From Promethearchaeota archaeon (GTDB lineage Archaea; Asgardarchaeota; Lokiarchaeia; Sigyniarchaeales; SOKP01), in contig SHMW01000009.1 in the NCBI GenBank assembly GCA_008080735.1, positions 28,117 to 92,116 of the forward strand: a stretch of DNA of 64,000 bases, read 5' to 3'. Numbering within the stretch: the stretch's first letter is position 1; each line of letters begins with the position of its first letter. Of this stretch, positions 1 to 64,000 are shown piece after piece. Under the pieces are notes generated by a model. That model was not told the origin of the DNA and did no database searches. It was given only the letters and a program-made list of their open reading frames with translations. A program made the translations under genes and the position numbers.

Positions 1-175
1 TTTGCCCAGTAGAAACAGAAAGCACATCTACCACAGCAATGATAAATCCATATTGTTTGGTAATTATTCCTTCATAGTCTTCGCTGAGAATTAATCGCGC
101 GCTGACTTCTTTGGGCTGACTAAATAAGAATGGAGGAATTTCCACTTTCGCCTCCAAAGTTATGAGTTTAAACAA
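1..175 (-). CDS. rpoE1: DNA-directed RNA polymerase subunit E'/Rpo7, N-terminal part (runs off window start)
   Basis: Manual translation from TTG at 175: MFKLITLEAKVEIPPFLFSQPKEVSARLILSEDYEGIITKQYGFIIAVVDV, the typical Rpo7/Rpb7 N-terminus; absent from the ORF track. Confidence 0.85.
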   Translation of the reverse strand, partial: MFKLITLEAKVEIPPFLFSQPKEVSARLILSEDYEGIITKQYGFIIAVVDVLSVSTGQ

Positions 176-316
176 CTGTTTGACACCGATAAAGAGGATA
201 AAATTTAGTTAAATGTCAAAATGAACTATAACATTAATATTTTGTGGTTGAAGAATTTCGCCTGTAGTCTTGCTCATTCTACTCATTAAACAAGCCTTAT
301 TTTTGGAAAATAAAAA

Positions 317-652
317 TTACCACTCATTACCTTCATTATTGGTAATTTGGCGGAGTTTATATTTTAAATATTCTATTTCTTGTTCTAGTGTATGTATTTG
401 AGAATTTAAAGTCATGATAATTTCATTCCCAAGTGATTTTACATCCTCATTCATAATTTCGTTATTACCAATTTCCTTTAGTATTGATTTGTCCACTTTA
501 TCAAAAATATAGGTTAATTGATAATTTTGTTCAATTTCTAATAATATTTTAAATCCCGTTGCTCCACGCAAAATCAATTGCTTTAAATATAGCAATTGTT
601 CTAATTTTGAGGATCTCTGTTCAAACTCCTCTTCAATCTTCTCTCTATTCAT
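317..652 (-). CDS. hypothetical coiled-coil protein
   Basis: 111-aa ORF with helical/heptad character, co-oriented with rpoE1. Confidence 0.6.
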   Translation of the reverse strand: MNREKIEEEFEQRSSKLEQLLYLKQLILRGATGFKILLEIEQNYQLTYIFDKVDKSILKEIGNNEIMNEDVKSLGNEIIMTLNSQIHTLEQEIEYLKYKLRQITNNEGNEW

Positions 653-886
653 TTATTTCTATAAATCCCAAGATCTTATTGTTTTTCTATTTCAATTTTT
701 ATTACGTTTTAAGCAGAATACTAAAGTTCAGTATAGTTTAGAATATAATCTTAATAATTATTTTAAATCTTATCGGATTCCATAGAAAAATCCTTTGGTG
801 AATATCCTATTTAAGGTTAAACCCTTTTTTAAGCGGTTCTAAAGGCATAAGGTTTAAATTTAGTGTAGGTAATTGATATATAGGAT

Positions 887-1474
887 ATGAAAATTGCGGT
901 GGATGTGGATGGTGTTCTTCTTGATTTAATGGATACATATTGTGAAGTTTATAATGAACAATTTGAAACAAATTATAAAAAAAGTGATGTTACTCGATGG
1001 GATTTTTTCGAGGAATGGGAAATAAGGGAAAGAGATGCGTTTGAGATCTTTCATAAAATATACGAAAATAGCTCAGATATTCCTTTTATTGATGAATATG
1101 CGTTATTTGTGTTAAAAGAAATAAATGAAATCCATCATGTTGATATAGTGTCAGCACGTAGCGAACAATATAGCGTACAATTAGGCGACACCTTGAAGTC
1201 TCATGGAATTATTGATGGGATCCATTATCAGCACCTCATTCTGGTCAATGAAAAGCCTTATGATATCAAACTGAGGTTAAATTATGATCTCTACATTGAT
1301 GATAATCCGCATCTAGCGTGGGCAATTAAAGAGAGAACAGAAATTGTTCTTTTTCTTTATGATCAACCATGGAATCGTAATATTAATGAAAAAAATAAAA
1401 AGAATATTTTTAGAGTAAAGAATTGGATCGATATTAATCGAGAAATAAAAGGTTTAGAATTACTTCTTGAGTAA
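887..1474 (+). CDS. HAD-family 5'(3')-deoxyribonucleotidase-like protein
   Basis: DVDGVL motif I, VSAR motif II, YIDDNP motif IV, C-terminal PWN...RV.NW. Confidence 0.85.
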   Translation: MKIAVDVDGVLLDLMDTYCEVYNEQFETNYKKSDVTRWDFFEEWEIRERDAFEIFHKIYENSSDIPFIDEYALFVLKEINEIHHVDIVSARSEQYSVQLGDTLKSHGIIDGIHYQHLILVNEKPYDIKLRLNYDLYIDDNPHLAWAIKERTEIVLFLYDQPWNRNINEKNKKNIFRVKNWIDINREIKGLELLLE

Positions 1475-1938
1475 CATAGATGGTAAGAAATGGGAGAATC
1501 AAGGATATGGTTATTAAACTCTGGTATTTTTTTTTGAAAACATTGAACTTACCCTCTGTTTCTTAATCTAATTGAAACGATTAACAATATCAAAATTTGT
1601 TATTTAAATCTATAAGGACCAAGATTTAACATCCAAATAGGGGCATCCCATGGGAATTCTATCCTTAAAATATCCTTAATAATAAAAGGCTTAGCAAAAT
1701 AGATATGAAAAATTAACGTATAATTCACTTCCTCTAAACGAATGTTGTTCCGAGCAATCTTTTTATTTTTAATTTATAAAGTGTGGCAGTCCAAATAGAA
1801 AAATAAAGATTACAGTACTAAGAACACTGAAAATGAAGAGTCTCGTAAATCTTAATTTTTTAATGGATCGCTTTAAATAGGACGAGTTTGTTGTATAGAT
1901 CGATTACATTTCGCAATTGAAACAGGGTGTTAGAGTAA

Positions 1939-2184
1939 ATGAGTAAGAGTGATCTCGAGATAATCATCATTGAAAACGTGCGAATTGATGGTGAATACTA
2001 TCCGTACTATCCCCTCATTAACTTAGAATATGCTGAAGAAACTTTAGGCTCAAGAATTTCAAGAAAAATAAAAGAATTGGCAAAAAGCATATTTAGAGCG
2101 TTTAGTTATTATAATAAGACGAGCGTGAGGGCAAAATACGGATCTACAGACGAAAAAGATGAAAAAGAGGATGGAGAAAAATAG
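1939..2184 (+). CDS. small hypothetical protein
   Basis: 81-aa ORF with ATG start and charged tail; no recognised motif. Confidence 0.5.
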   Translation: MSKSDLEIIIIENVRIDGEYYPYYPLINLEYAEETLGSRISRKIKELAKSIFRAFSYYNKTSVRAKYGSTDEKDEKEDGEK

Positions 2185-2401
2185 CATCCCAGTGGCCTAT
2201 CGTCCCGTAGTCTGATGGTTTAATTTTATTTATCAATTATTAACCAAAGAGCTAATTTTTCTCCTGGGATGATATATGATATATTCCAGATTGTATTTAA
2301 AACTCATCAGGCAAATTTAGTCTCGGGATTCAGAAAAGACTTTCCTAAATTTGCTAGTGCTCCTCTCCCTATCTCCAAACCCAAGATAACTTAGGAATTT
2401 T

Positions 2402-2995
2402 TGGGGGAATCCGAGTGTTTATCCATATTCATTTGGAGATTTTCAAGCTGTTGTTGACCTTACTATGTTTGGGTTAATCGGAGCGCTTTTTTTCATGATT
2501 ATTTCAGATCTTATTCGGGTTTTATGGGGTCCGGAATATTCGATGTTTAATTTTTTAACAAAATCCATTCTTAGAAACAAGGAATATAATGCTGTTGGTC
2601 CACAGATATATTTGGTAATAGGTGCAGTCTTTTCCTATTTACTTTATGCGGTTGGTTGGGTAGATATTATGATTGTATATTCTGGGTTATTAATAGCTTG
2701 TTTTTCAGATGCTATTGCTGTTTTAATAGGTCGAAGATTTGGAAATCATAAAGTTGAATGTATCGGTGGAGAAACTAAAACAATCGAAGGATTTATTGCA
2801 GGAATTGCTTGTTCATATATAATAGGATTACTTACGGTTGGTCCCTTTTATTCAATCATAGCAACGCTCATATTCTTTTTATTAGATTATTTTCCTTTAC
2901 GTGTAGCTGATAATATCCTTAATCCAATAGTCATAACTATTGTTTTAGGCCTTTTATCTTATTTTATTGGATTCCCTATTGGAATTTATAATTAG
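2402..2995 (+). pseudogene. 5'-truncated dolichol/phytol kinase-like (CTP transferase family) membrane protein
   Basis: Paralog of the C-terminal half of 6508..7659. Homology extends upstream of the ATG at 2465 (WGNPSVYPYSFGDFQAVVDLT vs WGEVSNYPYVLGSLEGIIDIT) to about 2400, then an in-frame TAA at 2387; the RKSFH motif is missing. Confidence 0.75.
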
Positions 2996-3116
2996 AATTG
3001 GTATTTGACGAATAAATTTTACATAATAGTCCAAAAGATAAGAAAAAGAATTTAAGTTATTAATTTGATTAATTTAATAGATGAATTCTTAGTTAATTAT
3101 TCTAAATCATATAATT

Positions 3117-3824
3117 ATGACTGCTTTGGATCCTAACCGATTTTATATGTTATATATTTATCAAGGAGCCTTACTTGTGTTTTGTTTATTTATAATATAT
3201 AAAATCTTGACACGTAGTAAGAAAAGACTAAATATCGTCTTTAGTATGGTGTATATTTGGAGTGCCGTTGGTTTAGTTTTGAATATGGTATTTGCTTTTA
3301 TTATTATTGAGGAGATTGTTCTTATTTTGGATTTTCTTACCAATTTTAGTGTCGCATTTGCTCCAATCTTCCTTTTGATTTTTAATATGATTTTATTGAA
3401 ATCAGAAAAATACATGAATACTCCAAAACAGCTTGGTATAATTGGAGTGTATGCATTAGTTTTGTTTTTAAAAATATTCTTTTTTGTAGATGATGGTGTG
3501 ATAGTAAATGAATCAACCGATTGGTTTCCCATATTTAGTCTTGCTTATTTATTATATGTAATTGTGATTAGTACTCTATTCACGACTATTCCTATATTAT
3601 ATACCAGTTATAGGATTTATAAGAGATTTGATGACCTTGATATTAAGAAAAGATGGAAATTTTTTATAGTTGGAGTAATTGGATTGATTTTATATATGGA
3701 CTTTGTGTTTATAGCTAATTATACTTCGAATATTATTGTATCAATAGGATTAAGTATTTCGCTGTTGGGCATCTTTTTCTATATATATGCTATGTATTAT
3801 GGAGTGGGGAGACAATTAAAGTAA
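3117..3824 (+). CDS. stand-alone 7TM membrane protein (HisKA_7TM-like)
   Basis: Seven hydrophobic segments; RWKFF before TM6 and a C-terminal YGVGRQ shared with 7864..8601. Confidence 0.75.
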   Translation: MTALDPNRFYMLYIYQGALLVFCLFIIYKILTRSKKRLNIVFSMVYIWSAVGLVLNMVFAFIIIEEIVLILDFLTNFSVAFAPIFLLIFNMILLKSEKYMNTPKQLGIIGVYALVLFLKIFFFVDDGVIVNESTDWFPIFSLAYLLYVIVISTLFTTIPILYTSYRIYKRFDDLDIKKRWKFFIVGVIGLILYMDFVFIANYTSNIIVSIGLSISLLGIFFYIYAMYYGVGRQLK

Positions 3825-3929
3825 TGATATGAGTATGTTTAAATAATATAATATTTCTATTAACTATCTTACTAAGATGATTAAAGAATTAGTTATTTAC
3901 TAATTCTATCAGTATAATATTTCTAATAC

Positions 3930-4105
3930 ATGGTTTTTAAAATGATAATGCAACTAGACCTTACACGTTTTATACAAGTCTACATAATCCAAGGATTAGT
4001 AATTGCGTTATACTTTTTTCTTGCTATTCGTACTATACAAAGAAATAAGAAGAGATTAAATTTAATATTTAGCGGATTCTATTTTTCTATCGGTATTGGG
4101 TTTCC
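3930..4105 (+). pseudogene. 3'-truncated 7TM protein paralog
   Basis: RFIQVYIIQG...NKKRLNLIFSGFYFSIGIG matches the first two TMs of 7864..8601; similarity stops at about 4100. Confidence 0.75.
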
Positions 4106-4537
4106 TAACTTTTTCTCAATAGCACTCAAATCCATATTCTTACCGTAAAATCTATTGAAAATAGCCGCGATTCTGGAAATAATGCTGAACTCCGTCTTCT
4201 CCAAATCTTTCCCATACATCTTATAATGTAAGCCCGATTTCTCGGAAACATATGGCGTTGTGTATGGATTACTAAGAACCCATCCATCAAACATTTCTGT
4301 GATATCTTCTCTAAACTGTTCGTACTGGGAGGAGGTAAGCATCGAACGTATCTCATTCTGATGGGTATTTGGAAAGAGGTTTATAAATTTATTATAGGAG
4401 CGTGTACTTAATACATCTCGGACCCAAAATATTGTCCTAGGTTGAGGTCTCTCCCTATCTAAAAATACCTTCTTTAAATAGTTGGAATCGTCAAACATAA
4501 ATTCTGAGAATCGATGCGTCTCGATCAGAAGATTCAT
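4079..4537 (-). pseudogene. fragment of an unknown soluble protein
   Basis: 152-codon ORF, GC-richer than its flanks; upstream frame broken by stops; downstream end interrupted at the 4101-4111 junction. Confidence 0.45.
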
Positions 4538-4658
4538 GATATCGCCCTCTCATTGGATCCCCCAAAAAGATCCTCATTCTCAAACTCAAGGTTGGGAGAT
4601 GCGATCCTTTTCAGACCTTAACGATGAGATGAAATTCCTTCTCATCTTTAGGAATTAT

Positions 4659-5030
4659 CTAAATTAGTTTTGCAATTTTCTCGGTCGTCCGTTTACAATC
4701 CAGAAAAATGAGCCCGAGTCGGACATCGGGAGTAGTGGAGACTACAAGCACCGCATTTGGACCTGCTGCGAGGACGAGTAGGTAACCATCCGAGCCTTTG
4801 ACCATAATCTGTTCGAGCTCACCTTTGCCCATTTCATGGGCGGCTCTTTCCCCTAGGGACAAGATAGCTGCGGTCATCGCAGCGATACGCGTCTCATCAA
4901 CCCCTTGCGGTAATGCAGACGCAATTGGAAGTCCTTCGACAGATACGATAGCTGTCGATTTGACTTCGGGAATAGCAGCAAGAAGTTGCTTCAGGATTCC
5001 ATCGAGAGTTTCACCAGTAGATTCTTCCAT
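4659..5030 (-). CDS. roadblock/LC7 (MglB-like) domain protein
   Basis: AIVSVEGLPIASALP...RIAAMTAAILSLGERA...GELEQIMVKG..GY. Confidence 0.93.
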   Translation of the reverse strand: MEESTGETLDGILKQLLAAIPEVKSTAIVSVEGLPIASALPQGVDETRIAAMTAAILSLGERAAHEMGKGELEQIMVKGSDGYLLVLAAGPNAVLVVSTTPDVRLGLIFLDCKRTTEKIAKLI

Positions 5031-5322
5031 AAGTTAAGTCTCCAAAAATGTGTTATTTTATGTAATGATTGGATGATATATTATTGTAACCTAGTAAGTT
5101 ATATTTAAACTTAGATTGATATTATTTAATTTTTATTATATTTTAAAACTTTTTTTGTTTTTTCAAATAGAACATATTACCAGATTATTAAGATTTAAAA
5201 CTCTTGCTAATAAATAAAAATTTCGAAAACGATATAATCGGATGGTTAAGCAAATGATGAGTAGATTCTGAGTGGAATCTGAGAGCAAATGTTGTTCATT
5301 CCATCGTGATATCGTGAAAAAC

Positions 5323-6399
5323 TTACATCCCTAAAGATTTATTATATGTCTGAACCGATTTAATCATAGCATATACATTTTCTGGTTTTAAAATTTCATT
5401 TATTTGTTGAGTAGGAGAAATAACTAAGCGAGAGTGAGATTCTTCGGCTGAATGTAATAGGTGTTGTACATAAGAGCGAACTTCTGAGGATTTTGCATAG
5501 GTGAGCATCGCGCCATTATCTATATTTCCGATGAAGCAGATCTCATCCCCGTAGGTTTCAAAAAGGGTAAAAATGTCGTTACCTGCATTTGGTTCGATAC
5601 TTTGGACAGCATCGAACCCCATTTCAATGAATAAGTCAATTATATTGTCAATGTAGCCATCAGAATGGAGGATGAGGTGATTTCCGTGTGAATGAATTGA
5701 GTTTGCTATTATTCGGTATTTCTCTAAAAAGAACTCTTTTATATAGGATTTCGGAATGAAATTCCGCTGATTGTATCCCATATCGTCTGCCACAAGAAAG
5801 ATTTTCGCACCAGCTGCTTGTAAAATTCCCACCAAATCAAGTATATAGTCAAAAAAAAAGTTGATAACAGTCCGTATAAGTGCTGGATTTTGGCGAAATG
5901 CTTTTGAAAATGTAAGAAATCCCATGGACTGCCATGTTTTTTCAAATAAACCGGGTAAAGATAACACAAATTCAATGCCGTAGGTTTGTGCTAAGAAATG
6001 CGCTAATATGTCGATTTCATTTTGCTCGGGAGGTTGAAGCTTCGACCAGTCCTTAACGATCCTTTCACTCTTAAAGACTCCATCCCATGAATACCATCCA
6101 TTCTTAATAATTCTTCCCCACGCATCGACTTTCTCATCTGATTTGGGAGGGGTATACTCAGAGTAAGTTTTTCCCCGTCTAAAATCCCAAAGAGACACTG
6201 CATCGAAGCCCATATTTTTAATCAGAGAAAAGTCCTTTCCATTTAATACAAAGTTATCATTTTCATCGGATTTAATGCCATATTGTTCGAGATAATTTTC
6301 CATAAATGCGTGTTCTGGATATCCCGTGCAATAGAGGGGAATATAGGTCCTTTCAGACTTCTTAAGAACTTCTGTGAACTGAATGATACTCTTCTCCAA
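5323..6399 (-). CDS. uroporphyrinogen decarboxylase / MtaA-CmuA family protein
   Basis: ADDMG, HSDG, GFDAVQSIEP, FIGNID and PENV motifs. Confidence 0.85.
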   Translation of the reverse strand: MEKSIIQFTEVLKKSERTYIPLYCTGYPEHAFMENYLEQYGIKSDENDNFVLNGKDFSLIKNMGFDAVSLWDFRRGKTYSEYTPPKSDEKVDAWGRIIKNGWYSWDGVFKSERIVKDWSKLQPPEQNEIDILAHFLAQTYGIEFVLSLPGLFEKTWQSMGFLTFSKAFRQNPALIRTVINFFFDYILDLVGILQAAGAKIFLVADDMGYNQRNFIPKSYIKEFFLEKYRIIANSIHSHGNHLILHSDGYIDNIIDLFIEMGFDAVQSIEPNAGNDIFTLFETYGDEICFIGNIDNGAMLTYAKSSEVRSYVQHLLHSAEESHSRLVISPTQQINEILKPENVYAMIKSVQTYNKSLGM

Positions 6400-6507
6400 T
6401 TTAAAATTTTAATTTGAATGGTTTTATTCTACATATTTAGGCAATTTAATTAGAAATTTATTTGATTAATTATTCTCAAATATAATTGAATTTTTTGTTT
6501 AGCCATT

Positions 6508-7659
6508 ATGAATTTTGTTATTTTGAATTATTGGGATATTGTTGGCAAGGCATATAATACGACATTAACTTTTATATTATTGGCAATCGTGTTTTTGATG
6601 GTGTATATCGGTAAAACGGGGCGCAAGAAGAATCCCTATGGGGGACTATCAACCTTTGTATGTGCTTCCTTGCTCCTTTTTGTAGCCTATTATAACTCGA
6701 TTATTGGGCTCTTCCAATACCCGCTCACCGGATTTATGATATGGTGGATTGGAATACTGATGGTACTTTTTGGAGGATTCGGATATTTAGTAAAAAAAAC
6801 AGACCGCAAAATGACCGAGGAGGATTTTAATACCTCAAACGGCGACTTACCGCGAATTAAACGGTACATCAAAAAGATGAAAAAACAAAATCCGTACAGA
6901 GAACAGATCCCGATAAAGATGGAAATCATTCGGAAAAGTTTCCATCTTACTGGATTATTATTCATTTTTGGCTATTTTGGATGTATTATACTCCCACCTA
7001 TTGCAGATTTGGCAAATTTAGGGATATTTATTTTGATTAATTCTACGGAGCCATTGTATAATGTACTATGGGGGGAGGTATCTAATTATCCTTACGTTTT
7101 AGGGAGTTTAGAAGGCATCATTGACATCACTTTATTCGGTCTTATTGGAGCATTTATGTTTATGGTCATTTCCGATTTGATCAGGGTTCTGTGGGGGGCA
7201 AAATATTCAATGTTTAATTTTCTGACCCGTTCAGTGCTGCGCAATCAAGAGCATAATGCTGTAGGGCCGCACATATATTTAATTGTTGGAGCAATGTTTA
7301 CATATCTCTTATATGTTTTAGGAGTTGTTCATATTTTAGCGTATACAGCAGGATTAATGATAGCCTGTTTTTCTGACGCGTTAGCTGCCTTAGTTGGAAG
7401 AATTTTTGGAAATAAAAAAGTCATTTGTATTGGAGGGCAAGAAAAAACCATTGAGGGCTTCATCGCGGGTGTTGCTAGTGCCTATTTATTCGGATTGGTT
7501 ATCGTAGGTCCTATCTATGCGATCATTGGAGCATTGATATTTTTCATTTTCGATTATTTTCCCATGGTTATCGCAGATAATATTTTAAACCCCATTTTTA
7601 TCACGTTAGGTATTCAATTATTCCAAGTTATCCTCGGATTTCCCTTAGGATTATTTTAG
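6508..7659 (+). CDS. dolichol/phytol kinase-like (CTP transferase family) membrane protein
   Basis: RKSFH, SDALAALVGRIFG, KTIEG and DNILNP motifs; multi-TM. Confidence 0.8.
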   Translation: MNFVILNYWDIVGKAYNTTLTFILLAIVFLMVYIGKTGRKKNPYGGLSTFVCASLLLFVAYYNSIIGLFQYPLTGFMIWWIGILMVLFGGFGYLVKKTDRKMTEEDFNTSNGDLPRIKRYIKKMKKQNPYREQIPIKMEIIRKSFHLTGLLFIFGYFGCIILPPIADLANLGIFILINSTEPLYNVLWGEVSNYPYVLGSLEGIIDITLFGLIGAFMFMVISDLIRVLWGAKYSMFNFLTRSVLRNQEHNAVGPHIYLIVGAMFTYLLYVLGVVHILAYTAGLMIACFSDALAALVGRIFGNKKVICIGGQEKTIEGFIAGVASAYLFGLVIVGPIYAIIGALIFFIFDYFPMVIADNILNPIFITLGIQLFQVILGFPLGLF

Positions 7660-7863
7660 ATGAGAAGCATCGGGTAATTGTTTTTTAAATTTTTGGCAAT
7701 TTTTTCATGGTCAAATTAGCAACTAATCATGGATAGGTCACTACAAGATGATATTATAGAATATAGTTTTTGATAATAGAGATAATGGAAATCATAGAGA
7801 TAAAATTAAATAGGTATTCAGTTAATAATTTATTATTATTGAATATAAGAATATTATTGGAAT

Positions 7864-8601
7864 GTGGTCATAATTACAGCTTTAGATTTAGATCCGATTC
7901 GATTCTTTCAAATCTATGTCATCCAAGGGCTAATCTTTATTGTATGTATTTTTCTAGGATATCGCACCTTAAAACGCAATAATAAACGAATAAACCAGAT
8001 ATTTTCAGGATTTTATTTTTCTGTAGGACTGGGATTGTTTCTCAATTTTATTTATGCACCCCTCCAGATTGAAGGTTTAGAGGCGGTCGTTCTGATTCTG
8101 AACTTTTTTACTAATTACTTTATTAGTTTAGGACCTATCTTTTTCGTAGTATTTGTACTTTTAATCTATAAATCGGGAAAAGTCATAGATAGTTATAAAC
8201 AGCTCAGCATCATTATTATCTACGGTGCGCTGCTTTTTTTGATGCTCCTTTTCCTTCCATTTGAGGGTGTATCGATAAATCCTGATACTAATTGGAAACC
8301 TGTTTACACTCTGGGCTTTTTTATATATCTTATGCTCGTGCTCTTTCTTGGGGCAACAATTCCTTCCTACTATTATGCTATAAGGATATATACCAATTTC
8401 ACCACAAAAGATCTCAAGGATAGATGGAAATACTTTATTCTTGGAATCACGTTTCTGTTTTTATTCATGTATGGAACCTTTTTTGCTAATTATTTAAATA
8501 TAGACCTTTTTAGGACGATATGGTCCATTATTGGATTATTTTTAGTTATTGCGGGAATCCTATTGATTTATTTCGGGGTCGGGCGACAAATTGAAAAATG
8601 A
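7864..8601 (+). CDS. stand-alone 7TM membrane protein (HisKA_7TM-like)
   Basis: Seven TM segments; paralog of 3117..3824. Confidence 0.75.
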   Translation: MVIITALDLDPIRFFQIYVIQGLIFIVCIFLGYRTLKRNNKRINQIFSGFYFSVGLGLFLNFIYAPLQIEGLEAVVLILNFFTNYFISLGPIFFVVFVLLIYKSGKVIDSYKQLSIIIIYGALLFLMLLFLPFEGVSINPDTNWKPVYTLGFFIYLMLVLFLGATIPSYYYAIRIYTNFTTKDLKDRWKYFILGITFLFLFMYGTFFANYLNIDLFRTIWSIIGLFLVIAGILLIYFGVGRQIEK

Positions 8602-8716
8602 ATCTTCAAAATGAATTTTAAATCATAGCCCTTTTCTTTTTTTATTATTAGCTCTTCTGGTATTAAGAATTTTGCTAAAGATAAAAAAAAATAGCACATT
8701 ATGTAAGGTAATTATC

Positions 8717-9562
8717 ATGATTGAATTAATTCCAGAATTAGCAGAGTTAGAGTTAGCTATTTTTGACCTAGACGGTGTTGTATATCGTGGAAGTCAATTA
8801 ATTCCAAATGTGGATTCGATTATTCAAACCCTAAAGGATAATTCCATTGATGTGGTATTTAATTCAAATAACTCCACCGCAACCAGAAAAGCGTATGTGA
8901 AGAGATTAACTAATATGAATATCCAATGCAAGAGAGAGGACTTTTACACAAGTGCATCGATTACAGCATCCGAGATAACCAAGTTAAACCAGAATGCGAA
9001 AATATTCGTAATTGGAGAGATTGGATTAAAAGAAGAACTCAAAGCAAAAGGTCATTATATAATTAAGCATAAAAAAGAATTCAAGCTCGTAGATTATGTA
9101 ATTGTAGGGTTAGATAGAGATTTTCACTATAAAAACTTGGCAATTGCCCAAAAATGTATTTTAGAAGGAAATGCGATTTTCTATGCTACAAATGCAGACT
9201 CTACACTACCAAGCGAAGATGGTCTAATGCCAGGGGCAGGAGTTATGGTAAACGCCGTCCAAGTTTGTACTGGTCATCCACCCAAGAAAATTTTTGGAAA
9301 ACCTAATCCCTTTGGAATTCTATCAATTTTAGAAGATAGGCAATTAAGTGCTGAAAAAACCTGCATTTTTGGAGATAGATTAAATACTGATATTATGGCA
9401 GGGAATAGGGCAGGAATTAAAACAATCGCAGTTATGACGGGAGTCACGAACAAGAAGGAAATTAATGAACTAAGGAAGAAATCACAAAATTCCGATAAAA
9501 TTGATAAAGATTTACTACCAGATCTAGTATTAGAAAATCTTAATGATCTTTTTGTGCGTTAG
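8717..9562 (+). CDS. HAD-IIA hydrolase (NagD family)
   Basis: FDLDGV, SNNS, GKP and GDRLNTDIMAG; ATG at 8717 preferred over TTG at 8672. Confidence 0.9.
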   Translation: MIELIPELAELELAIFDLDGVVYRGSQLIPNVDSIIQTLKDNSIDVVFNSNNSTATRKAYVKRLTNMNIQCKREDFYTSASITASEITKLNQNAKIFVIGEIGLKEELKAKGHYIIKHKKEFKLVDYVIVGLDRDFHYKNLAIAQKCILEGNAIFYATNADSTLPSEDGLMPGAGVMVNAVQVCTGHPPKKIFGKPNPFGILSILEDRQLSAEKTCIFGDRLNTDIMAGNRAGIKTIAVMTGVTNKKEINELRKKSQNSDKIDKDLLPDLVLENLNDLFVR

Positions 9563-9563
9563 G

Positions 9564-9929
9564 TTAGGCTAATTCTAATTCTCTGAGCGCCGCAATAGGA
9601 AGATATCCATTTTCCTGTCCGCTATCGAGATTATTAAGAACTTTTTGAGCAATTACCTCTATCTCTTTTTCGAAATCTTCTGGATCTTCAAGAATGTTCA
9701 ATATCAATACGACAAAATAATTAGAGGACGGACCAGAATAATAGGAAATAAAATTTATCGATTCTAAATTAAGCCACGCCGTTCCTTCTTGCCTGGAGTA
9801 TTGGTGCATGTTATATACTTGAAGTAAGGTTTTTTTAGATATACGAGATGCGATCTCCTTCGGATGTTTATCTAAAATTTCTATTCCACTTCTATTATTA
9901 AAATGGAGTAACAAGAGCCCTTCTGGCAT
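9564..9929 (-). CDS. small longin/uDENN-like alpha/beta protein
   Basis: GLLLLHFNNRSG.EIL...P start, beta-rich middle, C-terminal helix; fold inferred by eye. Confidence 0.5.
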   Translation of the reverse strand: MPEGLLLLHFNNRSGIEILDKHPKEIASRISKKTLLQVYNMHQYSRQEGTAWLNLESINFISYYSGPSSNYFVVLILNILEDPEDFEKEIEVIAQKVLNNLDSGQENGYLPIAALRELELA

Positions 9930-10264
9930 TTTTCCCTAACCACTGTTAATCTTATTCTTATCATAATAATACAAATGCGAATTTATAAAATTTGATTAAT
10001 TTGATTAAGATTCCCTCAATATCAAATATTTAAAAAATCGCCTCTACTTATCAAATATAGCATTAAATGACGCAATTTATTATATAAAAGAATTTCAATC
10101 AAATGCAGCTAATTCTGGCGGAGAAAAAAGTGTTTAAATATTAGCATGATATGTTCCTTTTAGAGGCCTAAGATATTAATTAAATTATAGAAAACTTGCA
10201 GAGACTTTATATTTAAAATACTTAATAATTTATAATCTATAATCCTTAAGAAAGAGGGAGAGAA

Positions 10265-10462
10265 TTGGATAATAGAATTGAGCAGAGGATAATGGAATTA
10301 CAGCGTGCCATCGAGATTTTGGAAGATCATCTCAATAAATTTGGCTCAAACATAAATTCAGACCAAGTATCGTTCATTCGAGATAAGCTTGAATTATATA
10401 AGCGTGAAATAAAAATTCGGAAAGATTTTCCAGTCCATTTGGCAAGATATTCGAAAATATGA
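10265..10462 (+). CDS. small helical hairpin hypothetical protein
   Basis: 65 aa, TTG start preceded by purine-rich GAGGGAG. Confidence 0.65.
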   Translation: MDNRIEQRIMELQRAIEILEDHLNKFGSNINSDQVSFIRDKLELYKREIKIRKDFPVHLARYSKI

Positions 10463-11218
10463 ATCTGTTTTATTTGTAAATAATAAAAATCAAGTTAACT
10501 GATATTCTAACGAATTAGTTTACATGAGTGTATTTTGTTTTATTTTTTTATCATCCAATTAATATAAAGGATTTATATTGAACTTTAACTAGATAGTTAA
10601 AATAGAAATAGACAATCACATACATTCGAAATTGCGTGAGGTAGAAATATTATAATTTAGTAATTGTTGGAATTTGAGAATTATTTTAGACAAATGTATT
10701 CTTAAGTTGATATGCAAAAATAATTTCTTCCTTTCATAGGCAGCCTTGATAGCTTTTATTTCTGGATGCTATGGAAAAATAGAGAAAAAAATATGCTACC
10801 TTATATATTCAAATTGTTTTTGCCAAATACAATTTAAGCAAAATACAATATTACACTTAAAGATTGAATATACTTTGAAAATTTTTATGGGATGGCCATT
10901 TTTATTCCATAGTATTGCATAGAGTCCCCGACAAATTATGTCTACGGACATCTTTAAAAATGTCTTCGCAAATAGTCAAGAAAATTGACTCTGATTTATA
11001 TATCAATTTTAAAATAAACTAAGCAGAAATAAGATAAGTTGGAATCTCTAAGACGAATATTCAAAGAATAAATTACGTAAGCTACTTAGAAATGGAAATA
11101 AAACATTTCATTAGTCATAGGGTTTACAATTATTATTATTAAGGTGTTAATAAGGATATTAACTCATTAATAACTGCCTAATAATTCAATATGACCGAAT
11201 AGAACAAGTTTTGAGGTA

Positions 11219-11782
11219 TTAGATGTGCTTGGTCTCTTGAGTTGCTATACCAGATCTCTGCAATAATAATCGTGTAATCGTCTCGAATATTTTTTCGACA
11301 TTTTTTCCCGTCTTCGCAGAGCATTCCATATATTCATACAGATTCTGGCTTCTTACTACCGCCTCCGCTTGTTCACGAGACACAGACCGTTTATACTCAA
11401 GATCTAATTTTCCTCCCACCATTAGGACTGGTAACGTATTACCAGATTGTTTCAAATGATAACCATCCCTGAAAATATTAAGCCAATCTTCGAAATTTTT
11501 CAGACTTGTGTATCGAGTGATGTCAAACATAAAGATTCCTCCAGATGAACCCGCAACATAGCTTGGAAGTAAGAACCGAAATCTATCTTCACCAGCAAAA
11601 TCCCAGATTTGCAGTGAAACTTTTTTCCCGTACATTGTTAGTTTCTTTACATAAAAATCTACCCCGATTGTCATCGTTGTGGAAGTATCAAAAATACCAG
11701 TGAGAAATCTCTTCACTAGAGTTGTCTTTCCTACTCCTCCATCTCCAAAGATTACAATTTTGAAAAGCGCATCGCTAGGAAT
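11219..11782 (-). CDS. Rab-like small GTPase
   Basis: G1 GDGGVGKT lies upstream of the track start; TIGVDF, WDFAG, GKLD and CSAK; probable ATT start at 11782 behind AGGAGG. Confidence 0.9.
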   Translation of the reverse strand: MPSDALFKIVIFGDGGVGKTTLVKRFLTGIFDTSTTMTIGVDFYVKKLTMYGKKVSLQIWDFAGEDRFRFLLPSYVAGSSGGIFMFDITRYTSLKNFEDWLNIFRDGYHLKQSGNTLPVLMVGGKLDLEYKRSVSREQAEAVVRSQNLYEYMECSAKTGKNVEKIFETITRLLLQRSGIATQETKHI

Positions 11783-12264
11783 GATATATTCCTCCTTTTT
11801 GAAATTCTAATTGAGAGTTGAATACCCATGAATCGAAAACCCAAGTTTGAAAATATGACATTACAAATTTCTCTTACTATTTCAATTTTTTCATAGATAA
11901 AGCTTTGAAAGGTAAACTATATTCTTAATCAAATCTACCCAACTTTACAATATTATAAATATAATAAAACAAGCTGTTAAAAAAAATTTGTATTTTCACA
12001 AAAACCCTATGAAAACTGGAATTTTTTTCTTAGAAATACCTAATTTTTTAAAAAAAATAAGATATATTACTAATATAGTTTTACATTTTTGTTTGGAATA
12101 TTGATTCAAGTTGTTAGAGCAGATTAATTAGAGATAGATTTATACATTTTGATTAGGGAATACATAATTTTAAAATCTCTATACTTACATATTGAGAATC
12201 AAAAAATAGAAAAAGTTGAACAAGGAATTATATATACTAAATAAAACCTCAAAGACTGAAGAAA

Positions 12265-13434
12265 ATGAGCAAAAATAAAACAATAGTATCTATTGTTAAT
12301 ATTGAAGGTTTCCCCACAACTGAGGAAGCAATAATCCATGCTATAGAGCTTATCGAATCTGACTTTCATTTTAATCTAAATAGCGCAAAGCAGATTCTAT
12401 TAAAACCAAATCTTTTGATAGGAAAAAAGGACGCATGCACGCAGCCTAGATTTGTTAAAGGAGTAATTAAATATTTGCAAAAGAAAGAGGTCCAGATCAA
12501 AAATATTTTTATAGGGGATAGCCCAGGACAATTCAAAAAAAATGCTATTGATATCGCGAAAAAAGTAGGAATTTACGAAATCTGTAATAACTCCGGGGTA
12601 GTTTTCAAGGAATTCGAAAATGAAATCCCTTATCATGAAAAAATAGAAGACGGAGAGAAATTGACAGATTATTATGTATCAAAACCGATCAAAGATTCTG
12701 ATATTATTATCAATTTACCCAAACTAAAGACGCATGGAGAAGCTACTATGACAGGTGCGATAAAGAATTATTGGGGAATAATTCCAGGTGGTCTAAAGGC
12801 AAAATACCATCTCTTGGGAAAAACACCATATGAGTTTGGGAAATGTATCGCAGATAATTTTTCTTGGGTTTATCATAACAAACTCAATCGCATCATCGTA
12901 TATGATCTCCAAAAAATAATGCAAGGAACTATGGGACCTGTATCAGGCAAAATGGTAGAATGGAATTTGGTAATGGCGGGTACAGACGAATTAGCATTAG
13001 ATACAATCGCCTTAGAGCTCGGCGAAGTTGATCCAGACTTGATTCCTCATTTAAAGGAGGCAAAAAAAAGAGAGTTGGGAGTTAGTGAGCTTGAAAAAAT
13101 CGAGATAGTGGGAATGTCACTCAAAGAGGCTAAAAAAAAGACTCCAAAATTTAAAATTCCTGGAAAGCGCATGCTAAAGATAGGTTCCTATATAACAAGT
13201 AGGATTGTGTATAAAGTTACTAAGAAGATTCCGATCTTAAACAAGAATAAATGCGTAGGCTGTCAAGAGTGCGCCCAAATTTGCCCCGCAGATGCGATTG
13301 AATTCAATAATTCAAGATATCCCGAATTTCAGAGAGAAAAATGTATCTCATGTTTATGTTGTTCAGAATTATGTAGTCAACAAGCAATCGAGACAAAAAG
13401 GCGAGGAATTAAGGGATTATTCAAGGGATATTAA
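12265..13434 (+). CDS. DUF362 domain protein with C-terminal 2x[4Fe-4S] ferredoxin
   Basis: LLKPN, NLPKLKTH and TGAIKN; two CxxCxxCxxxC motifs. Confidence 0.88.
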   Translation: MSKNKTIVSIVNIEGFPTTEEAIIHAIELIESDFHFNLNSAKQILLKPNLLIGKKDACTQPRFVKGVIKYLQKKEVQIKNIFIGDSPGQFKKNAIDIAKKVGIYEICNNSGVVFKEFENEIPYHEKIEDGEKLTDYYVSKPIKDSDIIINLPKLKTHGEATMTGAIKNYWGIIPGGLKAKYHLLGKTPYEFGKCIADNFSWVYHNKLNRIIVYDLQKIMQGTMGPVSGKMVEWNLVMAGTDELALDTIALELGEVDPDLIPHLKEAKKRELGVSELEKIEIVGMSLKEAKKKTPKFKIPGKRMLKIGSYITSRIVYKVTKKIPILNKNKCVGCQECAQICPADAIEFNNSRYPEFQREKCISCLCCSELCSQQAIETKRRGIKGLFKGY

Positions 13435-13443
13435 TTCCCCATT

Positions 13444-14841
13444 TCAAACTGAATCAATCTTATTTATACGGTTTTTATACGCGTTCAAAAAGAAATGATA
13501 ACCTAACCGCGCATTCAAAATAGAATTTAATTTTACAAATTCATTCGCAGCGTGAGCATTTCCTCCAATTCCGAGTCCCCCCGTGATATAATTCATACCG
13601 AATTGATTTTGCATTATATTTAACGGAGAAGCTGCCGCACTAATAGGCCAAATTTCTGTAGATATATTTAATTTTGTGAATGCTTCCTCAAGACTCTGTA
13701 CTAAGGTTGATTTTTTCGGGACTTTTGAACTTCCATACCCCATATTTTTAGTGATTCTGACATTTGAGTGTAGTTTATTTTTATATTTCTTTACTTTTTC
13801 TTGCAGTTGATGAAATAATGTATCAATAGAAATGTTGTGAGCAAATCTGATATCGATATTACATGAAGATCTATTAGGAACAGAATTTTTAAATCCTGAG
13901 TTTAAATAACCCGATTTAAGTGTTGATATATTGAAAGTGGGTTCAAATAGATATTGATTAAAAAATTCATCCGGTTCAGTGTTAATTGAATTTATTATTC
14001 CCGCTTTTTTTTCAATATTTTTAATAGATTGTTTATAGGTAAGATCTTTAAGAAGTTGTCTATCTTCTGTTGATACCTCGTATTTTTTTGAAAGAATTGG
14101 GAGCGAGATTACATCATCTGGAAGGAGATAATTAATCAATCGTATAAGATCGTAAGCAGGATTCGGGACATTATTTGCATATGAAGAATGCACCTCTTCA
14201 TTATCACTGAATATCTCTATCGTGAACGATAGAATCCCTTTATAGCCCAACTTGAGAACGGCATCTCCATTGAGATTTTGTTTTAGCGCTGGATAATATG
14301 CATCCTTACACTTTCGTATATGAGTTAAATTGTTTTGAATGAATTTAGCAAACGAAGGAGAACCCATTTCTTCCTCTCCATCGAATATTAGATAAAGCGA
14401 TAGAGGTAATTGATTCATTGATTTTAAAATTTTTACTACATTTAAAAAGGCGATTAACGGAGTTTTAGAATTATAGGCCCCTCGGGCAAAAATACATTCA
14501 CCTAACTCTGACAAAGAAGGATTTATTTTTATTTTCGCTTTAGAAGGAGGTGAAATCCATTTATTTCCATTTTTTATTGGTTGGGTATCATACATCATGT
14601 ATATTAATAGATACTTTTCCGAGTCCCCTCTTACGTGTGAGAGAATTATGGGATTAATCTCACCTTGGAATTCTATTATTTCCTCTGAAATATCTTCGAT
14701 GTATGATTTGATATAGGTTATAGCTTCATTTATTCCCTTTTTATTGGCTGTATTACTTTGAATTCGTAAGAAAGGAATCAATTCATTTCGAATGAATTCA
14801 TTGTCTGTTCGATTAATTTGTTTCACAATATCATCTTGCAT
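13444..14841 (-). CDS. M20 family metallopeptidase/deacylase
   Basis: YDTQP, ARGA, GEEEMGS, GYKG and HAANE. Confidence 0.85.
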   Translation of the reverse strand: MQDDIVKQINRTDNEFIRNELIPFLRIQSNTANKKGINEAITYIKSYIEDISEEIIEFQGEINPIILSHVRGDSEKYLLIYMMYDTQPIKNGNKWISPPSKAKIKINPSLSELGECIFARGAYNSKTPLIAFLNVVKILKSMNQLPLSLYLIFDGEEEMGSPSFAKFIQNNLTHIRKCKDAYYPALKQNLNGDAVLKLGYKGILSFTIEIFSDNEEVHSSYANNVPNPAYDLIRLINYLLPDDVISLPILSKKYEVSTEDRQLLKDLTYKQSIKNIEKKAGIINSINTEPDEFFNQYLFEPTFNISTLKSGYLNSGFKNSVPNRSSCNIDIRFAHNISIDTLFHQLQEKVKKYKNKLHSNVRITKNMGYGSSKVPKKSTLVQSLEEAFTKLNISTEIWPISAAASPLNIMQNQFGMNYITGGLGIGGNAHAANEFVKLNSILNARLGYHFFLNAYKNRINKIDSV

Positions 14842-14901
14842 ATCAAAAATCACTTAAATTATTATAAAATTAAATTGATATTAATTCTTCTAGTTAATTA
14901 T

Positions 14902-15291
14902 ATGGATAATCCAAACCCTACAGATATTCCGAAAATTAGCAAATTGAATGAAATAATTGATGATATAAAGGTGCAAGGGGATCTCTCGGGGGTGATCCTT
15001 GCTTATAAAGATGGAAGATTGATTGTCGAAAATACAGAAGGAACATATAATTTTGATGAGTTTATTCCTCTTATCGCTTCAGCATTACGTAGTGCAGAAG
15101 ATATTGGTGATTGTGTGAGCGGTAGGAAGGTTAAGAAGATAATTGCCCAATTAGAAGATATTTCTATAATGATCTTAAAGACTAAAATTAAAAGTGCTTT
15201 CTTAGCGCTTATTATTAATGAGGAATCTTGTGTAGGCTCTGTGTTGGAGAATTTTGATACTTTATCAAAGCAAATAGAAGAAAATATATAG
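14902..15291 (+). CDS. roadblock/LC7 domain protein (divergent)
   Basis: GVILAYKDGRLI helix-strand pattern; ATG at 14902 chosen. Confidence 0.7.
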   Translation: MDNPNPTDIPKISKLNEIIDDIKVQGDLSGVILAYKDGRLIVENTEGTYNFDEFIPLIASALRSAEDIGDCVSGRKVKKIIAQLEDISIMILKTKIKSAFLALIINEESCVGSVLENFDTLSKQIEENI

Positions 15292-15375
15292 AATTCAACC
15301 ATTGTATTCTATAAAACGATTTAGCTAGATAAATCTATAAATATATTTAGTAATTTCAAACTCAAGGTAATTTAG

Positions 15376-16254
15376 ATGAATAGAGCATATATGAAGAATG
15401 AAACTTTTGATGGAACTTATCCATTCAAACCGCATTTTGAGAAAATTAATGGATTTAATATGCATTATGCAGATGAGGGAACGGGGGAGCCTATAGTATG
15501 TTTACATGGTGAGCCTACTTGGTCTTATTTATACAGAAATTTTATCAAAGAGCTTTCAAAAGCAAATCGAGTAATCGCTCCTGATCAAATGGGTTTCGGA
15601 AAGAGCGATGTACCACAAGATAAAGAATATTTAATGAAAGAACATGTTGAAAATTTCACGCAATTACTACTTAGATTGGATCTAGAGAATATCACATTAG
15701 TAATACAAGATTGGGGAGGTCCAATTGGGTTAGGATTCGCAGTCGATCATGCGGAGCGAATTAAACGCTTAGTGATTATGAATACCTCAGTTGGGATAAT
15801 GAATGAGGATAGGAAACCGTGGTACGCAATATTGGAAGAGAAAGGGATTTATAAACAATTTATCATGAATATCGAAGGTTTAATTAAGGGAGGAATTTAT
15901 CAGAAGGATAATATTACCGAATCAATGATTAATGCATACACAGCACCCTTTCCGAGTGAAGAATATTATATCGGGGCATTCGCCTGGCCTAAAGATATTC
16001 CCGTGGGTGATTCTCATCCAAGCGCACCAATTATGTCACATGTAAGAAATAATTTGGATAAGCTTTTGGAAAAGGATAAGATTTTAATATGGGGCATGAA
16101 GGACCCTATATTTCCTGAGAAAACGATTGAATGGTGGCATAAGATTTATCCAGAAATAAAAACCTTTCAAATTCAATATGCCTCACATTTTCTTCAAGAG
16201 GATGCTCCTCTTGAGATTATCAGAATAATTAAAAAATTTTTAGGGGAAACTTAG
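15376..16254 (+). CDS. haloalkane dehalogenase-like alpha/beta hydrolase
   Basis: HGEPTWSYLYR, APDQMGFGKSD, QDWGG and HFLQED. Confidence 0.88.
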   Translation: MNRAYMKNETFDGTYPFKPHFEKINGFNMHYADEGTGEPIVCLHGEPTWSYLYRNFIKELSKANRVIAPDQMGFGKSDVPQDKEYLMKEHVENFTQLLLRLDLENITLVIQDWGGPIGLGFAVDHAERIKRLVIMNTSVGIMNEDRKPWYAILEEKGIYKQFIMNIEGLIKGGIYQKDNITESMINAYTAPFPSEEYYIGAFAWPKDIPVGDSHPSAPIMSHVRNNLDKLLEKDKILIWGMKDPIFPEKTIEWWHKIYPEIKTFQIQYASHFLQEDAPLEIIRIIKKFLGET

Positions 16255-16258
16255 TAAA

Positions 16259-17203
16259 TTAGATAATGATCAGAATAACGCCGATAATAGTTAACATTAC
16301 ACCGATAAAACCTTTTTTCGAAATTTTTTCTTTATTTAACATATAACTTATTGGAAGCGCAAAGAGAGGATTAGCCGAAGCTATTAATGACATTACGGAA
16401 GCTCCTGCTATTCGTGCTGCTTCTGTAAAAAAATAAACTCCCATAGAGGTGCCGATTATCGAAGCGGAAATTAGCCATAACCATGTACTTTTCTTCTCTA
16501 AATTATTATCAGTTTTTTCTTTCTTTACCATAATTGACAAAAGAGCAAGCGCAAATGGAAACCTAATAACATTTCCAACTACTGAACTTAAATTTTCATT
16601 AAAAAGGATACGATTGATTTCATTTGTAGCATAATCAATCATAATTAGTCCTAATGCCCATCCAAGAGAAGCAAATATAGCGAATAGTGAAGGAATTATT
16701 TTGAAGTTTTTTGAATCGTGTTTGAAATTCTTAATTTTTTTTTTCACTCTTAATTCCTTTTCATTTATATTTAAATCAATTTTGTATTTCGAAATGATAA
16801 GTATTCCTATAGAAATTAATATGGCTGATGGAATCAAGAAGATTTCAAAAGGTCTCTCTAAGAAAAGGAGATCTAGAATAAACGTGAAAAAGGGAAAGGT
16901 CATGGAAATTGCCAGAGCTTTAGTGGTACCCAACTGTTTTTGAGATTTAAAATAAAAAGTGTCACCAATAACTTGACCGAATACAAAGCTTATGATTAAT
17001 ATTATCCATAAAGTCCAAGGAAGTGAAAAAATCGTATTAAAAATACCAAGAATCAAAGAAAATATAATAAATGTTATTAATCCGACTCCAGTTCTGAACA
17101 TATTAATAAAAATAGGTGAAACATCATCCTCAACTTTGCGAAACATAGCGTTAGATGAAACGAATGCTAAGTTTGCTAAGACGGCAATTATAACTCCGAT
17201 CAT
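16259..17203 (-). CDS. EamA/DMT family transporter
   Basis: Two 5-TM repeats; P.F...L..E motifs. Confidence 0.85.
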   Translation of the reverse strand: MIGVIIAVLANLAFVSSNAMFRKVEDDVSPIFINMFRTGVGLITFIIFSLILGIFNTIFSLPWTLWIILIISFVFGQVIGDTFYFKSQKQLGTTKALAISMTFPFFTFILDLLFLERPFEIFLIPSAILISIGILIISKYKIDLNINEKELRVKKKIKNFKHDSKNFKIIPSLFAIFASLGWALGLIMIDYATNEINRILFNENLSSVVGNVIRFPFALALLSIMVKKEKTDNNLEKKSTWLWLISASIIGTSMGVYFFTEAARIAGASVMSLIASANPLFALPISYMLNKEKISKKGFIGVMLTIIGVILIII

Positions 17204-17320
17204 CTATTTTAATAAAAACATAATTGCTTATAATTTAAATGATCCTAATAAATTCTGACGGGAATATATAATATATAGAAAGATTATCAGAAACTCTACA
17301 TCGAAGAATTAATTAATTCA

Positions 17321-17488
17321 ATGAGGTTGAGGGACGGTCAAGGTTGGGATATAGAAAGTGGAGGCACCGGACTTGGTCTTTATATTGCAAAAATGATTGT
17401 CGAATTACATGGTGGGCAAATATGGGTTAAATCTGAAGGAAGAGATAAGGGTTCAAGATTCTATTTTACACTTCCTATAAAAAGTTAG
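17321..17488 (+). pseudogene. histidine kinase HATPase_c C-terminal remnant
   Basis: Manual translation [47 protein letters not shown]; H, N and G1 boxes absent. Confidence 0.8.
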
Positions 17489-17628
17489 ATATGATGTTTT
17501 TAATTAATAAAAAATCTCTTGAAAACATATTAGGATTGTTTTAAGTAATACCCATAATGCTGGAACACCACATTTATAAAAATGAACTATCTGAAGAGAG
17601 AGATCACGAGAGAGTTTTTTATTTTGTC

Positions 17629-17793
17629 TCAGAATACTTCTACAGTCATATCTTTTTCTTCTTCCATTATAGAAGACGCTACCTTTTCATCTAGCAAGCT
17701 ATTAATGACTTCGGTAAAGGTTTTTGATACACCTTTGAACTCTCTCAATCTATTGAACGTTTCTTCATCCACATAAATATTTCGTAATGCCAT
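17629..17793 (-). CDS. VapB-like antitoxin / ribbon-helix-helix protein (54 aa)
   Basis: Manual translation MALRNIYVDEETFNRLREFKGVSKTFTEVINSLLDEK...; below the ORF-track cutoff. Confidence 0.7.
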   Translation of the reverse strand: MALRNIYVDEETFNRLREFKGVSKTFTEVINSLLDEKVASSIMEEEKDMTVEVF

Positions 17794-17993
17794 TTATAGG
17801 ACACCTATATAGACTATATATACTATATCTTTCTATTGTTGGTATATTTTATATATATTTGGAAGTATTTAAACATTAAGGTTTAAATTCACAAAACCAA
17901 GATAGGATAAATAAAAATATTTAGTAATGTAAAAGGAAATTACCAGAAATAAATAAAAAGAAATGATATAAGAGAAAGTTAAAAAAAGTGGAC

Positions 17994-19979
17994 CTATTTT
18001 GGAACTTCAACGTCCATTTTTTCGCGTTCTTCTAAGAGATCATCGACAACTGAAGGATCTGCCAATGTGGTGACGTTTCCGATATCCGTTCCAGCTGCGA
18101 TTGCTTTCAGCACGCGTCTCATGATTTTCCCACTCCTTGTCTTAGGAAGTGCATCCGCAAATTGAACAACATCTGGTTGGAACACGGGACCGATTTCCTT
18201 TCGAACATGCATCGTAATCTCTTTCCTGAGATCTTCTGTTTTTTCCACACCTTCCATTAAGGTAACATATGCCCAGATTGCGTTTCCCTTTATTTTATGT
18301 GGAAATGGTGCGACAGCAGCTTCAGCAACTTTAGGATGACTTACGATTGCTGACTCCACTTCCATCGTTCCAATTCTATGGCCCGAGACCTTAATAACAT
18401 CGTCTAAACGCCCTAAAATCCAATAATATCCATCTTCATCCCGTCGTGCGCCATCACCAGTGTAGTAATAACCATCATACCTACTTAAGTAAGTGGATTT
18501 GAAACGATCGGTATCTCCCCACACATCTCGAAGCATTCCAGGCCAAGGTTGCGCCATACAGAAGTATCCACCCTCATCCGGTTCCGTCACCTCGTTTCCT
18601 TCCACATCAAAAATTACGGGTTTAATTCCTAAGAAGGGTAAGCAACAGGATCCTGGTTTGGTCGGGGTTGCGGTTGCAATAGGAGTCATAATAAAGCCCC
18701 CAGTCTCAGTTTGCCAATATGTATCGACAATGGGGCAGCGTTCCTTTCCAATAACTCGATGATACCAAGTCCATGCTTCGGGATTTATAGGCTCTCCCAC
18801 AGTTCCCAAGACTCGTAAGGAACTTAAATCGTGTTTATTTACAGGATCTTCACCGAACCGCATTAAAGCCCGAATTGCGGTTGGAGCGGTATAAAATTGG
18901 GTCACTTTATGTCGTTCTACTATATCCCAGAATCTGTCTACGTCAGGATACGTAGGTACGCTCTCAAACATCAAGCTTGTAGCACCATTTGCCAAAGGAC
19001 CATATACAATGTAGCTATGCCCCGTAATCCAGCCTATATCCGCAGTGCAATACCATATATCACCTTCTTTATAGTTGAAGACAATTTTTTGTGTGAATGA
19101 TGTATATAATATATATCCGGCAGTCGTATGTTTTACACCTTTAGGCTTACCAGTAGTTCCGCTCGTATAAAGGATAAAAAGCGTATCTTCAGAATCCATC
19201 TCTTCGCATTTACACTCAGTATCCATACCATTAATGAACTCTCGATACCAAATATCTTTATCTGTGTGTGGAACCTCATTGCCAGTTCGTTCGACCACGA
19301 TTACATGCTCTATAGTCGGTACATCATCAATAATTTGGACGACATCACTCATTTTCGGGTACGTTTTCCCTGCGCGTAAGGTTTGATCGCATGTAAACAA
19401 TAATTTTGAATCAGAATCATCGATTCTGTCCTTCACTGCTTCTTTTGAGAATCCGCCAAAGACTATAGAATGAATCACTCCAATTCTGGAGCACGCAAGC
19501 ATAATAATAGCTAACTCTGGGATCATTGGTAGCCAGATTGTGACTCTGTCTCCTTTTTCGAGTCCGAGATTTTTCATTCCATTCGCAACCTTACAGACTT
19601 CTTCTTTAAGTTGAGTATAGGTGAATTTTCGCACTTCGCCGGGTTCATCAGCCTCCCAAATGATCGCGACTTTATCACCTTTTCCCGCTTCAATATGCCT
19701 ATCTATACAATTATAGCATACATTTAATTTTCCTCCGACAAACCACTTTCCAGGGAAAAGGTCGGTTTTTTCCCACACCTTATCGTATGGTTTAAACCAA
19801 TCAAGTGATTTGGCTTGTTCATCCCAAAATCCTTCCATATCTTCGATGGATTTCTTATAAAGGTCTTTATACTCATCAAAAGACATACCGGTTTTTGCAT
19901 ATTCTGGATTTAATTTAACCGGATCGAAGACTCTCTTCTCGGAAAGGATGCTTTCCATTTTTTCTTCTTTTTCAGACAT
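17994..19979 (-). CDS. acs: AMP-forming acetyl-CoA synthetase
   Basis: YTSGTTGKPKG, DTYWQTETGG, GRLDDV and PKTRSGKIMRR. Confidence 0.96.
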   Translation of the reverse strand: MSEKEEKMESILSEKRVFDPVKLNPEYAKTGMSFDEYKDLYKKSIEDMEGFWDEQAKSLDWFKPYDKVWEKTDLFPGKWFVGGKLNVCYNCIDRHIEAGKGDKVAIIWEADEPGEVRKFTYTQLKEEVCKVANGMKNLGLEKGDRVTIWLPMIPELAIIMLACSRIGVIHSIVFGGFSKEAVKDRIDDSDSKLLFTCDQTLRAGKTYPKMSDVVQIIDDVPTIEHVIVVERTGNEVPHTDKDIWYREFINGMDTECKCEEMDSEDTLFILYTSGTTGKPKGVKHTTAGYILYTSFTQKIVFNYKEGDIWYCTADIGWITGHSYIVYGPLANGATSLMFESVPTYPDVDRFWDIVERHKVTQFYTAPTAIRALMRFGEDPVNKHDLSSLRVLGTVGEPINPEAWTWYHRVIGKERCPIVDTYWQTETGGFIMTPIATATPTKPGSCCLPFLGIKPVIFDVEGNEVTEPDEGGYFCMAQPWPGMLRDVWGDTDRFKSTYLSRYDGYYYTGDGARRDEDGYYWILGRLDDVIKVSGHRIGTMEVESAIVSHPKVAEAAVAPFPHKIKGNAIWAYVTLMEGVEKTEDLRKEITMHVRKEIGPVFQPDVVQFADALPKTRSGKIMRRVLKAIAAGTDIGNVTTLADPSVVDDLLEEREKMDVEVPK

Positions 19980-20036
19980 TTTCTTTACAACATTATAGTA
20001 AAATTATAATTGGGTTTAATGAAAAACAAAATATTC

Positions 20037-20057
20037 TGACAAATAATAAATTTGTCA
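20037..20057. promoter_or_regulatory. palindromic operator candidate TGACAAAT-N5-ATTTGTCA
   Basis: Perfect 8-bp inverted repeat about 58 bp upstream of acs, in a divergent intergenic region. Confidence 0.45.
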
Positions 20058-20265
20058 AGGAAAGTTTTTATGAAATCATTAGTTTATATTATAGGATCCG
20101 AACATCATCTTGATAGAATCGTAAATTGGGATTTGATTTCACTTCATAAAAAATTAAGAGTTTAAATTCTCTACAAGAAAACTCTGATTTTAAAGAGGAT
20201 CTCTAGATAAAATATATTAAAGCAACAGAAGATAATATACTCATTAATCATATTAATCATAAACT

Positions 20266-22164
20266 ATGGAAAATATAGAGCATCTAACTTCAAATTGGAG
20301 AGATAAATGGAGAGATAAAGAGATAAGCGTGGAAAATGCTATAAAGAAGATTATACCAGGAAATCGGGTATTTATTGATTCAGGCTGTTCTGAACCCCAA
20401 TCACTCACCAAAGAGTTAATGAGACAATCAGAAAGATTAGTCGATACCGAAATCATCCATTTTCTAACCATTGGTCCCGAAAAATATTTTCCAAAACATA
20501 AACGAGAAGATGCTTTTAGACACAACGCACTCTTTATCGGCGACACACTACGAGAGGAAGTAAATAGTGGACAAGCCGATTATACACCGATACACGTGAG
20601 TGAAATCCCAAAGTTAATTAAATCAGGACGGAGATATATTGATGTGGCTTTAATCCAAGTATCTCCCCCAGATCAATACGGTTTTTGCTCCTTAGGGATA
20701 AATGTAGATATTGCTAAGCCAATTGCCCAAACCGCATATCTTACGATTGCAGAAATAAACCCGCAAATGCCCAGAACATTAGGTAGTAGCTTTATTCATT
20801 TAAAAGAGATAGATAATTTTATCTATCACGACCACCCTTTATTAGAATTTAAATTTGATGAGCCTACTGAAATTGTGGATAAGCTAGGTCAGAATTTATC
20901 CAATTTGGTTCAAAATAAGTCCACTATTCATATAGGATTTGGAGATTTACCCAATAATATTTTGGAATACCTTTCAAATAAGAAAGATTTAGGTATGCAT
21001 TCACATTATATAACCGATGCGATTATTCCATTGATAGAAGACGGTATTTTGACATGTCGCAAGAAAAACTTCCATCCCGAAAAAATCATCACGAGTTTCG
21101 CTTTGGGTTCACAGAAGCTATATGATTTTGTTGATAATAATCCCTATATAGAATTTTATCCATCAGATTATGTGTGTAATCCAAAATATATAAGTAAAAA
21201 CAAAAATATGGTCTCAATTAATTCTGCCCGACAGATCGACTTAACTGGACAAGTAAATGCGGCAACCGAGGGCTATTCATTTTATTCGGGATTCGGAGAG
21301 ACAGTGGATTTTATTCGAGGAGCCGCCTTTTCAAAGGGTGGAAAGCCCATCATCATTATGCCTTCTGTTACAAGAGACGGAAAACATTCGAGAGTTGTTT
21401 CGCATTTAGATGAGGGTGCGGGAATTTTATTATCACGAGGAGATGTGCATTATGTGGTGACAGAATGGGGTGTTGCATATTTACATGGTAAATCAATTCG
21501 AGAACGTGTAATTGAACTAATAAGCATTGCCCACCCTAATTTTAGAGAGCAATTATTAAAAGAGGCAAAGACTCTGAATTATATTTATTCAGATCAAATG
21601 CTCCCTGTAGACACGGAGGGAAATATTGTACGATATCCCAGAGAATATGAAACGATATATAAGACTAAAGAAGGAGAGGAAATCTCAATCCGTCCTTTAA
21701 AAACAACGGACGAGGATTTACTTAAAGATTTATACTATTCTCTTGATGAAAGGGATAGATATTTACGATTTTTCGAAGTTCGAAATGAATTTGCTCATAA
21801 AAAGACTCAAAATGAGGTTAATATCGATTATAATAATGTGTTTTCGATAGGGGCTTTTGTTGGTGAGATAGGGAATGAAAAAATGATTGGGAACGCAACC
21901 TATTATTATAATCCGAATCAAAATTCTGCCGAGTTTAGTTTTGTGGTCCATAAAGATTGGAGAGGAATCGGATTAGGCTCATATCTCTATAACTATATGA
22001 TAATTATTGCGAAAGAGAAAGGAATTCAATCATTCTATGGTAATATCCATATCGAAAATAAAAAGACGGTACATGTTATTAAGAAAGCAGGAAAAGTTAA
22101 GATTACGCCCCCCGAACTTGGTGGTAAGGAATTATTTTATGAAGTCGATTTCGAGGAGGTATAG
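20266..22164 (+). CDS. acetyl-CoA hydrolase/CoA-transferase fused to C-terminal GNAT acetyltransferase
   Basis: VALIQVSPPD.GFCSLG, DFIRGA..SKGG, DVHYVVTEWG; C-terminal YLRFF, AEFSFVV and WRGIGLG. Confidence 0.9.
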   Translation: MENIEHLTSNWRDKWRDKEISVENAIKKIIPGNRVFIDSGCSEPQSLTKELMRQSERLVDTEIIHFLTIGPEKYFPKHKREDAFRHNALFIGDTLREEVNSGQADYTPIHVSEIPKLIKSGRRYIDVALIQVSPPDQYGFCSLGINVDIAKPIAQTAYLTIAEINPQMPRTLGSSFIHLKEIDNFIYHDHPLLEFKFDEPTEIVDKLGQNLSNLVQNKSTIHIGFGDLPNNILEYLSNKKDLGMHSHYITDAIIPLIEDGILTCRKKNFHPEKIITSFALGSQKLYDFVDNNPYIEFYPSDYVCNPKYISKNKNMVSINSARQIDLTGQVNAATEGYSFYSGFGETVDFIRGAAFSKGGKPIIIMPSVTRDGKHSRVVSHLDEGAGILLSRGDVHYVVTEWGVAYLHGKSIRERVIELISIAHPNFREQLLKEAKTLNYIYSDQMLPVDTEGNIVRYPREYETIYKTKEGEEISIRPLKTTDEDLLKDLYYSLDERDRYLRFFEVRNEFAHKKTQNEVNIDYNNVFSIGAFVGEIGNEKMIGNATYYYNPNQNSAEFSFVVHKDWRGIGLGSYLYNYMIIIAKEKGIQSFYGNIHIENKKTVHVIKKAGKVKITPPELGGKELFYEVDFEEV

Positions 22165-22283
22165 AAAGATAAGAATTAAAAGGGCCTCAAAAAGACAAAA
22201 TTGACTGTGTCGGTTTTATTAAAGTGAGAATTCGGTTATAGTACCACAGAAGATTATTTCAGCTACGTTTAATTGTTATTATT

Positions 22284-22985
22284 ATGAATTCACAAGAGAA
22301 ACTGAAGAATTTAGAGAGTTGGGATCAAAAGCAAATTTTAAAATATAATGGATATGGGGGGAGATTTTTCACTTATATACTACGAGTTGTTTCTTTTGTG
22401 GGAAGAGAAACTATCTGGTTATTTTTAATTGTGTATTTTTCTTTTATTTGGTTTGATCCGAGATCTTTCTCATATATTGGAATTGGGTATCTATTGGGAA
22501 TTATAATAATTGTTCCAATTAAGCAAATTATAAGGAGAAAAAGACCTTCCAGTGTACTTGAAGATATTGTGCTTTACGAACGTAAATCAACCTCGGGTAG
22601 TTTTCCATCTTGGCATTCTTATAACGCTGCGTCTCAAGCCATTATTATAGGATATATCATATCATCCCCAATTATGTTATTCCTCTTATTAGGAGGCGCG
22701 GGAGTGATAGCATTTTCCCGAGTCCAATTGGGAAGTCATTATCCTTCAGACGCAATAGTAGGATATATAATTGGAATTATCGGTGCAATTATAACGATTC
22801 TTTTTCTTGGCCCTCTCCTATTTAATCTAATACTTCAATTAAATAATCTTAGTACCATCCAGTTCGAGTTTTATACATTTAATTCACTTCTCTATACAAA
22901 TATTCTATATTTGATAATGTGTGTTATGATTTTTGGTAGTATAATCTTATTGTCTAGCCTTCGATATATAAAGGGGCTTTTATAA
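22284..22985 (+). CDS. PAP2 family membrane phosphatase
   Basis: K...RRKRP, SFPSWH and SRVQLGSHYPSD. Confidence 0.9.
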   Translation: MNSQEKLKNLESWDQKQILKYNGYGGRFFTYILRVVSFVGRETIWLFLIVYFSFIWFDPRSFSYIGIGYLLGIIIIVPIKQIIRRKRPSSVLEDIVLYERKSTSGSFPSWHSYNAASQAIIIGYIISSPIMLFLLLGGAGVIAFSRVQLGSHYPSDAIVGYIIGIIGAIITILFLGPLLFNLILQLNNLSTIQFEFYTFNSLLYTNILYLIMCVMIFGSIILLSSLRYIKGLL

Positions 22986-23025
22986 ATAAATTAACCCGAT
23001 TAAAAAATGAAATATGCATGAAAAA

Positions 23026-24267
23026 TTAGCGTTCCAATTGCTTTTTCTTATTAAATAAGTCTTTAAGCTCATTTAGAACTTGACCTCTCACATTTTGTTC
23101 GCTTGTCTCTTTAATCTGATCAGATGTCCTAATCTCGAGAGGGACTCCAGACTGAGCTATATGAAATGCTCCACTTTCAATGGCATTTAAACGAGCATCT
23201 ATCTCATTCAATTGTTCAGATATACTTTCTGAGAGGCGGATAACACCATTCATAACTTCTTCTAAGGTCTGAGCTAAACCTTCCACTTTCCTAACAGTAG
23301 GATCTGTGAGGGAAAAATTCGCATTGAGCACATCTTTCAAGTACTTAGAAAATTCAGGTTCGCGAGCGAATTTTGAATATATAGAGCTTAGATAAGTCTC
23401 ATAATCAAAATCGAAATTGTGCTCTTTAAAAAGGTCTTTTATTTTTTGTTTAAGAAGTTCGACATTTAATTTAATTTTTGGATCGTTTTTTATGTCGGGA
23501 TCGTGTTTATGGATTAAAATCAAAATATAAGGGGCTTCCTCTAATAATTCCAAATAATTTAAAATGTCGTCAAAATAATCGAATGATTCATCAAATCGTT
23601 CTGGATCTTGTACATCTATTACATAAATGAGCAAGTCAGTTTGGAGAAAATATTTTTCTGGATCTTGAAGATATTTATCCCGATAGGATTTCTGACCACC
23701 AAAATCCCAAATGAATAAATCCAAATTTGGTCTGTTAAGAGTTTGACGATTTACTCCTTTAGTGGGTTCTAAATTAGATAATTTTTCAATTCCTTTTTCG
23801 AGCCCAACTTTCGATATTATAGCAGTCTTACCTGCGTTATCTAATCCAATAATTATGATTTTCTGCGTTTCTTTGTCTAAAATTTCTCCTTCTCCTTCAA
23901 TTTCCAATAATAAGGAAGAAAGAGTAATGGCTTTTTGTAGATTCGTTTCAAGATTTTCATACTTTTTTTTATATATCTCAATTTTAATTTCAACATCTTG
24001 AGAGAGATTTTCTTTCTTGGTTTTAGTTTGTTCCTCGATATACGTTTTTAAGGGTTCTTTTTTATCTAATTTACCTAATTCTTCTATATATGAGGCTTTT
24101 AATATTTCTGTAATAATTCTCGCTTCATTTTTTTCTAAAAATTTATAAGCAGAGATGGGAAGCTTCAATATTTCTTCTATTGATTCAAACTCACTATTTT
24201 GGTGCTCCTCACTCAAAAATCTTTTAAAGACTTCTATGACTGCTGAAGGTTTTGCTTCTGAAGAAAT
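23026..24267 (-). CDS. Arf/Rag-like small GTPase with N- and C-terminal helical extensions
   Basis: GLDNAGKT, PTKG, WDFGGQ and HKHD; open frame extends to a probable ATT start at 24267. Confidence 0.85.
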   Translation of the reverse strand: MSSEAKPSAVIEVFKRFLSEEHQNSEFESIEEILKLPISAYKFLEKNEARIITEILKASYIEELGKLDKKEPLKTYIEEQTKTKKENLSQDVEIKIEIYKKKYENLETNLQKAITLSSLLLEIEGEGEILDKETQKIIIIGLDNAGKTAIISKVGLEKGIEKLSNLEPTKGVNRQTLNRPNLDLFIWDFGGQKSYRDKYLQDPEKYFLQTDLLIYVIDVQDPERFDESFDYFDDILNYLELLEEAPYILILIHKHDPDIKNDPKIKLNVELLKQKIKDLFKEHNFDFDYETYLSSIYSKFAREPEFSKYLKDVLNANFSLTDPTVRKVEGLAQTLEEVMNGVIRLSESISEQLNEIDARLNAIESGAFHIAQSGVPLEIRTSDQIKETSEQNVRGQVLNELKDLFNKKKQLER

Positions 24268-24706
24268 TTCGATTCACGACCTCTTTATTAACTAATTATA
24301 GCAATTAAACCATCTAACCTAAAAAAATTTTAGATTTTTTAGGATAAATCAAGCTTATGACTTTATATAAATTTTTGAATATATAAATTTATTAGAATTC
24401 TGAAAATTGTTGGACTAATACCAGCAAATATTATAATACGATTAAATTTTGGAAATATTAGTAATTTCTTTTTCTCATATTATTAAAAATTTCAATTATG
24501 GTGTAGTAGATCATCTGCTCACTCTATATATTAAATTATTAGAAAGACAAAACAGAATGCTCTAGTTGATTTAAATATTGTATCCGTCTTTTTTGAGAAT
24601 ATGTAAAAAAAATATCGATAGAGAATTACATTTATATATATAACAATATAAATAGTATATATTGTGCGATTTTGATTTCCAATATTGGTCATTATTCTAA
24701 GAAGAC

Positions 24707-25621
24707 ATGCCATCTAAAAATGATAACGAGGATTTCTTGGAATTAGATGAAAAAATTCCATGTTGTGATTCTCCCAAAATATCGGAAGAGGATGGATATT
24801 ATGTCTGTTTAAATTGTGGGCTTGTGTTTTCAAGGATATTGGATGACTCTCCTCGTAGAGCATTCACTGCTGAAGAGATAGAAAAGCGGAAAAGTAATGA
24901 AAGAGTATATAGTCCGATTGGTCCTCGAACAATTATACGTGGAAATCGGGATGCTCGAGGCTCCTTATTGAGTCCGAAATTTAAGTCAAAATTCAATAGA
25001 CTAGCCAAAATTCATAGATCTTTGACCACGAGTTTTGAACGAAATTTGTGGATTGCTTTACCTAATTTACAGAGATTACAGAAGAAATTAAGCATCCCGG
25101 ATCAAGTGGCAGAAGATGCCTTACGAATTTATACCCAGACAGTTAAAAAGAAATTGACTATGGGGCGCTCAATTGATACACTATTGTCAGCATCCATTTT
25201 TTGTGCTTTGAGAGTTCATGGAATCCCAAGAACCCTAGAAGAAATTACAAATGCTGCCCAAATTACCAAAAAAAAAGTGATAAAAAGTTATCGCCTTATT
25301 CTGATGGAAATTTTACCAAAACTTAAGCTTAAAGTCCAACATTTTACCTCAGATCGTTATGTTGATAAATTTAATGATGAGCTGAATCTGTCTATGAAAT
25401 GTAGAAATATTGCTGTTAAAATGATAAAAAAAGCCAAGAAAAATGGGTTTAATTCCGCTGGGAAAGACCCTAAGGGGATAGCGGCGGCATCGCTTTATAT
25501 TGCGTCTAAATTGTGTGATGAAAACAAAACTCAAAAAGAAATCTCTGATTTAGCCCAGATCACAGAAGTTACTTTAAGAATGCGAGTTAAGGATCTTAAT
25601 AAATACAATAAAATTGATTGA
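24707..25621 (+). CDS. tfb: transcription initiation factor IIB (TFB) paralog
   Basis: Zn ribbon CC...CLNCG, two cyclin repeats, GRS, GKDP.GIAAASLY, TQKEI...TEVTLR. Confidence 0.92.
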   Translation: MPSKNDNEDFLELDEKIPCCDSPKISEEDGYYVCLNCGLVFSRILDDSPRRAFTAEEIEKRKSNERVYSPIGPRTIIRGNRDARGSLLSPKFKSKFNRLAKIHRSLTTSFERNLWIALPNLQRLQKKLSIPDQVAEDALRIYTQTVKKKLTMGRSIDTLLSASIFCALRVHGIPRTLEEITNAAQITKKKVIKSYRLILMEILPKLKLKVQHFTSDRYVDKFNDELNLSMKCRNIAVKMIKKAKKNGFNSAGKDPKGIAAASLYIASKLCDENKTQKEISDLAQITEVTLRMRVKDLNKYNKID

Positions 25622-25650
25622 AAGATAGGAAAAGTTTTAAAAATCTTCGA

Positions 25651-28600
25651 TTATAATTCTATCGGCAACAAACTTTCTTCTTCTTCAAAAAGTGGGAGAT
25701 TACGAAGCATTTGATTTATGGTGGATAAGAATTTGTTGATATCATATTCTATTAGGTCAATGATGAATTGTATCATCATAAGGGTAAATAATTCACTTAC
25801 TATACCACGCGATATACCCAATGAATTCAGAAAAGATTCAACATTTTTTTTTACATCGCTTAGCGCAATATTGGTTTTTTTAGAGCATATTACATACAAT
25901 AATAACATTAATGATCCCATTTTATAATCTTTCCGTCCAGCAAATTTCTTTGCTAAATCTAAATACTCTGTTGATGCCTCTTCTAACGCTCCCTTTGATA
26001 AATGCTCCAATATAATATCGTAATATCGTTTCCTCATAGCGCTTCTCTTTTTAAACATCTCCTTAAATTCAGAGCGATTATCTTTTAGTTTCTGATTTAT
26101 TATATCTATTTTTTGATTAAGTTCGCGTAATTTTTTAGACTTTTCTTCTTTCTCTTCTTTTGATAAAAGTTTTTTAGGGGATTTAAATTCAAGATCTTGT
26201 TCTAAATACGACTTTATAAGGTTTTTTTCCATTTCGAATAATATAAGATTATCCTTGAAAAAATTAAGCGAAAGTTGTATCAAATCATCAATTTTAGCTT
26301 GCCACGCTTTCAAAAATTCTTTTAAAAGCCTAATTTCTGGAAGTGTTGAAAGTCGTGTATGTTCACCCAATAATTTTTCCAGATTAGTATATGCTATCTC
26401 CTCATGTTCGTTAAATATAAAAATTAACGTAGAAAGTATCAAACACACAGCCGCATGTTTTTCAAAATCTTTATCAATAAGTTCCTGAATGAGATCATTA
26501 TAAGTTGATGCTGCTTTTATATATTCATCTTTATTTATGTTTTCCAAAATACCCTCATAATATCTCTTTTTCATTAGCTTCCGTTTTGCTATATCTTGCT
26601 TATCCCTTTGTATATTTTCAGATATGTTAATAATATTCTTTTTTACCGTGTCTTTATCTAGTTCGGTAGATTCTTCTGGTTTAGATGTGGGTTCTCCAAC
26701 ATATTCGACACCTAAGATATCATATAGGAGTTTTTTCTCCTCCTCAAATAGAGGCAGATTTTCAATAAAAGACAATGCTTCTTCTAATTTATTCTGATCC
26801 TTTGCTTTATGGAGATCAATAATATATTCAACTAATAATACAGGAAATGTATCCAAAAAGAGTTGATTTGAAGAAGTGAGAGATTTAATATACTTAGCAA
26901 AGGCTTTTATCTTATCTTGTTTTATTCGAATCAGTGAAAGAATTGCGAGTGATACTGCCGCAAGATAATATTTTCGAAGATCATTCATTTTTTCTACAGT
27001 ATTTTTATAAATTTCTGCTGCTTTCTCATATTCTTCATTTTCTAATAGTTTAAGACCTTCGTTAAAATATGCTCGTTTTAATCCTTTTCGCTGCCTTAAT
27101 TCAAATTCTTTATCCAACCGGGCATCTTGTGATTTTTTTTTTATAATTGATAATCTTTCTTGTAATGATTTCTTTTTCAGCGCCGCTTCAACTTCTTTAG
27201 CCCGAGAGGCGATCATTTCCTCTTCTGAGCTTGATAATTTATTGTAAACTTCTTTTTTATAGAATTTATCTTCAATTTTATCCAGATAACTTAAAGCGGA
27301 AGATAAATCTCCTAATTCAATGAATTGTTCGGAAATAACTTTATATATTTCGTCAAAGTCAGGTTCGTAATTTTCCAAATATGCATTTGAAATATTTTGT
27401 GCTCTCTTTATTAATTCAATTGCATAATTTATGCTTGATCGACTCTCCTCTCGCTTAATACTATTTAAAGCTTCTTTATTTATGATTGTGATGAATAGTT
27501 TGCTTAGTTCTTGAGATTGTTCATAAAGCATTTGATCTCGATATATTGAATTGGCTTTCTCTAGCAAGTCTTCAATTTTTTCATAACTGGATATCTCACT
27601 TAATTGCTTTATACTTTCTATTAAAAATGGAAATGCTTGTTTAAGATATTCCTTTTTAATTGTTTTAGTTTTTATCATCAGATAGGTATCAAAAAATTTT
27701 TCTATTTGATTTCCTTCTAATAAAATGTTCAAAGATTCACATAAGAGATCATCAGCTATCTTTTGCTCTCCAATATTTATAAGTTCTCTTGCATGAGATT
27801 CTAAGTAAGCTGCCGCTCTTATATAATGGTTTTTTTCTACGAGCGTATTAGCGTTTTTCAGTTTTTCTTTATTTAGAGATTCAATTAGTTCATTTTCTGA
27901 TTTCATAAAGGAATTGATAATCTCAATTCCCTCTTTTAAATCTCTTTGTAGAGCTTCTCTTCGTAATTTTTTATTCTCATCTTCTACTTCAGAAGTATAT
28001 TCTGTTAATTCCTTTTTAAGAGCTAAAGAATCAATTTCATTTAGTAGGTACGTTGCCATTCCAAAGTCTTGTTTATGTAGGAATTGTTTTATGATTTCTT
28101 CTAAATGTTCATCTAGATTAATTTTTTCCACATCAAATGCTTCCCACATATTTTCGATCTCATCATAAGTTTTCTTCGCTTCATAGGTTTCCTTATTGTT
28201 GATATTTTTTTCCAATATCTTAATTAATATTTCAACGAGTTTATCAGTGAATTTTTCCATTGATTCAAAAAGGCCTTCCCTCTGATAGGTGTGGATGCTA
28301 ATATATAATTGTTCCCTTGCTGCTCTCAAATTACCAATCGAAACGAGATAATCTGCCGCTGATAATACTTTTTCTGTTAAATCTTCCAGAGTCTGTTTTA
28401 TTTCTTGATGAGGTAATCTCTCTAATATAGTAAATGCATTTTCTACTCGACACGCAGATATCCAAGAATTTATCGCCAATTTAAATGATTTTATAATTAA
28501 ATCTTTATTTTTAAGTTCGATTAAAGACCATTGGGCAGCACTTTCATATTGACGTGCGGCAAACTCATAATCGCCCTTTGTAAATAATTTATTCCCTTCA

Positions 28601-29358
28601 CGTATCATTGTCTCAGCATATAAGCGTTTATATTCTTTAGCTTTTCGCTTGTTTACATCTTCTATGATTTGAGCAGCTTCTAAAAAAAGATTCATTTGAG
28701 AATATAAATATGCCGCTTGTTCGCTGATAATATAATAATCTTCTCGTTCAAATATATTACTAATAAAAGCTGCTTTTTTAATTGACTTTGCGGCCTCATA
28801 AAAATTACGGTTTTCGTAATAATAATTCGCCTGCATTATTAGGATGGGAAATCGAAGCCATGCGTTTTCAAGATCTAAAGGATTATCACCCGAAATCATT
28901 GCAGAACACAGACAATGAAGTGCTTGACGGAAGTCTTTCGGGTGGAGATTGACAAATGTTTCATAATCAGGATATCTTATCCATGATTCTTCCAACAATT
29001 CTGTGATTGAGATGGAAAGGATACCATCTTCATTATAATACATTAAAATGGTTGGAATATCTCTTTTAATTTTTTTGAAAATGTCAAGAATAATTTGAAA
29101 TAATTCTCTTTCTTGGTTATCTAAAGGATTCATAAAGTATAATATACCATCCACACTAGGTATAATCTCATCAAAGTTAGCAGTTTCGCTGGTAACCACA
29201 TCTATTTCTAAATCACATATATTTTCTAAAACATGAAGTTCTCGGTTCCATTTCACGAAAGTTTCTTTATCTTTTCCCATCTCATTTAGGGCTGTTGAAA
29301 CATAAGGTAAAGATAGATCAGAATTACCCAACACTAAGATTCTAAAAATATATCTCAT
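25651..29358 (-). CDS. large alpha-solenoid (TPR/SNAP-like) protein with degenerate GTPase-like N-terminus
   Basis: 1235 aa, mostly helical, A..Y..AA repeats, three C-terminal repeats ending L(P/I)LFE.E. Confidence 0.7.
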   Translation of the reverse strand: MRYIFRILVLGNSDLSLPYVSTALNEMGKDKETFVKWNRELHVLENICDLEIDVVTSETANFDEIIPSVDGILYFMNPLDNQERELFQIILDIFKKIKRDIPTILMYYNEDGILSISITELLEESWIRYPDYETFVNLHPKDFRQALHCLCSAMISGDNPLDLENAWLRFPILIMQANYYYENRNFYEAAKSIKKAAFISNIFEREDYYIISEQAAYLYSQMNLFLEAAQIIEDVNKRKAKEYKRLYAETMIREGNKLFTKGDYEFAARQYESAAQWSLIELKNKDLIIKSFKLAINSWISACRVENAFTILERLPHQEIKQTLEDLTEKVLSAADYLVSIGNLRAAREQLYISIHTYQREGLFESMEKFTDKLVEILIKILEKNINNKETYEAKKTYDEIENMWEAFDVEKINLDEHLEEIIKQFLHKQDFGMATYLLNEIDSLALKKELTEYTSEVEDENKKLRREALQRDLKEGIEIINSFMKSENELIESLNKEKLKNANTLVEKNHYIRAAAYLESHARELINIGEQKIADDLLCESLNILLEGNQIEKFFDTYLMIKTKTIKKEYLKQAFPFLIESIKQLSEISSYEKIEDLLEKANSIYRDQMLYEQSQELSKLFITIINKEALNSIKREESRSSINYAIELIKRAQNISNAYLENYEPDFDEIYKVISEQFIELGDLSSALSYLDKIEDKFYKKEVYNKLSSSEEEMIASRAKEVEAALKKKSLQERLSIIKKKSQDARLDKEFELRQRKGLKRAYFNEGLKLLENEEYEKAAEIYKNTVEKMNDLRKYYLAAVSLAILSLIRIKQDKIKAFAKYIKSLTSSNQLFLDTFPVLLVEYIIDLHKAKDQNKLEEALSFIENLPLFEEEKKLLYDILGVEYVGEPTSKPEESTELDKDTVKKNIINISENIQRDKQDIAKRKLMKKRYYEGILENINKDEYIKAASTYNDLIQELIDKDFEKHAAVCLILSTLIFIFNEHEEIAYTNLEKLLGEHTRLSTLPEIRLLKEFLKAWQAKIDDLIQLSLNFFKDNLILFEMEKNLIKSYLEQDLEFKSPKKLLSKEEKEEKSKKLRELNQKIDIINQKLKDNRSEFKEMFKKRSAMRKRYYDIILEHLSKGALEEASTEYLDLAKKFAGRKDYKMGSLMLLLYVICSKKTNIALSDVKKNVESFLNSLGISRGIVSELFTLMMIQFIIDLIEYDINKFLSTINQMLRNLPLFEEEESLLPIEL

Positions 29359-29487
29359 ATCAATTATTTAAAAATGTTTTTCCTTTATGATTTCTTTACT
29401 ACTATAAGATATAGTATGAAATATTAAAGAATATTTTTATTTCAAGAACAACTTTTAAATACATAATATTGTGAGGAATAGACAGTA

Positions 29488-30141
29488 ATGGACTACGTGG
29501 AAAGAAATTATGAGATTTTAGAGCAAAAAATGATTGAGAGTATGGAAAATGCTCTGGAATTTGGACGGGAACTAATAGATTCCGAACTCGATGCGGGGTT
29601 TTTTAACGCTCTTGTTAAACCTGTATTAAAAACCTTTTATGATTATTGGTGTGATAAGGACGCGCGGACGGGAACCAAAAAACAGATAAAAGTTACATTG
29701 GACATTGCCAAAAAAATGGTTGAGAATGGCTCAGATGAAAAATTTGAAAACTTAATTGAGGATAATTTTCAAGAATATCTTAGTGGGGATCAAACCTATA
29801 TTTATTGTAGTAAGAATCATAAGAATTTTGAAAGGTTAAAAAAAATTACTAAAAAGTGTTTTGTCTCGCAAGTAAAAGATGCAGTACGATTTCTAAAAGT
29901 TCAAGATAATGTAAGTTCTTATAATGAATTAACTCGTACTGTGTTTGAAACGAAAGATGAGGCATACGATTCCCTGTCCCGACAATTGGATTTTAATGAT
30001 GAGGGAATACGAATTGTTGAAGAAGATCCTTCCATCTTGACTGTTCCTACAGGAAAAAAAATAATCCTAAAAATTCTACGAAAAGGATTTGAAGAAACTA
30101 AGAGAGAATTGATTAATCGTTTGGACGAGATCTATTGCTAA
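29488..30141 (+). CDS. hypothetical helical protein
   Basis: 217-aa ORF with ATG start. Confidence 0.75.
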   Translation: MDYVERNYEILEQKMIESMENALEFGRELIDSELDAGFFNALVKPVLKTFYDYWCDKDARTGTKKQIKVTLDIAKKMVENGSDEKFENLIEDNFQEYLSGDQTYIYCSKNHKNFERLKKITKKCFVSQVKDAVRFLKVQDNVSSYNELTRTVFETKDEAYDSLSRQLDFNDEGIRIVEEDPSILTVPTGKKIILKILRKGFEETKRELINRLDEIYC

Positions 30142-30181
30142 ATTCATTGAATTGAATTACTATATATAGTCTTACTGAATT

Positions 30182-31279
30182 ATGAGTGTTGATCATAATC
30201 GAGAAGATAATATTGAAGGGGGAAAACCTTCCAGTACTCCAGAAAATAGCTTAACTAAGAAAATTTTTCTGAATCTTCTCATAGGAATGTTCTTTCTCAT
30301 GGTTTACTTCTATTTTTCTCAAAGTTTTGGATCCATCTCCACATCGTTCATTAAAAATCCCGAATTATCAATTCAATTCGGAGCTACTTTATTAATATTC
30401 ACATTTCTTTCAGTGTTAGCAGGGCCTATACGTGCGACGATTTTGGGATTTTTGGGGGAATTAATCTATCAGCTTTCCTTTTATGAAAGTCTTAAAATAG
30501 AATGGAGTATAATTGTGGCATTAATAGGATTAACTGTTAGTATCTATAAATACAAGCCCTTGAAATATAAAGATGGGATAAAAGTATATTATACGTTTCT
30601 GACATTGATGATTTCGTCGGTGTTGATAAGTGTTTTAATTGGAGCGGTACAATTTATCATATCTCCATCAATGAGCTTGGAAACAATTATTGGAGATTAT
30701 GGATTCAATTATTTTATGCAAGCACTTCTTTCCATCGTGTTTATTGTACCCTTTCTTCTATTATTGTATGATCGATTTTTAGCAAAAAAAGAACGTCATA
30801 TATATCATTTATTTCTCACTCATCATCCAATATATCAAAGCGACCATACCTTTTTTCTAAAATTCGGCAGAACCTATATATATTTTTGTTCACGTTGTTC
30901 TGGGGCAATACTCGGAGGAATTTTTACAGCATTCTTAATAGATATTCTCCGCAAAGCAATTGGATTTAGTATCAGTCCCGAATTAGCAGTGTGGTTATGT
31001 ATTTTTTTACCCATCCCGGGAATAATAGATTGGGGCACACAGCGATTATTATACCGTAAGAGTACCACGGAATCCAGATTATTTACGGGTTTTATAATTG
31101 GAGTCGCTCTCTATTTTCTAGCCTTCACTGATCAATATTATTTCTTCATGCTTTTTCTTGTGATTTTTTATTTTTCATTAGTGGGTATTCTTATGTGGTT
31201 GGGTCAAAAAAGAGCACTGAAACAAGAACAAGAGGCAGAGAATAATATTCCTTCTTTCGAAGAGGATCAATATGAGTAA
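30182..31279 (+). CDS. ECF S-component-like domain fused to DUF2085-like membrane domain
   Basis: LAGP...ILGFLG in the N-half; HH...FCSRCSG, P..IDW.TQ and R..TG in the C-half. Confidence 0.65.
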   Translation: MSVDHNREDNIEGGKPSSTPENSLTKKIFLNLLIGMFFLMVYFYFSQSFGSISTSFIKNPELSIQFGATLLIFTFLSVLAGPIRATILGFLGELIYQLSFYESLKIEWSIIVALIGLTVSIYKYKPLKYKDGIKVYYTFLTLMISSVLISVLIGAVQFIISPSMSLETIIGDYGFNYFMQALLSIVFIVPFLLLLYDRFLAKKERHIYHLFLTHHPIYQSDHTFFLKFGRTYIYFCSRCSGAILGGIFTAFLIDILRKAIGFSISPELAVWLCIFLPIPGIIDWGTQRLLYRKSTTESRLFTGFIIGVALYFLAFTDQYYFFMLFLVIFYFSLVGILMWLGQKRALKQEQEAENNIPSFEEDQYE

Positions 31280-31784
31280 TGTAATATTTGTTCATGGATT
31301 AGAAAGTTCCGGACACGGATTTAAAGGGAATTTATTTCGAGAAAGGATTCCCGGATGTTTCACGCCTGATTTAAAAGAATACTCTCCCCAAATTCCTTAT
31401 CAGGAATTATTAAAAGAGAGGATGAGACAATTATCAGAGATTCTTGAAAGGAAAAATAAGTGGAAAATTATTGGATCTTCTTTTGGGGGGTTAATGAGTT
31501 CTTTATACACATTAAAGCATTCTAAAAAAGTCCAGAAACTTATTTTATTAGCACCGCTTTTAGCTGTTCCAGAATTGAATCCATCAAAATTCGAAAAGGT
31601 TGATATTCCAGTTATTGTTTACCACGGTAAGAATGATGAGGTAATTTCTATAAAGCCTACCAAGAAACGGGCAAACATGTTATTTAAAAATCTTTCCTAC
31701 AATCTCGTGGATGATGATCACATGCTTCATCCCACTGTAGAGAACTTGAATTGGAAGGAATTACTGAATATAGAGAACGATTGA
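31272..31784 (+). CDS. YqiA-like alpha/beta hydrolase
   Basis: HGLESS, GSSFGG, HGKNDEV and DDHML. Confidence 0.85.
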   Translation: MSNVIFVHGLESSGHGFKGNLFRERIPGCFTPDLKEYSPQIPYQELLKERMRQLSEILERKNKWKIIGSSFGGLMSSLYTLKHSKKVQKLILLAPLLAVPELNPSKFEKVDIPVIVYHGKNDEVISIKPTKKRANMLFKNLSYNLVDDDHMLHPTVENLNWKELLNIEND

Positions 31785-31830
31785 ACCATTTATTAGAAAT
31801 TTCCTCAAAGAGGTATTTTGTTGGGCAAAT

Positions 31831-32715
31831 TCATAATCCTTTTAGCAGTTCGGAAAAATTTGGCTCTTTAAATATGGAATTATATTGCTTTAGCAGGTCA
31901 ATATTAGCGATGTGAATTTTCTTTCCTTCATTATTTTTAGATGATTTAATTAAATCCATCTTTTTCATTTTGTTAAGATGATAATTAATGGTTCCGGGGT
32001 ATACATCTAATTTCTCTGCAATAGTAGAAATGGCAATTGACTCATCTCTAAATAACTCTTCAATAATTTGCGGAATGAGAGGATTTAAGAATAGGGCTTT
32101 AAATTTATCATAATCTTCTGGCACATCTTTTAGAAAGTAATGAAGAGTTTTTCCAATTTTTTTAGACCTAATTAGTTCGAAGTTTTCAAGGGTCATGATA
32201 TGTTTCAAGAATGGCGTTCTAGTAATTCCTAGTTCCTCTTCGATTTTTTCATCCCTAGCATGGATACCAGGGTTCTCCCCAATAAAATCTAATATCGCTG
32301 AGAGTTTATCATTCGATAAAATCTCTAGTTTCGTTCTCCGCTCGTTCGTGACAATCCAATTTTTTTCTTCTAAACTTCTAATTGCCAAGAAAAGATCTTC
32401 TTTGCTGTATCCCTTATTATAGGCAAGTTTTGCGATGCAGGTTGCGTATAATTTTTCGATGATTGGATATTTTTGAATTTTAGCTTGGGATTCAACTTCA
32501 AATTCCGTATCATATCGCTTTAACTTGAGAATGTCCTCAGCTACTTCCAGAACCTCTTTTTCTATCTCAGAGAGTTCCCCTATAAGTATTTTCTCTTCTT
32601 TAGAGACCAAAGGAGTGAAATCTGTTTCTCGGAAAGAACTTTCCTCCAGTACAGTTCCATTCTTTTGTTCTTTAGTATCTCTCCTTCTCTCAAGCGACAT
32701 TTTTTTTAGGATCAC
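31831..32715 (-). CDS. multi winged-helix DNA-binding protein
   Basis: ILDFIGENPGIH...H...LE..ELI and IAEKL.....INYHL..M wHTH repeats. Confidence 0.75.
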   Translation of the reverse strand: MILKKMSLERRRDTKEQKNGTVLEESSFRETDFTPLVSKEEKILIGELSEIEKEVLEVAEDILKLKRYDTEFEVESQAKIQKYPIIEKLYATCIAKLAYNKGYSKEDLFLAIRSLEEKNWIVTNERRTKLEILSNDKLSAILDFIGENPGIHARDEKIEEELGITRTPFLKHIMTLENFELIRSKKIGKTLHYFLKDVPEDYDKFKALFLNPLIPQIIEELFRDESIAISTIAEKLDVYPGTINYHLNKMKKMDLIKSSKNNEGKKIHIANIDLLKQYNSIFKEPNFSELLKGL

Positions 32716-34322
32716 GCATATTTTTCTAAAAATTGGATAAATTCAATCTGTTCTTCAGAGTCCATATATTTAAGCTGTTTAGCGATTTTTTCATAGTTTT
32801 CTGGTTTTACATTAGGAAGTTTTCTAATTTTGTCAATTAATTTTTGTGGAATCCTTTCTTGATAAAGAGTGATAATGGCTTCTATATATTTTATTTGTTG
32901 CTCTTTTGTTAAAAAGGCCAGTTCTCTGAGTAATTCTTGCTTTTCCTTTTTGGGAATCTTTAAATCAATAATTCTCTCTCGAATATCTTTTGAAAGTACT
33001 GCAAATATTTTTGCAAAATATTCTTTCACAAGTTTTTTATCTTTCTCATTTTTTACGGGCAGAAGTGATTCATGTAATTTGGTCTCAATTTCCTCTTCCT
33101 TATATTTTGAAATCTCTTGTTCTCTACTTTTTTTCTCTTCCAACTCTTCCTTTTTTATTTTTGTGATTTCCTTTTTAACTTGTTCCTTTTTTTCTTCGGT
33201 TATTTCGATTTTTTCGGGTTCTTTAACCGAATCTATTTCTTGGAGGTCTGGTTTTGGTAATTTCTCTTCCCTTTCTTGGGGGACGGGTTTTGCTGGTTCC
33301 TTTTCTTGAGATTTTTCTCTTTTCAATTGGATCTCTTCTTTTTTATATCCTTCAGGCTTAGCAAGATATAAAATGAATAAGAGAATTCCTTTTAGCAAGA
33401 TAAATATCCCAGCGGAAAAAAACATCACGCTAAGAACTCCTAAAATAAAGGTTCTCACGCCGTCTTTGACTTTAAAGGATTGTTTATATTTTATTTTATT
33501 TTTTAAATGATAATCTATAATTAAGGGAATAATAGCTAAAAGTAGAAACACACCATATACGATGAGATAAGGAAAAATCTTCATAATATTGGAGGGGGAG
33601 ATATACAGTAAATATAAGCCGAATGGCTCACCTTGGATCTCAATACCACCACCAAATAAAGCAGTGAATACAAAAATTATTATGATAAAACCGGCTTTAG
33701 AAGAGAAATGGTTCAGTGAATTTTTCGCCAGCAGACCTATATCGTATGCATTTTCCCCTGTGTTTTTTCTATTCAAGATTACAAATAATATTAATAATAT
33801 TCCTTTGAGTAATAGGAATGCTCCAGAGCCGTAAATTATGCATCCTAATATACCAAAACAAAATCCATCAAGAAGAATATCTCCATACTTACCTTCTTGG
33901 ATATGTTTTGAAATATATCGTTTATCTATGGCAGTAATAATAATACCTATGATTCCGAGGAGTGATTGACGAATGACTATTAGCATCCAATCATCGAGAT
34001 TCCAGATTATTTCCAATATCATCGCGAAAGCTACAAGTGCTCCGATTAAGCTGATAATATAAGTAAATTTATTGAGATTCTGAATTGCCTTATTTAAGGA
34101 GGAGTAGGTTTTGGGTTTATGAAGAGATTTCGTAAAACTTCTTGGATAAGATCTTCTTTCAGGAGCCTCAAATTGTCTCTGAGTAAATCTTTTCCCCTCT
34201 AAACTAAACGGTTTACCACAATGTTCACAATAAACTTGAGTTCCCTCTTCAATTAACTGCGATAGTTCATCTGGAAAAAGATACCCGCACTCTGAGCACA
34301 CAAACACTTTTTTCTTAGACAT
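32712..34322 (-). CDS. Zn-ribbon membrane protein with charged linker and helical C-domain
   Basis: CSECG...CEHCG; about 8 TMs in two repeats; stop overlaps the next gene. Confidence 0.7.
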   Translation of the reverse strand: MSKKKVFVCSECGYLFPDELSQLIEEGTQVYCEHCGKPFSLEGKRFTQRQFEAPERRSYPRSFTKSLHKPKTYSSLNKAIQNLNKFTYIISLIGALVAFAMILEIIWNLDDWMLIVIRQSLLGIIGIIITAIDKRYISKHIQEGKYGDILLDGFCFGILGCIIYGSGAFLLLKGILLILFVILNRKNTGENAYDIGLLAKNSLNHFSSKAGFIIIIFVFTALFGGGIEIQGEPFGLYLLYISPSNIMKIFPYLIVYGVFLLLAIIPLIIDYHLKNKIKYKQSFKVKDGVRTFILGVLSVMFFSAGIFILLKGILLFILYLAKPEGYKKEEIQLKREKSQEKEPAKPVPQEREEKLPKPDLQEIDSVKEPEKIEITEEKKEQVKKEITKIKKEELEEKKSREQEISKYKEEEIETKLHESLLPVKNEKDKKLVKEYFAKIFAVLSKDIRERIIDLKIPKKEKQELLRELAFLTKEQQIKYIEAIITLYQERIPQKLIDKIRKLPNVKPENYEKIAKQLKYMDSEEQIEFIQFLEKYA

Positions 34323-34586
34323 ATATCACACTGACTTATATGTGTTATTTGTTTTTTATAGTTTATTTTTTTTGTTATTTTCGCAAATTTGCTACTCTTA
34401 GATTTATTATTCTATATAATTCTTATTCAACTCTTTTTTCTAATTTGATATACAAATCAGTTCAGCAATTTAAAAATAACATTCTCTATGAAAAATGTTG
34501 TTTTAATAATAAAAAATAAAATGGAGTCCAATTTTTTCATATCGGATCTATTAAAATTAGCTAAAGGTCAAATCTCGATTTCTTTT

Positions 34587-35459
34587 TCACATTAAATTCT
34601 TGATTTGTGGAAGTGATTTTACCAGTGTTTGAATTGCCCTGTCTATTCCATTTTCCATATCTGGGTGGATTTCATTCGTTTCTAAGAGGTCATATTCGGT
34701 TCCCGGAAGATCGGAAACGGCTAAAATCGCGCTTGTTTCGAGATTATATTGTTTTCCCAATAAAAACATGACACTTGACTCCATATCAATCGCCTCAACG
34801 TTTATGGCTCTCATTGCGTTGAGAAAATCGGTAGTCTCACAGAAAAGGGCATCGGTCGTCCATAGATCAACTTTTTTAAGATTTTTTGGATATAATTTTC
34901 TACCCTCCTTGAATAAAGTATTTGTTAAATCTTCATGAGGGGTGGTAATAAATATCTCAGGACAACCTGCGATTAAACTTTGAAATCTGCTTATGGGATT
35001 TGAAACAGAGCCAAAACGCGTTGAAAGTCCGGGAAATTTCAAGATATATTGAGGAGAAGTTCCATCACCGCAATAGGTAGCATTTGGAATGATAACATCT
35101 CCGATATTAATATTTGAACTTAACCCTGAAACGCCACCACAAAAATCTACACGAATTATCTTCTTTGCTTTAGTTCTTCTGAGACTCTCAATCATGATGG
35201 CCATATTTGGAGCTCCTACATGACATTGAATAATACTCACTCTTATCCCATTAATAATCCCATTATAGACTTTTCCTTGTTTATTTTTACCATCTAATTT
35301 ATTTACCAACTTTTTCATTACAGCTTTTACTGTTGGAAGAATGACGATATCATTTACATGATCTGGTTTTGTTTCTAGAAACATTCGGACAATTTTTTCA
35401 TCAACATCGATAAATTTCAATCCTAAATTCAAAAGCTCAGATTTAATTCTGTTTATCAT
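34587..35459 (-). CDS. purine/uridine nucleoside phosphorylase family protein
   Basis: VGAP, IIRVDFCG, GDGTS, TTDALFCE, IDMES and VSD. Confidence 0.85.
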   Translation of the reverse strand: MINRIKSELLNLGLKFIDVDEKIVRMFLETKPDHVNDIVILPTVKAVMKKLVNKLDGKNKQGKVYNGIINGIRVSIIQCHVGAPNMAIMIESLRRTKAKKIIRVDFCGGVSGLSSNINIGDVIIPNATYCGDGTSPQYILKFPGLSTRFGSVSNPISRFQSLIAGCPEIFITTPHEDLTNTLFKEGRKLYPKNLKKVDLWTTDALFCETTDFLNAMRAINVEAIDMESSVMFLLGKQYNLETSAILAVSDLPGTEYDLLETNEIHPDMENGIDRAIQTLVKSLPQIKNLM

Positions 35460-35592
35460 ATTAAACCAATTTGTTATTTTTTATAAGTTAGATTCTATTT
35501 ATATCTACACTTATAATTCTAAATTGAAATCCTTATTATTTTTAGTTTTTTATTGTTAATAAGGATAAATGAGATTTATGTGATTTGGTTAT

Positions 35593-36879
35593 ATGAAAAA
35601 TCGGTATATCAAGGATAATACTATTACAAATGAGTTTGTTGAAACCTATACAAAATCGACTTACAGAATAATTGGCGACCATAAGCATACTGCGATTAAG
35701 CCATGCCATTGGTTAGAACAAAAATTAATGACTGGCAGATCAAATCGTAATTGTTATAAAGAAGTTTTTGGCGTTGAGAGTCATAGATGTCTTCAAAATA
35801 CTCCATCACTGCCCTTTTGCAATCATCAGTGCGTCTTTTGTTGGAGAGATATCGAGCAAGGATCAATAGGAAGTGAATTTTTAGTTGAGCCCGATAATCC
35901 CGAAGATTTGGTAGAGGAAATGTTTCGTCATCAACAAGATATAATTAAAAATCATTTACCCCTCAAAAGATATCTCGATAACTATGAGATTATGATTGAT
36001 CTTGTTTATTATATGCTTCTCCATGATGGATTACATAGTATTGATTCCCTTGCCACCCATATCCATGTAAGTAAGAATAAAATCACACGAGCATTGAATC
36101 TCCTTAAAAATCAAGGCTTCATCACCCCAATTGGTACAGATATGAAGCATTATGAGTTGAATTATGAAATAAAAAATTCATTAGAAACGAAAGACGAAGC
36201 AGAGCTTTTAATAAAAAGAGAATTAACCAGTCCAGATGACATCATGCGAGCACATTCAGAAGCTTTATATCCCAATCATGCGGCAATATCATTAGATGGA
36301 GAACCACTTTTATACCCTCGAATTTCAGAGTTAATTCATGAATTTAAAAAACGGAACATGACTACTTTTGTCGTGACCAATGGAACTCTTCCGCAAAGAA
36401 TCGAAAAATTATCTCCCCTTCCTTCTCAATTATACATCACCCTACCCGCACCCAATGAAAAAGTCTACAAAAAAACCTGTAGACCTATGATTAAAAATGG
36501 GTGGGAAAATATTATGGAGAGCATAAATTTAGTTGATTCACTTTCCACTAGAACTTTAATACGGTTAACTGCGGTTCAAAACCTTAATATTGATGGTTAT
36601 TTGGATGAATATATCAGTCTAATTGAAAAAGCCAATCCAAATTTCTTTGAAATAAAAGGATTTACCTTACAAGCAAAAGCATTAGACATCAATAAAAGAC
36701 TAAAGAGCGACCAACCAGTTCAAGACTTTTTTCCGGATTATCAAAATCTCAAACAATTAGCAATAGAATTCGAGAAAAAGAGCGGTTTTCCTATAATATA
36801 TACAAATGAGACCAGTCGAGACATTTTATTCGCTGTGGATTGGAACAAAAATAAAGACCCTATAATCAAGAAGCCTTAA
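35593..36879 (+). CDS. taw1: 4-demethylwyosine synthase Taw1/TYW1 (radical SAM) with inserted wHTH
   Basis: KPCHW, CYK..FG..SHRC, CNHQCVFCWR, HAAISLDGEP and VTNGT. Confidence 0.92.
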   Translation: MKNRYIKDNTITNEFVETYTKSTYRIIGDHKHTAIKPCHWLEQKLMTGRSNRNCYKEVFGVESHRCLQNTPSLPFCNHQCVFCWRDIEQGSIGSEFLVEPDNPEDLVEEMFRHQQDIIKNHLPLKRYLDNYEIMIDLVYYMLLHDGLHSIDSLATHIHVSKNKITRALNLLKNQGFITPIGTDMKHYELNYEIKNSLETKDEAELLIKRELTSPDDIMRAHSEALYPNHAAISLDGEPLLYPRISELIHEFKKRNMTTFVVTNGTLPQRIEKLSPLPSQLYITLPAPNEKVYKKTCRPMIKNGWENIMESINLVDSLSTRTLIRLTAVQNLNIDGYLDEYISLIEKANPNFFEIKGFTLQAKALDINKRLKSDQPVQDFFPDYQNLKQLAIEFEKKSGFPIIYTNETSRDILFAVDWNKNKDPIIKKP

Positions 36880-36886
36880 TTCGATA

Positions 36887-38110
36887 TCATGGATTCAGAA
36901 ATATTTTCATAAAACGTTCTCCATTCTCAATTAATTTATACTCCCCATATTTTCCGCTTAATTCTGAAAATGGTCTTTTAGTATTATGTTTATAATCCGG
37001 ATTAAAAATAGCAAATGGAACGGGTTCGGCTGAATGGGTTCGTATCTCACATGGAGTAGGATGATCTGGTAAAACACCAATAATCAATTCATTGCTAAAA
37101 TCTTTTTCTGCTCGAAGTAGTGGACCCATAACTTTCTCATCAAAATCTTTTAAGGCATCTATTTTCTTTTTCGGATCACCAGTATGCCCCATCTCATCAA
37201 TAGCTTCAATATGCAAATAGACGAAGTCTCTTTGCTTCAGTTCATTTATAGCGGCCTCTACTTTTCCCGCATAATTCGTATCTGGGAGTCCTGTTGCTCC
37301 TTCCACATGTATGGGTTTTAGTCCCGCTGCGATTCCTAACCCAAAAATCAAATCGACCGCAGAAATTACCGAACCATTAAGGCCATATTTCTTATAAAAA
37401 GGCTGGATTTTTGGTTTTTTGCCTCCACTCCATGGCCAAATATTCGTTGCGATGTTCTTTCCGATTTCTTTTCTATTTTGATTTATAGTATGAGGGACTA
37501 ATAATGTATTACTTTTTTCTATCAATTCGATTATTTTTTCTGCAGTTTTTTGGGCTCTCTTATCCTCATAATTGGAAGGTTTTGGAAGATATTCTTTATA
37601 GGATTCATCCAGAACATCATGAGGGGGAGTAGTGATGATATTTTCTGAAAATACAGTCCCATTTAGTTTTAATATGTGTCTGTATTGTACACCAGGATAA
37701 AAATCAATACCATCTTCTGCTAAATGTTTTTGAAGAAATTGTATTAACTCTTGACTTTCAGGGGTGGAGATATGCCCCGAAGAATAATCTTTAATTAAAT
37801 CATTCTTAATAGTTATTAAATTGCATCTAAAAGCTATATCAGTATCATTCAAGGGAACATTAGCACTCAATGCTTCCAATGGGCCCCTTCCTGTGAGATC
37901 CTTTTCTGGATTATATCCCATTATTGTCATATTGGCACATTCACTCCCAGGCTTCATACCTTTTGGGATTGTCCTAAGTAATCCCATTTTCCCATGGGAG
38001 GCGATCCAATCCAAATTAGGAGTTTGAGTTGCTTCAAAGATTGTTTTATTACCCAGAGTTTCGATAGGCCAATCTGCTGCTCCGTCACATATTATAATTA
38101 AAAATTTCAT
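36887..38110 (-). CDS. apgM: cofactor-independent phosphoglycerate mutase
   Basis: DGAAD, PGSE.AN, GRGPLEA, AFRCN, DEMGH, DHPTP and HS..PVP. Confidence 0.92.
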   Translation of the reverse strand: MKFLIIICDGAADWPIETLGNKTIFEATQTPNLDWIASHGKMGLLRTIPKGMKPGSECANMTIMGYNPEKDLTGRGPLEALSANVPLNDTDIAFRCNLITIKNDLIKDYSSGHISTPESQELIQFLQKHLAEDGIDFYPGVQYRHILKLNGTVFSENIITTPPHDVLDESYKEYLPKPSNYEDKRAQKTAEKIIELIEKSNTLLVPHTINQNRKEIGKNIATNIWPWSGGKKPKIQPFYKKYGLNGSVISAVDLIFGLGIAAGLKPIHVEGATGLPDTNYAGKVEAAINELKQRDFVYLHIEAIDEMGHTGDPKKKIDALKDFDEKVMGPLLRAEKDFSNELIIGVLPDHPTPCEIRTHSAEPVPFAIFNPDYKHNTKRPFSELSGKYGEYKLIENGERFMKIFLNP

Positions 38111-38207
38111 TGATTAGTTCCAATTAATGATTATTTAGAATTTTAACTATATTTCCAGAATATTGCCTTTTTTATGAAATCTCTTTCGAAAATAGATTTT
38201 TTAATAT

Positions 38208-38864
38208 TTATTTATCCTGAGCTTCTTGATAATTTCTTAATACATAATAGAGCGCTTGCTTTAAATCTCCTAAATTTGTTTTTTTTAATGCGGAAAACTC
38301 TAAATAGGGTAGCGCTTGCGCATAGTCATACCCGAAATCGTCCAAATGCACAAGATTCAACCCATATTGTCTTGCTGTGTTAACAAAATAAGTTATAATT
38401 CTTCTTTTATCAAAAACAGATACTTTGTCAACTTTATTGATTAAAATTATGAGTGGGATAGCGAATTCCAGCAAAAATGTAATCAATTCAAAGCTCAAGG
38501 GAATTGTCTGCTTCTTTTTATAAAAATATTTCTCAAGCTCGTCCTCAATCCTTAAGATATTAATGACCACTAATCCTAAAAAATATCTCCTGTGGTGTTT
38601 TTCGATATGCGAGATAGTCTGTTTCTTAATATGTTCCTCTCGTCGATGACTGCTTTTTTTGGCAAATCCAAATCCTGGCAGATCTACTATTTCGTACTGC
38701 ATATCTTCCTGGTGGATCGGTTTGATCAGTAAGGTACTTCCAGGAGTCTTTCCAATTTTACCTTTATATCCGCTGGGGTTTGACAAAAGGAGTTTTGTGA
38801 TAGTACTTTTACCCGTATTAGCATTCCCGATGATTAATAATCGAGGGTGTAAAACGTGCGCCAT
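38208..38864 (-). CDS. engB: EngB/YihA family GTPase
   Basis: GNANTGKS, PGST, DLPGFG, NKVD and SA. Confidence 0.8.
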   Translation of the reverse strand: MAHVLHPRLLIIGNANTGKSTITKLLLSNPSGYKGKIGKTPGSTLLIKPIHQEDMQYEIVDLPGFGFAKKSSHRREEHIKKQTISHIEKHHRRYFLGLVVINILRIEDELEKYFYKKKQTIPLSFELITFLLEFAIPLIILINKVDKVSVFDKRRIITYFVNTARQYGLNLVHLDDFGYDYAQALPYLEFSALKKTNLGDLKQALYYVLRNYQEAQDK

Positions 38865-38944
38865 AATTGGAAAATCTTATTTTATAAGTTAAGGTAGATA
38901 ATCAATAAAATGAAATAAAATTTAGGACTTTAAAATTTTTTTAT

Positions 38945-38971
38945 TTCCTTCAGTCCTTAACACTGAAGGAA
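38945..38971. other. perfect 10-bp inverted repeat (hairpin or operator)
   Basis: TTCCTTCAGT-CCTTAAC-ACTGAAGGAA. Confidence 0.5.
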
Positions 38972-39113
38972 TACTTTTTACATCAGGATGATGATATCGT
39001 TTATTATAAGCCACAATTTCTCCGTAAATTACCTGATTAGGTATATGTCAGTCCTCTACTCAAAAATGAAATATCGGCAATAATGGTAATAATAAAAATA
39101 AAGAAAAATAATG

Positions 39114-39290
39114 CTACTTTTCAAGTTGGTCTCTTAAATACATATTAACTGTCTCGTATTCGGACAGAATACCGTGTTGAAACTTATTCTTCGCTTTTTC
39201 CAGGCATTCCGGACAAATTGCTAAGTTTAAGTCATTTTTGAATTCTTTTTCACAGTCTAAACAAAGGTGATACTTGTCTAATGTTAACAT
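39114..39290 (-). CDS. 58-aa Zn-finger microprotein
   Basis: Manual translation MLTLDKYHLCLDCEKEFKNDLNLAICPECLEKAK...; two CxxC motifs. Confidence 0.7.
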   Translation of the reverse strand: MLTLDKYHLCLDCEKEFKNDLNLAICPECLEKAKNKFQHGILSEYETVNMYLRDQLEK

Positions 39291-39416
39291 TTTAAAATTC
39301 CTATTACTAAAAATTATGTTACAAAAAGTAGTAAAAAGCTGCTTAAATAAAGGGAGGGAGCATAAATTTTCTAAATAATTCGTGAAACTGAATAAGCAAA
39401 TAATAATGAGTAGACC

Positions 39417-40277
39417 TTAGAATTCGGAAAAATCTTCTTCTAAAAATTCTCGGAACATTCGTTTTTTTTTCTCCTCTTCAATCTGCGGTTTTGTAATTAT
39501 GGGATCACCTGCTTTTTCCAGTATTTCTTGAATGGTGGTGATATCATAATTGATCTTAAATGATCCTCCAGTAACGTAGCGAACGACTTGCTCTTGATTT
39601 ATCTTGAGGCGAAGGATATATCCTAATCCAAAATAAAATTGGTGCTCTGGGATCGGATTTATTGCGCTCTTACTTGTATCATCTTTAAGCATTTCGTAAA
39701 GAATATTTTTACTTGCGGTATGATCTTCGACTTCGAACGCAAGGTAATAGAGCGCATGATACCAAATTTTATCTCGTTTGTCTTGAATATAATCCAGAAA
39801 ATCATCCTCAGTAGTAGCCTCCCGCTGCTCCTCTTCTTTCTTTTTTTCGCGAAGTTCTTCTTGTATGCGTTTTTCAATATCGTCAGAAAGAGAAGAGGTG
39901 GGTTTTTGAGAGTCTGATTTTCCCTGGGATAAGGTTTCTTCCTGTTTTACCGTATCAACGGCTTGTTTCATCTGCATCAACTCCTCCAAATCCATTTTTC
40001 CAAGATCAGAGAAGTCTACCAGCATCTCTTCTTTCGATTCTAAAGTGTCTTGAACCTCGTCCATAGGTTCCTCTTCTTCTAAAACTTCAAGGGCTTCTCC
40101 ACTCTGCTCCACTTCTTTAACTTGAGAGATTGCTTTTTTCATATCTTCAATTTCTTCCATATCTAACTCTTCTAAATCAGAATAATCAGACTGGAGCTCC
40201 GCAATCTCATTCAAATACACTTGATAATCTTCATTTTCTTCCTTTGCGATTTTATTGTTTTTCTCCTCTTCGGCCAT
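39417..40277 (-). CDS. hypothetical protein with acidic N-terminus and globular C-domain
   Basis: 286-aa ORF; AGGTGG SD upstream. Confidence 0.75.
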   Translation of the reverse strand: MAEEEKNNKIAKEENEDYQVYLNEIAELQSDYSDLEELDMEEIEDMKKAISQVKEVEQSGEALEVLEEEEPMDEVQDTLESKEEMLVDFSDLGKMDLEELMQMKQAVDTVKQEETLSQGKSDSQKPTSSLSDDIEKRIQEELREKKKEEEQREATTEDDFLDYIQDKRDKIWYHALYYLAFEVEDHTASKNILYEMLKDDTSKSAINPIPEHQFYFGLGYILRLKINQEQVVRYVTGGSFKINYDITTIQEILEKAGDPIITKPQIEEEKKKRMFREFLEEDFSEF

Positions 40278-40391
40278 AACAATCCACCTTACATTAAAGA
40301 TTCCTTCACATTTAGATTATTTATCTACACATCAATATTATTATGAAAATATAATAATTAAAATTATTTTGACCATTTATCATGATAAGCT

Positions 40392-41102
40392 ATGGAAAAA
40401 ATTGCCTTAGAAAAGTATAAAGGAATTATTTGGGATTTAGATGGAGTTATTTTTGATATAACAGAAGCTATCAAAAAAGCAGTGGAGGATGGAGTTGAAA
40501 AATATAATTTAGATGTCCACGTCGACAGTGTATTACAAGAAGTAGCACATTTAATCGAAGAGATTCAACATTATCCTGTACCTAAAATTATTCTTAACTC
40601 ATACAATCTTCTTCAGGTCGATTTTCTAGAAGATATGAGTTATATGAAAAAGCTCAGAATAGCTGTATTTCTTTTTAATCAATTTAATGAATACAGGGAA
40701 GATTGTACTATTTTTAAGAGAATTGATCAGATCATTGAAAAATTACACGAAAAGAACGTCAAATTGGCCATCTTAACGAATAATAAAAGTCAATATGCGG
40801 AGGAAATTCTTGCGAAATTCAATCTAAGTGTGTATTTCCCGACGATTATCGGATTTAATGATGTGTCAGAAGTCAAACCCAGTCCAGAGGGAATTCTTAA
40901 AATCATTGAAAAGTGGAATATGAAGCCTGAAGAGGTAATATTTATTGGAGATATGACGACAGACGTAGATGCAGGAAAGGCAGCTGGTGTAAAAATGGTT
41001 TGTGTTGCAAGTGGTTTAGCAGAGAAAAATGCCCTTTTAGAGCATGATCCAGACTTTTTAGTGGAAAATACCACTGAATTAGAGGAAATATTCAATTTTT
41101 GA
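40392..41102 (+). CDS. HAD phosphoglycolate phosphatase-like hydrolase
   Basis: WDLDGV, LTN, KPSP and IGD...D...GKAAG. Confidence 0.88.
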   Translation: MEKIALEKYKGIIWDLDGVIFDITEAIKKAVEDGVEKYNLDVHVDSVLQEVAHLIEEIQHYPVPKIILNSYNLLQVDFLEDMSYMKKLRIAVFLFNQFNEYREDCTIFKRIDQIIEKLHEKNVKLAILTNNKSQYAEEILAKFNLSVYFPTIIGFNDVSEVKPSPEGILKIIEKWNMKPEEVIFIGDMTTDVDAGKAAGVKMVCVASGLAEKNALLEHDPDFLVENTTELEEIFNF

Positions 41103-41122
41103 ATCTTTACTTTTATAATTAT

Positions 41123-42235
41123 TTATAGGAGCTCCTCAATATCTTCGAATTTATAATTGAACTCGTCTGCTATGGGTTTTGAAGTTACCTTTCCTTGAAA
41201 AATATTAACCGCTTCCCTTAAGGATTTTTCTTTTCTGAGTGAACTATGTATATCCTCATTTGCTACTAACTTTACTAAAAAAGGATACATATTTACTGAT
41301 AATGCTTCAGTTGAAGTTCGTGGATAGGCACCAGGCATATTAGTAACGCCATAATGGATAATATCTTCTTGAATAAATATTGGGTCTTCATGAGATGTTG
41401 GTTTACTTGTTTCAATACAACCACCTTGATCAATCGCAATATCAACAATAACAGATCCTTTATCCATTTGCTGAATCATATCTCTGGAAATTATTCGTGG
41501 CGCTTTAGAATCAGGAATATAAACGGAGCCTATTAAGATATTTGCATTTCCTATATAGTCCCTAAGATTATGTAAATTGGACATTAAAACAGATATGCCG
41601 TTAGGTAAAATCTGATTTAAATAACGAATACGATCCATATTCTTTTCTAAAATAATTACATGAGCACCCAAACCATAAGCAGACATAGCAGCACTATATC
41701 CTGCTGTGCCTCCTCCAAGTATTACTACGTTTCCACGGTATACCCCCGATGATCCACCCAATAATACTCCAGAACCTCCATTATGGGTTGATAATAAATT
41801 CGATGCAACAATAATAGACATTTTTCCTGCTATTTCTGACATGGGTTCAAGAATTGGAGCTTCTTTGTCAATTCTAACTGATTCAAATGCAATAGCTGTA
41901 GAATTTCCATCTATAAAAATTTTAGTTAAATTATGATTTGCTGCTAAATGAAGAAACGAAAAAATTACAGGTCCGGGTTCAAAAAAATTTAGTTCTTCTT
42001 TAACTGGTTCTTTAACTTTAACTATTATATCGGATATGGCATAAGTATCTTTCTTTGAATTAATAATCTTTGCTCCAACAGATTCATAATCATTATTAGA
42101 AAAACCCGCAATTTTACCAGCATCAGTTTCAACGAAGATTTCATGCCCTTTATTAACTAGGTCTTCAATATTTGCTGGTATTAACGCAACCCTTCCTTCT
42201 CCCTTCTTAATTTCTTTCGGAATACCAATTTTCAA
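41123..42235 (-). CDS. ald: alanine dehydrogenase (bacterial type)
   Basis: [37 protein letters not shown] and NMPGAY. Confidence 0.93.
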
Positions 42236-42495
42236 ATTTATTAAACCTCTATAATTAGCTTATATTTTATATATTCTTTACTTTATTTTTAATTTTTATA
42301 TATATATGCGTTTTATCTAAGTTAGTTAATCTTTTGAATGGGAATATTGGGGAATCTACTTTACAAAACATTATTGAAACTTAAAAATATAAAAACTTAT
42401 CAGACTTAAATCCCTCTTTAGATGAAAAATTAGCAAATAGGAATATAAGAAAATTTTAAAAAAAACTTATAAAAGAAATGGAAAATAAGAAAATT

Positions 42496-44748
42496 TTAGC
42501 TTCTCCTATAGAGAAATCGTTCCCATGAGCTTACATTAGGAAGCTCTACTTTTGCACCCTTTCGCTTTCGAATGTCTAAAATGAGTTCATCCTCTAAACT
42601 TCGGGGGACTTGCTCAAAACCATAGAACTCATATCCGAAAAAGGCACGTCCTTGTGTGGAACTGCGAATCTCGTCCGCGATGCCAATCGTCTCACTGGCA
42701 GGTAGTAAGCCGTCGATCACCACATATTCACCTTGCGGTTGTACATTATTCACGCGACCTCGATGCTTGTTAATGATTGCTAATACACCCGCTTCAGAAC
42801 CTTGTGGTGTTTTAATGTCAATCTTTTGGACCGGCTCGTATAAATGTGGGTCTGCATCTATCATAGCAAGGGAAAGAGCGGCAAATGTCATGCTTGCGAT
42901 CTGGTTATAGCCTGTATGCGCGGGATCTTCGTGAATGGTCATATCTGTAAATACTGCCTTGATTCCCATTGCGGGCTCTTTTGCCAATACACACGAATCA
43001 ATCCAATCCCGAAATGCTGCTGTTAAATAAGACTTCACTCTGTCAAATCTTTGCAGACCTTTCGTCCCATTTACTAACACATTACCTTTATACACATCCA
43101 CCACCCGTTTCGCTTCTTTTGAGTCCCAATTGGCCTCTTCGCGTAAAATTTCGGCACGTTCTCTATCATTCATCAAGTCGGTAATTTTTCCTTGTTCTAA
43201 TAATTCCTCAGTGTCCTCATCTAAGGGTTCGAGAAAGAGTTGTAATCGATTATGCGCGTTTGAGGATTTGGTATGGAATTCCCTGCTCTTTTTCTTGATT
43301 TTTTCTCGATAGACTATAATTGGCTCGCCGATATCAATCTCTACTTGGTTGTTGATTCTCTTTGTTAAAATGTCTATCTGGAGCGGGTCTATTCCTGAAA
43401 GGATGTACTCTTTGCTCTCCTTATCTAAGCGGAATTCAGCAGTGGGGTCAGCCATGAGCCATTTCTTTACGACCTGTCCAAGCTTCGCAAGGTCTTGTGG
43501 GTCTTTTGGTTTGATGCTTCGAGACACTACTGCTTCACATGCATAACTGATACTTTCGAACGAGGGTACCGTTGATGCATCTTCTTTACTGTCGGGAGCA
43601 TTCTCCGCGGCGATAAAGGATTCACCAGAGGGACAAATAAATCCGTAAAGGGCGAAAAGGTTTCCCGCAGGGACACGATCGATATCCAAAATGTCGGTAA
43701 TTTCCATTACTCCTAAACGTTTAATTCTCTGTGTTTTTCGTTGATTGACCAAATAGATCTCGTCTGTCGAATCTAACGTTCCAGAAAATACCCGCCCTAT
43801 AAGTGTCGCACGATAATTTTGCTTAGGATCAAGGAAGATCTTTGTAATCATCCCTGACAAGGGACCCTTTGGATCGCTCTTTACTAAAGCCTCTCCTAAT
43901 TCTGATTCAACATCGCCAGACCAAATCTTCGGAATTCGGTATTTCGAAGCGGTGACTGGATCAGGGATATGGTCTACAACCATTCTCAGCATAGGCTCGT
44001 CCAATGGTAAATTTTTTCGAAGCCATGGGATATCTCCTTCATTATACTTTTCAAACACCTTTAATGGAGTGTAATCATGCTCTTTCAGGATTTCATACGT
44101 AAAACCCCATCCGTGTTTTGCTGATCCTACAGCTACAGAGTTTTGTGCAAACTCCACACCCCAATCCGACCATTCCGGTCGCACTTTTTTAATTAAATTA
44201 TTCACTTGCTTGGTAATTTCATCAATTCTTTGGTAGGTTTCTTCGGGGCTTAGTTTCAACTCACTAATTAATCTGTCAACTTTATTAATAAATAGTACGG
44301 GTTTACACAGCTCGTTTCCAACGGCTAGTCTGATATTGGTTTCTGTCTGCGTCATAACACCTTCAAGGGCATCGACCAAAATGATACACCCATCAGAACC
44401 TCGTAATGCTCTGGACACTTCTCCGGTAAATGAGATATGTCCCGGAGTGTCATTAATCTGAAAGATATATTCTTCTTCATTATCGGGCTCTCGTGGATCG
44501 TTAAATGAGAGGAGAACTACGCTTGTAAAGATGGTAATTCCGCGTGCTTGCTCTTCCTCGTCTGAGTCGGTCATCTGTAATTGACCTGCATCTTCTTCGC
44601 GCATAAGACCTGCTCTTCGCATCAGGTAATCGGATGCGGTAGTCTTACCATGGTCGATGTGCGCAACGATCGAAAAGATTCTCTTCTTTTCATAAGAGCC
44701 AGTGGTGATCTCCTTCGCAATAGTCTCAGGGTTCTTAATTTTCACCAT
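42496..44748 (-). CDS. fusA: translation elongation factor aEF-2
   Basis: AHIDHGKTT, RGITI, DTPGH and NKVD; diphthamide loop reads HEDPAHTG. Confidence 0.93.
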   Translation of the reverse strand: MVKIKNPETIAKEITTGSYEKKRIFSIVAHIDHGKTTASDYLMRRAGLMREEDAGQLQMTDSDEEEQARGITIFTSVVLLSFNDPREPDNEEEYIFQINDTPGHISFTGEVSRALRGSDGCIILVDALEGVMTQTETNIRLAVGNELCKPVLFINKVDRLISELKLSPEETYQRIDEITKQVNNLIKKVRPEWSDWGVEFAQNSVAVGSAKHGWGFTYEILKEHDYTPLKVFEKYNEGDIPWLRKNLPLDEPMLRMVVDHIPDPVTASKYRIPKIWSGDVESELGEALVKSDPKGPLSGMITKIFLDPKQNYRATLIGRVFSGTLDSTDEIYLVNQRKTQRIKRLGVMEITDILDIDRVPAGNLFALYGFICPSGESFIAAENAPDSKEDASTVPSFESISYACEAVVSRSIKPKDPQDLAKLGQVVKKWLMADPTAEFRLDKESKEYILSGIDPLQIDILTKRINNQVEIDIGEPIIVYREKIKKKSREFHTKSSNAHNRLQLFLEPLDEDTEELLEQGKITDLMNDRERAEILREEANWDSKEAKRVVDVYKGNVLVNGTKGLQRFDRVKSYLTAAFRDWIDSCVLAKEPAMGIKAVFTDMTIHEDPAHTGYNQIASMTFAALSLAMIDADPHLYEPVQKIDIKTPQGSEAGVLAIINKHRGRVNNVQPQGEYVVIDGLLPASETIGIADEIRSSTQGRAFFGYEFYGFEQVPRSLEDELILDIRKRKGAKVELPNVSSWERFLYRRS

Positions 44749-45075
44749 AATAACTTCACAATCTAATACTGATAATTTTTAAAATTTAGTTTATTCAAAT
44801 CGAAAATAAAATTTCTTTCTTGATGTAGTAAATATACAAAACCATAAAAATTTTATGTATAACTTAGAAAGAAATTAGAGGAATGGTTTCAAGGATGGAT
44901 TTCCTTCACTTTAGAGCTAAATTGAATCTTTTATATAGGAAATTGAAATATATTCTAGAACAAATTTCAATTTACAATGTTATTACATCGTATTTCATTG
45001 CAAAATATATGGGAAATTTTTCATGATTGGGAATTCTTTTATTGATCCTAAAAACTCGATTTACGCTCATAATGA

Positions 45076-45441
45076 TTATTTTAGTATGGTATGATAAAGA
45101 AATCCAAGTCCATGAGGTGTTGCTTTCCAGCCTGTTTTAGTATTCATGAGAAAAAACATTTCTTCGAGCATCGACAAATGATAGTTCAATTGCTCGTCTT
45201 TAAATTGAAAATGCTCGTTCAATTCATCAAAAGAGCGCGCATGAATATCAATAAATTTGAGAATCTCCCGTCGCGTCTTATTGGTCATAACGGAATAGAG
45301 ATGATCATGTTCGTCTTTTGGATCAATATGTTCTGTTTTCTTTAAATATTCGTCCATTTCCTCTTTACTTAAGATACATTTATCTAATATATCATGGCTT
45401 CCGACAAATGTAGAATGGTAGATATCATCATCCTGTTTCAT
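45076..45441 (-). CDS. ArsR-like winged-helix protein (tandem paralog 2)
   Basis: N.TRREIL...L.YHL..LE. Confidence 0.75.
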   Translation of the reverse strand: MKQDDDIYHSTFVGSHDILDKCILSKEEMDEYLKKTEHIDPKDEHDHLYSVMTNKTRREILKFIDIHARSFDELNEHFQFKDEQLNYHLSMLEEMFFLMNTKTGWKATPHGLGFLYHTILK

Positions 45442-45700
45442 ATAGAATGATAAGAAAATGGCGCTTATAACATTTATAGAAAATTAAATGGTCAGATTGC
45501 CAAAATATGTGAAAAGAATTTCACTACATTTATTAAATTATTGCGTTAATCATTTATGTTAATTTTGGAAGGATTTTGTTTTAAGAATTATTCACATGAT
45601 CAGATTCTCCTCTATTTATCAATTATTTTAGGAGAAAAAAGAAAGGAAAGAAAAGATAAAAGAAAATACTCTAACGGTTCTCATTTTTACTTATATAGGA

Positions 45701-46066
45701 TTATCTTAAGATTGTATGATACAAGAAGCCGAGTCCTCGTGGAGTTGCTTTCCAGCCGCTTTTAGTATTTATAATGAAATAGACATTCTCGAGCATAGGG
45801 AGATGATAATTCAATTGCTCATCCTCTAAACTAACCTTATCCTTGATTTCTTCAACAGAGCGAGCATTAGTATCGATAAGTTTCAACAGTTCACGTCGGG
45901 TTTGATTGGTCATGACCGAATAGAGATGATCATGCTCCCTCTTCGGATCGATTTCCTCAGTCTTTTGTAAGTATTCATCCATCTCCTCGTCTGTTAATAT
46001 ACTTTTATCCAAGATATCTTGATCCCCCATAAAAGGTGAATGATACGGTTCTTCATCCTCCTTCAT
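45701..46066 (-). CDS. ArsR-like winged-helix protein (tandem paralog 1)
   Basis: Same length as 45076..45441 and highly similar to it. Confidence 0.75.
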   Translation of the reverse strand: MKEDEEPYHSPFMGDQDILDKSILTDEEMDEYLQKTEEIDPKREHDHLYSVMTNQTRRELLKLIDTNARSVEEIKDKVSLEDEQLNYHLPMLENVYFIINTKSGWKATPRGLGFLYHTILR

Positions 46067-46112
46067 AGGGAAGGATAAGAAAAAGTGATAATAATTATAA
46101 GTCTTATAATAA

Positions 46113-46547
46113 TTATATTTCTACAAAATTCGAAAAGAATTCCTTTACATTCATTAAGCTCTTCGTATTCAAATCCATTACAAATCTAACCGCCTTAACA
46201 TCAGCCAATAGGGTCTTATCTGATTCTCGATAAAGTTTATGACGAAATTTCATCGATTTGGATCCTAATTCCTCAAGAGTTGTCTCTACAAGAATATAGT
46301 CGCCAAAACGAGCGGATCCTTCATAAGAAACTTCCACATGTTTTACTCCCAGCGCAATTTTCTGATGAATCAATTCCTCAACCTTTCGGGAGGTACCCAG
46401 AGAATTCATAAAACTGACAAAACCATCATCAAAATACATCATATAGTTCATGAAATGGACAATTCCCATGGCATCTGTGTCGTTAAAGCGTACTTTTACT
46501 ACAGTCGAATCAGAATGATTTAGAAGATATTCCGTTATATCGCTCAT
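46113..46547 (-). CDS. acyl-CoA thioesterase (4HBT/YbgC hotdog fold)
   Basis: VRFNDTDAMGIVH..NY..YF. Confidence 0.88.
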   Translation of the reverse strand: MSDITEYLLNHSDSTVVKVRFNDTDAMGIVHFMNYMMYFDDGFVSFMNSLGTSRKVEELIHQKIALGVKHVEVSYEGSARFGDYILVETTLEELGSKSMKFRHKLYRESDKTLLADVKAVRFVMDLNTKSLMNVKEFFSNFVEI

Positions 46548-46686
46548 TTAAGTGTTCACCAGATAAATATTTTAAATAGTTTTCCGTTAAAAAGTTTCTA
46601 CTTAGAAATTTCCAACAAAATAATAATCGAAATTATTAATATTGAGAGAAATTTCTATATTTATAGAAGGAACAAAATATTAATCA

Positions 46687-47082
46687 ATGAAAAGTAAAGA
46701 AAAAGTTGATTTATTCTTTGAACGAGCGGAAAATTTCTTAAAAGGAGCCCAAGAGAGATTTCAGGACAGTGATTGGGATCTTACATGTTTTATGGCGGAA
46801 CAATCTGCCCAACTTTATTTGAAAGCAATTATTTTAGAAAAAACAGGAGATTTTCCAAAAACTCATTCAATAAAAGAGTTATTTAGTACGCTGTACAACA
46901 TAACTAAAAATGAGCGTTTTAAATATAATAGACAAAAATTGAGATTTTTAGAAGCTGCCTATTTCAATGCACGTTATTTTACTATTAGTTATGATGAAAA
47001 AGACGCAGAAGATGCGTTAAAGATTGTAAATGAGGTGAAAAAACTTGTTGGAAGCATTAGAAGTGATAAAAAAAAGAAATGA
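46687..47082 (+). CDS. HEPN domain protein
   Basis: CF.AEQ..QL.LKA, FPKTHSI..L and Y..ARY. Confidence 0.85.
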   Translation: MKSKEKVDLFFERAENFLKGAQERFQDSDWDLTCFMAEQSAQLYLKAIILEKTGDFPKTHSIKELFSTLYNITKNERFKYNRQKLRFLEAAYFNARYFTISYDEKDAEDALKIVNEVKKLVGSIRSDKKKK

Positions 47083-47407
47083 AATGATCAAAAACAATAG
47101 AAAATATTTAAAAAGAATCAACACTCATATTAAAAAAATTTTGCCCGAGGCACAGAGCTTCTTATTTGGCAGCATTCTCGAAAACAAACTAGTAGCGGGA
47201 AGTGATGTTGATATATTAATCATTGCCGAAGTTCCAAAAAGTCAGATGGAACGAGCAGGAATAATTGTAAGAATCGAAAAGGGAGCCAAATTACCTTACG
47301 TCCATCCATTTGATTTTCATCTCCTTACACAACAAGAATTTGATGATTGGAATTCTATTTATAAGTTAAAGATTAAAAAAATGGAAGAATATCTAAATGC
47401 TAACTAG
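47045..47407 (+). CDS. minimal nucleotidyltransferase (MNT)
   Basis: LFGS......GSDVDILI; overlaps the HEPN gene. Confidence 0.85.
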   Translation: MLEALEVIKKRNEMIKNNRKYLKRINTHIKKILPEAQSFLFGSILENKLVAGSDVDILIIAEVPKSQMERAGIIVRIEKGAKLPYVHPFDFHLLTQQEFDDWNSIYKLKIKKMEEYLNAN

Positions 47408-47496
47408 GAAAATTTATAGTTAAATAATTTTTTGAGTGGATTTGAAACCAAATCAGCATAACTAAGATTATATATGAAACAAATGGATTTAGGATA

Positions 47497-48339
47497 TTAC
47501 CCACTTAAGAAATCTAGCATATCTATTATCACTTCTTTTCTATTTCGCATAAAGAGGTTATGACCATAGTTCTCATAAAGTTTCAATTGTGCATTCGGTA
47601 TACCCTCAGCGGTTTTTTTTACATCCTCAGCGGTATATCCTATATCTTGTGCTCCGCTTAAAACTAATGTAGATGCCTTAATATCTTTCAACCGATTTAT
47701 AAAATTCATTTCTCTATCTCCCTGAATTTCATTGAGAAAGTCATTCGGATACTCAACATCTCCTATGAATTTTCTTCCAAACAATAAAATTAATGGATTC
47801 ACTATAGCCTTCAAAAATCGTGTACTATAGACCATATCAGTGATCGCCGTCATCGATTTACCGTATTTCGCTTGTTTAAAATAGTCTGCCGCCTTTTTTT
47901 CGATTTTCGCTCCTTCTTCGCTCAGTCGATATGCAGTAGAAATGAGTATAAGTTTCTTAACAACGTCAGGATGATCAGCCGCTAAATATTGAGCGATTTG
48001 TCCTCCTGTAGAAGTACCCATGATATTTACTGGAAAATTAAATGTTTTGCGTATCAAATCGGCATAATCTTCAGCCATTTTATCAAACAGATACCCTTCG
48101 GGTAAATTTGGTCAGCGTCCGATAAGATAATAAGTGAAGTCTTCAGTGAGCAATTTACCCGACTTTATGAATTCCTTCAGCATCATCCCAGACGGGGGTT
48201 TATGTATGAATGATAATGCTTCAATTTCGATGAGAATTTCTGATTTGTTGCCCATACGTGCGTATGGTAATCTATTTTTAAAATACCCCGTCTCAATCCC
48301 ATATTTTTCCTTTAATTTTCTATCTTTATCTTTTTTCAA
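47497..48339 (-). pseudogene. alpha/beta hydrolase interrupted by one in-frame TGA (48112-48114)
   Basis: The two track ORFs share a frame: YLIGR*PNLPEGYLFDKMAEDYA; GTSTGG nucleophile and GH catalytic His are intact. Confidence 0.75.
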
Positions 48340-48514
48340 AATTTTAATTATCCATATATGTGTTATATTATAATGTTCATAGAATCTACTCTATTTAAAA
48401 TTGTTTTTTGGTCGCAAAATTCATGTACACACTAATGGTATTTAATCTCTTCAGATGAATAAAAAAGTCAATAAACTCAAAAAAAGAAAAAAATATGAAA
48501 TTATTTATATATGG

Positions 48515-49963
48515 TTATTCCTCGTACTTAATGCCCAATTCTTCTAATCTAGCTTTCTCTTTAGCTTCATGGATTTGAGCTAATTTTTGTTTTGTACCTT
48601 GCCATTCCGGTCCATCTAACGGATACCAATACATGGCAATAAAACAGACAAAAAGTAAAAGCGCAGGGATAAGCATCCATCCAATTATAATGCCGGTTTC
48701 AGCCAAAGAATCTTGGTTACCCACCATGCTTTCAGTGGAGATATAGCCAAATGCTCCTATGATGAGGAGAAAAGCGCTCTGAGCAAGGTTGATGGCATAT
48801 TTAGTTACAAAACTATTGACTCCGGCATACATTCCTTCTCGCCGTTCACCAGATACGCTCTCATCGTAATCAATTACATCACCATTCATCATGGGAATGA
48901 GGTAGAGCCCACCGCAGAGTCCCATCCCGATCCCAATAAAACCTATCATCGTAGGAATTAAAAACCTTCCTAAGATTAAGATGAGGAAACATCCAGCAGA
49001 AAAGCTTGCCAACATTATTTGCATCGATTTTTTTACACCAAACTCATGTCCTTTAATGATAAAGAGATAAACACCCACAAATACTCCAACTATCAACATT
49101 AAGATCAAGGCGAGAAAATTAGTTTCTAATTCATCTGTATAGTAGAAGAGACCAAACATCAAACCGCTTTGGACATATATGATGGTAAAGCTAATTATTT
49201 CGAAGATAAGGAAAGATTTATTGGTCAGTGTCTTTTTCAAAGAATCAATAAATGGAACAGGTTCTTCTTGGCGTTGGTGTACTTTTTCTTCGTAGAAAAA
49301 TGTACTTAGAAAGACGATGGCGCCTACTGCAATCCCCAAGATGATATGGAATAGTATGTAAAACGTAAGATCTCCACTTGAGCTGGGTTTAAGCGCTGGT
49401 AAAATAAACAACGGGGTTGCCATAGCGAACACACTGAATATTACCTTCCAAATGAAGATGGTGCCTCTAGCTTTATTTGAAACCGCCATTTCATAGGGCA
49501 TCACATATAGACTGGTCGCAACTGCGGTATATAGGGTATCATACAGAAATAAAGTAATGAGAAATTGGAAAAACATTATCAATTGATTACTTTCTGTGCC
49601 CGGGATGGGAAGCCAACATAAAATGTAGGAAAGCCCTAAAATTGGACCACCATACCGAATATAGGGAATCCTTCGACCAAGCTTATGTCTAGTTCTATCA
49701 CTAATCGACCCAAAAATTGGATCATTTATAATATTCCAAAACCCGAATAGACTCAGCACAATTACAGAATAGATGGGATCCAAACCTCTTGTAGTGGTGA
49801 AATAATACGTTAAAGTTCCGCCTCCGATTATTGTTTGAGCAAATGCTACAATTCCATCCGCACCCGATACTGAGATTCGGCTTTTTAAGGGAACATATTC
49901 TTCTTTCAAGTTCTTGTTTTCACTCATGATCAAAATTTTTCTATTTTTATAATTAAGTAACAT
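48515..49963 (-). CDS. GPH-family MFS sugar/cation symporter
   Basis: NDPIFGSISDRTR..GRRIPY and DYDE..SG.RREG.Y; alternative ATG at 49927. Confidence 0.9.
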   Translation of the reverse strand: MLLNYKNRKILIMSENKNLKEEYVPLKSRISVSGADGIVAFAQTIIGGGTLTYYFTTTRGLDPIYSVIVLSLFGFWNIINDPIFGSISDRTRHKLGRRIPYIRYGGPILGLSYILCWLPIPGTESNQLIMFFQFLITLFLYDTLYTAVATSLYVMPYEMAVSNKARGTIFIWKVIFSVFAMATPLFILPALKPSSSGDLTFYILFHIILGIAVGAIVFLSTFFYEEKVHQRQEEPVPFIDSLKKTLTNKSFLIFEIISFTIIYVQSGLMFGLFYYTDELETNFLALILMLIVGVFVGVYLFIIKGHEFGVKKSMQIMLASFSAGCFLILILGRFLIPTMIGFIGIGMGLCGGLYLIPMMNGDVIDYDESVSGERREGMYAGVNSFVTKYAINLAQSAFLLIIGAFGYISTESMVGNQDSLAETGIIIGWMLIPALLLFVCFIAMYWYPLDGPEWQGTKQKLAQIHEAKEKARLEELGIKYEE

Positions 49964-49984
49964 AACATAAAATGATATTTAAGT

Positions 49985-50004
49985 GCTACACATTAGTGTG
50001 TAGC
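49985..50004. promoter_or_regulatory. palindromic operator candidate GCTACACA-TTAG-TGTGTAGC
   Basis: Perfect 8-bp inverted repeat upstream of the MFS gene; 12-bp inverted copy at 48426-48437. Confidence 0.5.
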
Positions 50005-50053
50005 AATCAATTAAGAAAGTATTAAAAACTATTAAAGTGGACAAGATTTTAAT

Positions 50054-51514
50054 TCAGTATTCTGAGCAAAAGGGTAATACCATATTCTTCAATATATACA
50101 GTGTTTTGCGCCCTGATTTTGTTTTAGCATATTTTGAATTGGATATATTAACGATATCTAGGTTTTCTGGAATTCTTTTTTGTATTGTATCTGATAAGAA
50201 CTTATCAAATCTGTGGTAATCTCTTTTTGTCTCAGTCCATAAATATCCATTTTTTTCAAAATAATTAGGATTTTTCATTTTGAATTTTCTCACATGTTTT
50301 TCTGCTTTCGAGGGTGGACCCCTTCTTTCATAAGTAGGATTTATCTGAGGATTTTGGCAATATAAAGCGATATTATATTCTCTTTTAGGAACTTTGAAAA
50401 AGACTTCAAAAAAAATTTTTCCAAATCGTTTTTCATGTGTATATTCTTTTTCACCATGGGTGACTAAAAAATCTCCTAAAGAGTATAGCTTATCTCGCGT
50501 TTCTGTGTAGTGTATATCAGATTTTATATCTTTTGATTCCACGATAAATAATCTTTCTGTTAATCTTGGGGTGTCTGCAGGCTTAAATAATGGGATCTCT
50601 TCAATTCGAAAAAATTTTTTAGAAGGATTTTTTAAGAATTTGAGAACTTGGGAATTACAATATCTATAAGCTTTTTGTGAGATGGCCGAGGCGACATTTC
50701 TAAACTTATCAATAGGGTCAATGATTATGAGAAAATCGTTGTGAAAATGATCAATTTCATTTAATTCTTCTTTAGTTCTCCCATAATAATCAAGAGGGGT
50801 CATTTCAAGCGCATTAAAATTTTCAAAAACTCTAATAAGATCTCCAAAATGATATATCAGTAATTCTGCGCTATATCCAATAAAACCTACCCTCCCCAAT
50901 GCGCTTTTATCGCCATAACTATGACACGCTTTAAAAAATTGCTTCAGAAGTCTTACATCGTCCTTTTGGGCTGTACTTAATTCTTTTTGAACAAATTTGC
51001 CATGCCAAGGGGATCTATCAACCGCAGTAATAGGTCCATTTTCTCTGATATATTCTCGCTCTAAATCAAAATAAAGGACTATGTCGACTTGTATCGTAAT
51101 ATCCTTTTTTTTATATTTTACTTGTACATATGGATGTTCTGCATATAGAAGTGTCGGATTTTTAAATTCAGAGGGGGCTAAGGATTCAATTATCCAGTTG
51201 TTGCAATACCATAAAAACTTCTCTTTTATTTTTTTTTTTAAGTTGCGCGTATCTAAATTGTCGTATTGTTTTTCAAAGGCTGTATAATCCAGTCCAATAA
51301 AAAGATCTATGTCGAAATCGTCTCTTAATTGAGTTTGTTTTATCCCCGTCGATCCTTGAGGTTCGATATCTCTATAATCTATATTTAACTCTTCTGCTTT
51401 TTGACGAATTAAACTTGAAAGTTTTTGGACTATTTTATCTATTAAATCTATTTCTTCCTTTGTAGGTCTTATTTGTTCCAAAATTTCATCAAAAATATCT
51501 TCAATCGGGGTCAT
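50054..51514 (-). CDS. cca: archaeal class I CCA-adding enzyme
   Basis: GS....T.L..D.DIDLF, YAEHPYV, AVDRSPWH, GY.AELLI and DPID..RNVA. Confidence 0.92.
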   Translation of the reverse strand: MTPIEDIFDEILEQIRPTKEEIDLIDKIVQKLSSLIRQKAEELNIDYRDIEPQGSTGIKQTQLRDDFDIDLFIGLDYTAFEKQYDNLDTRNLKKKIKEKFLWYCNNWIIESLAPSEFKNPTLLYAEHPYVQVKYKKKDITIQVDIVLYFDLEREYIRENGPITAVDRSPWHGKFVQKELSTAQKDDVRLLKQFFKACHSYGDKSALGRVGFIGYSAELLIYHFGDLIRVFENFNALEMTPLDYYGRTKEELNEIDHFHNDFLIIIDPIDKFRNVASAISQKAYRYCNSQVLKFLKNPSKKFFRIEEIPLFKPADTPRLTERLFIVESKDIKSDIHYTETRDKLYSLGDFLVTHGEKEYTHEKRFGKIFFEVFFKVPKREYNIALYCQNPQINPTYERRGPPSKAEKHVRKFKMKNPNYFEKNGYLWTETKRDYHRFDKFLSDTIQKRIPENLDIVNISNSKYAKTKSGRKTLYILKNMVLPFCSEY

Positions 51515-51695
51515 TTTAGTAGTTTGAATTAAATAGGCTCTTGCTTACGTTTATAGGAAGTAAGATTAATGTATATAATCATTATTTAGATAAATGATTT
51601 GTTTTCCCTATTAATAAAAACCAGAGAAAGTTTAGATTAATTAATCCAAATTTTTGGGGGAATGAATATATATTAGAAAAAGATTCAAAAAAGCC

Positions 51696-53501
51696 TTACA
51701 TTCCCCACCATGGATGTTCAATTTCTCTCATAAGTTGGATATATTCTCTTAATGCATCCTTTTGGTCTGTTCTTAGGTCGTTTAAAAACTTTGATATTAA
51801 TTGTCGTACGTGTGATTCGGGTACTTTAACGTATAACGTCTCATCTTTATCTATATCGCGACCTATCTCTATCCCTCTGACTGAAATTGCCACTTCCGCA
51901 TCTTTCTCCGCTTTATCGATATTTTGTCCCTTATCTTGTAATTGATGAACTCGTCCAACCTTCTTTCCATAATCTGTAATCAATGGTACTTTTGGTTGAA
52001 CTGTTCCCGCCTCTACGTTTACTCCAAATACTGCGGGATCAGAGTTGCGAAAAACATATTGCGGGAACATTTTGATTTTGGCGGGTAAAATTAGTTCCCC
52101 AAGTTCTTGAGCAGTATCTTCTGCTTTCCTTGTTTCAGAATATTCGAGATAATCATCTAATAATCGATAAATCACATTATTTGTGAAAATTCTAATATTA
52201 TCTTTATTTGCTTGTTCTTGGGCTTCGGGCAATACGGGAACATTAAATCCCAAAACCACAGCAGAATAAGGATCAAAATCTTTTACAATGTTCGCATTTA
52301 AAATATCTTCTTTTTTTATTGGCCCTACATCAGCAACACTTATATTCACACCGCTTTTTGAAAAGTGATTTTCTAAAGCTTCAAGTGAACCTAAAGTATC
52401 CGCTTTCAGCACAACTCCCGCTTTATCCGTATGAATCTTAATCCGCTCAACCTCCTCTTCTATCTCATTATACACTTGCTCTTCTTCCTCGGTTTCTGTA
52501 AAACTCTTAAAAGGAGAACCCGCAACAACCTCGTCAATATCGGGAGCTAATATCTTAATTCCAGCAGCTGCACTGACCATCTCTACAGAATCAAATTTTT
52601 GACGTGGATCTCTAATTTCATCCATCGGTTTCGGAGTGAGTAATGCTCGCACCTTCGATTTAATTGGTTCATTTAATCCCCCAACAACAAACTCATCACC
52701 TTTATGAAGTATTCCATTATAGATTAACACATCCATGGTTTTTCCGTATCCGCGCTCTTTTTTAACCTCGAGGACAACCCCTATAGCATTTCCCTCAGAG
52801 AATTGTAAATTTTCAGTTAAATATTGTTGTACTAAACCCATTAATACCATCAATAATGTACTTATCCCCTCACCGGTTTTTGCGCTTGTGGGAACAATGG
52901 CAATCTTCCTAGTAAAATCTTTGATCTTGTCATATCTATCAATTCCTTTGTATCCTTCTTCAAGGAAATCCCCCATCATACGATATATTGTTTCATTCAG
53001 GTAATCTTTGACGTGTTGTTTCTGTTTTTGATAAGTGTCTAAAAAATCGGCATCTTTTTGAGATTTCCATCCCGGTATTCTATCTATTTTATTTGCAGCT
53101 ATAACAAACGGAGTTTTTCTCTCACGCAAGATTCTTACAGATTCCCACGTAATTGGTTGAGTCCCAGACATTACATCTACGACTAATATTGCGATATCGG
53201 CAACTGCACCTCCGCGCTTGCGTAAATTCATAAATGCGGCATGACCTGGAGTATCAACTATTAATAGCCCCGGTAATTTGAGCTTTCTCTGCGAAAATTC
53301 TTTCTTAGATTTCACGAGGAATTCTTTAAGATCATCAATCGGAAAGAAAGAAGCTCCAATATGTTGAGTAATTCCCGCGGCTTCTCTCTGTTGTACTACA
53401 GTACCGCGGATGTAATCGAGCAAGGACGTCTTTCCGTGGTCTATATGGCCCAGAATACACGCTATCGGAGCCCTTATGGGCTTCTCCTTCTCTTCAGTCA
53501 T
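51696..53501 (-). CDS. infB: translation initiation factor aIF5B (IF-2)
   Basis: GHIDHGKT, GITQHIGA, DTPGH, NKID and KADTLGSLEAL. Confidence 0.96.
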   Translation of the reverse strand: MTEEKEKPIRAPIACILGHIDHGKTSLLDYIRGTVVQQREAAGITQHIGASFFPIDDLKEFLVKSKKEFSQRKLKLPGLLIVDTPGHAAFMNLRKRGGAVADIAILVVDVMSGTQPITWESVRILRERKTPFVIAANKIDRIPGWKSQKDADFLDTYQKQKQHVKDYLNETIYRMMGDFLEEGYKGIDRYDKIKDFTRKIAIVPTSAKTGEGISTLLMVLMGLVQQYLTENLQFSEGNAIGVVLEVKKERGYGKTMDVLIYNGILHKGDEFVVGGLNEPIKSKVRALLTPKPMDEIRDPRQKFDSVEMVSAAAGIKILAPDIDEVVAGSPFKSFTETEEEEQVYNEIEEEVERIKIHTDKAGVVLKADTLGSLEALENHFSKSGVNISVADVGPIKKEDILNANIVKDFDPYSAVVLGFNVPVLPEAQEQANKDNIRIFTNNVIYRLLDDYLEYSETRKAEDTAQELGELILPAKIKMFPQYVFRNSDPAVFGVNVEAGTVQPKVPLITDYGKKVGRVHQLQDKGQNIDKAEKDAEVAISVRGIEIGRDIDKDETLYVKVPESHVRQLISKFLNDLRTDQKDALREYIQLMREIEHPWWGM

Positions 53502-53708
53502 TGATTTTCACGTTATATAATATTATTAGTGATTAATGGTAATATTCTATTTAGAAAATGAATATTCTCATTAGAATTTTTTGGATTTTAGTTCCGATAT
53601 AATATATGATTATTAGGAATACCTTTAATATAATTTTAAATTCTATCATTTATAGTTTACATTATAATTGATCAATATTTATAAATCAAAATTTTTTTAT
53701 ACTTTACA

Positions 53709-54431
53709 ATGACAGATCTCGGTACTACACAATTATTAGAAGGATTCTTAGGTTTTATATGGGTTGCTATTGCGATATTCATTGGAGTCCGTATTATTTT
53801 CAAAGCAAAAGAATTAGATCGAAAAGAATTAATCACTGTAGGATTATCATATATTTTTGTGTCGAGTGCTTGGTGGGGAGTCGCTGTGCAATTGATCTCG
53901 TACGGGATTTTTTCCTTTCCCATAACATATATTCCGTATTTATTAATTGCCAATATATTTGTACCTCCAGGATTGGTGTGTTGGGTATATTCATTTTCAG
54001 AAATGGTTAATCCCTATCTAAAGAAAAAGTTATTATTGATTTATGTTCCGTTTTGTATCCTATGGGAAGTTTTAATTTTTGTCTTTCTATTCACAAATCC
54101 GGATTTTGTTGGAAGCTTTGAATTTCCATTCAATTCGAGTCATGGTGATGTTATTCGAATATTTATTATCATAGCGATCTTTTCATTTGTGTTATCTGGA
54201 GTCTATTTTGCAATGCAATCCATGAAATTAGAAGATCCTGAAATAAAGTGGAAAGGGAGATTTCTTTTTGCTGCGTGGATTTCATTCTGTATCGGAGCGT
54301 TAATGGATGCTTTATTACCTCTTATACCAGTGATTCTGATACTTACGCGACTAATATTGATAACTGGGGCGATTGAATATTATTTAGGGTTTTTTCTGCC
54401 TTCTAAGTTTAAAGAATGGTTATTACAATAA
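53709..54431 (+). CDS. stand-alone 7TM membrane protein
   Basis: Seven TM segments, KWKGRF before TM6, short C-tail. Confidence 0.7.
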   Translation: MTDLGTTQLLEGFLGFIWVAIAIFIGVRIIFKAKELDRKELITVGLSYIFVSSAWWGVAVQLISYGIFSFPITYIPYLLIANIFVPPGLVCWVYSFSEMVNPYLKKKLLLIYVPFCILWEVLIFVFLFTNPDFVGSFEFPFNSSHGDVIRIFIIIAIFSFVLSGVYFAMQSMKLEDPEIKWKGRFLFAAWISFCIGALMDALLPLIPVILILTRLILITGAIEYYLGFFLPSKFKEWLLQ

Positions 54432-54463
54432 TATAACTCTATTGAAAAACATTATACAAGGGA

Positions 54464-54886
54464 TTGAGTGGTTTGGCCAAAATATTGCATGATTTATGGA
54501 TTATTACCAATGATGGTATTGTTTTATTTAGTCGAGTATACAATCCTAAGGTAGAAACTCAATTATTTGGTGCTTTATTAAGCGCTATCAATTCATTCGC
54601 CGAAGAGGTTTCTGATGGAGGATTAACGAATTTTGAACTGAGTAATAAACAATTTATTCTGTTAAAACAAAATAACCTTCTATTTATTGCTACTTCGCCA
54701 AAGAAAACCAACAAAAATATTGTGATTAGTGAATTAGAAAAAATTTCAGATAGATTTTTTTCAAAATATCCACAGATGAAGAAAAAAGATCAATGGGATG
54801 ATGATATTAATCTATTCTCTGACTTTGATGAATTTATTGAAGATGCTCTCGAAGATCCTGTAAAAAAGTTTTGGAAAGGATTTTAG
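54464..54886 (+). CDS. longin-like domain protein
   Basis: LWII..DGIVLFSR, LFGALLSAINSFA and L..I...F..KY pattern. Confidence 0.7.
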   Translation: MSGLAKILHDLWIITNDGIVLFSRVYNPKVETQLFGALLSAINSFAEEVSDGGLTNFELSNKQFILLKQNNLLFIATSPKKTNKNIVISELEKISDRFFSKYPQMKKKDQWDDDINLFSDFDEFIEDALEDPVKKFWKGF

Positions 54887-54919
54887 CTCATAATTTATAA
54901 TTCTATATTATCTTTTTAT

Positions 54920-57787
54920 TTACCTTTCCAAATATTTCTTAAGATATTGACCTGTATATGAGTTTTTATGGTGAATAAGTTCTTCAGGAGATCCCATAGC
55001 AATTATTTTTCCCCCATTTTCTCCCCCCTCGGGGCCTAAATCAATGATATAATCAGAAGACTTGATAATTTCCATGTTATGCTCTATAACAACCACCGTA
55101 TTTCCTTTATCAACCAAACGTTGTAATACATTCAATAGATATTTGATATCGTGGTAATGGAGTCCTGTTGTAGGTTCGTCAAGAATATAAAGTGTATTTC
55201 CCGTACTACGTTTCCTTAATTGCCGGGCGATCTTAAGTCGCTGAGATTCACCCCCACTTAAGGTAGTTGACGGTTGACCTAATTCCAGATATCCTAATCC
55301 TACATCCACCACGGTTTTCAAAGTCCGTTTTAAATTTGGAAAACTATCAAAAAACTCTAATGCTTGAGTAAAGGTCATATCCAAAACATCTGCGATATTC
55401 TTTCCTTTATATCTTATTTCGAGAGTTTCCGCATTATATCGTCGTCCATTACATAAATCGCATTTAATATACACATCGGGTAAGAAATACATCTCTTTCA
55501 AGATATATCCTCTCCCGATACATTTTTTACATCTACCTTCCTTAGTATTGAATGAGAATCTCCCCTTCTTATAACCTCGTGCTTTTGCTTCTGGAAGAGA
55601 TGCGAAATACCTTCTAATATAGTTAAAAGCCTTCGTGTAGGTTGATGGCACGGATCGGGGTGTTTTTCCGATAGGACTCTGATCAATATTAATGATTTTA
55701 TCTACTTTCTTGTAGTTAATAATCTTATCAAAATCTCCTGTAATAACTTTTGAACTTCTTGTATTTACCAGATTTTTCATACCTTTATACAAACAATCCA
55801 CAATGAGACTTGTTTTCCCGGCTCCAGAAACACCAGTTACACAAGTAAATACCCCAATTGGAATTTTTGCGGATATATTCTTGAGATTATGTTCCCTTAC
55901 ACCATTGATCTCCAAAAATTCTTCAAATACTCGTCTTTTATTTGGTAATGTAATTTTCTTCTTTCCAGAAAGATACTGAGCTGTGAGTGAAGTATTTTTG
56001 GATAGAATCGTCTCCAAGTCTCCTTCTGCGGCAATCTCACCACCTTTCTCACCTGCTAATGGCCCTAAATCTATAATATGATCTGCACTTCTTATAATTT
56101 CTTCGTCATGTTCAACAACAACCACGGTATTACCTAAATCTCGTAATTTTTTGAGCATATTGATTAAACGGGTAATATCTCTCTGATGTAATCCAACACT
56201 AGGTTCATCCAATACATATAACACACCAACTAAACTGGACCCTAATTGAGTTGCTAATCGTATTCTCTCAGCCTCTCCAACTGATAAAGTATCAGATCTT
56301 CGACTAAGAGAAATATAGTCGAGTCCAACATTCTTCAAAAACGATAAACGACTTTTAATTTCTTTCAATACTTCCTTTACGATTTTTTGCTCAGTTTCGT
56401 CTAATTGTAAATTTTTAAAGAATTCTAATTCATCTTTTACTGGCAATTCAGTGAGTTCTGCAATATTTAAGTCTTGAATTGTCACGGCTCTACTTTCTGG
56501 TTTCAACCGTTCTCCTTCACATTTAGGACACGGTACTCTATCCATAAATTGTTCATAGATTTCTCTTCCTCTGTCGGAGTTAGTTTCCATGTACCTGCGA
56601 TGAAGCATTGGAATAATACCCTCAAAAGGTTTTACGAATTCATATGAAGATCGATTCTCATACTTAGAATATCGATTATTCACATCTTCTTTTTGAAATT
56701 TGAAATGAATACTCTCTTCACCCGTACCGTATAATAGCTTACTGATTTTCTCGGGTGGGATTTCTTTGATGGAGGATCCCTCAGTATCAAACTCATAATG
56801 ATTAGCAACCTCTCTCAACATTTGCCAAGAATAGCTGGATAAAGTTTTAAAGCCCGGGATATTTCTTATTCTGCTCTCTATTAAGGGAACGGATAAATCA
56901 TCTCCCAATATCAATCGGTAGTCAAATTCCATTACGGAGCCTAAACCATTACATCGTTTACAACTTCCATGTGGAATATTAAACGAAAACATTTTATGAT
57001 CGAGGGGAGGGATAGAAATTCCACAATCTATACACGCGTAATGCTCTGAATATCTTTGCTCACCCTTTCCAACAACCTCAATATTAATTATTCCCTCGGA
57101 TAAATTCAATGCCGTCTCTATTGAATCCGCCAACCTTGTACGTATATCATCTTTCATTACCAATCTATCAACGATTACATTGATGTTATGTTTGATGTTT
57201 TTGTCCATTTCAATATTTTCATCTAGAGTATATTGAATTCCATCTATGTCAACTCTAAAAAATCCTTGTTTCTTCAGATCTTCTATCAGATCTTTATATT
57301 CACCCTTTCTATCCCGAATAACTGGTGATTTGATAATGAACTTTTCACCCTCCTCAATAGAATTCGAAACTTGTTCAATAATCTGTTGAGGTGTCTGCGG
57401 TTTAATCTCCTTTCCGCAGTTTGGACAATGTGGTGTGCCCGCGTTAGCATAAAGAAGGCGAAAGTAATCATAAATTTCTGTAACCGTTCCAACTGTGCTT
57501 CTAGGATTTTTAGATAAGGGTTTCTGTTCTATAGCTATCGCTGGGCTTAACCCTTCTATACTATCTACGTCCGGCTTATCCATTTCACCTAGAAATTGCC
57601 TCGCATAGCTCGATAGGGACTCTAGAAATCTCCTCTGGCCCTCTGCATAAAGGGTGTCCATAGCTAAAGAAGATTTTCCACTTCCACTTATCCCCGTGAT
57701 GATTACTAATTTATTTCGAGGGATTTCTACATCGATGTTTTTTAGGTTATGTTGTCGTGCTCCTTTTATTACAATATCTTTTTGCAT
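54920..57787 (-). CDS. uvrA: excinuclease ABC subunit A
   Basis: GARQHNLKN, two Walker A motifs, Zn fingers, LSGGE and LDEPT. Confidence 0.97.
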
Positions 57788-58237
57788 AATGGGTTAAAAC
57801 TATTTAGTAAACCAAATATAATAAAAACAATAAAATTAACTCTTAAGAAAAATAAAACATTAAATTAATAGGCATAATTTAAAAATATCTAAGAAATTTG
57901 ACCATAACCTTAATATCATATAATAAAGCTGTGTTTTCTCCGCCATCTGAAAAATACATATTCTTTAAATTTCTTTTTATTGTAGGCTCAACCTATTTAA
58001 TAAAACCTAGCAGATCCTAAACTAATTCTTTTGGATCAAAAATTAGAAGATTGCTCTTCATTGAATACCTCTCTTAACTTATCAATCTTCTCTTTAAAAT
58101 TATCGGTTAGAATGATTGATATTCTATCGCCCAGATTTCTTAACTTTTTCTGTATATTCTTGAATTATATCTGCTGAAATCCAATGTGGCTGTTTTCCAT
58201 TTATACAATCCCTTTAATCGGTAAATTTAGAAAAATT

Positions 58238-60235
58238 TTATATCTTAATTTTATAAGTTTTTTTCATATCCTTGATTTTGTCTCTTAAATATGCAGCATC
58301 CTCAAATCGTAATTCTTTTGCAGCTAAATACATTTTATTCTCTAAATATTGTAGTATAACATCCATATCTCCCATCTCTTCTATTTTATGTTCTATAGAT
58401 TTCTTTAAACGTTTAGCTTCTTTTTCTTTGGTTTCTTTTTCTTCCGAAAGGGAACGCAAAATATTTTTCTTGATGGTTTGAGGGGTGATATTATGTGTCT
58501 CATTAAATTTTGTTTGTTTTCTTCTTCTTCTATTTGTTTCTTCAATCGCTTCTTTCATTGCTTTGGTGATTCTATCTCCATATAAGATTGCTCTTCCATT
58601 CACGTTTCTTGAGGCTCTCCCAATTGTTTGGATTAAGGATCGCTCGTCTCGTAAGAATCCTAATTTATCGGCATCTAAAATAGCAACTAGTTGTACTTCG
58701 GGAAGATCTAGCCCTTCTCTTAATAAGTTGATTCCCACTATCGCATCATACGTCCCATCACGCAATTTTCGTAGGATTTCAAAACGTTCGACAGTATCAA
58801 CTTCACTATGTAAATATGCTATTTTTATTCCCAATTCTGAATAGTATTCGGCGATGTCTTCTGCCATACGCTTTGTGAGTGTGGTGATTAATATCCTTCC
58901 ATTGTTAGATATTACTTTTCGAATTTCTGCTAAAAGATTATCAATTTGATTTTCTGCAGATCTTACTTCTACAGCGGGATCAATTAACCCAGTCGGACGA
59001 ATAATTTGTTCCGCAGATATTCCACCGCTCTTTTTTAATTCCCAATCCCCCGGAGTCGCACTCATAAAAATTATATATTCTATTTTACTCTTCCATTCAT
59101 CAAAAGTTAAGGGGCGATTATCAAAAGCGCTCGGTAATCTCCATCCATATTCTACGAGATTCTTTTTTCTCGACCTATCTCCACCTATCATTCCATGAAT
59201 CTGGGGGATGGAAATGTGCGATTCGTCCACCACAATTAAGAAATCTTCGGGAAAATAATCAATTAAACACATGGGAGGGGTTCCGGGATCCCTACCATCT
59301 AAATGTCGTGAGTAATTTTCAATCCCTTTACAGTACCCCATTTCACGCATCATCTCAAGATCAAATTTGACTCTCTGTTCTATTCTTTGAGCCTCGGCAT
59401 ATTTTCCCTCTTCTCTGAATTTTTCAAGGTGTTCTTCCAATTCTGCTTCAATAGAGATTAGAGCCTGTTGTTTGTTCTCATCGGGTATAATGAAATGAGT
59501 GGCGGGAAATATACGAATATTCGGTATTTCTTTTATCTTATTATAAGACACGGGATGAATCTCTGTAATTGATTCGATTTCCTCTCCAAATAACGAGATA
59601 CGTATCCCAGTTTCTAGATAAGCGGGAAATACATCTATTACATCACCTTTTACTCGCAAAATTCCTGGTCGAAAATCAACATTCTTCCGTTCGTAATTCA
59701 TTTTAATAAGGCGATCAATAATTTCCCTTCTATCGATCTTTTGCCCTACTTCCAAGCTTAAGGCGACATTTGTCCATACTTCTGGGTTTCCAATCCCATA
59801 AATACATGAAACTGTAGCTACAACAATTACATCTTTTCTCGTACGCACGGCATGAGTTGCAGCTAACCTTAATCGTTCTATCTCTTCATTTACACTGAAA
59901 TCCTTCTCAATATACATTGCGGTGGTAGGAATATAAGCTTCTGGCTGATAATAATCATAATATGAGACGAAATAGTGAACCGCATTATCAGGAAAGAATT
60001 GTTTTAATTCCTGGTATAATTGAGCTGCTAAGGTCTTATTTGGAGCCATCACTAATGTGGGTTTTTGGATCTCTTGAATTACATTAGCGATTGTAAAAGA
60101 TTTTCCCGTTCCGGTTGCTCCTAAGAGAGTCTGAAATCTTTTTCCATTATTGATATTTTTAGCAAGTGTCTCAATTGCTTTTGGTTGGTCACCTTTGGGT
60201 TCAAATTCGGACTCTAAATTAAATTCTGAACTCAT
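58238..60235 (-). CDS. uvrB: excinuclease ABC subunit B
   Basis: GATGTGKS, YYDYYQPEAY, DESH, GINLLREGLD and UVR tail. Confidence 0.97.
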   Translation of the reverse strand: MSSEFNLESEFEPKGDQPKAIETLAKNINNGKRFQTLLGATGTGKSFTIANVIQEIQKPTLVMAPNKTLAAQLYQELKQFFPDNAVHYFVSYYDYYQPEAYIPTTAMYIEKDFSVNEEIERLRLAATHAVRTRKDVIVVATVSCIYGIGNPEVWTNVALSLEVGQKIDRREIIDRLIKMNYERKNVDFRPGILRVKGDVIDVFPAYLETGIRISLFGEEIESITEIHPVSYNKIKEIPNIRIFPATHFIIPDENKQQALISIEAELEEHLEKFREEGKYAEAQRIEQRVKFDLEMMREMGYCKGIENYSRHLDGRDPGTPPMCLIDYFPEDFLIVVDESHISIPQIHGMIGGDRSRKKNLVEYGWRLPSAFDNRPLTFDEWKSKIEYIIFMSATPGDWELKKSGGISAEQIIRPTGLIDPAVEVRSAENQIDNLLAEIRKVISNNGRILITTLTKRMAEDIAEYYSELGIKIAYLHSEVDTVERFEILRKLRDGTYDAIVGINLLREGLDLPEVQLVAILDADKLGFLRDERSLIQTIGRASRNVNGRAILYGDRITKAMKEAIEETNRRRRKQTKFNETHNITPQTIKKNILRSLSEEKETKEKEAKRLKKSIEHKIEEMGDMDVILQYLENKMYLAAKELRFEDAAYLRDKIKDMKKTYKIKI

Positions 60236-60390
60236 TGCTTTATGATATCTTGTATACTTTTTTAAAAAATTACTTCATTATTAACTACAGTTAAAATAAG
60301 AATCACAATCTTATGTTTTTTATGGTAATATTTTAGGAGTAGTGTATTTAAAAGGAGATAGAGTATGATTTTTTCTATAAATAAAAAAAT

Positions 60391-63300
60391 TTAGGTTTCG
60401 TCGCTTATAACGGACAATATATAGCTATCGAATATCCCTTCTTCAGTTTTCACAATAATTTCTAATTCCGTACCTATTATTAGTGTCTGATTGACAGCAA
60501 ATGACAAGATAGCTACATCTTGGGGTCCTAATGTAGAAGTACCGTATGTAAGAGAGATATTTTCTACGCCCAAAGATTCATTATCAAATGATATAAGATC
60601 TTGACTAGTTAAGTTCAAATTGAGTGTTCCATTTCCCACATTCTTAATGAGCACTTGACCTAATGAATTATTATTGATATAGGTTGTATCATAGCCATTT
60701 ATCTCGTCCAATATTGACAAATCGGCGGTTTTATTCATTAAATGGAAAAATCCTATATCTGACGCAACTGTGCCTTCATATACACCAATGGGTCTAACCC
60801 CAATCTCATCATTCAAACCAAAATAGCCTGAACTTATATTAATTACTATGCCAACTTGTTCATTGGGCAGAATATAGTCAAAATCATGAGTGAAGTTATA
60901 ATCGCTTTCCGGAATGGTATCTATATCCGGAAAATTGCCTTCAAATATATCTATGGAGCTGAGATAGAATCCACGGTTTCCGGTATTTTTTAATTCAAAA
61001 GTAATTGACACTGTACCATCATTATTTAAATAGGCAGACGCCGATTCAGTAGAATTAATAAATATTCTTGTAGAGAGATTAGTTTGACTTAATAACTCTG
61101 GAGCACTATATCGTGATTGCGGGGATATTATCAACCCATATTCCTCATCTTCAATTATACGATTAGCTGTAAAGATAGTTTCGTCTTTTATTCCATTACG
61201 CGTGATTATTCCTAATTCCCTGATTCCTTCTACAGGGTCTGAAAATGATATCGAAGGGTCTGATAGTTTTACTCTGGCAGATTGCCCAGGCTCAAGAATA
61301 GATGAACCGCTGAGAAATTCAACTGTCGAGAATGTATTACCAATAGAATTAACATAGAAATCATCAAGAACTACGGGGCTATCGCCAATATTCTCAACTT
61401 CGATATAAGCTTCACTTTGATCAGTTGTTTGATCATAGATCAATTGACTATTTTCTCTATTTATTCTTACAGCTCCCTCTTCAGCTTCTCTCACGAAGAA
61501 ATTACTGGTTGAATTGGAAAAGGTATATGTTCCCCCTCCTATAGCTGTTACCGTAATGTTCACGGTATCATCCACTTCAAATCCAGATCCAGTATCGATC
61601 CAGACGATATCTTCTTCATCCTCAGAGATGATATTATCATTGATCGACGAGCCCATAGTAAAATTTTTAGGTACACCATTGACAGACACATTAGTGATTT
61701 CTAATTCTTCGGAGCCAATATTTTCCAGCTTGAATGTTCCATACCCTGTGTCAAAGATCTTAGGTTCATCTATTCTAAATTTAGATTCTAAAGGAGTATA
61801 GTCAACTTTAAACAATTTTACTAAGCCATTACTCGAGAAATGCTCCACTGAAAAGATTTGAGAAGCTTGATGGTTAATTTTTTCTATTTCCGATTTCCAG
61901 GTATCTCCATCGTTATCCCTATTATTAGATATCGTAGAGATATAATGTTGAATAAGTGACCCCTCTGGATAAGTGTCTGAAGGATCTGAGGTTGGAACCC
62001 CCCACGTCAGGAGCCTAACCAGAGTTGATTGGAACCATTTATCCTTATACTTACCGTCTGTCTGATTCACATAATCGCTTTCTAAAAACACAGAATTCTC
62101 TGCCCAATTATCTTGCACTAATCCCTTTTTGATATATGTTTCATAGTGATTATTTGGTATTCGAACCATCCATTGCCATTTACCCTCATCTCCACCTAAA
62201 CCATCATAAAAATATCCAAAATACACTAATACATATTCCGCATGGAGTTCTTTTAACATTTGAGCACTATAAATCTCATCAGTCTGCATTAGAGCGATTC
62301 CGGTCATTCCATCTTTCCAAACCCTAATATTTGAGTTATCATTAACTGTGGTTACATTCCCTATCGGAGTCAACCAATAGCCATAATCCCACCAGCTTAC
62401 GACAACAGTCTCTCCTGGTAAATTAGTTCTCATCCAAGTTAGAGAATCTTCCCAGTCGTGGAGAACCCCTCCAGGGACAAGTTGAGAATATGATAATTGT
62501 GAGGTTGCTAAATCTGTCGCATGGACTACTTGTGAAATACATAAAAATCCAACTAAAAAGTATACCGCATATATTTCACCTTTCCCAATAGTTTTTCTTC
62601 TACGTAAAAGCTTTTTCCTTCTTCTGCGAATCTCAACCTTCTGCTCCTTATAAAAGCTTCCGAATATTTTTAGAATATTTACTAGGCCATAAGCACCAAG
62701 AAGGGCGGCCGCAGGGGCAAAAAGTAAGATAATCCTCACCATACTACCCGTAAAATAAAAAATTGTAATGAGAAACACAATCATAAAAATATCGGCGGCA
62801 ATATAGCGCTTAAAACAAAAATATATACCCAATGGTAGTATCATTAACGGGATTAAAATATTATAGTAAATACTACTCCACGTACTTGGTGTATGCTCCG
62901 CAACGCTGGCTACAAACGCAACTTGATTTCGAATAAGCGGATTAAGAATACTTTGAAATTTAGTACCAAATCCAAAAGGTATTATATCTGGTACGGTGTA
63001 AATTATCACTGCTAACACAATAGCAGCGGGAATAACCCCCCATTTTATCAAATTCATAATACTATTATATAATTTGGGCCTTTCGTTCCTTTGTGTGTAT
63101 AAGATATGATATATGATAAGTAAGCCCGTAAATAGAATCAGTCCTCCAATATCGATACTTGTAAAAAGATCATCGAATTTAAAATTTACAAATAATGCGG
63201 ATATAAATAGACCAGTGCCTTGAACTCCAGCATATGCAATAAGCACATTCGCATTATATTTATTTAGTAATATTAAGAAAAATACAACGATTGGAATTAT

Positions 63301-63975
63301 GTAAAAAACATATTGATACCCACCCCAAGATAATCCTAAATAACCAGAAAAAACACCACCCAATATTGAATAAGTTATTCTCCCAGTACGGATCGCTTTT
63401 AAAAAAAATAAAAATGTCATAAGAACTGCAAAGACTCCAATAGTTTCGTTATCGAAGAAACCCGCAACTGTTCTCTGCATATGTCCCGGACTAAACGTCA
63501 AAAAAAAGGCTGCAAATAATCCACATCTACGATCCAATACTTCTTTCCCCAGAAAGTACATAGCTAATACAGTGAGTCCCCCCATTATTGCAGGAAAGAA
63601 ATAGCATAGATCATATAAAGAGATTGGAAAGCCAAGAAAATGGAAAATATTATAAACTCCAACAATGGTAAAAGTTAATCCTGGTCTTAGGGTGTATCTC
63701 GCTATTCCTTCAGGATACCAACTTTTATAATCAAACCAGTGGAAATAATCATAGATCGAATGAGTTGACAAAAATTCCGCATTATAATATTGAATCCATG
63801 GATCGAAAGCTTTTATCAAGCGATTATCATGAATAATAGGGGAGAGTCGAATTAATATCGCGATTAGAACAACTAAAAAAACCGCGAGAAAAAATAATAT
63901 ATTTCGTTTTTTAACAGTTAAACTAGCGCTGACTCGGTCGCGGAAATTTTGTAAAGATCGATAAACCTTAGACAT
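60391..63975 (-). CDS. aglB: oligosaccharyltransferase AglB/STT3 with long C-terminal Ig-like extension
   Basis: FDPW, DNE, SVAEH, WWDYG and DEGKWQWMVRI. Confidence 0.93.
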   Translation of the reverse strand: MSKVYRSLQNFRDRVSASLTVKKRNILFFLAVFLVVLIAILIRLSPIIHDNRLIKAFDPWIQYYNAEFLSTHSIYDYFHWFDYKSWYPEGIARYTLRPGLTFTIVGVYNIFHFLGFPISLYDLCYFFPAIMGGLTVLAMYFLGKEVLDRRCGLFAAFFLTFSPGHMQRTVAGFFDNETIGVFAVLMTFLFFLKAIRTGRITYSILGGVFSGYLGLSWGGYQYVFYIIPIVVFFLILLNKYNANVLIAYAGVQGTGLFISALFVNFKFDDLFTSIDIGGLILFTGLLIIYHILYTQRNERPKLYNSIMNLIKWGVIPAAIVLAVIIYTVPDIIPFGFGTKFQSILNPLIRNQVAFVASVAEHTPSTWSSIYYNILIPLMILPLGIYFCFKRYIAADIFMIVFLITIFYFTGSMVRIILLFAPAAALLGAYGLVNILKIFGSFYKEQKVEIRRRRKKLLRRRKTIGKGEIYAVYFLVGFLCISQVVHATDLATSQLSYSQLVPGGVLHDWEDSLTWMRTNLPGETVVVSWWDYGYWLTPIGNVTTVNDNSNIRVWKDGMTGIALMQTDEIYSAQMLKELHAEYVLVYFGYFYDGLGGDEGKWQWMVRIPNNHYETYIKKGLVQDNWAENSVFLESDYVNQTDGKYKDKWFQSTLVRLLTWGVPTSDPSDTYPEGSLIQHYISTISNNRDNDGDTWKSEIEKINHQASQIFSVEHFSSNGLVKLFKVDYTPLESKFRIDEPKIFDTGYGTFKLENIGSEELEITNVSVNGVPKNFTMGSSINDNIISEDEEDIVWIDTGSGFEVDDTVNITVTAIGGGTYTFSNSTSNFFVREAEEGAVRINRENSQLIYDQTTDQSEAYIEVENIGDSPVVLDDFYVNSIGNTFSTVEFLSGSSILEPGQSARVKLSDPSISFSDPVEGIRELGIITRNGIKDETIFTANRIIEDEEYGLIISPQSRYSAPELLSQTNLSTRIFINSTESASAYLNNDGTVSITFELKNTGNRGFYLSSIDIFEGNFPDIDTIPESDYNFTHDFDYILPNEQVGIVINISSGYFGLNDEIGVRPIGVYEGTVASDIGFFHLMNKTADLSILDEINGYDTTYINNNSLGQVLIKNVGNGTLNLNLTSQDLISFDNESLGVENISLTYGTSTLGPQDVAILSFAVNQTLIIGTELEIIVKTEEGIFDSYILSVISDET

Positions 63976-64000
63976 ATGAGATATAATGAATTAATTAAAA

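Follow-up and report, generated by a model that had tools for sequence, protein, structure and literature searches.

A kinase and 7TM gene fragment in a Promethearchaeota genome as a probable relic of horizontal transfer joined by illegitimate recombination

Homology-facilitated illegitimate recombination is known from work in Acinetobacter and Streptococcus, and the capture of gene fragments by transposons is known from Pack-MULEs, Helitrons, and ISCR-type elements. To our knowledge, joints made by illegitimate recombination have rarely been described at base resolution in Asgard archaea. Aloposons and integrated viruses of Asgard archaea integrate at tRNA genes, and aloposons carry giant genes (PMC8813620). 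The locus described here is like these elements in that genes have moved between Asgard genomes and form strain-specific islands, but it has no tRNA gene within 12 kb and no integrase, and its island is only 3.2 kb of remnants. As in Pack-MULEs, Helitrons, and ISCR-type elements, a chromosomal piece cut in mid-gene is found in a new place; however, terminal inverted repeats inside both ends, hairpins, and a transposase are all absent, a target duplication is probably absent too, and the piece is present once. A partial, collinear kinase and 7TM copy near a first one is also what segmental duplication leaves behind as paralogue pseudogenes, although here the fragment resembles the locus of another species far more than the one beside it. 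The nearest likeness is to xenologous fragments acquired by illegitimate recombination, where DNA of a related species is joined to unrelated DNA with short or absent homology and without a transposase or integrase, and truncated genes stand beside an intact one. The homology-facilitated form of that process differs from our case, which has no homologous anchor at either end and in which the insert adjoins the homologous resident locus and does not lie within it.

The window, that is, the whole stretch of 64,000 nucleotides that was analyzed, is positions 28117–92116 of contig C9 of a metagenome-assembled genome (4.1 Mb, 140 contigs, 93% complete, 7% contamination), with a G+C content of about 31%. 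Relatives of this genome in public databases carry the names Lokiarchaeota or Promethearchaeota. The features that concern us, including those defined by comparison with the congener G003, are as follows.

887–1474, plus strand: left anchor, a gene of 195 aa, with homologues beside the Roadblock gene in G005 and G004, and syntenic with contig C266 of G003
1475–2397, no strand: left part of the island, with an orphan ORF at 1939–2184 (81 aa) and a 26-codon minus-strand open frame at 2317–2397
2387–2397, no strand: left motif TAACTTAGGAA, just outside the donor-homologous DNA; homology with G003 begins at 2398
2398–2995, plus strand: 3′ half of the kinase gene, for a CTP_transf_1-type membrane protein, corresponding to residues 188–383 of the full-length form
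3117–3824, plus strand: 7TM-A, an intact 7TM gene, 235 aa
3930–4112, plus strand: 7TM-B′, a second 7TM gene reduced to about 60 codons at its 5′ end; the ORF continues to 4148
4079–4537, minus strand: ORF of 152 aa, the last 8–10 codons of which are antisense to the fragment
4102–4111, no strand: right motif TTCCTAACTT, probably within the donor-homologous DNA
4659–5030, minus strand: right anchor, a Roadblock/LC7 gene (Pfam PF03259, E = 3e-21), 88–90% identical in amino acids in congeners and syntenic
6508–8601, plus strand: resident locus, with a full-length kinase-like gene (6508–7659) and one 7TM gene (7864–8601)

Three pieces make up the fragment at 2398–4112: a dolichol-kinase-like gene represented by its 3′ half, a 7TM gene that is complete, and another 7TM gene of which the first 60 or so codons are present. 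In tblastn, the full-length kinase-like protein (383 aa) matched 2402–2989 from residue 188 to its end with 62% amino acid identity, and the resident 7TM protein matched the whole gene at 3117–3824 with 39% identity and the stub at 3948–4130 with 53% (residues 7–68). The second 7TM reading frame starts at 3930, and its similarity fades after about 60 residues, near 4100–4114, so the gene truncations near 2400 and 4100 described in the original prediction are real. Two nucleotides are deleted from 7TM-B′ relative to G003, at 4101 and ten bases short of its end. The kinase half contains an ORF of 176 aa that starts at an internal ATG (2465). The match to Pfam PF01148 (CTP_transf_1) scores 22.8 bits for the fragment and 18.1 bits for the full-length copy, with a gathering cut-off of 24, and relatives of the kinase-like protein are labeled ‘dolichol kinase’ in database sources. 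The 7TM proteins have no match in Pfam; they belong to an uncharacterized family, mostly of Promethearchaeota sequences, with 1–9 copies per genome among those in which the family was searched, and the hydropathy of 7TM-A is compatible with seven helices. A second copy of the fragment was sought in the genome and none was found. The resident locus begins about 2.4 kb downstream of the fragment (4 kb from start to start) and is without any 7TM-A gene. 7TM-A is the one complete gene brought by the fragment, and the genome has gained one 7TM paralogue by this route, as the original prediction proposed.

The fragment sits in a 3.2-kb island (1475–4658) between the two conserved anchor genes, in what is a variable slot. 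The anchor genes are separated by about 60 bp in G005 and by about 400 bp in G004; the slot in G003 has about 2.3 kb of unrelated ORFs, and G006 has a block of about 10 kb adjoining an MtaA-like gene. Besides the fragment, the island holds the orphan ORF of 81 aa, about 200 bp of non-coding-looking DNA, and the minus-strand ORF of 152 aa. Searches of 40 relatives gave no DNA or protein match for the left part of the island, 1475–2397, other than chance-level stretches of 28–64 nt (E ~1e-4), and none was found elsewhere in the same genome for 2100–2397 or in 40–60 relatives for the island flanks. The 81-aa ORF was found only in this genome and on one JGI/IMG contig, a second copy of the kinase is absent from the other five congeners searched, and Rfam has no match over 1–10000. 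These searches show a lineage-specific island that is absent from the relatives.

The DNA outside the two ends of the fragment had been read as one gene split in two. The right-hand side is a real ORF, for which an exhaustive search of 1.8 billion representatives yielded only three distant homologues. The 152-aa product matches residues 972–1115 of a protein of 1115 aa, residues 645–818 of a protein of 1187 aa with a PD-(D/E)XK tail, and the C-terminal part of a protein of 473 aa. It is most likely the 3′ remnant of a gene from a rare family encoding proteins of about 1100 aa. Two of the three homologues stop where residue 144 of the ORF aligns, which is the junction with the fragment; hence, a left-hand continuation of the ORF is not needed, and the right junction, or a point near it, looks like the natural end of the ancestral large gene. 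The left flank offers only 26–27 open codons with no support from the family profile, and we estimate that a 26-codon open frame would occur by chance in roughly one frame in eight at the local base composition. This left frame is in phase with the right ORF once 2398–4111 is removed, and the frame that results from deleting one TAACTT copy together with the insert ends at a stop following ...KLSWVWR, as had been noted. A continuation of the ORF in the left flank was sought in three ways and rejected. The three homologues match the flank weakly, with a best E of 1.2; a restricted shuffle gave p = 0.001 against one homologue, but the similarity is to an N-terminal domain part and not to the continuation; and the family profile, run over the six-frame genome, does not recover the left flank. 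Searches of PADLOC and PHROGs returned no significant match to the flank ORFs or to their large homologues. NCBIfam likewise yielded none for the two largest homologues, the one match, to Cas2b, being sub-threshold (E = 0.0015). The reading of one split gene finds no support in these results.

Where did the fragment come from? Syntenic loci in relatives were retrieved by searching with the resident kinase. In G003, the kinase, 7TM-A, and 7TM-B genes are intact and lie in a row, and their products are 91%, 85%, and 87% identical to those of the kinase half, 7TM-A, and 7TM-B′, respectively. One blastn alignment covers 2398–4112 against this locus with 82% nucleotide identity (86% for the kinase half), and the identity stays at 77–90% over genes and spacers alike, with sharp ends. 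Against the resident locus of its own genome, the fragment has only 67% nucleotide identity, with 62% amino acid identity for the kinase and 53% for 7TM-B′ against 7864–8601. As background, 35 other DNA matches to G003 can be detected over 60 kb of the window, at 66–77%, all below the value for the fragment. No other DNA in the window is thus as close to G003, even though the fragment encodes fast-evolving membrane proteins. The closest full-length kinase among 5.8 billion proteins is that of G003 alone, at 91%, with the next at 65%, and 7TM-A has 85% identity with its G003 counterpart and 49% with the next best anywhere. No closer donor was obtained either from that search or from a metagenome scan, in which the best match was 63%.

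The maximum likelihood tree of the C-terminal kinase halves places the fragment as sister to G003 (100/99) and the resident kinase as sister to that of G006, the closest relative (97/94). A clade of the fragment and the resident kinase is rejected by the AU test (ΔlnL 127, p = 3e-5). Identity and phylogeny together show a xenologue, horizontally acquired, and not a mobilized piece of the neighboring locus. The original prediction had a fragment of the host's own genes being mobilized, with a donor locus holding the intact kinase and second 7TM gene still to be located. Much of this survives, as the fragment is collinear, is cut in mid-gene at both ends, and lies amid unrelated DNA with no transposase or long repeats, and a donor-type locus does exist in G003. 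What does not survive is the source, which is not the resident locus or any other set of the host's own genes.

The divergence from G003 was examined further. For the kinase half, dN/dS is 0.057 and dS is about 0.74–0.75; for 7TM-A, the values are 0.10 and about 0.85. The donor was therefore not G003 itself, and the genes were under selection while most of the divergence built up. Of the 38 residues that are invariant in the family, 37 are retained in the kinase half, which has 12 changes on its own branch compared with 5 on the G003 branch, a mild excess that is not significant. 7TM-A is still intact and looks constrained. The other two pieces, the kinase half and the 7TM-B stub, are incomplete genes, although a truncated product of the kinase half may conceivably still be in use.

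We suggest that the fragment was left behind by a horizontal transfer and that illegitimate recombination made its joints, and we would put the probability of this reading at roughly 75%. A lineage close to G003 would have held the intact kinase-like, 7TM-A, and 7TM-B genes in the ancestral syntenic position. A copy of this G003-like locus would then have entered the host lineage and landed in the variable slot between the two conserved genes, where it now adjoins unrelated orphan DNA on both sides. These joints were probably made by non-homologous or microhomology-guided, that is, illegitimate, recombination. The 1.7-kb fragment may have been captured as such at a break; alternatively, deletions may later have cut down a larger insertion. 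The direction, from the G003-like lineage to the host lineage, is suggested by synteny and by a non-significant AU result. The G003 copy lies between an MtaA-like gene and a HAD-type phosphatase gene, which is the usual position in the family, and this position together with the tree makes transfer from a G003-like lineage the simplest reading. The free tree puts G003 and the fragment outside a clade of the other six genus sequences, but this placement is not significant; the AU test leaves room for a single genus clade including G003 (p = 0.29), and the G003 copy may thus have been inherited vertically.

The alternative that survives best, though we consider it unlikely, is transfer in the other direction, in which the host had a complete second locus in the island, G003 acquired it, and the fragment is what deletions left behind. 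The position of G003 and the fragment in the free tree would agree with this, as would the gene remnants that form the island flanks and indicate that deletions have occurred there. However, the placement outside the genus clade lacks significance, and the G003 copy sits in the ancestral MtaA-like/HAD-type position, as in most of the family. Ancient paralogy without any transfer, with two ancestral loci of which G003 kept one and the host kept the other plus a stub, would also be consistent with the genus clade including G003 and the fragment that the AU test tolerates. We regard it as very improbable, because the fragment and G003 differ by 9% in amino acids whereas kinase orthologues in the genus differ by 23–46% (23% for the closest relative, G006), and a non-functional stub would be expected to diverge faster, not five times slower. 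Furthermore, each of the other five congeners searched has a single copy.

We next consider what the ends of the fragment say about the joining, for which illegitimate recombination is our preferred explanation. The short motifs are where the original prediction had placed them, with TAACTT at 2387–2392 and 4106–4111, TTAGGAA at 2391–2397, and TTCCTAA at 4102–4108. The left motif precedes the donor-homologous DNA, and upstream of 2398 nothing significantly similar to the G003 locus is seen. The right motif aligns at 9 of 11 positions with G003 TTTCTAAATTT after the 2-nt gap, and a tail match of this quality is expected by chance in about 1% of cases; should it be a chance match all the same, the right boundary would fall at 4101 and the motif would be target sequence. 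Terminal inverted repeats do not fit a left motif that is outside the donor homology, and a target duplication is hard to reconcile with a right motif that is probably inside it. The left copy of TAACTT is outside the donor DNA and the right copy aligns to donor DNA, unless that tail match is chance. The two motifs amount to one 10-nt inverted repeat with a single mismatch, the near-palindromic core of which accounts for the ‘direct repeat’ as well. An inverted repeat of this kind is found near both of two random positions 1715 nt apart in 1.0% of cases within ±12 nt and in 2.3% within ±15 nt, and a direct repeat of at least 6 nt plus an inverted repeat of at least 7 nt arose in 0.9–2.4% of simulated trials. 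These chance figures of about 1–2% are nominally unusual, for a motif pair that was picked post hoc.

Two further observations concern the left end. A kinase homology extending to the left of 2398 was considered and rejected, since the HMMER stretch to residue 170 passes through a stop and the local DNA alignment scores below the shuffled mean. A patch matching at 13 of 16 positions is seen at 2363–2380. Fuzzy searches of the genome for five possible joined sites did not find an empty site, and two runs had no joint that skips the insert.

Could an element have moved the fragment? No recombinase was found near it, and contig C9 has no tyrosine recombinase or Y1 transposase; matches to PF00589 are only on contigs C66 and C44, the sole match to a Y1 transposase is on C36, and 29 kb separate the fragment from the nearest TnpB-like match. 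There are no tRNA genes in 1–12000, no short-range inverted repeats (hairpins) at either end, and no flanking direct repeat beyond chance. For a DNA transposon, the left arm (2391–2397) is outside the donor DNA, the inverted repeats are not inside both ends, and neither a nearby recombinase nor further copies are found. An IS200/IS605- or Helitron-like element would have subterminal hairpins and a Y1 enzyme nearby, and an integrase island would have a tRNA gene, an integrase, and an att-type border repeat; none of these is present. Homology-facilitated illegitimate recombination fares no better, as both flanks are orphan and there is no anchor homologous to the recipient. Thus, the hallmarks of a transposon are lacking at the fragment.

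Site-specific or element-mediated capture, in which a recombinase or nuclease acting at the TTAGGAA/TTCCTAA core moved the fragment, was part of the original prediction. It draws on the imperfect 10-nt inverted repeat within 12 nt of both breakpoints, with its chance of about 1–2%, and on the fact that, with a right boundary at 4101, the prediction for the empty site is a 20-bp near-palindrome centered on GAATTC. We give it little credence. It is a single instance in a single-copy fragment, with one motif outside and the other probably inside the donor homology; the predicted cognate recombinase is not in the neighborhood, with no recombinase or Y1 enzyme on the contig, the TnpB-like match 29 kb off, and no tRNA gene within 12 kb. 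The motif was also predicted at other gene truncations, but the break of the other 5′-truncated 7TM paralogue, on contig C29, is without it. There are four motif copies in the island, and the genome has 58 clusters of at least four within 2.3 kb, so there is no clustering beyond the genome background; GAATTC is not avoided in the genome. The short end motifs are not transposon ends and are at most a short palindromic or microhomologous joining site. The inverted repeat at the ends, at about 1–2%, is otherwise unaccounted for by illegitimate recombination of a transferred fragment.

A more speculative possibility, and a long shot in our view, is that the motif pair did not arise by chance and that a 20-bp near-palindrome (half-site AACTTAGGAA, GAATTC center) was cut centrally and sealed with DNA from a neighbor species. 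The break would have been made by a sequence-specific nuclease or at a fragile hairpin, and the right arm would be an imperfect microhomology. If this were true, palindrome breaks would be a repeatable entry point for foreign fragments in Asgard archaea, including those of the expanded 7TM family.

Segmental duplication within the genome, leaving a decayed partial copy of the resident locus at 6508–8601, would account for the shared gene order and orientation only 4 kb apart, but it is scarcely credible given the identities to the resident locus (62% amino acid, 67% nucleotide) versus G003 (91%, 82%), the AU rejection of a clade of the two (p = 3e-5), and the lack of 7TM-A in the resident locus. 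An assembly or binning chimera, with reads of a co-occurring relative stitched into the contig, might be suspected in a metagenome bin with an estimated 7% contamination and an insert that resembles a species of the same genus, but we give it next to no weight, as synteny with relatives holds on both sides, an insert with no more than 82% identity to G003 is not G003 DNA, and the junctions recur in other assemblies, as follows.

Contigs made by a second assembler in two runs of one study, which may include the source sample, bridge both junctions (2398 and 4112) without differences and at similar depth, in agreement with the check for spanning sequence that had been proposed. Four variant proteins, for the 81-aa ORF, the kinase piece, 7TM-A, and the 152-aa ORF, differ from those in the window by 1–3 residues (one residue for 7TM-A), and each is on one JGI/IMG contig of 32,493 bp, probably the same contig for all four. 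The 152-aa ORF of this variant strain has the same junction-spanning tail antisense to the fragment. The bridging contigs and the variant-strain contig together show that the junctions exist in at least two strains. The junctions are, therefore, real and are not a mis-assembly.

These results reveal no new mobile element and no new mechanism. What appeared to be a local duplication of kinase and 7TM genes is better read as an import from another species, which corrects an easy misreading of such loci. Read as a relic of horizontal transfer, the fragment provides a base-level example of gene flow among Loki-type Asgard archaea without a recombinase, and it illustrates one way in which an Asgard-specific 7TM family may gain members.

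The neighbourhood of the MtaA-like gene is variable, and a further sign of this is that the closest relative, G006, carries a block of about 10 kb adjoining the MtaA-like gene, made up of eight genes on the same strand (positions 400–10100 of locus L026, on contig C47), whereas G000 holds only the Roadblock gene at this position. Directly 3' of the Roadblock stop codon, at window positions 4633–4656, there is a 7-bp stem (AATTCCT ... AGGAATT) with a 10-nt loop, and a third TTAGGAA falls within it. No conservation of this stem was found 3' of the Roadblock gene in 6 relatives.

An exact 12-nt repeat, CTCTCCCTATCT, is present at 2363–2374 and 4449–4460. Both copies encode DRER on the minus strand, one in the open frame of the left flank of the fragment and the other in the 152-aa ORF of the right flank. 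The repeat may have arisen by chance, or it may be the remnant of a second decayed copy of the gene family of the 152-aa ORF. A 456-codon open frame on the minus strand of another G000 contig (C109:1782–3149) matches the rare-domain profile of the 152-aa ORF with E = 5e-6, and it is possibly a full-length paralogue of this family within G000. The left flank also contains strain variants at 2226, 2307, 2310, and 2340; run X2 gives a 2-nt insertion, and run X1 gives three substitutions, in a single low-depth contig. A stretch at 1597–1631 has a 31–35-nt match, at 89–90%, to G006 (C105) and to G003 (C354, close to the contig end). Either a small conserved non-coding element or chance could account for it.

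A 7TM paralogue with 49% identity to 7TM-A, the intact 7TM gene of the fragment, is found elsewhere in G000 (C29:31011–31643, locus L003). It is missing the first ~30 codons and is without a start codon, and its truncation point coincides with a G+C-rich hairpin (GCCTCCT...AGGAGGC).

The number of 7TM genes was compared with L007 and L026 of G006 and L027 of G003 at one slot in the window:

7660–8671, with the kinase-like gene on one side and the HAD-type gene on the other

G006 lacks a 7TM gene in this slot, G000 has one, and G003 has two. Among the congeners, it is a place of gain or loss of 7TM genes.
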